From NCBI RefSeq assembly GCF_009914755.1, contig NC_060937.1: a stretch of 64,000 bases of DNA; one strand, 5' to 3'. This stretch comes from the human T2T-CHM13v2.0 reference genome, Homo sapiens. Below the pieces are notes generated by a model. That model was not told the origin of the DNA, ran no database searches, and was given only the letters and a program-made list of their open reading frames with translations. Shown here piece after piece: positions 1 to 64,000 of the stretch. Both the position numbers and the translations under genes were made by a program. The stretch's first letter is position 1, and each line of letters starts with the position of its first letter.

Positions 1-281
1 CCAGCACTTTGGGAGGCTGAGGCTGGTGGATCACCTAAGGGTAGGAGTTCAAGACCAGCCTGACCAATATGGTAAAACCCCATCTCTACTAAAAATACAA
101 AAATTAGCCAGGCGGGGTGGTGGTGCCTGTAGTCCCAGCTACTCAGGAGGCTGAGACAGGAGAATTTCTTGAATCGGGGAGACAGAGATTGCAGTGAGCC
201 GAGATCGGGCCACTACACTCCAGCCTGGGTGACAGAGTGAGACTCCATATCAAATAAATAAGTAAATAAATAAATAATAAA
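1..281 (+). mobile_element. Alu SINE (AluS-like), 5' end cut by the window edge, (TAAA)n tail
   Basis: ccagcactttgggaggctgagg...tactaaaaatacaaaaattagcc...ccagcctgggtgacagagtgagactcc followed by an A-rich tail. Confidence 0.95.
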
Positions 282-964
282 ATGGAGACTATTATGCCAT
301 GATGTATAGTTACATAAATTCTACTGCAACAGAGGGAAAAAGTGATGATGCAAGAGTCTTCAGGTAGGTATGAAGGTCTAGGATCCAGTGCCCTGAGGTG
401 GAGTTGGCCTGAGTTAGGAGAAGGGATAGTTTATCCACTGCAACAAGAGGAAGCACAGGGTGCTTGGTATGGATACACATGGGTGGGTTGAGTAGAAGGG
501 GAATGTGGAAGTTCCTTTCTGATCGCTTCCATTTTCTCAGTGACAGAAGAAACAAGGTCTTTAGTTGAGCATGAGTACGGAAAAGAGAGTGTAAAAATTA
601 GAGGAGATCAGAGTGAGTGTAAAATAGCCGTCTGGAAGGGTGGGAGGCAGGAACTACAGCCATATTTAAGAAGAGAAGTTATCGAGACTGGGAATGAAAC
701 AAAGATTGTGAATTCACGATTCACCAAGGAGACATTTACAACAAGAAGATGTGAGAGGCATAGGGAAGCAAACTGAGTGCCAGAACAAGAAGGAGGATGG
801 CCTTCTTATGCTCAAGTCCATCACAAGGCTGCCTGTCTAGGGACAGAACTTTAGCTCTGCTTCCTATAAGCAGTTAAAATTCTAGGGTGCTATTGAGCCC
901 TTGGATGTGCTAACATGATGACTTAATAAAATGTCTTTCACATGAAGAGGCACTATGGCACCAC

Positions 965-1185
965 AGAAAATGATGAGGCTTGGGAGTCAGATGGACAGGG
1001 TTCAAACTCAATCTCAGTGACTTGCCTGTCAAATGATGCTATTGGATCCATTACTTGTTTTTTTCTGAAATTCAGGTCCCTTATTTACAAAGTAAAGATG
1101 TTAATATCTCCTTTTGAAGATTGCTGTGATAATGAGAGATAACGATAAAGTATCTTACAGAGTACAAGTAAAATTACTAAGTTAA
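965..1185 (+). mobile_element. MIR SINE fragment
   Basis: ggcttgggagtcagatggacagggttcaaactc...ccttatttacaaagtaaagatgttaata resembles the MIR core; boundaries approximate. Confidence 0.6.
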
Positions 1186-2879
1186 GTGTTTGGACCTCTC
1201 TTTAAACGTGTCAGCTCAAACATATGCATTTATCTTCACTCTCTCCAAAAATCACACTAAAGCAACAGTAAAGAATAAAAAAAATCAGAAATACGCAGGG
1301 ACAAAGATAATAGGAGAGAAGAAAAGAGCATACCAGATCACGTCAAATTTTGAAATGTAAAAGTTTTTCCACGTGTTTAATCTGACATATAGGAGTTAAA
1401 ACCTGCATATCTTCTAATAATAAGAAGCAAGATGTCTTCAGTCACAGAGCCCCAGAAAGACTCCGTAATTGGAGGTATGAAATACTTATCAAGTGGAGGT
1501 GAAAAACAGGGCTGAAAAAGGGGCAATCAGTGAAAAGCCTAAATAACATATCTCTATTATGTGAAGTCAAATGACCACCCCTCCCAATTTCTCAAGAAAG
1601 CTTATTGGAGAACATGAAATTTGGGAAAATTGAATAAAAAAGCTACAGGTGAGGGGGTTGTTTTGGTTTGGTTTTTTGTTCAGGGTGCTAAATAGTACTG
1701 AAAATTGATAACAAACCAAGTCAGCCTAATTTACAGTCTCGAAGTTAGGTGACATTATATTAAACAGATGATCAACCATCAAAATTACTACAGCAGTGTT
1801 TATTTTCCAGATCACATTTTGTAGTCTTTGAAATGTCAGATATGCACTCCCACTGAGAGGCAAATGTGGATATACATATGCAAGGATGTCATCAACATGG
1901 AGAAGATTGAAAGCAAATGTGCAAGGACTCATTACAGATTTAATCCTTCCAACAATTCTGATTAAACAAGGGACCGACAGGTTGTTTGATTCTGAGGATT
2001 TGGGTTATTGATTATTGACATAGGAACTGGATCCCCTGAATATTTCACCAAATGGAATTTTGGATTTGAAAATTTGTGGCTTCCAAATAAAGGACATTCA
2101 TTTATAGTGTGCTTTATTCATATTAACATTACACACTTCCTTCTGACCTATAACAGACTGAGAGCTGTCACCTGAGGCACTGTCTTCTTTTTTATCACAT
2201 TAAAGAGCAAAAAGCCACAAACAGCTTATTAATGAGTCTTAAAGACCCTTGAAAATACAGAAGAAACCCTCTGAACTAATGATGGGAAATGTTAGCCCAG
2301 ACCCCATGCCGATCACTCATCCCAAGCACTTACATTGCCTTTGCTTTCTAGCTGTGTCAACACCATACTCCTCCCCAACCTCACTCGGCTGTACACACTG
2401 TGTATGTTTAGCCATGACATACAGGTGAGTGGCTTCTCCCAGCAGCCACCCTCCTCAATCCACCTGATCCTACTCCCAGCCACAAAACACTGGGACATTA
2501 ATTGGGAAAGATGGCTCTCCTTCCTTCAGACTCCTTGTGCCTTTGTCCTCACACTGTGTGTAGGGACAATAGCTGCATTTCTTTCTTTGAAGGGTTCATA
2601 GTTTATAGGAGGCAACAACAGCCACAAAGACGATTGCCAGGTATTGAATGAGGACTAGCAGAGAAGTCAGCACAAGGACGAGCCAAGTGAAGGGAGATGC
2701 TCACTCTGGCCCCATCTGAGGCAGCATTGGAGCGAGGCCTTGAATTTTGGTGGGGTGGAGGACAGCAATCAGCCAAGTCCAAGGGCAACATTCCAGTCCT
2801 GGGAACAGCATCTGAAGAGCAAGGCATTGCCTGGAACCTGGAAGGATAGTGTTTTCAAGAAACTATAATTGGGTTTCAT

Positions 2880-3040
2880 GTCACTGAGGCTGAAATAGGT
2901 AAGTAGGGAATGGAAAGGTACAAAGTTTAGGATAAATTGCAAAGGGCCTCATATGCTGGGCTAAGAAGCTTGGGTTTTTATCTTGTAGGTAGCAGGGAAC
3001 CATTCAGAATTTTGAAGTAAGAGAATATAGTCCTGGAAGT
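2880..3040 (-). mobile_element. L2 LINE fragment
   Basis: agggcctcatatgctgggctaagaagcttgggtttttatcttgtaggtagcagggaacca is typical antisense L2 sequence. Confidence 0.5.
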
Positions 3041-4179
3041 TTCAAAATGAATCTGCTTCTTCATGTTCTATCACATATTCACCTACCTAAGAAGACTCTG
3101 AGAAGTTTCTTATCTCCATTTCAGAGTTTATAGGAGGATTCACCAACCAACACAAATTCCTCTATTGGTCTTAGATCAAAAGCCCATAAAAAGAGAGAAT
3201 ACATCTGTTCTATGTATTTTATACCCTTTCTAATTCTTCTTATCCCTAAGCAAAGGGGCCTTAAGTGCATGCTAAATCTATTCCTAGAATTTCCTAAAGT
3301 AATTTGCAGCTTTGAGTTTTCTACAAATAATACTCACCAGATAAAACGTTCAAAAGCCTCTCATCTTTATTCTACATATTGCTTTGGTTTTTAGGACATA
3401 CATCTCCCAATTTTAAGAAGTCAATATACTTCGAATTGTTTGCCCTTTCACTACTCTGACATGTGGTTACCCAGTGATAAGGAATGGCAACACCTTCATT
3501 CCTTATCACTCCACTTGTGCCACAAACACTTGACTCTGGGTCACATCTTAAACACAGGTGAAGATCATTTTCTTGCATTCCTATGAGAAGAGATTCTTTT
3601 AAGAAACATAATAAATGTTCAACAAATGTTCACTGACTGCCTGACTTATGAGCACCTCCTGCTAATTTCTAAGCAGATTAGAGACACAACAAATCTCCAA
3701 GCAAGGCCACCTTCCTAGGACTGATCTAACCAGAGCACACAAAACCAATCAGCACTAAAATTAACCTCAGTTACACTGCTGGTTAAAGACAGTTCTTTGA
3801 AGATCCTTGCTGTACAGTGCCAGATCAACAGCTGTAGATTATCCAGAAATCTCTCCAGAGAACCTGTGGCTAAAAACTGCTACTGGGGCTCAGGAGAGAG
3901 CCAGTCCAGGCCTGGAGGCCATGGGTCTGAGGCCAGTGCACAGTTACAGCCTCAGCTTCTTATACTGTAGAGAAGTGGGACCTAAGCTACCCCTCTGAGT
4001 CAGCCAGCACATGTTAACAATGACTCAGGACATTATATTGATGGAGGTGCCATGGTTAACATCAACAGCTACTGACAAGGCCACACAATTACTCCACATA
4101 AATTTTTTTAAATTCTCCCTCACAATTGTTAATATTTTTAGGGTAGTTTTCAGATTAATGAAAGATAGGGAACTGGACT

Positions 4180-4355
4180 ACTTTCTAAAGCACTGTTATA
4201 TGTTCATCTCATTTCATCTTCATATATCCCTTATAATAAATAATATTATCTCCATCCTAGAAATGAAAAAATGAAACTCTGAGAAGGTAAGTGACTTGCC
4301 TATCACACATTTTTGAAGCCATGGAACCAGAGCCACCTCCTAGGTTTTTCTGTGC
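4180..4355 (-). mobile_element. MIR SINE fragment
   Basis: attatctccatcctagaaatgaaaaaatgaaactctgagaaggtaagtgacttgcc matches the antisense MIR core. Confidence 0.65.
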
Positions 4356-4489
4356 CCTTGGCCAAAGCTCTTTCTTCTGTGGCAAACTACCACTTGGGGT
4401 AGTCCGAGAAAAGAAAGGGGAGTCAGTGAGGAATTCAAGGATGGTTAGAGATTTCCTCCTGGAGACTGCTTTCAGATGTGTGACGACAC

Positions 4490-4610
4490 ACAGAGAGAGA
4501 GAAAAAGAGAGAAGGAGGGAGGGAAGGAAAGACAGAGGAAGAGAGCAAGGGAAGGAGGAGGGAGAAAAAGAAAAGGAAATGAGAGAGGATTGAAGGGAAG
4601 AGGAGGAGAG
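4490..4610. repeat. GA-rich low-complexity purine tract
   Basis: Nearly pure G/A run seen directly. Confidence 0.85.
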
Positions 4611-7346
4611 ATAATTTAACCTACTCTTTCCTCTACTTCTCCAAGTAGACTTCATAATATATTTGCACAAAACGTACAGCATTTTTCACAATGAGAAATA
4701 TGTCTAGCTTCAGTCAAAGGAGCTAGAATTTACAAATGTGTTGGAAAGTCATCTCATAATTTTAGAGTGACTTTTGCCAAACCAAGTGTTGTGTGTATTG
4801 ATTTGCCTCCCTCTCTGCCACTGGACATTGCTGCTGTGTTTCTGACATGACGGCCATCCGTGACACAGAGGCAGGAAATCCATGAGGCATGGTGGCAACT
4901 CCACTCCAAGGGACTGCTTAAGGCGTTGGGTGTTATGTCCTGGTGGTGGAGGTGATGGGGGGTGAAGATGCAAAACAGAGGCATTAAATTTACCTTTTGC
5001 TATTGATTTTCCACAGAAATCTTATCTTGTTTTCCTAAATCCTTGGCTATAAAAAAGCTCATTATTTTTAAGTATTTCGTAAGAACCTAAGTCTTCTTTC
5101 CATGTTGTGTCCAGAAATTTTTTTTAGGGACAATTTGAGGAAATATTTTGTGAAATACAACGAGAAAGACCATCCCTAACTGCTCCTTACATAATAGAGC
5201 TTCTGGGGGCCGATGTTAGAAACATCCGATTATAAACTGTAGGCCTTTTGATTACTAAAGTATAATAATTAGATTATATAGAAATGTCCTTAACTATGGT
5301 GCTGAACGGAACAAAATAACTGGTAATTGGTCTCAACCAGAGTAAATAATGTCCTTCCTTTTATTTACATTTGGTTTTTCTATAAACTGCCTACTGGGTT
5401 GTGTGGAACTCAAGAGGCTAGCAAAAAACTGAATCCCCATCCATCAGTATTAATCTCACACTCTACTGTGGCTCCATCCATTTATCTTTCCGACACAAAT
5501 TAGAAATTCAAGAGTTTTAACAAATGAGCCTGCAAATGTAAACTTATTAGGCCATATATTTTTACTACACACTGTGCAGTGCTCTCCACAAAGCTGTCCC
5601 TTCAGAGAGCATTTTCCTATTTTGTGTTATTGATGGCAGCTAACTAATCACATTTTTAATGTTGTCTTTGGGGAGGGCTGTTTGAGTGAATGTGCAAGCT
5701 AAACTACCCAGAATAAATCTACCTTATTAAATGCTTGAAATTATGTGTCTTTTACGATAAAGAAACTCCCGAGCATTGTTACATTTGCTAACCTTCTTTT
5801 GCAGGAATCAAAAGACTGGGATTAATTAAAATAATACATCAAAACTGGGGTGTTGTACAGAATGTGTCTATGTGTGAGGAAAGGCCAAGAAAAATTGGTT
5901 AATTGGTCTCTTCATCCCTATTCACTCTCCTCCATCTAAATAGCTTTAAGTGTTGCTTTCTGAAATGGAACTACAATAACATGAGCTGGGGAGGAAGACT
6001 CACTCCAACTGTTCGCTAGACAATGGCTGGTCTCTACCCCACCACCCCTGCCCCCCAGAAATTCCTTCTGGTTGACACAGTGCATATTTGATTAACAAAG
6101 AACTTCAAAAAATTTGGTCCTTAGACTTGAATGCTTGAAAACACATAGGAAGCATAAATATATTGTGACCCTAGCATTGTATTTCATCTAAACAAAGATG
6201 CACTTATTTAAATGCCTCTGAATAATGTCATCTTTCACAAGTATCAAAAGAAAACATCTGGCAGGTAAATGCTTCCCTCAAAGCCCAGGTCTGCTTTTCC
6301 TTTAGCTATGATGGGCAATCTAACGGTAGGCCTCTCTCAGTCCTGGGTACAATCACTCCGCTATTGAGAGGTGGGCTAATTACTGGCAAGTCTTTTATTA
6401 CTGAGCTCAAGTACTAATCTGAGCCCCGAGTGCATCTGCTTTCTACTTCTCTGTAAGTTTTGCAGTCTCAGAAGCAAATGTAAATATGGCCACAATTCTG
6501 GGTTGTCACATAAATTTCAAGGGTAAGGAATGAGGTGTAAGCTTGAGTAGAGGGAATGGGATGGTTTGGGAATCAGAACTCTCAGTGGCACAAGTGGTAG
6601 AGAATTTGGACTCTATATCAGTACGTACCCTTCAGGACATAAAGACATGTAATAGTAATTTACCTAAAGGAAAAAAAAACGTTTGGAAAGTGGGAGGATA
6701 GAGTGAGAACTCAAATTTCTGCCAATTATTTTCCAGTTACTTGACTGTCCCACTTAAGAAGCAAGGCTTTTGTGAAACTGACATTTAAACACAATAAACA
6801 TATGCTAGTCATTGAAATTAAAGTCACAAGCATTTCAAGACCATGTAATAGACGGTTTTAGTGTTCCTCTGCAATCAGAGTTCCTCTCTTTTACTTAGCT
6901 TGGAGGAGAAACATAAACTTGATTAGCACTTAACTAAAGTATAATGGCTGATAAATTGTCCTTAATGTTTCAAAACTAGACAACTATGCTAAGGTTGCCT
7001 AGAAATTACTTCTTGACTACACAGACACACTCATTTTTTCTCACTAAGTCACAGGAATCAACAATTTAAGAACACACTGGCTTTCTTGAAGCATATTTCT
7101 TGTTTATCTTAGATTACTTAGAGTAATTATTTAACTGTTACATTTAGCAAAGGTGCAATCCAAAGAGAAAGACTGAAGAGGTAAAGAGTGTTATGAATGG
7201 CGGAGGTAAAATTCACTAGAAAAGTCTTTTGTATTGGAATTTGGCTTGAAAAATGCAAGAAAATGTTTATTTTGCTCACTCTGCAAATATTTACTGAGCA
7301 CCTATTACGAACTGAGTCAGATGCTGTTTACAGAAAGACAAAGATA

Positions 7347-7426
7347 CTGGGTTGGTAAAAAAGTTATTGAGGTTTTTGCCATTACTTTTAATGGCAAAAA
7401 CCACAATTATTTTTGCACCAACCTAG
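7347..7426. mobile_element. MADE1 (Hsmar1-derived 80-bp MITE) with TA target-site duplication
   Basis: ctgggttggtaaaaaagttattgaggtttttgccattacttttaatggcaaaaaccacaattatttttgcaccaacctag is a near-palindrome of 80 bp, flanked by TA at 7345-7346 and 7427-7428. Confidence 0.93.
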
Positions 7427-8649
7427 TAATAGCCCCCTGCTCTCTAGGAGTTACTGGAGGACACAGCTCTGCTCCGTAAGCAGCTAATGAAATTTGCCAG
7501 GCACTAGTATAGAAACATAAACCAAGAGTTTGGGAGCTCAAATAATCACTAAAGAAATGTTCCCGTCCCTCAAAATTATATGTGTTATAAGGCATAAAAT
7601 CTAAATTACACTTGCTTTCATTGCATTCTCAGGGGGAAAAAAATCCATTTGCTGTTAACGTTAATGGGATCAATATTCACATTTTAAATAGTAGCATTGT
7701 TACGTTCATTGTAAAACAGATGAAACACCACATCATAGGGAAGTTTTTTTTTAAGTTGAGTTTAAACAGAATTAAATAAATATTCATTTCAAACATCCCA
7801 TGCTAAGGGATATTTACTCTTAAAAAGCACCCTTCAATTAATCCTTTATTTAAGCAAAGAACCCTTTTGCAATATGAACAATCTCCATATGTATTTGCAC
7901 CATAAGCCTGGATTTTCATATATTAGATTTCAATGGCAAAAAATCTTAGTGATAGGTCCCCAGGCAACATATTGCATTGTCTTTTTGGGTCATGACACTG
8001 CCTGTGCTAGCAACGAATAGAACAAAAGACATTAAAAGCACTAATCCTTGCCCTCAGGATAAGGTCCAAGCTCCTTAACCTTTCATGGATCTGGTCCCTG
8101 CTTAATCCTCCAGGCTTTGATTGAGTGACATAAAATAGTGGCACCTCTGTCAGCCTGGTTGCTGAATGACTACATGGAACAGAGACACCCCCACCTCCAC
8201 CACTGGTCCTTCTGGTCATTTGGATATATAATGTGAGCCATAAATCAATCATGTTTCCTAAGCCCCTGGATTCAGGGGCTGTTTGTCAAAACAGCATAGC
8301 CTAGCCTCCCTTAGCTCTTTGTCAACCATAGTCTAGTGTTTCCAGAGGAATATTTTCCATACTTGGGCACTCAAGTACCATCTTCACAACTTTTTACATA
8401 CCTCAATACTGTCTTCACTTCCATCAATTTAAATTTATTTACCTAAATACATTTATGTTAAAATAAATTTCATATGACTATTGGAAATTGAAAACCAGTA
8501 TTACTTCCAATAAGTAGAAACTGACTGTAAAAACTATAACTCTTAAAATAAGGTGTTTATCTATGTAACACCTTCAAATTTCTGATGTACCACTGGTGTA
8601 GACCTAATACACTCTTAGAAATGCTGGTCTAGAAAAGACAGACATGGTC

Positions 8650-8935
8650 CTTGATGTCCAAAATAATTGTTTTAGTACCAACTTCACCACCTACTTTGTG
8701 TCTTCAGGTAAGTTACCTGACTTCTCTGAGCCTCAGATATTTTATCTCTATTTTATAAAGTGGAAAACTTTTATCTCTATTTTATAAAGTGGAAAACTAT
8801 AAAATTTTATTACATAAAATTAATTTGCAGATTAAATGAGAAATAGATGTGAAATTCTTGGCACATATTTTTAAGTGCACAATTCAGTGGTTTTTAGAAT
8901 ACTGGCACACTTTTAATGCTCAGAAATATCAGATG
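8650..8935 (+). mobile_element. MIR fragment containing a 29-bp tandem duplication
   Basis: caggtaagttacctgacttctctgagcctcag...gcagattaaatgagaaatagatgtgaaa. Confidence 0.6.
8741..8798. repeat. Perfect 29-bp tandem duplication
   Basis: tttatctctattttataaagtggaaaact at 8741-8769 and 8770-8798. Confidence 0.95.
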
Positions 8936-8959
8936 TTGTTGTCAGTGATGTCCCATAAG

Positions 8960-9070
8960 CGCTAGATTGTGAGCTCCCTGAGGTCCTGTGTTTATTCATC
9001 TGTGGGACCTCATAACACCCAGTGCTGTCTTTTGCACATTGGAGGTGCCAAGTAAATGTTTATTGAAATA
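8960..9070 (+). mobile_element. L2 3' end
   Basis: ctagattgtgagctccctgagg...ggaggtgccaagtaaatgtttattgaa. Confidence 0.6.
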
Positions 9071-9489
9071 GTCTGCCATAGTCAATGATTTCCCATCTTG
9101 TCTGTGGAGGTTTTTTTCCATCCCCATATGCATCCAATCAACCAACCAGTTAATTGGTTCTGAAGGTAAATTGGTTTGTAGGTAAATCCACTTTGACTAG
9201 GGTTTGCCTGCTTCTCAGTCATAGACTAATTGAGGGTTATCTTCTTTTCAAGCTATTATTTCTCAAAACAAATCTGTATCTTGTCTTTTAGTTTGAAGAT
9301 TTACTAACTAGTAGCAGAAAGGATCTCAAGTTTGAAGGTTTGATGAATGTAATTATAACAGAAGAAAAAGTGGATTTTACTTACAGAAACCACAGAGTCC
9401 ACAACATTTAGTGTTGATTACTGCTCACCTTTCAAGTGTTTAAGCACACAGAATCTAAACTTGGACAAATATGGTTTATGCCAAGGTTC

Positions 9490-9660
9490 AAGAACAAGTT
9501 ACACAACATCTTTGGTCCTTAGTTTTCTCCTCTGGCCTTATTAATGGCAGTCTCTTAGAATTGACACAGGATCAAATGAGAGAATGAACAGAGCTTAAAT
9601 GGGTTTAGAACAGGCCTGGGACATAGCAAGAGCTTAATACATGTTAACTATTATTATAAT
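9490..9660 (+). mobile_element. MIR fragment
   Basis: ggatcaaatgagagaatg...ttagaacaggcctgggacatagcaagagcttaatacatgttaactattatt. Confidence 0.6.
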
Positions 9661-9705
9661 TCTGTTTACACCTGATGATTATGATTACAAAAATTTAGAT
9701 TCTGA

Positions 9706-10040
<335 letters not shown>

Positions 10041-10157
10041 TAACTAAGTATAAGAATTCATACATTGAATCACTGTAAACATTTCAAGCAGCTAAAGAAA
10101 GAGCTTTGGGCATCCTACAACCGTCTTCTTTATATTTTTGTTTCAATTCCCTCATTT

Positions 10158-10311
10158 TATTGACCAGGATAAGCTAGATTATGCTGTGATTTGAAAAAAA
10201 TAAAAATGATTCTGACAAAAGTGTATCACTCATTCTTCCAGGTCTGCTATGGGTCCAGATGACACACAACAGTCCAGGACAGCTGGTCACTTGTTGGTTT
10301 CATTCTCTCTT
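10158..10311. mobile_element. Old MaLR LTR (MLT1-like), left part
   Basis: caggataagctagattatgctgtg resembles an MLT1 terminus; appears to continue after 16437. Confidence 0.5.
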
Positions 10312-10323
10312 TGATATGGTTTG
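10312..10323 (+). mobile_element. First 12 bp of an MST (MaLR) LTR interrupted by HERV-H
   Basis: tgatatggtttg is the MST/THE1 start; the element resumes at 16071 as gatttgtgtcccgacccaaatctcatg. Confidence 0.8.
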
Positions 10324-10736
10324 CGTCAGGCCTCTGAGCCCAAGCTAAGCCATCATATCCCCTGTGACCTGCACGTACACATCCAGATGGCCGGTTCCTG
10401 CCTTAACTGATGACATTCCACCACAAAAGAAGTGAAAATGGCCTGTTCCTGCCTTAACTGATGACATTCTCTTGTGAAATTCCTTCTCCTGGCTCATCCT
10501 GGCTCAAAAGCTCCCCCACTGAGTACCTTGTGACTCCCACTCTGCCTGCCAGAGAACAACCCCTCTTTGACTGTAATTTTCCTTTACCTACCCAAATCCT
10601 ATAAAACAGCCCCACCCCTATCTCCCTTCACTGACTCTCTTTTCGGACTCAGCCCACCTGCACCCAGGTGAAATAAACAGCTTTATTGCTCACACAAAGC
10701 CTGTTTGGTGGTCTCTTCACACAGACGCGAGTGAAA
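10324..10736 (+). promoter_or_regulatory. 5' LTR7 promoter/enhancer (TATA-like cctataaaa, duplicated U3 repeat, ACAAAAGA SOX-type motif at 10423-10430)
   Basis: (c)gtcaggcctctgagcccaagctaagccatc...gcgagtgaaa; two copies of gttcctgccttaactgatgacattc. Confidence 0.92.
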
Positions 10737-10738
10737 TT

Positions 10739-10756
10739 TGGTGCCATGACTTGGAT
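10739..10756 (+). other. Primer binding site, tRNA-His
   Basis: tggtgccatgacttggat versus TGGTGCCGTGACTCGGAT; both mismatches are CpG decay. Confidence 0.9.
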
Positions 10757-10879
10757 CAGGGGACCTCCCTTGGGAGATCAATCCCCTGTCCTCCTGTTCT
10801 TTGCTCTGTGAGAAAGATCCACCTACGACCTCAGGTCCTCAGACCAACCAGCCCAAGAAACATCTCACCAATTTCAAAT

Positions 10880-10888
10880 CCGGTAAGC
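10880..10888 (+). promoter_or_regulatory. HERV-H major splice donor
   Basis: aaatcCG|GTAAGC about 146 nt downstream of the 5' LTR, GT at 10883-10884. Confidence 0.75.
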
Positions 10889-11338
10889 AGCCTCTTTTTA
10901 CTCTCTTCTCCAACCTCCCTGTCCCTCAACCTCTTTCTCCTTTCAATCTTGGCACCACACTTCAATCTCTCCCTTCTTTTAATTTCAATTCCTTTCATTT
11001 TCTGGTAGAGACAAAGGAGACACGTTTTATCCGTGGACCCAAAACTCCGGCACCGGTCATGGACTGGGAAGGCAGCCTTCCCTTGGTGTTTAATCATTGC
11101 AGGGACGCCTCTCTGATTATTCACCCAGGTTTCAGAGGTGTCAGACCATGCAGGGACGCCTGCCTTGGTCCCTCACCCTTAGCGGCAAGTCCCGCTTTTC
11201 TGGGAGAGGGGCAAGAACCCCGACCCCTTCTCTCTGTGTCTCTACCCCTTCTGCGCCTTTCTGGGGGGCAAGAAACCCCCAACCCCTTCTCCTTCACCCT
11301 TAGCAGCAAGTCCCGCTTTTCTAGGGGAGGGTCAAGTA

Positions 11339-11542
11339 CCCCAACCTCGTATCTCTGTGCCCCGATCCCTTATTTCCATGCCCCGACCTCTTATATCTCT
11401 GCGCCTCAATCCCTTATTTCCATGCCCCAACCTCTTATATCTCTGCACCCCGATCCCTTATTTTCATGCCCCAACCTCTTATCTCTGTGCCCCAATCCAT
11501 TATTTCCATGCCCCAACCTCATATCTCTGTGCCCCGACCCTT
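11339..11542. repeat. HERV-H leader minisatellite, ~4.7 copies of a 42-44 bp unit
   Basis: Unit approximately ccccaacctctta(ta)tctctgtgccccgatcccttatttccatg. Confidence 0.85.
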
Positions 11543-11629
11543 TTCCCGCTTTTCTGGAGGGTAAGAACCCCCAAACCCCTTCCCTCCATGTCTCTACTCT
11601 CTCTTTTCTCTGGGCTTGCCTCCTTCACT

Positions 11630-12850
11630 ATGGGCAACCTTCCACCCTCCATTCCTCCTTCTTCTCCATTAGCCTGTGTTCTTAAGAACTTAAAACCTCT
11701 TCAACTCTCACCTGACCTAAAAGCTAAGCATCTTATTTTCTTCTGCAATGCTGCTTGACCCCAATACAAACTCGACAGTAGTTCCAAATAGCCAGAAAAC
11801 GGCACTTTCAATTTTTCCATCCTGCAAGATCTAAATAATTCTTGTTGTAAAATGGGCAAATAGTCTGAGGTGCCTGATGTCCAGGCATTCTTTTACATAT
11901 CAGTCCCTCTCTAGTCTCTGTTCCCAATGCAACTCATCCCAAATCTTCCTTCTTTCCCTCCCACCTGTCCCCCCAGTCCCAACCCCAAGTGTTGCTGAGT
12001 CTTTCTAATCTTCCTTTTCTACAGACCCATCTGACCTCTCCCCTCCTCCCCAGGCTGCTCCTCACCAGGCCGAGCTAGGTCCCAATTCTTCCTCAGCCTC
12101 CGATCCCCCACCCTATAATCCTTTTATCACCTCCCCTCCTCACACCTGGTCCGGCTTACAGTTTCGTTCCGTGAGTAGCCCTCCCCAACCTGCCCAGCAA
12201 TTTACTCTTAAAAAGGTGGCTGGAGCTAAAGGCATAGTCAAGGTTAATGCTCCTTTTTCTTTATCCCAAATCAGATAGCGTTTAGGCTCTTTTTCATCAA
12301 ATATAAAAACCCAGCCCAGTTCATGGCTGGTTTGGCAGCAACCCTGAGACACTTTACAGCCCTAGACCCTAAAAGGTCAAAAGGCCGTCTTATTCTCAAA
12401 ATACATTTTTTTTACCCAATCTGCTCCTGACATTAAATAAAACTCCAAAAATTAAATTCTGGCCCTCAAACCCCACAACAGGATTTAATTAACCTCGCCT
12501 TCAAGGTGTACAATAATAGAAAAAAGTTGCAATTCCTTGCCTCCACTGTGAGACAAACCCCAGCCACATCTCCAGCACACAAGAACTTCCAAACGCCTGA
12601 ACCGCAGCAGCCAGGCATTCCTCCAGAACCTCCTCCCCCAGGAGCTTCCTACAAGTGCCAGAAATCTGGCCACCAGGCCAAGGAATGCCTGCAGCCCAGG
12701 ATTCCTCCTAAGCCACCTCCCATCTGTGCGGGACCCCACTGGAAATCGGACTGTCCAACTCACCTGGCAGCCACTCCCAGAGCCCCTGGGACTCTGGCCC
12801 AAGACTCTCTGACTCCTTCCCAGATCTTGGCTTAGCGGCTGAAGACTGAC
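11630..12850 (+). pseudogene. HERV-H gag remnant
   Basis: MGNLPPSIPPSSPLACVLKNLKPL start with an early TGA at 11756-11758; two degenerate zinc knuckles (YKCQKSGHQAKEC, PICAGPHWKSDC) each lacking the first Cys. Confidence 0.85.
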
Positions 12851-12879
12851 ACTGCCCGATCGCCTCGGAAGCCCTGTAG

Positions 12880-15010
12880 ACCATCACGGACGCTGAGCTT
12901 CGCGTAACTCTCACAGTGGAAGGTAAGTCTGTCCCCTTCTTAATCAATATGGAGGCTACCCACTCCACATTACCTTCTTTTCAAGGGCCTGTTTCCCTTG
13001 CCTCCATAACTGTTGTGGGTATTGACAGCCAGGCTTCTAAACCTCTTAAAACTCCCCAACTCTGGTGCCAACTTAGACAATACTCTTTAAAGCACTCCTT
13101 TTTAGTTATCCCCACCTGCCCAGTTCCCTTATTAGGCCAAGACACTTTAACTAAATTATCTGCTTCCCTGACTATTCCTGGATTACAGTTACATCTCATT
13201 GCTGCCCTTCTTCCCAATCCAAAGCCTCCTTTGCGTCCTCCTCTTGTATTCCCCCACCTTAACCCACAAGTATAAGATACCTCTACTCCCTCCTTGGCGA
13301 CCGATCATGCACCCCTTACCATCTCGTTAAAACCTAATCACCCTTACCCTGCTCAATGCCAATATCCCATCCCACAGCATGCTTTGAAAGGATTAAAGCC
13401 TGTTATCACTCACCTGCTACAGCATGGCCTTTAAAAGCCTATAAACTCTCCTTACAATTCCCCCATTTTACCTGTCCTAAAACCAGACAAGCCTTACAAG
13501 TTAGTTCAGGATCTATGCCTTATCAACCAAATTGTTTTGCCTATCCACCCCATGGTGCCAAACCCATATACTCTCCTATCCTCAATACCTCCCTGCACAA
13601 TCCATTATTCTGTTCTGGATCTCAAACACGCTTTCTTTATAATTCCTTTGCACCCGTCATCCCAGCCTCCCTTCACTTTCACTTGGACTGACCCTGACAC
13701 CCATCAGGCTCAGCAAATTACCTGGGCTGTACTGCCACAAAGCTTCACAGACAGCCCCCATTACTTAAGTCAAGCCCAAATTTCTTCCTTATCTGTTACC
13801 TATCTCAGCATAATTCTCACAAAAACATACGTGCTCTCCCTGCTGATCGTGTCTGATTAATCTCCCAAACCCCAATCCCTTACAAAACAACACTCCTTTC
13901 CTTCCTAGGCATGGTTAGTGCAGTCAGAATTCTTACACAAGAGCCAGGACCGCACCCTGTAGCCTTTCTGTGCAAACAACTTGACCTTACTGTTTTAGCC
14001 TAGCCCTCATGTCTCCGTGCAGCGGCTGCTGCCGCCCTAATACTTTCAGAGGCCCTCAAAATCACAAACTATACTCAACTTACTCTCTACATTTCTCATA
14101 ACTTCCAAAATCTATTTTCTTCCTCACACCTGACGCATATACTTTCTGCTCCCCGGCTCCTTCAGCTGTACTCACTCTTTGTTAAGTCCCACAATTACCA
14201 TTGTTCCTGGCCCGGACTTCAATCCAGCCTCCCACATTATTCCTGATACCACACCTGACTCCCATGACTGTATCTCTCTGATCCACCTGACATTCACCCC
14301 ATTTCCCCATATTTCCTTCTTTCCTGTTCCTCACGCTGATCACGCTTGATTTACTGATGGCAGTTCCACCAGGCCTAATCGCCACACACCAGCAAAGGCA
14401 GGCTATGCTATAGTACAAGCCACTAGCCCGGCTCTTAGAACCTCTCATTTTCTTTCCATCGTGGAAATCTATCCTCAAGGAAATAACTTCTCAGTGTTCC
14501 ATCTGCTATTCTACTACTCCTCAGGGATTATTCAGGCCCCCTCCCTTCCCTACACATCAAGCTCGAGGATTTGCCCCCACCCAGGACTGGCAAATTAGCT
14601 TTACTCAACATGCCCCGAGTCAGATAACTCTGATAACTAAAATACCTCTTAGTCTAGGTAGACACTTTCACTGGATAGGTACAAGCCTTTCCTACAGGGT
14701 CTGAGAAGGCCACCGCAGTCATTTCTTCCCTTCTGTCAGACACAATTCCTCAGTTTAGCCTTCCCACCTCTATACAGTCTGATAACAGACCAGCCTTTAT
14801 TAGTCAAATCAGCCAAGCAGTTTTTCAGGCTGTTAGTATTTAGTGAAACCTTTATATCCCTTACGGTCCTCCATCTTCAAGAAAAGTAGAACGGACTAAA
14901 GGTCACCTCACCAAGCTCAGCCACCAACTTAAAAAGGAATGGACAATACTTTTACCACTTTCGCTTCTCAGAATTCAGGCCTGTCCTCGGAATGCTACAA
15001 GGTACAGCCC
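12880..15010 (+). pseudogene. HERV-H pro-pol remnant (protease, partial RT, RNase H, integrase fragments)
   Basis: VPFLINMEATHS (catalytic DTG lost), CPVPLLGQD, YSVLDLKHAFFIIPLHP, WAVLPQSFTDSP, FTDGSS; stops and frameshifts. Confidence 0.85.
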
Positions 15011-15641
15011 ATTTGAGCTCCTTTTTATTAAGCCCCAGTCTCATTCTAGACACCAGACCAACTTGGGCTGTGCCCCAAAAAACTTGTCATCCCTACTGTC
15101 TTCTGTCTAGTCATACTCCTATTCACCGTTCTCAACTATTCATACATGCCCTGCTCTTGTTTACACTGCCAGTTTACACTGTTTCTCCAAGCCATCACAG
15201 CTGATATCTCCTGGTGCTATCCCCAAACCGCCACTCTTAACTCTAAAGGAAATAAATAATCTTTACTGGCAAGGCTATGCTGAACCTCCTTAGGCACTCT
15301 CTAATCAGATGTCCTGGGTCTTCCCAATTCTTAGTCCTTTAATACCTGTTTTTCTCCTTCTCTTATTCCTTTTAGTTTTTCAATTCATACAAAAATGTAT
15401 CCAGGCCATCACCAATAATTCTAAATGACGAATGTTTCTTCTAACAGTCCCACAATATCACCCCTTACCACAAAATCTTCCTTCAGCTTAATCTCTCCCA
15501 CTCTAGGTTCCCACGCCGCCCCTAATCCCGCTCAAAGCAGCCCTGAGAAACATCGCCCATTCTCTCTCTCCATACCATCCCCCAAAATTTTCACCGTACC
15601 AACACTTTACCACTATTTCATTTTATTTTTCTTATTAATAT

Positions 15642-15654
15642 AAGAAGACAGGAA
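15642..15654 (+). other. Polypurine tract
   Basis: aagaagacaggaa immediately before the 3' LTR tgtcagg. Confidence 0.8.
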
Positions 15655-16065
15655 TGTCAGGCCTCTGAGCCCAAGCTAAGCCATCATATCCCCTGTGACC
15701 TGCACGTACACATCCAGATGGCCGGTTCCTGCCTTAACTGATGACATTCCACCACAAAAGAAGTGAAAATGGCCTGTTCCTGCCTTAACTGATGACATTC
15801 TCTTGTGAAATTCCTTCTCCTGGCTCATCCTGGCTCAAAAGCTCCCCCACTGAGTACCTTGTGACTCCCACTCTGCCCGCCAGAGAACAACCCCCCTTTG
15901 ACTGTAATTTTCCTTTACCTACCCAAATCCTATAAAACGGCCCCACCCCTATCTCCCTTCGCTGACTCTCTTTTCGGACTCAGCCCGCCTGCACCCAGGT
16001 GATTAAAAGCTTTATTGCTCACACAAAGCCTGTTTGGTGGTCTCTTCACACGGACGCGAGTGAAA
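15655..16065 (+). mobile_element. 3' LTR7
   Basis: tgtcaggcctctgagccc...gcgagtgaaa; ATTAAA poly(A) signal variant near 16002. Confidence 0.95.
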
Positions 16066-16070
16066 GTTTG

Positions 16071-16437
16071 GATTTGTGTCCCGACCCAAATCTCATGCCA
16101 AATTGTAATCTCCAGTGTTGGAGGAGGGGCCTGGTGGTAGGTGATTGGATCATGGGGGCGGATCTCCCCCTTGCTGTTCTCGTGATAGTAAGTGAGTTCT
16201 CATGAGATCTGGTTGTTTAAAATTGTCTAGTACCGTCCGCTGCTCTCTTCCCCCTGCTCCAACCATGTAGGCCGTGCCTGCTTCCCCTTTGCTTTCTCCA
16301 TGATCGTGTTTCTTGAGGCCTCCCCCGCCATGCTTCCTATACAGCCTGCAGAACTGTGAGTCAATTGAACCCCTTTTCTTTATAAATTACCCATTCTCAG
16401 GTAGTTCTTTATAGCAATGCAAGAACAAACTAATACA
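16071..16437 (+). mobile_element. MST (MaLR) LTR, remainder
   Basis: ggtgattggatcatgggggcggat...ataaattacccattctcaggtagttctttatagcaatgcaagaacaaactaataca. Confidence 0.88.
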
Positions 16438-16700
16438 TTCCCGCTTCTGTCTCAGGGCGCCTCCACAGCAACATGCACATCCCTGATCAATTGTTGTGAG
16501 AGGGAAGAGCAGGCTAACAGGCAGTCACGACTAACACGTAATACTTCCCCTCACTCGCCTTGGCCAAAGCATATCGCAAAGCATGCTTATCCTTTAGGGG
16601 CAGCAGGTGGGGAAAAGCAGCCCACTCACCTGCCAAAAGTGGAGGAAAAGCAGACATCAAAGAGGAGTGGTAATTCCTGCCATGATTGTAAAGGATCATA
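16438..16700. mobile_element. Old MaLR LTR (MLT1-like), right part
   Basis: acttcccctcactcgccttggccaaagca...ggggcagcaggtggggaaaagcag resembles MLT1 internal motifs. Confidence 0.45.
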
Positions 16701-17329
16701 TTAATCACTTCTCCAGTGACTGCGGCTTGGCTGTTGTAATTTCTCAAAGTTCTTAATAAAAAGCTATCGTTACATTACAAATCCAATAGAACACTTAACA
16801 AAATTCCATAGCAGGTGTTAAAGGTCATGAAAGGAGAGCTCTACTAAAACATTGTTAATTCCCACCTAATTTCAGGGATTTGTGGTAGCTTCTTTTCCCA
16901 CTCTGAACGCTGATCTTGCCCCATACTAGAAGAAAATAAGTTTCTACCTCCCTGTCCTCACAGAACCAAAAAAAGAGACCTAATTATTGGATCCAATCCA
17001 ATGTAGAATTTGGACTTTAATCCATATCATTATATGACTTTTCTAAGCAGGGGAACAACCCACAGAAAATCACCTACAGAAGAAAGAGATGTTCCTATTT
17101 CAATGGCTTCTTTCAACTTTCCTCCCTTCTCTTGAAAAATAAAAACTTTCTGGTTAATTCTCTGACGTGTTTAAGCTGCCTCTTTAGCTTGTTTTTTTCA
17201 TTCACTGTCAAATTACTGAAACAAGTAATATCTTCTAATTCTTGTTCATCATTTTCTATTTCCTTATTTAATGTAATTGTCAAATTTGATCTTCAAATCT
17301 GCATCCAATCTTAATCACCCCAGCTACAG

Positions 17330-18000
17330 ACACACTGTACCACTTGAGTATTTCACTTCACCTATCTAGAATCACGTTCATACTTTTCCCCACCAAGCCA
17401 GTACTCTTGGTTGCTTATTTTAGTTAATATTTTGCCCAAGTTTGAAACGTCAATAAACTTTGAAATCTTCATCCATTTTAGCCCTAAATTGTATCCATCA
17501 ACAGAAGCTATTAATTCTTTTTATGAAATGTCTCTTTTGTATGTTGTTCCCTTTCAATTTTTCACCATCATTATACGTAGTGTGATGCTTTGTACCTCAC
17601 ACCTGGACCATCAACATCCTCTTCTAACTGGTCTCCTTTGCTGCAGGCTTTTCTGCACCTTCTGATTTCAGCATGCCACCTGCATAATCATCCTAAAACA
17701 TCACTTTTGTTATGTTAATTTCCCAGCGGGGGTGGGAAGGACCCTTTTATAGCCTGCCGCTACATACAGCGTAAATACCAACCCCTTTTCATCATTGGAG
17801 CTTTTGTCTTGGGCATGAATTTCCTCCTACATAAAATCAAATTGCTCACTGGCCTTAAGAAGGATCATCTATTTTCTCATTCTCTGCCTTTCCCCAGCCA
17901 TCCCTCTGCCTGGCATGTGGCCTCCCATCCTCACTTGGACAAATCCCTTTTGTCATTTACAGCTTAGTCCTAGTGCCTCCCTACACTCTTTCTGAACCAT
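17330..18000 (+). mobile_element. Degenerate L2 fragment
   Basis: ctcacacctggaccatcaacatcctcttctaactggtctcc and atccctctgcctggcatg are L2-like. Confidence 0.5.
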
Positions 18001-19856
18001 GGTTAGCTCTATAAATATAACATCATTTGTGTACGAGTAGTCACAGAACAGCATCCCACAGAATGCCACTCAGATGTCTTTTTCTTGGTCAACATGGTGA
18101 TGGTGTTTTTGCTGCTATTTAAACTAAATTTTAATGCTTTCAGGGACCACGTATACTCTTCAGTTCCCTTAGCACTTGAGTTCCAAAACCCTTGTCTATG
18201 TCATGTCATGCTGGTGGCATTATTTCATGATTTTTATCTGTAAAATTTTAAAAATGTATTGTTTATTTTTCTGACTAACTTGTATGTTTCCTAAGGTCAG
18301 GGAAATGTTTTATACAATTAGAAATTTAAGCAGGGCAAGAGGAGTGGAAAGCACTTTGTAAACATAATTAGCCAAAGAGTTGCTGAGTGCTACATCTCTT
18401 TTATTCCAAGCCCTTCAACACTAAGACCAGGAGGGTATCTTAGAACCACTCAGGTACAGAAATGGTTTCAGTCACTGGGGAAGAGAAATGAACGTTTTCT
18501 CTTTTTTCCTCTGCTTTGCACCAAACTGAAAACACTCATTTTCATGTAATTTATGGATTCCTTCAGCTTTTTACTCCCGTTAAACTTAATTACTCGAAGA
18601 AAAATTTCTCATGTAAAAACATTCCTTTGGGAGATCTTCAAATCCCAAATAAAAGAAGTAGGTGTCTAAGCAGGTAAGTCCAATATGAAAAATTGAGGAA
18701 AGATTATTTTAAAAAAAAAAATCAAATTCAGCAGAAGGAAGCAAAGAATCTCAGTTGTTTACAATGGTTTGAAGATGGGAATGAAAAAATATTTGCAGGA
18801 AATATTTGGAGAAAAGAACAGGAGTAGGAATATAGTAACGATTAAAATAGTCAATAAACTACTATATATGAAGTGCCTGATACCAGCCAAGATTTCACAG
18901 ACCATATACCACAGTAACCATGTGACGTTGGTATGGTTGTTTTCATTCCAAAGATAAATAATCAAAGTTCACGGAATCTACCTGAAGTTACACCGCTGAT
19001 AAGTGATAGCATTGGGATTTAAACAGCATCTGAACCAAAAGCCTCCATTCTTAGAACTAGAATACACAGTGTCCTAATAGAATAAAATAGAAATAGTAGG
19101 CTTAGTAGATGACAGTTCATATACTAATTTAACTAATAAAAACTTATAAGTTGATTTAAAAAAAGTACGTAATTCAGAAGAACGCTTCTAACACTGTCAT
19201 GACATAAACAATGGTTGAGAAGAACTATTGTCATGTGAAATGAATAAGAAAGGGAGTGCTAGACATAGACACAGTATTACAAGAAAAGACCATGGCAGTA
19301 GGTTACAGAGTGCTCAGTCTGGGCTTTGACTTTGAGCTGAGGGAGACACAAGACAGGAAATGCTAGCAAGATCACTGGTGAGGGCAGAGGTTGCAGCTGA
19401 TATTATGAAACGGTTCAGTCTTTTTGGGATGATGATTTTGCAATATGACTCAAAACCAATAAAATGATTACGCCATATGAAACGGGAATCTCACCTCTGC
19501 AGACTTAACTCAGAAGAGTAATAAAAAAAGCAGGGAGGGGGGTGCAGGGAGGTAAAGGAGCATGACTGAACAAAGATACTGATAGCTGCATGTATTTATA
19601 AAAGAAAACAAAAACTAGTAATAATATGGATGGTTGTGGAAATATTTGGTAAACTACAGAATATTATATAAAGCTATGAAAATGCTAAATGTGATTGCTT
19701 AGAAACCTCAGAAACTATTTAAAATTGGTCAAAGGGAAAAGTAAAGCATTAATATTGAATGCACTATAATACTAGCTACAATTTTTGGATAATTACTCTT
19801 TGCTGAATTCTGTTCCAAAGTGTTACATGCATTAACTCACCGAAAATTAGTAAGTA

Positions 19857-20145
19857 GGCCAGGTGCAGTGGCTCACACCTATAATCCAAGCACATTGGGA
19901 GGCCAAAGTGGGGAGGATTGCTTGACCTCAGGAGTTCAAGACCAGCCCAGGCAACATGACAAGACCCAACCCTGTCTGGGCAAAAAATTAAAAAATTAGT
20001 TGGACAAAGTAGCACGTGCTTGTGATTCCAGCTACTTGTGAGGCTGAGGCAGGAGGATTGCTTGAACCCAGAAGGTTGAGGCAGCAGTGAGCCATATTAA
20101 TGCCACTGTACACCAGTCTGGGTGACAGAGCAAGATTCTATCACA
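19857..20145 (+). mobile_element. Alu (AluJ-like)
   Basis: ggccaggtgcagtggctcacacctataatcc...ggaggattgcttga...ctgggtgacagagcaaga. Confidence 0.92.
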
Positions 20146-20250
20146 GAAAGGACAGGCAAAGGAAAAGGAAAAGGAAAGGAAAGGAAAGGGAAAAGGAAAG
20201 GAAAGGAAAAGAAAGGAAAGGAGAAAAGAGAAGAAAAGAAAAGAAAGGAA
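20146..20250. repeat. (GAAAG/GAAAA)n pentanucleotide repeat in the Alu tail
   Basis: ggaaaaggaaaaggaaaggaaaggaaag...gaaaagaaaag. Confidence 0.9.
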
Positions 20251-20559
20251 ACCAAAAATTACTGAAGAGGAATTAGCATGACTTAGAAGTAGAATATAAG
20301 TGGAATAGACTATTTTGTTTCTACTCTGTATAAGGCCTTGTAGCGTCTTAAGAGATTTCCCTGGTGATGGTTTCTTTCAATCCTTCTTGGGATGTTAAAT
20401 TAAGTTCTGCAGTCTTCTCACAATTTTGGTTTCAAAACATAAAAACGCCTCATAAGTAATATTTACCAATATTGTTCATATGTAACTAGTTGAAATATAT
20501 ACCTGCAGACACAGAGACTTTCATTCACAAAACAAGAAATTATAGTAACAACGACATAA

Positions 20560-21092
<533 letters not shown>

Positions 21093-24000
21093 GACCTTGA
21101 ATTTTTTACAAGTAATGGAAGGTTTGTGGCAACTCTGAACAGAGCAAGTCTGTTGGTACCATTTTTCCAACAGCATGTACTCACTTTGTGTCTTTGTGTC
21201 ACATTTTTGTAATTCTTACAATGTTTCAAACTTTTTCATTATTAACATATCTGTTATGGTGATCTGCAATCAGTGATGTTTGATGTTACTATCGTAATTG
21301 TTTGGGGGCGCCACAAACCACACCCATGTAAGGTGGTGAACTTAACCAATCAATGTCTGTGTTCTGGCTGCTCCACCCACCAGCCATTCCCCTGTCTCTC
21401 TCCCTCTCCTCAGGCCCTCCCTATTCCCTGAGAAATAACAATATTGAATTTAGGCAAGTTAGTAACCCTACAATGACCTGTAAGTGTTCAAGTGAATGGA
21501 AGAGTCACAAATCTCTCCTTTTAAATCAAAAGTTAGAAATAATTAAGCTTAGAGAGGAAGGCATGTCAAAGCTGAGACAGGCCAAAAGCTAAGACACTTG
21601 TGCCAGTTAGCCAAGTTGTGAACGCAAATAAAATGTTCTTGAAGGAAATTAAAAGTGCTACTCCAGTGCACACATTAATGATAAGAAAGCAAAACGGCCT
21701 TATTGCTGATATGGAGAAAGTTTGAGTGGTCCGGATAAGAAGATCAAACCAGCCACAACATTCCTATAAGCCAAAGCCTAATCCAGAGAAAGGCCTTAAC
21801 TCACTTCAGTTCTTTAAAGGTTAAGAAAGGTGAGAAAGTTGTAGAAGAAAAGCCTGAAGCTATTGGAAGTTGGTTCATGAGGTTTAAGAAAAGAAGACAC
21901 GTCTATAACACAAAAGTGCAAGGTGAAGCAGCAGGTGCTGATGCAGAAGCTGCAGCTAGTTTTCCAGAAAACCTAGTTAAGATCATTGATGAAGGTGGCT
22001 ACACTAAATAGTAGATATTTAATTTAGACAAAACAGCCTTCCATTGAAAGAAGATGCCATCTAGGACTTTCATCTCTACAGAGAAGTCAGTCCCTGGCTT
22101 CAAAGCTTCAAAGGACAGGTTGACTGTCTTGTTAGAGTTAACGCAGTTGGTGACTTTAAGTTGAAGCCAATGTTCATTTACCATTCTAAAAGTCCTAAGG
22201 CCTTTAAGAATTATGCTAAATCTATTCTATTTGTGCTCTAGAAATGGAACAACAAAGCCTACCTCCCATCTGCTTTCAGCATGATTTACTGAATATCTTA
22301 AGCCCACTATTGAAACCTCAAACAAAAAGATTTATTTCAAAATATTACTGCTCATTGACAATTCACCTGGTCACCTAAGAGCTCTGATGGAGCTGTACAA
22401 GGAGATTTATGTTGTTTTCATGCCTGTAACACAACATCCATTCAGCAGCCCATGGATCAAGGAGTCATTTTAACTCTCAAGACTTATTATTTAAGAAATT
22501 CATTTTGTGAGGCTATAACTGCCATAGATTGGGATTCCTCTGATGGATCTGGGAAAGTAAATTGAAAATCTTCTGGATATGATTCACCATTCTAGATTCC
22601 ATTAAGAACATTCATGATTCATGGAAGGAGGTCAAAATATCAGCATAACAAGAGTTGGAAGATTGTTACCATTTTTTAGCAATAAAGTATTTTTAAATTA
22701 AAGAAGGTACACTGCTTTGTAGACATAATGCTATTGCACAGTTAATAGACTACAGTATAGTGTAAACATAACTTTCACATGCTGGGAAACCAAAAAATGT
22801 AAAAGTGTGATATTCACTTTATTCTAGTGGTCTGGAACCAAACTTGCAATATCTCTGAGGTGTGCCTGTAGAAAAAGCCTACACAAAATGTACCAGGAGT
22901 GAAATATTTCCCTAGCTCTGTAAAAAAAAAAAAAAATCACCTCTTAAATGTATCATTTGTGTTTCAAAGTAGTAAGCATTTCATACTATAATCTTTTTTT
23001 AAATAAAATGGGATGAAACATTGTAAAAAGATTTGTGCACACTCAAATTTTCAAATTGGATTTAATTTCTCAGCATTTCGGAGGTTGTAGCAAACAGAAA
23101 GACATATTGTTCTCTTTAGGATGCGACTGTGTAAATGCAAGAGTTATGTATGTGTTTGTATATATATATATACACACACACTAAATGCTGTATATACATG
23201 TGTATATCTATTTAAACATTTCTTCCATTAATCATTTCATATGACCTACTAAAAATAAATCCCAAAGGCATACTGCAATAAATGACACCACATCCAACTT
23301 TTGCAAACTGCAAACTGTCACTGTAATGTCACATTTCATTTCAACCCAATTTCAAGACTATACCCTTCCAATTCTCAAAGGTGATTTAAGCTATACTCAA
23401 GCTTAAAAGGTTTCAACTTTAGTTAATGCCATCTTCATTGTTGCCTGAACCTAAACTATTAGGAGCAAATTAATGCAGCAAAGCAGTCAGTGATATTGTT
23501 ATAAACAAAGGAGACATTTTCTTGCATGACTTTTAGAAAATGAGTTTTTGACACTAGACAAACCACATGTGTATTGTTTTAATGGACATCAAGAAATTAC
23601 TAACTTAATGCCTATAAAAAGAAAACAGTTAAAGCTTCTATATAGCAAATACTGAACTGCATTGTGCATATAACACATGCAAGTTTTTTTAAATAGCCAT
23701 ATTACATACCATTTAAAAGAGGTCCTGTGATTGAGTGTTGTAGGCAAAGGAATTTTATCCATTGTTTCTAATACTACTTCAAACGGGATCATTTGAAACC
23801 TTGATTAAAAAGGTATACTGGTATGTCAGGTCAGATATTAGGGAAGAGGAATGTGCTTTTTAAGACCCATTATACAATTTTTGTTATTTGAGAAACAGAA
23901 AGTAAGAAACAAAATAACACATAGGTTTTAAAAACATAAAGCTTGCAACACCACCCATCTTTAAATTTCTTCTATCAAAAGGTTATATAAAGAAATAAAA

Positions 24001-25849
24001 TGATCAAATGGAAGAGCACATGGAGGCATACACCAGCATTGCAAAAATCAATTTAAGAAGTGCAACTGCAGTTGTCTTTCCTGGGTTTTTAATTATGTGT
24101 TTGTTTGCCATGGTGGCCTAATTTAGTCAAGAAGATGAGCCAACATTAAAAGCTGGTAGGAGAGGTAAGTAATCCCCAGGGTGGGCTGCTTGTGCTCAAG
24201 AGTTTAAAAGCTACATAGACAGAGGCAGAAGCCAAGGCACATTTGAGAAGGGGGTCTGCATGACACACAGTGAAAGGCGAGCAAATCAAATTTTTCACAA
24301 TTAGTTGAACAACAACTGTGACAGGTTTAGCGCTTAGCATTTTCATTTGTGTGCTCAAATTTGGTTATCTGTCCTCTTTTATGCAAATGCGATGTGACAG
24401 GAGAAGCTGGGAGCACTGGAGCAGGCCAATCATTCACAACAGGGGCTAGGGCTGAGCGGCTGAGAGGCCCGGATTAAATGGACTGAATGCTGATGGATAA
24501 ATGACATGAGCCACGCTGAAAGCCTCATGAACTGATTTAAAACTTCTAAGGGAGGATGCCAAGGATATAATTATGCTTTATGCCCCGGCCTAAACTGTCA
24601 AAAATAAAAAGATAAAAGAAGAATATAAATTGTACCAAATGAATATTATCAGCATTCATAATTTAACTAAACCCAACATGTTTATCCTACACTGGAAAAT
24701 AGATAAGATTGGAAAGCTGTGTTCTTCTACCACAGGCCTTAGGACTGAAGCAAAGTTTAAAAATTTACAAGTGAAGCACAATGGAAAGGAATTCCAGGCA
24801 TCCAGCCTTCTTAATGGGGTGCCATCTCTAGGAGGGCAAGCATCCCCTCTACAAAGTTGGTATAGCCCGTTCATCTTTAACTGTTTCTTGACTCCATGGT
24901 ACTAAGGTGATTTTGCAAAGGGGGCAGGTTCAGGGTGGCATCTCCTTTACATATAGGGCCTTGGGAGCACACCCACCAGCCCCGAGCAGGCTCTGAGGGA
25001 CCATTTTTATGAATTTGTTGAGTGTCTGTCCTCTGTCCCACCCAGCACTAACATTCTATAATTCTATCAGGTTGAAAAAGTTGAAAAACAGTAGGGCTTG
25101 TTATCTTGTTTGCTTCACCTAGATCTTATGATTTTACCATCTCTCCAAGTTCTTAATAGAATGCTTTAAAACACTAAATTTCTTAGACAGCAACTGCCTG
25201 TCTGAAAACAGGAATCTCAACTATTGTCTTTGGTTCTTTTCAACATGACTGCAATTTCTCTATTATATTATTAATATCACTACACACATACACACACAAC
25301 ATTCTGAGAAGACATCAATGATTTTAGACAAAAAGACAGGAAAAGTCCACATGTATGTATCTTATAAGTAAGTAACATAGACATAAAGGGAGAATGTAAT
25401 CTTAAATTCTTTTTAGAGAAAGGGAGGATGCCAAACAGTACAATACAATATGAAGGCAGGCAGAAAGTGAAGATGGTAGCAAAGTCAAACCATGTTTGAA
25501 TGAGTTGTGTAATGCCTATATTCAATAAAATAAGTACATACATGTTAAAATAAAATATAATTTTCTTCAATAGTTGATGCTATTAGCTAATAGCAGTTTT
25601 TCCATTCTAGAAGAATCTTTGACATAATTTGTTAGTCCATTCTTAAAATTTATCAGTGTTTGCCACAGTATTAGCCTCCATAAAGAATGTCACAAAATTC
25701 AGAAAATGTTAATTGGTACACATATATATTTACAGGAACATCAAATTCAAAATACTAATACCTTGTGCAATATGCTAATATGTACAAAGTAATTAAATGT
25801 GTCTCACATTTAAGACATCTGAATATTACAAATAAAAGGGCAAACCACT

Positions 25850-26480
25850 TTTAAAATTTTTTATAGAAGTAAAAATATATACACAGAAAAGTGCACAAAT
25901 CATAAGTGTGTCTAGTGGTGACATTTCATAGTAAACACACTGTGTAACCACCATCCAGATCAAGAAAGGGAGTGTCCCCAGTAGAGCAGAAGTCCCTGCC
26001 ATGTCCTTTCTCAGTCACTGGCTCCTCCAAATGTAACCACTTCTCTAAATTCTGTCAGTGCAGCTTGGTTTTGCCTGCTTTTGAAATTCATACAAATCAA
26101 ATTACATAAAATCTTTTCTTTGTGCTGGTCTTCTTTTGTGTGTGAGTGTTGGGGTGGGGGGTGTCTGACTTTACTATTATGTTTGTGGCATTTATCCATA
26201 TTCCTGTGTAAGCAGCAGTTTATTCTTTTGCTTTGCATGACATTCCATTTTATTTACAGAATATTCTACCATTGGTGAACACCTAGGTTATTTTCAGTTT
26301 AGGGCTATTACAAATGCTGCTATGGACATTCTTGTACATTTACTCTGGTGCTCATGTATTTTCATTTCTACAGAGTATAGAGCTAGGAGTGGGATTGCTG
26401 GGTCTGTGGATGTACAAATATATTTTAATATGAATTTATAGCATTAGTGGATTCTCCATAGCAATTTTCTAAAATGGAAC
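25850..26480 (-). mobile_element. Old L1 (L1M) 3' fragment
   Basis: cagaaaagtgcacaaatcataagtg...tgtaaccaccatccagatcaag...ggctattacaaatgctgctatggacattcttgtac. Confidence 0.75.
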
Positions 26481-27254
26481 CAAGCACTCTATATAGTAAA
26501 GAAACACACTGTACCCTGTGAAATTTTCTTTAAGGTTACAAAAAGAAAAAACCAGCAAGAAAAAGAAAATTGGCCAAAACTAAATACACACATGACAGGC
26601 ACAACTCAAATTTAGAAAATAATGTGCCTAAATCAAAACCTAAATGTTATTTTCTCCTAGCCCTGCCCCAACTGTGTATGTCTCACTGTGAAAGGATAGG
26701 AGGGGCAGTTTTGCTGTCAACTCTGATGCAATCTGCTTAAGGAGTTCATTAATTGTACTGTAAAATGATGATCTTGTTGAGGGGCCTCTCAAAAAGTGCT
26801 ATGAGGCTAAAACTAGATATATCTGCCTGCAAAGTCTAATCTTATATGGCAGACATAGCACCCAATCTATAGCATTCAGAACATGGATCACATTTTTATT
26901 CCTCTAACACGTCTGGTTTTATCTTTTTGGGACAACAAAAGGTTTGTTGCAGTCTTAATCTGTAAATGTGCTTTTCCAGTAGGTTAAATGGGCAGAGTGC
27001 TCACTGTTCAGCCTCTTATCTATGCTTACCCAAGAGAGGGCCCAGATTACTCGAGAAGCCTAAGCAGGCTGCTCTGCTGCCACGATGGGAACACGCAGTT
27101 TAAGATGCAAATCCAATTGCTAACTTTATCTGCTGGGCATGCTAACACATGGCGACAGCTCCGAGTATCAGCAATGAAACCCTCCAGACAATGGTGAAGT
27201 CTATGTCAGGGAAATTTGCAGTCGGGTTCACCTTGCTCTGCCCAACAGTTTTCC

Positions 27255-27430
27255 GTTTTCTTTTTCCTCCTTTTTCTTTCTTTTTCTTTCCTTTCCTTCT
27301 TTTCCTTTCTTTCTTTCTTTTATTCTTTCTTTCTTTCTTTCTCTCTCTCTCTCCCTTCCTTCCTTCCTTCCTTCCTTCCTTCCTTCCTTCCTTCCTTCCT
27401 TCCTTCCTTCCTTTCTTTCTTTCTTTCTTG
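27255..27430. repeat. Compound (CTTT)n/(CT)n/(CCTT)n microsatellite
   Basis: Seen directly. Confidence 0.95.
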
Positions 27431-27614
27431 ACATTTCACTGATTTTATTATTCTGAGTTTGGGGAAGGCAAAAATCAAAAACGGTTGTTAAAGGAGACAA
27501 AATCTGTCATAAGTATATAAACACAAGAAATATTTACAGTTAACATTGCAAAATCACACAACAAACAACAATGATTATTAGAAATGTAACCTTTTTTAAA
27601 AAAAAGCAAAGACT

Positions 27615-27790
27615 CAAGTTAGCCAGATCTGGTGGTACATGCCTGTAGTCCTAGCTACTCAGGAGGCTGAGGTGGGAGGATCACTTGAGCCCAGGAGGTT
27701 GAGGCTGCAGTGAGCCGTGTTTGTGCCACTGTACTCAGCCTGGGCCACAGTGCAAGACTCTGTCTCAAAATAAATAAACTAATTAAATAA
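27615..27790 (+). mobile_element. Alu right arm / FRAM-like
   Basis: ttagccagatctggtggtacatgcctgtagtcctagc...gcaagactctgtctcaaaataaataaa. Confidence 0.85.
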
Positions 27791-29189
27791 AGGTAAGAAC
27801 TGTTTTCAAAAACTATTTAAGAATATATGAAAAACCATCAACAGTTAACAGATTATTTTGGTGACAAAGGGAAACCTCTACTAATATGGGAAGAGAATAA
27901 TTTAGTTATTTTTATTAAAAAAAACAAAAATCTAATTTTACTTCTTTTGTTCATTATTCATATAGTTACTTGTAGTAAAGTATTTATTAATATAACTTCA
28001 TAAGTACATATTTAGTCATACATGGATATATAAATACAGATAGGCAACAGCTTTAAAGTTTTTTGGCTATAGTTTCAAAATAAAATTAACTTAATATGAT
28101 AAATAAAATATTGTATACATTAATTATAGTATTACCTTCTTGATCAGCTATAACTTTTTAATAAACATAAATCATGTGTCATCTGCTATACATATTCATA
28201 TTTGTAATTATTTTACCTTGTATAATCAACCGTTCATATTATCTTTTTTCCTTTTTTTAACTGCATGAGTCTATGAAGTCTATGTATGTAGTTTTTTTTT
28301 AAGTATGAGTCTGGGAAGTCTATATATGAGTATATGAAGTTGACAAAACTATGTATGAGTATATGAGTAGTCAAAACTAATATATGATGATAAGACTCAG
28401 AGCAGTGGATGCTTCTTTTCCCCAGCAGTTTTCAACAGCTCATAAGGAGAAGGAGTTGGAATCTGCATCTCATCCCTTCCCAAAGGCCTCAGGCCTGAGA
28501 ATACTACTTCTCTCCAGAAACCAAGATGGTATTTTTCCTTAATTGTTTTTGTTTTTTTCTTAATTGTGTCTTAGGTTTTGGCTTTTCACACACATTATTA
28601 GTGAAGTCTTCGCTCACTAGTACCCAATCAACTTGTCCTCCACAGGTTCCACATCACCTTTCTTCGAGGGACAGACTCCTCTTCTTGACCTCCGTCTCCA
28701 TGTTCCCTCATGACACTTCACTGTCCTTCTCCAGCATGGACACTCTTTCCATCACTACCGCCCTGGAGAAGCTAGGTCCTCTTCTGGGAAGTCACTCCTT
28801 CCCAAAACCTCACACGAATTTTCTGAGGAGCAGCCCCAGTGCCCCCTTCTCAGCCAACACACCCACCTCCATTCTCTCTGAGCATCCAGTTTTGGTCAGC
28901 ACAGTTCTGCTCTCCCCCTTCCAAGCTGTTCCCAAGGTTATCATCCAGGGATATGTAAGTTTCCATCTGAAATGCATCATTCCTCCTCTCCTAGGCAGTC
29001 AAATCTCATTTCCAGGCCCACATCATCTGATTAATTTCTTAAACATCAGAATAATCATTAACAATGATACATCAGTTTTCTAGATTCCATCTTAACCAAA
29101 ACAACACACAAAAAAATTACAAACAACTTCTGGGAAGAAATTCTTTTGCCAATAGGACCAAAATGCTTAAACTATTCTCTCCAGGATAA

Positions 29190-29510
29190 TTTTTATTCAT
29201 TCTTAACACTCAGCTCAGGTGTCACCTCCTCTGTGGAGCCTGCAGCAAATTCCTTGAGACAGAGTTAGTCATTTCATTTTCTGGGCTTCACAAGATCATT
29301 GTAGCATTTAACACGTTGTATTATAATTACCTGCTAGGAAGTCTGCCTTTCCCACTGGGCCATGAACTCCACAAGAGCGAGAACTGTGTCTTATTCATCT
29401 TTCAATCCTCCATTTCAATTCAATTCAGCAACTATTCAACACCAAGCACTGTGTCAATTTCAAAGTTAGTACTTAATAAATATTTCAGGAGAGAATGAAA
29501 GAGTGAAGGG
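29190..29510 (+). mobile_element. L2 3' end
   Basis: cactcagctcaggtgtcacctcctctgtg...gtgtcttattcatcttt...cttaataaatattt. Confidence 0.65.
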
Positions 29511-31364
29511 AGATAAGTTTACATTATCTTAAAAATTCTTTCAAAAAAGTTCTGGCAGAAACTTCCTTTTTTATGTCTACTTCCAAGGAAAAAGTGTTTT
29601 CCCAAAATCCATACTTAGATAGGGACCCTCAAGATTTGTTTTTCCAGTTTGTTTTATGTTTATAAATTTAAATTTAAGTGATAAATATCTTGAATTATAT
29701 GGCATAGTACAAGTGACCTTGGAGGCAATCTCATCCAAGGAGACAGCTAATATATGGCACTCATGGCCTGCTCTCCACCTCCTGCATCCATAGCAGACAG
29801 CACGAATGGATCATGGTGTACTTCCTTATTAAGCCCATACTCAGCCTAGAATTCTCAACTCAGCACTTAACAAGCTGCTTTCTGGAGCTGGTAGTCAAGA
29901 TGAATCCTGCTTGCCATCCTTGATCTAGTTTATTCTCTCTTATTGCATATAAGCAGAGTGAGGTCCAGAAAGGTTAAATGAATATGCTTAGATTCCAAAG
30001 CTAATTATTAGAGCCTGAACTAGACCCAGGTCACCTAAGCCTCTTTCCACCAGAATACACTTTAATTTTATAGCTATAGGATTGAATACTTCATAGAAAA
30101 TGTTAGTTGTGGTCATCACGTTATATGTATATATGTATATATTTATGTATATACAATGATGAAAAAACCGACATTTTTACACTATATACATATGTATGTG
30201 TATATCTATGGACAAAACCAATATTTTCTATGAATTGTTTATTCCTATTAATCAGCTATAGAATATGTATGTTACATAATATATAATATAGCCACATAAC
30301 ATTTGTGTGTGTTATATATTACATTACATATTATAATATCTATGTTTTTCAGTCAAAAGTGAGGTAGCTCTAAAAGTGTGCCACAAAAAAACAGTAAAAC
30401 CCAAAAAAATACAATGAAAAACAAGCATTGGTCAATTTAACTCTTTGATATTTTTCTTATAGCTTCTTAGCATATGCAAGACCTATTTGGAAAAAAAATA
30501 GCTGTGGAAATTAGAATTTAAGGCTGGTTATGTATATTATTTTAGTCAAGGGTTATGGAGTTAGTAACATATACTAATTTTCACTGTGTAAATTCGCTCA
30601 TCCTCCTCCATGTGATGACACTGCCACCAATACAAGGGGGAATCAGAGAGGATCCCGGAACTGTCTTAATGTTACTGTTTAGGCAACTCCAATGCTAGAA
30701 GTATCTCTGTTTATCACACACAAATGTGTAAAAGAATGTATGTTAGAGAAAACAAGAAAATATTAAGAAGTGAGTACAAACCATTGTTTTCTTTTTCAGA
30801 GCATGAGTTTAAAATCCTCCAAAGGGATAGGGTTGTTTCTTCCAAGTGGGTCAGCAGGGGTATGAGAAAGAAACAGAAAAAGTTGAAATAAACAAAATCT
30901 CAGATTCTGTAGCCTCTTTTTCTTTGCATGGCAAACTGCAAGATACTCGCGAAGAATCAACACCCAGGATACCTCATTACCAGAGATAGAGAAGCAAATG
31001 AGAAAGGAGGTAAAGAATAAGCAGCCCCACAGCCTGAGAATAGATAAAAGAAGACAAGCAGAGGTCTTGGACACGGAATCACACAAATGTTAGCCATTTG
31101 AGGATAAGAAATGAAATAAACTATTAGCAAACAACAATGGTAGCCTTTGGAGGGGAAAAAGGAGTCTGATTTCTGTGGACCAAGAAAAAATAGTTGTAAC
31201 TGACTTCTGGTTGATATTTGGGCTACATGTGTCCATTTGTATCACTGCCTGATTTACAGGTGTAGCAGACTTATGACAGTGGCCCAGTAGACGTGCCTCT
31301 TCAGAGACCAGGGGTACTAGAGCAATCCTAGTTTGCCAACAATCCCTGGGAGAAATGGTGATGG

Positions 31365-32919
31365 CAGTTCTGGTAGTTATTTGCCTACTGTCTCTCAGAC
31401 CCAATCCAACCCTTCTATATTCAACTCTGTAAATGCCACAACTAGGTGTCTGAAAACTGTATTTCCCACACTAACTTGACAACTGGCTTTCAGTCAGATT
31501 CCACCAGTGGGAAGCACCAGCGGGAAGCTGCAAGGTGGGGAAGAAAGAGGCTGCTCCAGTGGGAGCATCTTCCATCTCTTGTGTGCATCCCTCCAGCATC
31601 TTTTATCACCTTTAGAACCAGGTGGGTGTGGTCCCCGCAGAAGTCGAGGCACCAGCACTGAGTTGGTTGCTCTTCCATGACAGCTGTCTGTTCCCTTCCA
31701 TTCTTAGCCCCTGAGGCAGCAGCAACCCCTCTCCTTAACTTCTAAGCTGTTGTAACTAACATCGCATTAACCATTTTTGTAAAATGTTACATGCGTTTGT
31801 AATTGGGAGACAAGAAAACTACACAACTACATGCTTTGCTGTATGTGCACGAACTGAATAAAAGATGCACAGTAACCAATCACTGACAGACTTTGAAAGA
31901 AGCAACATGACTGTTCAGTGATCAAGATGCAGGTCTCTTATTTACACAGTGATTTGCAGATTAAAGAGCTAATAATGAAGTTTGTACTTTATACAATTAA
32001 CCACAGTTGATATACTATGGTAACTGATTTTTAATCATGAAGGACTGGTGTTATTTACGAAAACTGTGGTAACTGAAATTCGTGCACATGAGAAGCATCT
32101 ACAGCAAGGATCTCCCATAGTTGTTTGTTAAGTCTCAACTCTTTGGGGGTTCATAACTTTATTCCTTTTGAATTATAACTCATCTTCTTCAATAAATGTA
32201 CCTCCAAACAGACTTGACTGGTCTTTTTCCTTTTAGAAACAAATTCATGGTGAAGTTTTATGAGTAATAAAAGCAATCTGTTCCCTTCTATTCTTTTTCC
32301 TCATGATATTTACACATTTCCTTGTGTTCACACACTAGATATGTGAGTCATACTGCATCATGCGCATTGGCCCATGGGCACGGTGGGCTGTGCTACTCAG
32401 CTGCCTTCTGTGTAAGTACATACAAAGATTAGATGAGAGTGGGCACCTCATGCATATGGATTATAGTTGTTTCAAACCTCTTTTGCCATTCTTCAAAATT
32501 TCCTGCCTTAGAATTCTGCATCCATGGCTTTTGCCAGTTGACATTGCTTTATGAGAGTAGGCAGAGTGTATGTGGCTTGGCTGATGGATTATGGGTGGAT
32601 GTGACATGTGCCAGACTGAGGCCTCCTGAGATATGACATGTGTCTAGTCATCCTCTCATTCTACAACTACATGCAGGAAAGGAGAATGCCCAAGACTCTG
32701 CTGCTCCTCCTGCCTGAGCCCCAGTGTGAACACACGTGGGACAGAAGTAAAGCAAGCCCCACAGGCTTGGAGCAAATCTTCTCAGTTGACCCTAGGGTAG
32801 ATCAGCTGAACTGCAGTTAACCTGCAGATGTGCAGATTGAAAGCTTATTGTAAGCCACTGAGTTGTTGAATGTTTCATTATGCTTTTTTTTTTTTTTTTG
32901 GCAATAGCTGATGAATACA
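31365..32919. mobile_element. Cluster of old MaLR (MLT1-like) and DNA-transposon-like remnants
   Basis: MLT1-type end ttattgtaagccactgag...gcaatagctgatgaataca at 32845-32919; internal boundaries not resolvable by eye. Confidence 0.45.
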
Positions 32920-33399
32920 GGGCAACAGTATGCGTGAAGCTAATTAGAAAATCCCCCCAAAAGTTATACTGAAGAACACAAAGACTTTCCAGCTGGTAGA
33001 GAGAGGAAATGCAGTAAAGACACAGACAAAGCTGAGGTGCTATGGAAAAAGAGACACAGAGTGGTTGCTTTTCACCTGGAATAAGTTTGGACTTCCCAGC
33101 CTTTTTTGCTTGCAGCAGCCTGAATTCTCTGAAACATTAAAGAGCTCACTGTCTCTATTCCACAGCCTTCATGCCTGTGAAGGTTGGATCTCCAGAGTAT
33201 ATTAGAAGTAGTTAGAGTGGAAATGGAGAAATGTTGAGACTTTCCACAGGAGTCCCTATATCTAAATCTAACTAGGCCTGAAGGTAAATTCAATTTACCG
33301 TTTCAAATGAGGCCCTAGGAGTGGATGGTGGAACTACGCAGCATCCACTTTCATTAGAACTGTCTGGGCCTTTCCTTTTCACCAAGACATAGAGCTCAT

Positions 33400-33640
33400 A
33401 GGAGAAGGTGAGCCTTTTATGAAAATTACTAATCCATTGAATTATTACCATCTCTCAAGTAAATCTCTAACCTACATAATCTCATTTGATTTTTCTCAAA
33501 GCTCAGTGAAAAAGGTGCTATTTTTAGCTGCATTTTACATATGAGGAGACTAAAATATATATCCTAAGTCATTTGCTTAAGGCCACACAGTTAGTAAACC
33601 CAGATGCTTAACGTCTCTACTCTAGCCATATTATGCTACT
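33400..33640 (-). mobile_element. MIR fragment
   Basis: cattttacatatgaggagactaaa...aagtcatttgcttaaggccacacagttagtaa. Confidence 0.6.
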
Positions 33641-34399
33641 TGTTTTTAGGAAGTAGTGGTAGAAACCAACTCCTGCCCTAGAAAGATTTTCATTATCCTA
33701 GGCAAGAAGATACAGTCCTTGAAATAAACAAACAATTCAGAGCAAAGAAAAAAATACTTTTTTTGTACTTTACTTATAGCAAACATGGACAAAATGCATT
33801 TCTTCCATGCATCAGGTGTTTTTATTCTCTGCTGGGCTTTGTTATCTCATCTTTCTCCCCTGGGATTCTTTCTCTCCCCAGTACTCCTTTCTATACCTTT
33901 AGTATTCACCATTTCCCTTCTCCCAATCCCTCAAAAAATCCAGAGCAGCTTAATTCATTTATTTTACAAATATTATGCGTGCTTATTATGGGCAAGTCAT
34001 TTTAATTTTGTAATGGACAATTATAACATTTCAGTTGTGTTAGTATTTCTGGGGATTGGTTGCCAATGGCAATCAACACACTCCAGTACTTGATACCTGC
34101 CCCAGTTCCAGTCAAAAGAACTTTCTCTCAAAACTGACTTAAAAACACAGTCCAGTTAGTTCCATGCATTTCTGCCAGCCATACCATGCTTGAGTAGTCC
34201 TTGAACCATCAGGCCTTGAGCACCATATTCTTGCACACTCTCATTACTGTTTTCACAACCTCTTTTCTCCATCCCTTCCCATGGTGCATCCTGAAATCTC
34301 TGTCCATTATAAACAAATTCCTTTACATTTTTAACCTCTTCCTTTCCCCTGTCTCTTTTCTTTCAGTCTATAAAACATGTTCATGAAGTTCCCTCAGTC

Positions 34400-35400
34400 T
34401 TTGGTAGCCACCATTCCAAAAAGAAATAAACACTCCTTTACCTAGCAAAGTCTAAGCTACCATACTAAATTTTGCCTTCTCTCCACTGTTCACGTTGAGT
34501 TCCCTACATTCAGTCTCCACTTAACTTCCCAGTTTCTCTTCATTCTACATCAGTCTGTCTTCTCCTCCCATGAAACTGCATATGGATTTATGAGTTGCTA
34601 GATCCTCTCCATCTTGATCTTATTTGACTTCTTACTTGATCAAGCTCTGGCTTGTGAACTTCTCTCTTTTCTTGGCTTTTGTGACACCACCTCACTTAGC
34701 TCTTCTTTTCTTCTAGCAATTTTTTCATCTGCTTCATGTGTACCTTCTCCTCTAGGTCCTGTAAATATTGAGGGTTCATCGGGATTCTATCCTTAGCCTT
34801 CCCTCTTCACGTGCTGCATGTGCTCTCTGAGGAATCTCTTTCATATATGTGGTTCTCACACCTATGTCTGCAGCCTAAATGTCTCTTCTGTGCTTCAGAT
34901 AGCAGATATCTGCCTACAGGATATTTCCACTTTGATATTCCACAAGGTTAAAATGTCAAAAACAAATTCAACTCCTTCTCTTGTCCTATAAACCTGTTCC
35001 CAACCCCACATGTTCAATCTCAGTGTATCACACAGCCATCAACTTTGTTGCTCAGCCCAGAGACTTGGAGTCTCCTAACTGTCCCTTTCATGCCCAATGT
35101 TCTCCATGCTTCCAATTTATCCTCCTCACCATTATGAAAGAGATCATTAAAAACTGCAAATCTAATCATTTTACTATTCCCCATCCTCATCCCTGCCCTT
35201 CTTGTGTCCCAGCCTCTTTCTCTCAAACTTTCAGACATTTAGGTGGCTCCCCAGCACCTCACAATGAAGTTCAAAGTTCTTACCATGCTCTGAACTTTGC
35301 TATTTAGACTCCGGTCCTAATTTCTCCTATTTTCCTTAAAATCCTTTACATTTTAATCACTTCATGATCCTTGCCACTCCTCTGAGTACTTATTTTCATG
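34400..35400 (+). mobile_element. Degenerate L2 fragment
   Basis: ctctctttttcttggcttttgtgacaccac and gttgctcagcccagagacttggagtc are L2-like. Confidence 0.55.
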
Positions 35401-37195
35401 AATTGATAGTCAGGGAACTTTAAAAATATAAGATATTAGGAAAGAGAGTGGATAAAGCAGAAAAGAAGAATTATGGAGGGATGGCAAGATGTTTGTCTAC
35501 CCACTAGCTGCAGAAGTTTAGGTAGAAAATAGGAGCTGTGTTCAAAAGACCGTATCTGTCAGCCATATCATGCTTGAGCTCTGAACAGATGCTGTACACT
35601 GGGTCACAGCAACAAAGACTGACAGAGTTGGGATGGGTCATTGACTTCTTCAGACCACAGCACAGCCCTGGTGCCCCGAAGGTATAGGGTAGAGGTAGGG
35701 GGGATAATGGGGGCTGAGTAACCCCAGCACAGCAGTGCTTTCACAGAGGCCACTATGATTGGAGTGAAGACCATGGTGAAGGTTCCTGATGAGTTTGGAA
35801 TGGAAGAACATGAGGGGAGTAGTTGAGACCAGATATTCTAGAGGATTACCAGGTATAACTGGGAAAGATGGCGAAAGAGGGGTGATATTCAGGAGTTATG
35901 CAGGTGGGGACTAGGCAGCAAATTACATGTCTACTGGGTTGCAAGGAAAACTGAAGACATCTGATGGGGACTCCCTTAATTCCACTGCCAAACCTAAAAG
36001 TGGAATGAACTTTTTTTCCCCTCACCTTGATTGTTTCTACTTCTGTCTAAGGGCAGTTCCTATAATTGTGCTTCAGATTTTTTCTCATCCGATCTTTTTG
36101 GCTGCCTTAAACTATTATTATTGCTCACTCTGTCTTGAGACTCCTTTCTGTAGAGATTTAAACATAATTCCCTGGCTTCCCTTTATCCCCCCTGACTTGC
36201 AAACTACAATCCTATCTCTCTTCCACCCTTAAAAAATCTTCTGAAAAAACTTGTCTATACTCTCTCTCTATGTCCTTACCTTCCTTTGACTCCCATATTC
36301 GTTACTAACAAGCAAGCAGGCAGAGGGATGTTCCAAGATGGCCTAATAGGAACAGCTCCAGTCTACAGCTCCCAGCGTGAGCGATGCAGAAGACGGGTGA
36401 TTTCTGCATTTCCAACTGAGGTACTGGGTTCATCTCACTGGGGATTGTCAGACAGTGGCTGCAGCCCACAGAGCAGGGCAGAGCATTGCGTCACCTGGGA
36501 AGTGCAGGGGGTCAGGGAATTCCCTTTCCTAGCCAAGGGAAGCCATGACAGACAGTACCTGGAAAATCGGGACACTCCCACCCTAATACTGTGCTTTTCC
36601 AACGGTCTTAGCAAACAGCACACCAGGAGATTATATCCCGTGCATGGCTCAGAGGCTGGGAAGCTCGAACTGGGTGGAGCCCACTGCAGCTCAAGGAGGC
36701 CTGCCTGCGTCTGTAGACTCCACCTCTGGGGGCAGGGCATAGCTGAACAAAAGGCAGCAGAGGCTTCTGCAGACTTAAACATACCTGTCTGACAGCTTTG
36801 AAGAGAGTAGTGGTTCTCCCAGCATGGAATTTGAGATCTGAGAATGGACAGACTGCTTCCTCAAGTGGGTCCCTGAACACCGAGTAGCCTAACTGGAAGA
36901 CACCTCCCAGTAGGGGCCGACTGACACCTCATACAGTGGGGTGCCCCTCTGAGAAGAAGCTTCCAGAGGAAGGATCAGACAGCAACATTTGCCGTTCTGC
37001 AATATTTGCTGTTCTGCAGCCTCTGCTGGTGATACCCAGGCAAACAGCGTTTGGAGTGGACCTTCAGCAAACTCCAACAGACCTGCAGCTGAGGGTCTGT
37101 TAGAAGGAAAACTAACAAACAGAAAGGACATCCACACCAAAACCCCATCTGTACATCACCATCATCAAAGACCAAAGGTAGATAAAACCACAAAG

Positions 37196-38221
37196 ATGGG
37201 GAGAAACCAGAGCAGAAAAGCTGAAAATTCTAAAAATCAGAGTGCCTCTTCTTCTCCAAAGGAATGCAGCTCCTTGCCAGCAACAGAACAAAGCTGGACG
37301 GAGAATGACTTTGACAAGTTGAGAGAAAAAGGCTTTAGATGATTGGAAATAACAAACTTCTCCGAGCTAAAGGAGGATGTTTGAACCCATTGCAAATAAG
37401 CTAAAAACCTTGAAAAAAGATTAGAAGAATGGCTAACTAGAATAAACAGTGTAGAGAAGACCTTAAATGACCTGATGGAGCTGAAAACCATGGCATGAGA
37501 ACTACATGATGCATGCACAAGCTTCACTATCCGATTTGATCAAGGGGGAGAAAGGGTATCAGTGATTGAAGATCAAATGAAGGAAATGAAGCAAGAAGAG
37601 AAGTTTAGAGAAAAAAGAGTAAAAAGAAATGAACAAAGCCTCCAAGAAATATGTGACTATGCAAAAAGACCAAATCTATGTCTGATTGGTGTACCTGAAA
37701 GTGACAGGGAGAATGGAACCAAGTTGGAAAACACTCTTCAGGATATTATCCAGGAGAACTTCCGCAACCTAGCAAAGCAGGCCAACATTCAAATTCAGGA
37801 AATACAGAGAACACCGCAAAGATACTCCTCGAGAAGAGCAACTCCAAGACACATAATTGTTAGATTCACCAAAGTTGAAATGAAGGAAAAAATGTTAAGG
37901 GCAGCCAGAGAGAAAGGTTGGGTTTCCCACAAACGGAAGCCCATCAGACTACCAACGGATCTCTCAGCAGAAACTCTACAAGCCAGAAGAGAGTGGGGGC
38001 CAATATTCAACATTCTTAAAGAAAAGAATTTTCAACCCAGAATTTCATATCCAGCCAAACTAAGCTTCATAAGTGAAGGAGAAATAAAATCCTTTACAGA
38101 CAAGCTAATGCTGAGAGATGTTGTCACCACCAGGCTTACCTTACAAGTGCTCCTGAAGGAAGCACTAAACATGGAAAGGAACAACTGGTACCAGCCACTG
38201 CAAACACATGCCAAATTGTAA
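37196..38221 (+). pseudogene. L1 ORF1p, disrupted
   Basis: MGRNQSRKAENSKNQS start, in-frame stop at 37340-37342 and further stops; C-terminal RPNLCLIGVPE...ARREWG...YPAKLSF still open. Confidence 0.92.
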
Positions 38222-38284
38222 AGACCATCGATGCTAGGAATAAACTGCATCAACTAACGAGCAAAATAACCAGCGAATATCATA

Positions 38285-42110
<3,826 letters not shown>

Positions 42111-42310
42111 ACAATGAGAACACTTGGACACAGGCGGGGGGGAACATCACACACTGGGGCCTGTCGTGGGGTGGGGGAAAGGGGGAGGGATAGCATTAGG
42201 AGATATACCTAATGTAAATGACAAGTTAACGGGTGCAGCACACCAACATGGCACGTGTATACATATGTAACAAACCTGCACATTGTGCACATGTACCCTA
42301 GAACTTAAAG

Positions 42311-42340
42311 TATAATAATAATAATCATCATCATCATCAT
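42311..42340. repeat. (TAA)n(TCA)n compound trinucleotide repeat in place of the L1 poly(A) tail
   Basis: tataataataataatcatcatcatcatcat directly before the right TSD. Confidence 0.9.
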
Positions 42341-43674
42341 AAAGCAAGCAGGCAAAACAAAACAAAACAACCACCTTCCAGGGTTACCGACGGCTTCCTT
42401 ATCCAAAAATCCAAGGTATATTTTGCATTTCATTTATCTTACTTTGCAATCCTTGACATTGTTTATCATTCCCTCATTCCTAAAGCCATTTTATTTTTTT
42501 ACTTTGGCCTCTTTAACTCCCTTTCCTGTTTTTTTCCTACCTCTTTGGCTGCCCCTTCTACTTCTTCTTTGCAGAATTAGCCTATATTACCTAGATTAAA
42601 TGGAGAGCTGCTCATTCTATATTTGATCTCTAGAGAGTCCAATCCTTACCTATCAGTTATATTTAGATTTCCATATCAATAATTCTCAAATTTTATGTCT
42701 TTGCATTGCAGCCACACTGGCCTTTCAGCTCTTCAAATGCACCATATTTGGTCCCCCTATATTTTTGCACAAACTGTTCATTGTATCAAGAATATGCTCC
42801 CCCCTAGTAAACTCTTGTTCAGTTTTCAGATCTCAACTGAACTTATGAGAAGGCTTTTCTCACATCATCCTAGGTCAGGTTCATTTGCCTTGCACTCCCA
42901 TAACACTGTCTCTTTCCTTCAGAGAATTTAATTTACAGTTATGAGTTTGTTCTGTCTCCTCCCATTTCGGATGATTTCAACCCTCCTGATCTATGTTAAA
43001 GGCAGAGACAGCAAAGCAAACATTAGTTGTTTTCATTGTCATCCACCTTTTTGAGGTAGATGAGATCTGTCATTTCTCAGTCTAGAGTCTCTTTCAGTTA
43101 GCAATACTGGTGAAAGAATAAAAGAAGCAACATGCATGTGGTACTTACTGGCACAGGTTGCAGTGAAACCATTGGGAGAAATGAGTCTGCAGTGCCTCCA
43201 GAAACTCTCAGGTGAGCAAACTCAATTTATTCCTTTTCTATACCTCCAATCCTTGCTTTCCCAAGTTCATTCTTAACAGGGAGCACACATCCCTCCAAGG
43301 CATTTCTGCATGTCCAATATGTTGCTAGTTAGCTGTTATTCTGCCTTTGATTACTTTTTTCTCTTTTCCAAATTAAACTTTTTGAGACATTTTAAATTCA
43401 CAAAGATGTAAGAAATAACACAGAGAGATCCCATGTGTCCTTTTCCAAATATCCCCCAATGGTGTTGTCATGCAAAACTGTAGTACGATATCACATCCAA
43501 AATACTGACAGTGATACAGTCAAGATACAGAATGTTTCCATCACCATAAGGATCCCTCTTGTCGCCCTTCTACAATCCCACCTACTTCCTTCCCACCCCC
43601 ACCACCTTCATAATGCCTAGCAAGCACGACTCTGTTTCTCACTTCTATAATTTATTTCTGTATGTTTATCTTTT

Positions 43675-44558
43675 TTTGTTTGGGGGTTTTTGCTTTTTTT
43701 AGACAGGGTCTCACTGTGTTGCCCAGGATGGAGTGCAGTGGTGCGATCATGGCTCACTGCAGCCTCTGCTTCCTGGACTCAAGTGGTCCTTCTACCGCAG
43801 CCTCCCAAGTAACTGGGATCACAGGCACATTCCACCACACCCAGCTAGTTTTTGTATTATTTTGGTAGAGGTGGTGTAAGGAACATGGAAGTGCTTTGGT
43901 CAAGGACAGGCTGAAGTAAACATCCAGAGTGACTCAGCGAGTCTAGAGTGCAGGTGTATAATTCCACTTGTTATCATAGCCACATAGACATAACATAGAG
44001 AAGTTCACCACCATAGCCATAACATAGGGAAGGTTCATCACTTGGCTCTATGCCACTATTGCCTGTAAAATATATAACTGCCCTGTTAACACTGTGGAGG
44101 CACACTGGTACCCAGAGAAAGACAGAGAGCCAAAGCTGTCTGTCTTTGCAGACAGACAGAGGGGAGCCAGGACACAGCTTGGCCTGCTCGTGCCCAAAGA
44201 GAGTTTAGCTGCTCACCCTGAAGGCAAGGGAGAGTTGGCCGCACAGCTGTGTGTGTGGGCTGCCTGACTAAGCAGCCGAGACAGGGCGGAGAGAGCTGTT
44301 TATGAGAGCTGCTGCTGAATAAAATCATCTTTCACCTGCCTTTGGTTCCCCAAGGGTTCTTTCTGCTCATCTACCCACTCCCTTGAACCTCAGCATGGGC
44401 TGGAACCTGACCCTGGGCATGACATTTGGCATAGTCATGAAACTGACAGGGTTTCACTATGTTGCTCAGGCTGCTCTTGAACTCCTATACTCAAGCAGTC
44501 CACCCACCTCGGCCTCCAGAAGTGCTGGGATTATAGGCGCGAGCCACTGCGCCTGACC
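43675..44558 (-). mobile_element. AluJ-like element split by an LTR, 16-bp TSD
   Basis: Alu halves at 43675-43874 and 44449-44558; TSD tgtatgtttatctttt at 43659-43674 and 44559-44574. Confidence 0.9.
43875..44448 (+). mobile_element. Solo LTR, LTR18-like (ERVL class)
   Basis: TG...CA ends; tgtaaggaacatgg...gtgctttggtcaagg...agagtgactcagcgag; TATA-like tatataa and aataaa present; subfamily recalled from memory. Confidence 0.75.
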
Positions 44559-45289
44559 TGTATGTTTATCTTTTATCCTGGAATCTTACTGAGCTCATTT
44601 ATTTTATATATAGGATTTTGTATGTAGACAATGTTATCTGCAAATAGGGAGTTTTAATGTTCTAACTCTTCCTTTCCAATCTCTATTTTTTCTTTTTGCT
44701 TTTTATCCCATTAGCTACAATTTCCAGCACCATGTTAATTAACAGTGGTAAAAGCAGACATCTCTGCCTTGTTTTCCTATCAGAGGGAAGTAATTCAGTC
44801 ATTCATCATTAATGAACATGATCTGTAGCTTTTTTGTAGGTGCTTTTTATCAAGTTGAAGCAGTTACCCTCTAATTTCTAATTTCCTAAGAAGTTTTATC
44901 ATTTCTGTATCACAAACACTGAATTTTGTCAAGTGCTTCTTCTCTGATACAATCATGTGATTTACTTTTATTCAGCCTGATAATACAGTAGTCAATTCTA
45001 AAATATTAAACCAGATTTGTATCTCTGAAATAACCTTTATTTGGTCTTTAAAAAGTATTGCTAAATTCTACTTGCTAATATTTTGCTAAGGATTTTCACA
45101 CCTATATTCATAAGGATATTGGCCTGTAGTTTCTACCGTTGTGCTGTCTCTGCTTTTGGTAACAGAATAATTCTAGCTTCATAAAATGAAGTATTCTCTC
45201 CTTTTCTATTTTCTGGAAGAGATTGTATAGAATTAGTGTTAATTCTTCTTTAAATATTTGGTAGAATTCTCCAGTAATTCTTCCATCCC

Positions 45290-45375
45290 CAGACACTCTG
45301 ATGTTATTAGCATGTAGCATGACCCAGGCATTGGGATTTTAAAAATCTCCCCAGGTGATTACACTATGCAGTGTG
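45290..45375. mobile_element. MER5-like hAT fragment
   Basis: gacccaggcattgggattttaaaaatctccccaggtgattacactatgcag. Confidence 0.55.
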
Positions 45376-45965
45376 AATTTCTTAACATTTCCAATTAAAA
45401 AGTACTGGAAATTTGTCAAGTCTGAAGTCATAGATAACAACCTTTAAAAACTGGTTTGAAATGTTCTTGACATTATGAATATTCACCTGTATTTCCAGAC
45501 AAATTTGATTTATATATCTTTGGGATAAATAAAAAACATTTTAACATTAAAAGTTCAAAAATGTCAGACTTCAAAGGCTTTTTTGTCACCTGTACTTTTT
45601 CTTCTTAAAAATCAGAAGTACGAAATGGTCTTTTCATTAACCTATGTCCTAAATTCAAAATCCCCCAAACAAATACACTGCATACTAGATAATCAGTTTC
45701 ATGATTCAGAGCATCGAATATAAAATGTACTACTGCTTCAATAATACACATCTTAGATTTATAAAGTGAAACAAAGACTGAGAATTTAAGAAAACTGTCA
45801 TAGTATTGCAAACCCTTGAATATTGAAAGTAATGTCATATGCGTACAAAATGTTCCCATTTCCATTTGAATAAAAACACGGCCACTATATGAATAGCTAA
45901 CGAAAATATTCATGGTTTACAAGAAATTTTCTTTCCAATGAAATGAATTAAGCTTTCAAAAATGA

Positions 45966-46280
45966 ACCGGACACCGCCGCTTACGCCTGTAATCCCAGCA
46001 CTTTGGGAAGCTGAGGCAGGCGGATTACGTGAGCTGGAGTTTAAGACCAGCCTGGGCAATATGGCAAACCGTCTCTACGACAAATATAAAAATGAGACAG
46101 GAGTGCTGTTGCATGCATATAGTCCCAGCTACTTGAGAAGCCAAGACAGGATTGCCTGAGCCCAGGGAGGTCAAGGTTGCAGCAAGCCAAGATCAAGCCA
46201 CTGCACTCGAACCTGGGCTACAGAATGACATCCCGCCTCAAAAGAAAAAAAAGGAATAAAAAAAAAAGCCTTTTCTGTTT
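45966..46280 (+). mobile_element. Diverged Alu (AluJ-like)
   Basis: gcttacgcctgtaatcccagcactttggg...A-rich tail. Confidence 0.88.
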
Positions 46281-48089
46281 ATGACCAAAAAAAAAAAAAA
46301 GATGGAAAAACTATTTTCCCATTATCTAGTTTTATTGTCATAGGCCAATTGATGCTTTATTTGTATCAGTATGAACTTCATGGGGAAAACATAAAAATTG
46401 CTTTTCTGGAGAAAAGGCGTTTGGAGTGTTGATTAAAAATATGGGGACGTTTTTATGAGTTTTTATTTGGCGGCTCTGTGAATTCTCATAGTATAGTATG
46501 AAAAATGAAAATTCCAGTCCAGATTCTGACACTTATTTTACCTTATTTAATAAAAATAATCTCCCATACCTTTCAATAGAGACTCATGATGAGACTATGG
46601 AGTTTCTTGAAAACTTATAAAACATCTGTAGTTTCAAGAAAAAAAAATCTGCTATGGTATACAAAATCCTGGCAATTACATATTGTGGAAAATATCCATA
46701 AGAGTGTCACTACTGCAGCAGAGCTTAACTACTGTATTAGGCATAATTTGGTTTCTGTTATGAATATGGAATAAATTCAGTTAAGTTCTAACGTATTTCA
46801 GAGAAAATAACAGGCTGTTCACAAAGCACAATTATTACTTATTTATACATATCTGCTTTGTAAAAGAAAATTCAAAATGTATCACGAGTTTTAAAAACTA
46901 TATATACTGACCAGGAAGTTCTGAGAATATATCATGAATAATTAAAGGCATGATGTTCACAGCATTGTTTATACTAAAAAGTGGAAAGGTTAAGTTCCCA
47001 AAATGAGAATTGATTCATTACATTGATTCATCTTCAAATAATGGAGGGACCATTAAAAATAGTATCAATATCATAAGGGAAAAAAGGTTACAAGGCAGTA
47101 AAAATTATACAATTCCATTTTTAAAATGTCTAGAGATCATTTATAAATGACAGGCTATCACAGTACCTCCACGCTTTTAAAAATTTTTAGCTTCTCCGCA
47201 ATATTACATGATGAAAAAGATTAAAGGAAAAATTCCTTCATTGTGCAGAAACACTTTTCAGATAAGTGAAGGCTGACAACATGCTTAATCTGCAAATACT
47301 CCACGGGGGCTGGCCATACATGTTTGTGTGCCTATACACAAACATATAACTTTTTAAAATAATTGTACCATTATTAACCAAAGTCCTCTACTTTGCTAGA
47401 TCTTTTAACTAGATTTTTATCAAAATTTGTGTATCTGTAGATGAGAATGTATTTTCTTGCAGAAGCAGTGTCACGTTACCATGTTAGATGACAGAAGATA
47501 CATATGCGATGAAAATCGAAATAATTCAAATTCATCATTCAATAAAACTATTAAATAAGAAATGAACATGCTGAATGCTGGAAAAGCAGGCCAAATCAGA
47601 TTGGGGGAAAAAATGGCTCAGATGAACTGTGGAAATTACAGAAGTTCTGAAAACTTTCAACGGCTTTGCAAATTGACACTATAAGCACTTTGTGTCCAAT
47701 TTCACTTCAGAAACTACGGCATTCCTTCTTTAACATCAGAATAGTATTTTTATTCTTATCACTTATGATAAAGAGAATTTTTTGGCTGCCAAGCAGAATA
47801 AAGAGAAAAACTTCCAAGCAGGAAAGGAGTCAGGAATTTGGGGGAAGGATCATGAGGATTTATGTATCTGTGAAAGGAGGAGACATAAAGCCAGTGACAT
47901 ACTGGTGCCAAGATTGACTTAATACAACTGAAAATGGAGGGTAAAGAGGGGAAGAGGAAATGTGGAGTCATTTCTTCGTATAAACATTTTCAGAATTCTC
48001 AATTATGTAATGCCTAATGAATGCAATTTTTTTCTAGTATAAATTAACTGATGTAAGATGTAGGACAATTTTAAAACGTTAACAACTGT

Positions 48090-51000
48090 TTTTAGTAAGA
48101 CTTTTATTTTAAAAATTTTCAAAATATAAAAATAATAAACAATATGGATTTAACAAAACATAATTCAACTATAAATAATAAAAATGTTGACAACCCCACA
48201 TAAACATTTAACACTATAAACATTCTAAGCATACAAGAGTAGTATTCTAGTTCAAGTTTTATCTTTTTTCAGTTCAAGTTTTATTATTACTTTAAAAAAA
48301 TAAACAAAAAAGCTGCTACAGCTTAACCAATTGCTTTCGCTCCACTCAAAGAGCAGGGAAATTTTTTCCCCATGCCAACACACATTCATGAAATGGGATA
48401 CTTATGGGCACAGGTATTTAAAACTGGAACAATCCAGTCTCCAGACAAGAAGACTCCTTTGGTGTTTTTCAATTCAACAGTCCACCGAAATTGAGTTTAA
48501 ATAAACCACTTATTAGAAGAAATCTTGTGCCAGACAATATGTTCTGAAGTAGCATCATACCCAAAACAGGTTTAGCCTTCTGAGAATGAAAAGCAGGCAT
48601 CCATGAATGCTTTGCTGATACTTAAAACATTCTATCATATGAACATTCATTAAGGTGCTGGAAGGAAATCTTGGGACAAAACAAAAAAATTGACACATCA
48701 ATGCAAAAACCTACAATGCAATAATACTTCTCTTTACAACTCACCAAATGTTCCGTAAATATTTAAGAATCACTATGCCTCCTGTTGAGTGACAGACATG
48801 GAAATTTAAAGCAAAGCAGGATTACATATTTTAGTATTAGAAAAGTTTTTCATTTGAAATAAGGGAAAACAGCCATGCTGAATGAGTTTTTGGATTCTAG
48901 CCAAATTAACTGCCTTCCTCTTAACAAAACAATTTTCTTTTTGGGAAGCTGGGCACAAATAAGTGTAAGGGCATTCTGCATCATATTCTTAAATTATGAT
49001 GTGTTTCTAATGGGCTGGGCTCTCTGACTCAGCACAGACCACTTTTATAAGTATGCTGCTACATTATAATAAATCACAAGGAATCAGATTAAAACCTAGC
49101 AAAGTCTGAACAATGGGTTCAAAAATGATACTGAAAGGTTTTATAGCACCAATGACTTTTTCCTAAGACACTTGAGGGGCCTGTATCATTTTAAAGTATG
49201 ATTTATCTTGTAAACAAGACCAAAAATATTCAGTTGATCTGTATTTTGAGCATAAATATTTATAAACTCTATTAAAAAAACAAATATAGCATGACTAGAG
49301 CAGCTTAATAGTGTAAAATCTAAGTATTGAAAAATATAGATATATAAAAGGCTTTCACTATGCAATCATGCAGAGGAAACTGCTTCATTCAATTACACAA
49401 AAGTGATTCTGTACAGTTATCTACAATAGCTCCATGAGAATCCTATTTAGGAAAATAAAATAATGAAAACCTTATCTCTAATCAACACGGGGATTTTAAA
49501 TATGTAACTGACTAGATCTCAAAGCAATTTTTAAAAAGCGCAGTGATCTTAGTGAGAATCAAGTCATCTTGAATTCTGATTCTCAATGGTATCTTCAATT
49601 TTGTTTTGCTTTGAATTTTAAAAGCAAAAAACGAAAAATCAAACCAAACCAAATAAAAACTCCAGGATGACAAAGTTGCAGGTAGTGGCATGTAGTCCAT
49701 ATCCATTAAACAATCAACACTGTTAACACCAAGTTTAGTGTCTTCAGACAATGGTCTTTACCCTAGCAGTAAACCAGTGTAGTAGGGGCAGAAAATTCTT
49801 TGTTTACAATTAAAAATACTCAACTAATTTGGGGAAATATTTATGAACACCCTGTGGCTAGTTTGTAAATGTGAACCAAAAGTCTAACAACAACAACAAA
49901 AAAAGGCCTTGTAAACTACTAGGTCTTTAAAATATTAGAAGACTTTCCAAATTATGTATTTTTAACCAAGCCTAGAATTAACCATGCTGTATCCAACCAA
50001 TGTGGATCAAAACAGTTAATTTACATTATGACTGATGTGTTTATTACATTCTTTTTACTCTTCATGACAAATGCAATGCATACTCAAGGGGAAAAAAAGT
50101 TTGCAGAATGTTAAGCTTTGCACCAAAAAAAAAAAAAAAGTGATAAAGGTAGTATGGCTGGATAAAAATAAAACAAGGGTGAATAAAAATCAGTGTCAAT
50201 TGGACTTTTCTAATATAGTTACTACCAAGTATAGCTTCCAACTTTTTAAATGCCTCCTGAGAATCTATGAAGGAATACTCAGAAACTAAGTGCAAACATT
50301 TCTTATAGTCCCATTATAAAAAAGATATTGTGGCTACATATTTAGGATGAGATTTAATCAGATTCTTTATAAGTAATTCTAAGCCATATTAAGTCATACT
50401 GCTTATAAATAATTTGGACATACACTTCTTAAAATGGTTAAAAACTAGTCTTTACCAATGTTAGGCACACAACACTATTTCCTCTTGCTTTAAAGGTCGT
50501 CTTCGATGTCTTGATTGAAAGTCAAAAAAATGTGAAAAAATTATGTTAAGACATATAATTTTTAAAATATTTATAATCCACAGATCATCATTTGTCACTT
50601 GGAAGAAAATTATTTTCTTTGTTGGCTTTGAAGGGCTAAGAATTTTTAAAAAAATATTTGGGTAAATGACCTTGGCAACATCAGAAAGTATATTCAGAAG
50701 AAATGCACAAGCTATTACAGTACATAAAAAAGTACTTTATCATCTATTCAAAATTATTTTCAGTGGCTATCCTACTCCCAGAAATATATCTTAAGATCCC
50801 CCCAAAATTAAAACCAAACTCATGTTTAACTTTTTAATTCATTTTCATTTTAAATTGCTCATGCTAATGAACACAGTAGTATGGCTTTACAGATTTCCTA
50901 GACACAATCCTCAATTTGGCTCAGACTTGAATATACGTCATCCAAGAGAACTTTTTCGTTCCTTCTTAAGGTGTTTAAAAAATAAATGGCTATAAAGTAT

Positions 51001-51219
51001 GGGGAGAAAACATTTAAGAATAAGGTCAGAGCACACATTCAGATACACTTTGGACTCAGATGTACTCTTAGAGAACTGTAGAGATAAAATGCTAATTATA
51101 GTACATGTAAACATCTGTTCAAATTGATAAAGAGTGAACATAAAATAATAGGATGATATTATTGTAACAGTCGTCTCCAGACAGGAACTGGTCTTGCTCT
51201 TGCAGTCACAAAGCTAAAT
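48090..51219 (-). other. RBM26: Candidate 3'UTR of a distal alternative last exon of RBM26
   Basis: About 3.1 kb, AU-rich, no transposon recognised, lying between a strong acceptor (51244-51245) and AATAAA signals (plus-strand tttatt at 50040-50045, 48279-48284, 48103-48108). Confidence 0.6.
48103..48108 (-). terminator. Candidate distal poly(A) signal AATAAA
   Basis: Plus-strand tttatt; followed on the minus strand by U/GU-rich cagttgttaacgtttt. Confidence 0.55.
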
Positions 51220-51243
51220 TCAGGCAATGATGATCTCTCTCTG
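51220..51243 (-). CDS. RBM26: Candidate alternative C-terminal coding segment of RBM26 (QREIIIA*)
   Basis: Minus strand tcttctctttttccag|CAG AGA GAG ATC ATC ATT GCC TGA; in frame with the phase-0 donor at 58591. Confidence 0.6.
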   Translation of the reverse strand, partial: QREIIIA

Positions 51244-52440
51244 CTGGAAAAAGAGAAGACTATTAAAAAAAACTTTGAAAATAGCAAATAAATCTAAAAC
51301 TTGAATCACATCATAAATTGACCTCCAACTTTTCTAAACATTAAAAAAGTCTATTTGAGAAAGAAATCAAAATCAAAGTTGCAGGAAAATTACACAAAGC
51401 TTTGGGCTAAAATGATTTTAACAAAACCTCTCTGCATCATGCTCCCTTCAAACATTAGGCTGCAAAAGATCACAGCATACAACATATCTATGGTCTAAAA
51501 TTTTCATTGCGAAAACTACTTAACTGATATGGAAAATTTTCACAGAGATGTGGGTAGGCAAAGAAATTTTAGGAAATCATGAACAAATTCCAAGATGTTG
51601 TAAATAAAAATGAAAACAGATACAATCTTCTTAAGGTTTCCCAAAGATTTCAAAGTAATTGCAAGATACATCTAATTTCCTTAAACTCCATATGATAATC
51701 ACTTCATTTGTTAATCACATTATATGAAGTAAAAGTATACTAAGCACAAAGGCCCACAGTAAAAATAAAAGGAATACATGGAAATCAGACAGTGCCTGGT
51801 ATACAAGGAGAGGCTAACTTTGGATGATGGGAAATGAGTAGATGGATGAAATAAACAGTGAGGGAGGATTTAGGAAGTAGCAAGTATAAAAAGTGGATAC
51901 GAAAAAAGTAGAATTTTAAAATGCTTTTAATTACATTAAGTAACAAGCACATAATATGGATAAACTGCAAGAAAGTTATACCAAATTAGGTGTTTTTCTA
52001 CTAAGCAAGTTTGATGTTTTTCATTAGCAATTAATGGGAATGGCAGTCATGTTCACCAAAGTTTCTTTCCTAGGATTTTTAGGTAGCAACTTTGGAAGAT
52101 TATCTATTGTCATCTGACAGGTATATAATGATCAGAAAGGAAAATTTTAAAAACTGCTCTTCCCTAAAGGCCTGTATACATACCTTTGAGCAACTAGCCA
52201 GTTCAAGAAGTTAACAGGAACAAGGTAGTTCCTGAGATCTGGGAAAAGGAAATTTTCTTCTTGTCTTACAAATATTGTACACTAGAAATTTAATTCTGCA
52301 TTAAATTTCCATTTGTAATTTACAGTATTTTATAAGAACAAGAAAAGCCCCGAGAGAAAGACCAAAAAGTTAACTAAGCCAGAATTTCACGCAGGAAATT
52401 TTTGTTTTAAAAGGCTAATATAGACTTTTGTAAGTGGGGC

Positions 52441-52442
<2 letters not shown>

Positions 52443-52476
<34 letters not shown>
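52443..52476. repeat. (GT)17 microsatellite
   Basis: Seen directly. Confidence 0.97.
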
Positions 52477-52477
<1 letters not shown>

Positions 52478-53619
52478 GGGTGGAGCTTACAAAATTTATA
52501 TAAATTCTAGAAGAACTAAAACTAATTTTCTATCAGTCTACATTGTGTGTAAGGAGGGAAAAGAAAACATATTGATAAAGTTTGCTTCATACTCTAAAAT
52601 AGCCAGTGATATTTCAACATGCCAAATAAGCAACTGTTGCTTCCTTTTTGAACCCTTATAGCCAACAGTTAGTGTTCCAAGTAAGAGTGGATAAAGTCCC
52701 CCAAAATCAGTTCTAGTAAGAAGACATTTCTTTCAATTAAACTTAGCCACACTTTCTACAGGAAATCAGCTAAAACAGTGAAGTCCTGTCTTTAAACTAT
52801 TAGTTGTCACATTTAATCAAATCACAATAAAACAAAAGCTATGGAATACTCTCCCATTCCTGCAACATGTTTTCATCAAATGCTTGGGTATCAGTTAAAT
52901 ATAAAATTTAATTTGATTATGTTACAATTATCCAGTAACATTTAAAACAACACTGCTTAAGTAGAGACACAAAATATTGGGTGAAATAAGTAAAACGACA
53001 ACTCAACCATCCCTTGAAATAATCCTAATCAATCTTTTAACCAGTAATACACAACGTTCCTCAATTTTTTCCTGTAGGAAGAGGCGACCTACATTGCTGT
53101 CCTCAATCCTTTACCAACTCCCAACTCAGCCTGCAGCCCAGCTCTGTACTAAAGCAAAATAATCTGTTAGGAGAGCTGCAGAATTAAAAATGTGTTTCTA
53201 GTTTCAGGTAGCATATTGGTTTGTTTTTTTTTAAAAAAAGAGTAAACTGAGATGGAAAGGACAATTTAAATCCATACTGGTGAGAGAACTGACTCTATCT
53301 GCATTACTAGCAAGTACTTCTACTTTAAAACTCTGAATTTAGAAGGAAAATGAAAAGTTACAATTGGAAAAAGGAAGTGCTGGTGAATACAGAAGTTCAT
53401 CTCTATTTTATAGGCTGAATGTAATTTGTACTGGCAAATGCAAGCATGTAGGAACACTATACACAAAACTGTACCAAGAGGCATCATATAAATTACCATA
53501 ACCAAATCCAAGTTGTTTCCAATGATAAAATGATAGAAAACAACAACGATAACAGGGAGAACTGGCTTAGATATATTAAATTGTTTTGTATCAAACACTA
53601 ATATAGTACCAAGGAAACT

Positions 53620-53780
53620 ATAGATGTAAAAGGGACCTTAGAGATCATCTAGTCCAACTCTTTATTTTACAGACAAGGAAACAGCCCTGGATAAGGCAAG
53701 AGACTTGTCTAAGGCCACAGAGTTAGTTGCAGAATTGGGACCAAAAACTAAATCTCATATAAACCTTGTCTAGTATTCTA
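53620..53780 (-). mobile_element. MIR fragment
   Basis: gggaccttagagatcatctagtccaac...ttttacagacaaggaaac...gacttgtctaaggccacagagttagt. Confidence 0.7.
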
Positions 53781-54134
53781 AACTAGATCACCTTTGGATA
53801 TAAAAATTAGTGGGATGGACTAGACTGGTGGCTCTTAGCATTTCTAATCATATACACTGACAGAAACCAAAAGTGTATTTTACCTCTGAAACAGACAACA
53901 TTTATTAGTCCAAAATATTAATGCCTTACTAAATGTTGTGGAAATTCCACTAAGCCTACATATGTGTATACCTCCATCAGTACTTGTAACCCCACAAGTG
54001 ACAAACTCGAACTGTATCAATTGCTTAGCAAAATGCTCCCAGTGACTGAGGAGATCTTCAAGAGATTTTTGGAAAATTGATAAGAATTAACAAGGGAGGT
54101 ATTTGTCACTCTATGATTGGATATTTAAATATGC

Positions 54135-54340
54135 ATTCATTCATTCATTAATTCATCCAACAAACATTTGAGTGCCCACTATAAGCCTGGCTTTGTGATA
54201 AGCACTAAAGATAAAATGATGAATAAGACATGGTCCACCTTCCTAGAGGAGCTTGTAATCTAGTGGGGAAGACAGACATAAACCAGATAAATTATATTAC
54301 AATGTAAGTACTGTAACAGAGATATGAACAAAGTGCTGTA
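54135..54340 (-). mobile_element. L2 3' end
   Basis: cattcattcattcatt...caacaaacatttgagtgcccactat...aggagcttgtaatctagtggggaagacagaca. Confidence 0.75.
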
Positions 54341-54509
54341 TTAAAAGGGAGGGTATAAGTATGAACTGGCGAATGACCAAGTAGTCTGCTAATTTTGTGC
54401 AGTATCTTTGAGGCAAGAACTACCATATTTACTATAAACACAATCTCATGTTCCACTCCATCAATAATTAGGAAAGCAGCAGCATCAACGTAGAGTTAAA
54501 AAAAAAAAA

Positions 54510-54690
54510 AATTGGCACTGAAATCAGAATGCTTGCATTCAAATCTATTTTCACCCACTAGCTATGACTGGGCAAATCATTCCATCTCTATTAGCCTAAG
54601 TTTCCTTATCTGTAAAATGGAAATGAACAACTCCTTCCTAAGTTTTAAATGAAAACATATGAAAGTACATGTAGAGTGCTAGTATTTATA
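54510..54690 (+). mobile_element. MIR fragment
   Basis: gggcaaatcattccatctct...gcctaagtttccttatctgtaaaatgg. Confidence 0.7.
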
Positions 54691-55148
54691 AACAAGTAAA
54701 AAATTCAGTAGCAACTTAATACTAAGTAATATTTATAATTAAAATAATATTAATACTATGAATAATATAATTGTAAACCTAATTAATGTTGGTAAGATTT
54801 AATCTCCATTCTTTGGGATCACGCTGAAACATATTTGTCTTCTGATTCATTCAAAGCAACATGGCTTAAAACATTTTAAGTTCTAGGAAAACTGATTAGC
54901 TATTCATGGACTGAAATAAACAGAATATGTATTTTCAGTTACATTGTAAGGGAATTTTATAATTTTTGAAATATCAGGCTAAAACATACTAATCAAATTA
55001 TAAAGCCAAAAATCAGCATGGAGATTTAACTGGCCTTTGAAAGATTTACTTTCTTTGTAATACCTGTTTGGTGTAAAGAGAAGAAACGTGAGCCTCTGCC
55101 AATTTGGCACCTTTCACGACTACTAAAAAGAAAAGAAAACAAACTTAC

Positions 55149-56863
55149 CTAATGAATCAGAATAGCACATAGTCAACATACAAGAGACTACATAAAAATA
55201 GATCTTTGATTTAAATATATAAGTAAAAATAGTGACTTTTTGAGCAAAGTCACTATTTTGACAACTGAAATCTGATTTTGAAATTTTAAATATAAACGTA
55301 GACACGAATTGCAAGGCAAAGCATTTCTATGAAATAGTGTTACCATCAAGAAAATACACACAACTTCAACCCCAATTAGGGGTGTATGGGGAAGAAGAAA
55401 AAGAACAGCATCCTTAAGTTACTCCACTGGCAGAAGACTATGGTGGTGGTGGAACAACAGCTTTTGATTGTGAGGACCCCAATATGGAAGAAAGTAATTT
55501 TTTAAATGTGATTTTTTAATATTATCACTATAATCTCAAGAGAGGCAGAAACACTTGCAATCAAAATGATGAATTTGAAAATATAAATATGTAATCTCCC
55601 ACCCCCATTCTACAAAGAATGCATTTATTTCCTGGAAACTGCCATATCAACTTTCAATGATCATGTTCACTTGCAAAAGAAATCCACTTAAAAAAATCAC
55701 AGTATTGTTGCAAACATCAAAGATTTTTATACAAGTATAGGAAGTACACACTTAAAATATCAGACTGGAACACTTACCAAACAGTGTTTTCCTAAAGTAG
55801 TATCTATAGTACATTTCTTTATTCATATATCTTCAAATGGTCAAGTTTTCTTTCATACATCCAAAATGTAATGTGATGTTTTCTTATTCACCAAATGTTA
55901 GCTCTACTTGCAGTCTGGTTCCAAACTAATCAGCCTGCTTTTAAATTTTAAGACATTTGTTGAAAATTTATAGGATCAAACCAAACTCAAGTGGTATAAT
56001 TTTTAAACATTGGATTGTACATTATTGTAAGGGTACCAGTAACCATTATTATTAAGAATAAGTTAGTGATTATAGCTCCTTTTGTGATAATTGGGGGGAA
56101 GGGTAGATCACCATCTGGAATGGTCTATTTTAATTTTTTTCTTTTCTTTTTTCTTTTCTTTTTTTTTTTAAATCAAGGAACATTGTCTTGGCTTTTTTTT
56201 TTTTTTTTTTTTTGTCATTGCTTTTCTCTTTTCTTTCCTTTTTTTTTTTTAAAGAGACCATTCCACTTTATTATAACATCTGGATGCATAAGGACTCATG
56301 TAAAGCAGTCATACACCATTATCATTAAAACCCATATGGTAAAATACATACACAGTCCAACAAAAGGCTAATACATAGTAAAGCCTAAGCATACTACTAT
56401 GTAATATTATAATACATAACTTGGAGACTTTAGTTAGAGTACTATGTTATCTATTCAGTTTTGAAAACATTCATTAAGATTTTAAATGCAAATTCATTCC
56501 TTATTTGGAATAAAACAAAGTCCTCTAAGTTATAACAAGTATTGGTCATAAGTTTTCAGACCTATTCATTAAATTACAAAGAACCCAAAGAATTCTGTGA
56601 TGTCCAGTAGAAGTATGTAATAAAAACATTGCATATGTTTCTAGTGTGATGTCTTTAGCAATTGTTTACTGAAGTAAAATGCAAACATCAATCTTTCAAA
56701 ATACAAGATCAGAAGGTAGTTTTCTTCTTTTTTGTCTATTTGTGAAATCCATCTTCATCACATTTTACCAAAAATTGTTTTTACAAATATGTAAAAGTAC
56801 ATTAGATAATACTAATGAAACACAGGTAGAGTTCTAGCATATGTAGATCAATGATCAGTCAAA
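55149..56863 (-). other. RBM26: Proximal 3'UTR of RBM26 with several poly(A) signals
   Basis: Follows the stop codon; AATAAA (plus-strand tttatt) at 56267-56272, 55818-55823 and 55624-55629; the true 3' end cannot be fixed from sequence. Confidence 0.75.
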
Positions 56864-56953
56864 TCATCTTCTCCAAGAACGAGATTCATTGTCCTCTTCT
56901 TCTTCATCATCATCTTGAAGTAATGAGTCATCCACCAAAGACTCTTCCTGAAA
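56864..56953 (-). CDS. RBM26: RBM26 last coding exon (acidic C-terminus)
   Basis: aacctaaag|TTT CAG GAA... translates to FQEESLVDDSLLQDDDEEEEDNESRSWRR*; the acidic tail ending SWRR is characteristic of RBM26/RBM27. Confidence 0.92.
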   Translation of the reverse strand, partial: FQEESLVDDSLLQDDDEEEEDNESRSWRR

Positions 56954-57849
56954 CTTTAGGTTAAAATGTATTTAGGAATTTACCCAAAAAAAAAAAAAGA
57001 AAAGAAAAAAAAGGTGACACTTTTAAATACTCATCTCTCTCAACAGAGTTGAATACAAAAGGTATTTTTATAGCTAGAACATTCACAAAACAAAGAAAAG
57101 CAACATTTAACCACTCAATGGTTTCTCTATATGATCTATTCTATTGCTTGCATGAAACACACTAAACAAATATCAAATAAAGCCTTTGTACATGCCATTT
57201 TTTCCTGCCTCTCTTTAGCAAATTACGCCATCTTCTGTACCTTTAAAATATTGGTCAAACTTTTTAAAAAAGAAAACAGTAAGTTTTCTCTAATTTACCC
57301 TCCTAACCTTGAATACTAAAATCAACCAATGACTTGTATAAAATTCTACCAAGATTTATATTTATATTTATTTTCTGCTGTATGCAACAAACATTTTCTA
57401 TTATTGCATTCCTTTCTTTTCCCCATTCCCTTCATAAACACTTCTCAGACTGCTATTTCAAACTTTTCAAAATACCTAATACCAGGAGCTCTCCTGCTTT
57501 TCTCCCCATTCAATTCAAACTCATGGAAGGACAAAGGTATAATCTAAAATATAAAATGACAAATCATGTATATGAGTTTCAAAATATACATTTTTATTCT
57601 TGCATTTGACTATGGATATGTATAACAGCCTTGAAATGCTCTTCAAACAAAATGAAGTGCCATTATGAAGGTAAAACATGGAATTATTTAGTTTTCCCAC
57701 CTTACCTTTATTTATTAACTTAAACTTTTTCCTAAAGTTTATTTTGTGATTAAGTAAGAGTTGCTTACTTTTAAGTTTTTGGTTTCAAAGGCCTCTAACA
57801 CTTCACTGGCCCGTACCTCTTAGCCATCAGACTAACTGCTGTTACTCAA

Positions 57850-58240
57850 AGAAAAATGCACACTTTCATTTTTCCTGATGCTTATCCCTCCATCTAAAAT
57901 ACCTCTCAATTATATTACCAGCTCCAGTTCTAGCTTATGAAGCTGTTTTACTGCTTAGGGCCCAGTTCCACTATCAATACCTCCTTTAAAATTTTTGGGA
58001 TGGAAACAATCACTCCTTCCTCTGAGTTTCCAGAGCATGTTGTTCAAATCTTTATTCAGCGTTATCAGTCTGCCTTTTATTGTAACTAGTTTCTTATGTG
58101 TCTGCCACCACCCCCCTTTTCAGATTATAAGCTCCTTGATGATAGATAGGGACCGTGTCTTATTCATTTTTGTGCCTATGACAGTATCTACCATATAACA
58201 GGCATTCATTCTAATGACTAAAATGATAAATGAATTAAAA
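57850..58240 (+). mobile_element. L2 3' fragment in the terminal intron
   Basis: agattataagctccttga...gggaccgtgtcttattcatttttgtg. Confidence 0.6.
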
Positions 58241-58590
58241 TAAAGGAAAGCTGAAATGTTAATAAAGCAACTGAGAATAGATTATCCTAAAACTTAAAAT
58301 ATTACAAGATTTCCTGTGGATAAAAATCTAATGAATAATCATTGTCTCTAAGGGTAAATAAAAATTGAGTATATATATATGATTTTCATATATTCTTTTT
58401 GAATTAGCAATCCACATTTCTTCTCATTATCCAGAAAATTTAAAGTTGTTTGCATTTATCTGATATCCCCTGCCTGGACTATGGGTCAGGAATAAAAGTT
58501 TTATGTTAAAATCACGGCCATAAAAATCACATTTTATATAAAAGCTATGAACGATTAAGGGTAAAAATAAGTGGAAAAAAAATAACATAC

Positions 58591-58704
58591 TTCTTCTTCA
58601 TCAGGCTCAACTTCTTCTGTTTCAACAGCTGAAATATTAGTTACTGGTTTATTCCATGCCAGTTTTAGATCTTGCCCTTTGAAACGAGCTCCATGAACTG
58701 CAGC
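58591..58704 (-). CDS. RBM26: RBM26 penultimate coding exon (end of a C-terminal RRM-like region)
   Basis: cattttag|GCT...GAA|gtatgt; 114 nt, phase 0-0; AAVHGARFKGQDLKLAWNKPVTNISAVETEEVEPDEEE joins in frame to the last exon. Confidence 0.92.
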
Positions 58705-60269
58705 CTAAAATGATTAAAAATATTGGAATATAAGACATTAAAAATTTCTGAAGAAAAAAATAAATGTCATAGTGCCTAACATTAAAATTAAAATAGCTAA
58801 AGACAACTGAAGATGGCTATCTGCCCATTTGCTTTTTGATTATTTACTATTCAATTTACTATTATTATAATTTACACTTTACTTTTTATGGTTATTTACT
58901 CCTACAATCAGACTAGTAATTGCAAATTCCTTTAAAAAGAAAACAAGAATAATTTCTCATAATAAAATATAGCTATTTCACTACTGGCCAATATTTGACT
59001 AAAAGAAATATGTCTACATGTTTATAACACAATGACAACTGCTGTTTAAGATGACAATCCCAAGGTACTTCAAGATCCTAGTTTTAATGTCTGAATCAAT
59101 GTCTAAATTAGGATCAATATGCTAAATATATTTTATTTCAATTACTGTTCATTTACAAATGGTATATAATTATTAATCTTTAATAATAATTTTGCATGTG
59201 TAAAGTATATTATTTTCAAATTACATCAAATGACCAACTACCATAAAATGTTTATTATAAAACTAAAACAAAATATAAGTGTCTCAATGAAAGGAAAAAA
59301 AACCCCTCTGAACTCTTCTATTGAAAAACAGTTTTTCCTACCAAACTTTTATAACTGAATATAAAACGTGAACTTAAAAAATAGTCATGTCTAAGTACTT
59401 GCTATATTAAGTGGCTGGTTTGGAAACTGCATTCAAATTAGAGTAACATGAACTAAGGTAAATCAGTGTTAGCAACATATTGCCAATAACTTATACTCAC
59501 ACAAGATTTATAATACAATCTCAAAGTACAGCATAATGTGAAATGTAGAAACAATTACATATTCAATGATATTTGACATAAGTTGTGTGGTATTAAAATC
59601 CCCAGGTATAAATTTTAAACCTGCACATATAAATTTATGATAAATTTAAAAGATTTCATGCCTGTTCAAATGCTGCTCAGAGAATTTTTGTCACAATGTC
59701 ATACAACTAGAATTTTTTTAAAAAGTACTTATATGTATTTTAGTTCCAGGACAATTTGCAATTTTTTGAAGCTATCACTGTTACATAAAAATGTATCATA
59801 TTCTATAAGGAATTCCAACTGTTTAATGCAAAATACCTACTCATAAAACTCATCCTTACATTCAGCTAAAAAAAATTCACCTAAAAAGCAAAAGAGTTAC
59901 TGACATTTTCAAAAATAAGTTACTGACAAAAATTTCTGATGATCTAACTTTACACATCTCTATATTCAGCACACAGCTCCTCAAATCTATAAGATGAGGC
60001 TACAACTTTCTAAAGTTTCAACTTTAATTACAAAATGATTTACAAACTTTTTATTAACATTGCTCCATTACAAACTTGAGAATTAGGCTGTGTAAATTTT
60101 TGAAAGAACTGAGTTTTTGCTTTGTAGAGATGTAAATTTACTCAGGAAAACTAAGAACTTCTGATGTTATAAGAAACATATTCCATAATTACTTTCATTT
60201 TGATAAAACTATGTTTTATATTAGAAAAGTTCAAGAAACCAATATTTCAGGTAATTGCAACATAAAATC

Positions 60270-61190
60270 TTTAAAGTTTAAACAATTCCTTCTGTAACCC
60301 ACCCATTTCACTTTTTACAAAGATTCAAAATTTCAGGCCATGTAATGTAAAAAAGCAGTCCATGATTATCCCTAGCCCTAAGAGATAACCACTATTCTGT
60401 GAGGAATTCGGAGTTAAATCCTACATATATTTTTCTACACACATACTGAAAGAACTTCTGTATATAAATATGTATGGTATGTATACGGAAACATACTAGT
60501 TTATAACTTCATGGTTAAATTATTAACCCAATTCTTTTCATAAATATCTCTCGATGTCCATACCAATAAATGTCACTTTTCTTGAATGGCCATATATATT
60601 ATATATTTAGCATAATTAAAGCAATTTCTACAGATATGAACAATCTTGTGTATTTGTACATCTTGTGTGACTTTCTATTAGAAGTGAAATGTTTGACTTT
60701 TTTCACAATCTGGCCTGCTTGTATTTTTCTAATTGAATGAAGTTTGGTGATATTTTGGGCAAAATATTTTCCCCGATTGGATTTTGATTTTATGATGCAC
60801 CTTTTATTGGAGAGAAAGGGGTTGTTGTTGTTCTTTTGTTTTTGTCATCAACAAGTTTTAAATTTTTCATGTACTGGAATTTACCAATATTTTCCTTTAT
60901 GAATATCGTGCCATACCTTAAAAAGCCCTCTCAATATTAAGACTATTTTTTTTAAATCCCTAGGATTTTACTATTTAAAAAAAAGAATTTTGTAGCATGT
61001 ATTAAATGTTTTATGTATTAAAAAAAGAAAAAAAATTCATCCAATTTAATTTATTTGGATATTTAAAAAAGACATAATGCTGTCTTTTTTCCAAATAGCT
61101 AGTCAATTGCCCCAACATCATTTACTGAATAACTTGTTTTATTCCTTGATTTAAAACAACTCCTTTGTGATCCATTAAAATCCTCATAAA
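60270..61190 (-). mobile_element. Old L1 (L1ME-like) fragments, intronic
   Basis: ccctaagagataaccactatt; ttccaaatagctagtcaattgccccaacatcatttactgaataa. Confidence 0.55.
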
Positions 61191-62406
61191 GTCAGCCACC
61201 ACAGAACAATGTTTTGGTCAACAATGACTATATACAAAAGTGGTCCCCTAAGATTTTAATAAACCTGAAAAATTCCTATTGCTTAGTGACCTTATAACTA
61301 TCATAATACATTACTCACATGGTGATACTGGTGTAAACAAACCGATTGTGCTGCCAGTCCAGTCATATAAAAGTATGGCACGCACAATTATGTACAGCAT
61401 AATACTTGAATATGGTGGCAAACGACTGTTACTAGTTTACATATTTACTATACTATACTCTTTATCATTATTTTAGAGTGTACTCTAATTTTTTTTAAGT
61501 TAATTATAAAACAGCCTCAGGCAGTTTCCTCAGGAGGTATTTCAGAAGAAGGAACTGTTATCGTAGGCCTCAGCCTATAATACACACATTGCCTATGACA
61601 GCTGTGTGTGTGTTACTGCCCCTCAAGACTTTCCAGTGGGACAAGACGTAAAGGTAGAAAACGGTGATACTGATGATTCTGACCATGTTTAGACATAGAC
61701 TAATGTATGTGTTTGTGTCTTAGTTTTTAATTAAAAGTTTAAAAAGTAAAACATAAAAAAATGTTAAAAATAGACAAAAGCTTATTGAATAAGGATATAA
61801 AGAAAGTATTTTTGTACAGCTGTGCAACGTGTCTGTTTTATGCTAAGTGGCGTTACAAGAGTCAAAAAGTTTTTAAAAATTGTAAAGTTTAAAAGTAAAA
61901 GTTAGAGCAAACTAAGGTTAATTTATTATTAAAGAAAGATAAAATGTTCTTATAAACTTAGTATAGCCTAAGTGTACAGTGTTTATAAGGTCTAAAGTAC
62001 GAGTTTATAAAATACGATGGTAATGTTCTAGGCCTTTACATTCACTCACTAACTCACCCAGAGCAATTTCCAGTCCTGCAAATGCCATTCATGGTAGGTA
62101 CCCCATACAGGTATACCATGTTTTATCTTTTATACCCTATTTTTACTGTACCTTTTCTATGTTTAGATATTTTTGCCTACACAAATACTTACCATTGTGT
62201 TACAAGTGCCTCAGTATTCAGTATAGTTAACACAATGCCAGAGTTTCGTAGCCTAAGACCAACGGGCTATATACCATAGAGTGTAGGTGTGTAGTAGGTT
62301 ATATCATTTATGTTTGTGTAAATACACTCTGTGATGTGTACACAACAATGAAATTGTCTAACAACACATTTTTCAGGTCATATCCCTCTTAAGTGGCACA
62401 TGATTG
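61191..62406. mobile_element. Tigger3/MER7-like DNA transposon (~1.2 kb)
   Basis: aacaatgttttggtcaacaatgac...gtggtcccctaagatt; acagcctcaggcag...ttcagaagaagg; end ttaagtggcacatgattg followed by TA. Confidence 0.8.
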
Positions 62407-62759
62407 TATAAACTTAGGTCTATTTCTGAACTGTATTGTACTATATTATCTGCTTTGTACTGCTTTTAAACAGTACGAATAATTAATGCAAATAACTTTT
62501 TAAAGTATGCTATGGCAGTGCTTCAAGAGTTATGCATGTACTTTAAAATTCCATTAAAATATATTTTTAAAAGTGAACTGTATAGCCATTTATAAAATGT
62601 TAAGGAACACCATGTTTAAATGTGCTCTACAGGATGCCTACTTGGGCTAGGACGTAGTGGTCAAAAAGGTGAAAGTGGACCTAAATGTAAAAATCCACAA
62701 AATATGAAAGGGGGGGAAATAGTATCAGATGAAGATAAAATTTGCTTCCCAATGCAAAT

Positions 62760-64000
<1,241 letters not shown>

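What the first reader, a model, noticed from the sequence alone, without database searches (positions are those of the whole stretch)
56116..56272. 11-bp stem clamps a ~128-nt A-rich loop immediately after an AAUAAA
Plus-strand tggaatggtct (56116-56126) and agaccattcca (56255-56265) are perfect reverse complements, extendable inward by UUUAA/UUAAA after a mismatch. In the mRNA the order is AAUAAA-G-UGGAAUGGUCU-[A-run, A21, A11GA4GA6GA4GA7 with short spacers]-AGACCAUUCCA. The stem starts 1 nt after the hexamer, places the expected cleavage zone at the stem/loop boundary, and displays a genomically encoded pseudo-poly(A) loop. No GU-rich downstream element follows this signal. A non-repetitive 11-mer inverted repeat sitting exactly at both edges of the A-block looks non-random.
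Basis: partly seen in the sequence, partly recalled or inferred. Interest (0 to 1): 0.8.

Follow-up and report, generated by a model that had tools for sequence, protein, structure and literature searches.

The report
Conserved A-loop hairpin in RBM26/RBM27 poly(A) sites
The hairpin holding a long A-rich loop just after an AAUAAA in the RBM26 3'UTR is real and is shared with the paralogue RBM27, where the mRNA is cut about 20 bases after the hairpin, so it looks like a structured polyadenylation site kept in both genes.

Summary
An 11-bp perfect stem (window 56255-56265 / 56116-56126, minus strand) closes a 128-nt loop that is 70% A, 1 nt after an AAUAAA. On its own this is not unusual. About 7 comparable 11-mer inverted repeats occur in the window. 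3 of 176 AATAAA carry such a stem. The folding z-score is -0.5.

The paralogue settles it. The RBM27 3'UTR on chr5 has the same layout: AAUAAA, 9 nt, a 12-bp stem with the same 9 outer pairs and paired changes in the inner pairs, a 64-nt A-rich loop, and a conserved downstream block. Only 11 places in the 3.1-Gb genome match the 9+9 arm pattern, and two of them are these UTRs.

A chr16 retrocopy of RBM27 carries the whole hairpin and switches to a poly(A) tail 18-22 nt after the 3' arm. That is 115-119 nt after the only canonical hexamer.

Best reading: a structure-bridged poly(A) site of the HTLV-1 kind with a conserved A-rich loop. This is shown for RBM27 and inferred for RBM26. A feedback role for the loop in these poly(A)-decay genes is plausible but untested.

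The parts
56267..56272 (-). Canonical AAUAAA hexamer, followed by G. AAUAAAG is invariant between RBM26, RBM27 and the RBM27 retrocopy.
   Evidence: alignment A4
56255..56265 (-). 5' arm of the clamp stem (mRNA sense UGGAAUGGUCU). The first 9 nt are identical in RBM27.
56127..56254 (-). 128-nt loop, 70% A and 82% purine, with A12, A21 and A11GA4GA6GA4GA7 blocks and a small non-A island in the middle. The RBM27 counterpart is 64 nt and 58% A.
56129..56134 (-). AUUAAA hexamer inside the 3' end of the loop. It is specific to RBM26. It lies 13 nt upstream of the end of the 3' arm, so it offers a linear alternative signal for cleavage just after the stem.
56116..56126 (-). 3' arm of the clamp stem (AGACCAUUCCA). 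The last 9 nt are identical in RBM27.
56093..56115 (-). RBM26-specific 23-nt spacer: a GU-rich stretch (GAUGGUGAUCU) followed by a C-rich stretch. RBM27 has only 3 nt here.
   Evidence: alignment A5
56055..56092 (-). Downstream block conserved with RBM27 (26 of 34 aligned positions identical). It contains the position homologous to the RBM27 cleavage site (CAC|AAAA, window 56084-56080) and a U-rich stretch.
   Evidence: cleavage position by homology
55787..55823 (-). Next poly(A) site downstream in the same exon: AAUAAA at 55823-55818 with cleavage at about 55791-55787. A chr17 retrocopy ends here in a short A tail, so this site has been used.

Best explanation
The stem and its A-rich loop belong to a poly(A) site inherited by both paralogues RBM26 and RBM27. 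The layout is AAUAAA, a short spacer, an 11-12 bp helix closing an unstructured A-rich loop of 64-128 nt, a cleavage site some 20-35 nt after the 3' arm, and a downstream U/GU-rich element.

Folding removes the 88-150 nt hairpin from the path. The hexamer, which is 115-187 nt upstream in linear sequence, then sits about 27-37 nt from the cleavage site, where CPSF and CstF can act together.

Shown here: the helix and the conserved layout in both genes, and cleavage after the hairpin in RBM27.

Inferred: that the helix is needed for processing; that RBM26 is cut at the homologous place to give a short-3'UTR isoform of its proximal terminal exon; and that the A-rich loop is a selected payload, probably a binding platform for nuclear poly(A)-binding proteins.
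For: 1. Paralogue conservation. RBM27 (L015 4688-4830) has AAUAAAG, then UGGAAUGGU..., an A-rich loop...ACCAUUCCA and a conserved block AUCAC(C)AAA.GAGCU.UAAU. The rest of the two 3'UTRs does not align. The neighbouring 38-aa coding exon is only 40% identical.

2. Rarity. The pattern TGGAATGGTN{40,150}ACCATTCCA has 11 places in 3.1 Gb, and the reversed control has 1. Two of the 11 are these 3'UTRs.

3. Paired changes keep the helix. Inner pairs are C-G and U-A in RBM26 against U-A, C-G and A-U in RBM27 (read).

4. Predicted stability. Pair probabilities are mostly 0.95 or more in both genes, and the stem is in the MFE and centroid of both.

5. Cleavage position. The chr16 retrocopy (L022 1501-1879, 93% identical) contains the whole hairpin. 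It changes to A12 right after ...AUCACC, where the parent has AAAAG. That puts cleavage at L015 4808-4812.

6. No nearer signal in RBM27. None of 16 hexamer variants lies 10-40 nt upstream of that site; the only AAUAAA is 115 nt upstream.

7. Annotation fit. RBM27 3'UTR extensions reported after TDP-43 loss begin at hg38 146289357, which is about L015 4946. The annotated distal end is therefore upstream of that, consistent with this site.

8. Similar effective distance. Spacers either side of the helix sum to 27-31 nt in RBM27 and 33-37 nt in RBM26, although the individual spacers differ (9+18-22 against 1+32-36).

9. Precedent. Bridging of hexamer and cleavage site by RNA structure is established for the HTLV-1 RexRE (passages in PMC3694450) and described as general (passages in PMC11870849 citing Wu and Bartel 2017).
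Against: No 3'-end data for RBM26 at this site were available. The RefSeq table given with the finding lists no transcript ending near 56080-56116, and the selected transcript runs through the element to 55111. A chr17 retrocopy shows that RBM26 transcripts reached the next site at about 55788, so the site is leaky at best.

RBM26 has an in-loop AUUAAA (56134-56129) that could drive cleavage just after the stem without any bridging.

The RBM26 downstream element is weaker than that of RBM27.

MFE z-scores are not significant (-0.51 and -1.70).

The covariation rests on two sequences only, and no other vertebrate genome could be searched.

The chr16 copy has no detectable target-site duplication (no shared flank word of 7 nt or longer). 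Its status as a retrocopy therefore rests on the A12 tail and the abrupt end of homology.

The hg38-to-T2T mapping assumes no indels across 3.3 kb.

A bridging helix does not need a long A-rich loop, so bridging alone does not explain the loop.
Confidence: 0.6

Rival explanations
1. Poly(A)-mimic feedback sensor. The encoded A tracts are the functional part. PABPN1, with RBM26/27, ZC3H14 or PAXT, binds the loop on nascent or nuclear RBM26/RBM27 RNA. That binding changes poly(A)-site or terminal-exon choice, or sends the transcript to the exosome, and so holds the level of these factors constant. The stem only presents or gates the tract. This can coexist with the bridging model.
For: A-rich loops are kept in both paralogues, with A12/A21/A11 in RBM26 and A10 plus A6 in RBM27. 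The loop sequences themselves are otherwise not alignable. RBM26/27 are PAXT components linked to PABPN1 (passages of PMC11788927 and PMC7049725). PABPN1 on poly(A) is reported to recruit RBM26/27 (review passage in PMC11802343). A-rich autoregulatory elements are known for PABPC1 (passages of PMC4691835) and PABPN1 (only the title of Bergeron 2015 seen). In isoforms that use the distal terminal exon 48087-51240/51243, the whole proximal exon, element included, would be intronic (inferred from the annotation table).
Against: No binding or expression data were seen. Four literature searches found no report of RBM26/27 self- or cross-regulation through the 3'UTR. Silla 2020 contains no 'compensat' or 'cross-regulat' wording. 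A runs are also prone to slippage and may expand neutrally inside a tolerated loop.
Confidence: 0.28
2. 3'-terminal stability or PABP-retention element. In mRNAs cut just after the hairpin, the clamped internal A tracts sit 20-35 nt from the tail. They could keep poly(A)-binding proteins on the mRNA, or slow 3'-5' decay after deadenylation.
For: The RBM27 mRNA end inferred from the retrocopy places the hairpin at the extreme 3' end. Structures at mRNA 3' ends are said to affect processing and stability (title and citing passages for Wu and Bartel 2017). PABPC1 binds genomically encoded A-rich sequences (PMC4691835).
Against: No half-life data were seen. This does not explain why the AAUAAA-stem spacing and the cleavage-site block are conserved together.
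Confidence: 0.12
3. Negative clamp. The stem starts 1 nt after the RBM26 hexamer and hides the canonical cleavage zone. It therefore suppresses a proximal site so that transcription continues to downstream sites.
For: RefSeq transcripts and the chr17 retrocopy read through the RBM26 element (annotation table). In RBM26 the helix abuts the hexamer with a 1-nt spacer.
Against: The homologous RBM27 site is used, with the hairpin retained in the product. RBM27 has a 9-nt spacer. Conservation of the downstream cleavage block argues for a working site.
Confidence: 0.1
4. No function: a chance inverted repeat around a slippage-prone A-rich low-complexity tract, or the remnant of a mobile element with terminal inverted repeats.
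For: Within the window such inverted repeats are common and the folding z-score is not significant.
Against: Arms, hexamer and downstream block are the same in RBM27, on another chromosome. Only 11 genomic places match the arm pattern, and the other 9 have unrelated, non-A-rich interiors in the part of each match that was printed. No multi-copy family was found. No direct repeats flank the arms.
Confidence: 0.04

Closest known systems
HTLV-1 Rex response element poly(A) site (Ahmed et al. 1991, as described in PMC3694450)
   Same: The AAUAAA lies far upstream of the cleavage site in linear sequence (115-119 nt in RBM27). A stable RNA structure between them is the obvious way to bring them together.
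   Different: This is a cellular gene pair, not a retroviral LTR. The structure is a single 11-12 bp clamp rather than an extensive multi-stem structure. Its interior is an unstructured A-rich loop. No protein such as Rex is known to bind it. Dependence on the helix has not been tested.
Structures between poly(A) signal and cleavage site in mammalian mRNAs (Wu and Bartel 2017; paper not held; only citing passages seen)
   Same: Folding that shortens a non-canonical hexamer-to-cleavage distance.
   Different: I could not check whether RBM27 or RBM26 is in their set. Conservation across paralogues, and an A-rich loop of 64-128 nt, are not features I saw described.
A-rich autoregulatory elements of poly(A)-binding-protein genes (PABPC1 5'UTR, PMC4691835; PABPN1 3'UTR, only the title of Bergeron 2015 seen)
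   Same: Genomically encoded A tracts in mRNAs of proteins that work on poly(A).
   Different: Here the tract is clamped in a hairpin inside a poly(A) site. RBM26/27 are reported to be recruited through PABPN1 rather than shown to bind poly(A) themselves. No feedback has been shown.
ENE / triple-helix 3'-end elements (MALAT1, PAN RNA; recalled, no call)
   Same: A structured element at an RNA 3' end that involves an A-rich tract and nuclear poly(A) decay pathways.
   Different: ENEs have a U-rich internal loop that clamps an A tract. Here the loop itself is A-rich and no U-rich partner is present.

Membership tests
Structure-bridged poly(A) site (HTLV-1 RexRE type) | The canonical hexamer lies well beyond the usual 10-30 nt from the real cleavage site | tested here: met
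   RBM27: AAUAAA at L015 4688-4693, cleavage at 4808-4812 from the chr16 retrocopy, giving 115-119 nt. For RBM26 the cleavage site is only inferred by homology (183-187 nt).
Structure-bridged poly(A) site (HTLV-1 RexRE type) | A stable helix between hexamer and cleavage site brings the effective distance near the canonical range | tested here: met
   This is an in silico test only. There are 11-bp and 12-bp stems in the MFE and centroid, with pair probabilities mostly 0.95 or more. The residual path is 27-31 nt in RBM27 and 33-37 nt in RBM26.
Structure-bridged poly(A) site (HTLV-1 RexRE type) | No alternative hexamer at canonical distance from the cleavage site | tested here: inconclusive
   RBM27: none of 16 variants lies within 10-40 nt. 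RBM26: AUUAAA at 56134-56129 lies 13 nt before the end of the 3' arm and could act linearly. The hexamer list was recalled.
Structure-bridged poly(A) site (HTLV-1 RexRE type) | Processing depends on the helix (disrupting and compensatory mutations) | not testable with these tools
   Needs minigene or in vitro cleavage assays.
Structure-bridged poly(A) site (HTLV-1 RexRE type) | A U/GU-rich downstream element after the cleavage site | tested here: met
   RBM27: GU/UG-rich sequence from L015 about 4820 to 4900. RBM26: only a U-rich stretch in the conserved block, plus GAUGGUGAUCU before it, which is weaker.
A-rich autoregulatory element of a poly(A)-binding factor gene | Encoded A tract long enough for a poly(A)-binding protein in the factor's own mRNA | tested here: met
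   A12, A21 and A11 in RBM26; A10 in RBM27. The length needed (about 10-12 A) is recalled.
A-rich autoregulatory element of a poly(A)-binding factor gene | The gene product, or its partner, binds the tract and changes the gene's own expression | not testable with these tools
   No CLIP or knock-down data were seen. Searches found no report.
ENE / triple-helix element | A U-rich internal loop flanked by helices that clamps an A-rich strand | tested here: not met
   Folds show a single helix with an A-rich loop and no U-rich internal loop. There is no Rfam match.
Mobile element with terminal inverted repeats | Many copies in the genome and target-site duplications | tested here: not met
   The element is single-copy apart from low-complexity matches. 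There are 11 arm-pattern places genome-wide. No direct repeats flank the arms.
Any Rfam family | Covariance-model match | tested here: not met
   No matches at E of 1 or less in window 55000-57000. Two sub-threshold chance-level hits in L015 4300-5200.

The most novel reading that the evidence does not exclude
The clamped A-rich loop is a genomically encoded poly(A)-tail mimic built into the poly(A) sites of both RBM26 and RBM27. When nuclear poly(A)-binding capacity is in excess (PABPN1 with RBM26/27, opposed by ZC3H14), proteins coat the loop. They then either pry the clamp open, which separates the AAUAAA from its cleavage site and forces read-through or a terminal-exon switch, or recruit ZFC3H1-MTR4 to destroy the transcript. 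This would be one cis-element setting the dosage of both PAXT paralogues and explaining their redundancy.
Probability: 0.2. Interest if true: 0.85.

Novelty: new variant of a known kind. Interest (0 to 1): 0.62.

Why it matters
RBM26 and RBM27 are the partly redundant RNA-binding arms of the PAXT nuclear poly(A)-RNA decay connection. They are also reported to act in poly(A)-tail-dependent splicing of terminal introns.

An island of 3'UTR conservation shared by the two genes, made of a poly(A) signal, a covarying clamp helix and an encoded A tract, gives a concrete and mutable cis-element for asking how cells set the level of these factors. It is also a natural cellular example of a poly(A) site whose hexamer is more than 100 nt from the cut.

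There is a practical point too. The A21, A12 and A11 runs will attract oligo(dT) internal priming, and 3'-end pipelines will tend to filter real ends here. That may explain why the RBM26 site is not annotated.

The RBM27 site is the one that is read through when TDP-43 is lost (PMC12586162).

Tried and rejected
1. Whole-element MAFFT alignments of RBM26 against RBM27 put the gap in the wrong place because the loops differ by 64 nt. The count of structure pairs, RNAalifold and a covariance model were therefore not run. The arms were aligned as two halves instead and the pairs were read directly.

2. Thermodynamic significance: z-scores of -0.51 and -1.70 are not significant.

3. Homology upstream of the hexamer is not significant: 123 of 500 shuffles reach the score.

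4. Rfam gave nothing.

5. The target-site duplication search for the chr16 copy found no shared word of 7 nt or longer.

6. No retrocopy of RBM26 ends at the element. The only other genomic copy of the last exon is the chr17 fragment downstream of it.

8. Wu and Bartel 2017 and Bergeron 2015 are not held. The supplements of PMC12586162 give novel RBM27 ends only, not the annotated end.

9. The PAP-gamma/PAXT preprint has no CLIP, A-rich or feedback wording.

10. Cross-species conservation could not be tested, because no vertebrate genome other than the window's own is reachable.

11. A DNA-level reading was considered and set aside. The arms contain GGAATG/CATTCC, which I recall as a TEAD-type motif. 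The paired changes beyond that motif and the strand-specific A-richness fit an RNA helix better.

Full report
**1. The observation**

The window's + strand carries TGGAATGGTCT at 56116-56126 and its exact reverse complement at 56255-56265. RBM26 is on the minus strand. In the mRNA the order is AAUAAA (56272-56267), one G, the 5' arm, a 128-nt loop and the 3' arm. The loop is 70% A, with blocks A12, A21 and A11GA4GA6GA4GA7.

The stop codon of the proximal terminal exon is at about 56864-56862, so the element lies roughly 590 nt into the 3'UTR. The stem is present in the MFE and centroid folds of a 211-nt stretch. Its pair probabilities are 0.66-1.0 in a 457-nt context.

**2. Is it more than chance on its own? 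No.**

- The window has 27 overlapping perfect 11-mer inverted-repeat pairs with a gap of 200 nt or less. Nine have complex arms, which is about 7 separate loci.
- 3 of 176 AATAAA hexamers on both strands are followed within 12 nt by a perfect inverted repeat of 9 bp or more with a loop of 200 nt or less.
- The MFE z-score is -0.51.
- There is no Rfam match.
- The stretch is single-copy in the 3.1-Gb assembly apart from low-complexity hits.

**3. The paralogue**

I located RBM27 on contig C5 with the penultimate RBM26 coding exon and fetched 10 kb (L015). Its stop codon is at L015 1617-1619. About 3.07 kb into its 3'UTR the same layout appears:

- AAUAAA at 4688-4693
- a 9-nt spacer
- a 12-nt arm at 4703-4714
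- a 64-nt loop that is 58% A
- the complementary arm at 4779-4790
- 3 nt
- a block that aligns with the RBM26 sequence downstream of its stem

Half-alignments make this explicit. AAUAAAG and UGGAAUGG are invariant in A4. ACCAUUCCA and AUCAC.AAA.GAGCU.UAAU are invariant in A5. The downstream block is 26 of 34 identical, and only 3 of 500 shuffles reach its score. Sequence upstream of the hexamer is not significantly similar (123 of 500). Nothing else in the two UTRs aligns.

The nine outer base pairs are identical. The inner pairs differ on both strands so that pairing is kept: C-G and U-A in RBM26 against U-A, C-G and A-U in RBM27. The RBM27 stem is in the MFE and centroid (z = -1.70), with pair probabilities of 0.73-1.0.

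Genome-wide, the pattern of 9-nt arm, 40-150 nt and 9-nt arm has 11 places, and the reversed control has 1. Two of the 11 are these UTRs, one is satellite, and the rest have unrelated interiors in the part of each match that was printed. By my arithmetic, the chance that one of about 10 stray hits lands in a 3.2-kb UTR is about 1e-5.

RBM26 and RBM27 have single orthologues in fission yeast and nematode, and a fly counterpart is named in the passages seen. The adjoining 38-aa exon is only 40% identical between the two human genes. The duplication is therefore old. Dating it to the vertebrate genome duplications is my inference. An island of identity with covarying pairs in otherwise unalignable UTRs indicates selection on an RNA helix.

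**4. Where the RNA is cut**

A search with 2 kb of the RBM27 3'UTR found one other copy, on contig C16. It is 93% identical over L015 4437-4812 and contains the complete hairpin. Exactly after ...AUCACC, where the parent reads AAAAG, it continues as A12 and then unrelated sequence. This is the signature of a retrocopied polyadenylated RNA. No target-site duplication could be found, which is a caveat.

It places cleavage at L015 4808-4812. That is 18-22 nt after the 3' arm and 115-119 nt after the hexamer. None of 16 hexamer variants (list recalled) lies 10-40 nt upstream of that point. GU/UG-rich sequence follows it.

An independent hint comes from a study of TDP-43 loss. [quoted passage not shown] The first novel end, hg38 146289357, maps to about L015 4946 if the last-exon start 146285947 equals L015 1536 and the assemblies are colinear. 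This is consistent with the annotated end being the site just described.

**5. Mechanism**

With the hairpin folded, the path from hexamer to cut is 9 + 18-22 = 27-31 nt in RBM27. At the homologous position in RBM26 (CAC|AAAA, window 56084-56080) it is 1 + 32-36 = 33-37 nt. The sums are similar although the spacers differ.

This is how the HTLV-1 Rex response element is described as working (PMC3694450). A recent review, citing Wu and Bartel 2017, describes the same thing as a general way to rescue suboptimal spacing (PMC11870849). I therefore read the element as a structure-bridged poly(A) site. This is shown for RBM27 up to the position of cleavage and inferred for RBM26.

Against the reading for RBM26:
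- The annotation supplied lists no transcript ending here.
- The selected RefSeq transcript runs on to 55111.
- A chr17 retrocopy of window 55787-56092 shows use of a downstream AAUAAA site (hexamer 55823-55818, cut at about 55791-55787). That retrocopy has a 9-nt target-site duplication, a later Alu insertion and a short A tail.
- RBM26 also has an AUUAAA inside the loop, 13 nt before the end of the 3' arm. With the GU-rich GAUGGUGAUCU just after the arm, it could work without bridging.

Either way the predicted short isoform would end with the whole A-rich hairpin.

**6. The loop**

Bridging does not require 64-128 nt of A-rich sequence, yet both paralogues keep it. RBM26/27 act with PABPN1 in PAXT. 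According to a review passage, they are recruited by PABPN1 bound to poly(A) to promote splicing of weak terminal introns. RBM26 itself has an alternative distal terminal exon (48087-51240/51243; acceptor checked), so processing at the proximal exon decides the isoform.

A-rich self-regulatory elements are known for PABPC1 and PABPN1 (title only). A feedback role for the loop is therefore a reasonable and testable idea, but nothing I could run bears on it. Four literature searches found no description of this element.

**7. Verdict**

The proposed cleavage at the stem/loop boundary and the 'missing' downstream element are not supported. The element is best filed as a new variant of a known kind: a structure-bridged poly(A) site that carries a conserved A-rich loop and is shared by two paralogous poly(A)-decay factors.

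Noticed in passing
window 55787-56092; L010 1088-1680 (contig C17): A chr17 retrocopy of part of the RBM26 3'UTR, 97-98% identical. It is flanked by a 9-nt target-site duplication and interrupted by an Alu whose own 17-nt duplication shows as an overlap of the two matches. It ends in a short A tail. Its 5' end (window 56092) coincides with the start of the block conserved with RBM27, 8 nt before the inferred cleavage position. This may be chance 5' truncation.
   Followed up: partly
window 55787-55823: AAUAAA at 55823-55818 with cleavage at about 55791-55787, shown by the chr17 retrocopy. No transcript in the supplied RefSeq table ends here.
   Followed up: partly
window 55223-55262: A 17-nt inverted repeat, 94% complementary, with a 6-nt loop (repeat finder I2). 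It would form a strong hairpin in the RBM26 3'UTR about 110-150 nt before the RefSeq transcript end.
   Followed up: no
window 55111-55150: By eye I saw no AAUAAA or AUUAAA in the 60 nt upstream of the RefSeq 3' end at 55111. An AGGUAAGU that looks like a 5' splice site sits at 55150-55143 and is followed by a pyrimidine tract and AG. The annotated end may not be a true poly(A) site.
   Followed up: no
L015 4820-4900 (RBM27, contig C5): A UG/GU-rich tract, including a UG repeat, lies just downstream of the RBM27 cleavage site. RBM27 is reported to gain 3'UTR extensions in TDP-43-depleted cells and TDP-43-negative neuronal nuclei (PMC12586162). This would fit TDP-43 binding here to promote use of the hairpin site. 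The TDP-43 binding preference is recalled.
   Followed up: partly
L022 1501-1888 (contig C16): A retrocopy of the last about 376 nt of the RBM27 mRNA, 93% identical, with an A12 tail and no detectable target-site duplication. Its 5' arm carries a T-to-C change that breaks one stem pair, as expected for a copy no longer under selection.
   Followed up: yes
window about 30243, minus strand: Another AATAAA followed 3 nt later by a perfect 12-bp inverted repeat closing a 127-nt loop. It lies outside any annotated gene. I used it only as a chance control.
   Followed up: no
window 56907-57543: The 'other transcript' exon 56907-57543 does not end at a GT donor; the sequence after 56907 reads UG. It is probably the end of a truncated or intron-retaining model rather than a splice junction.
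   Followed up: partly
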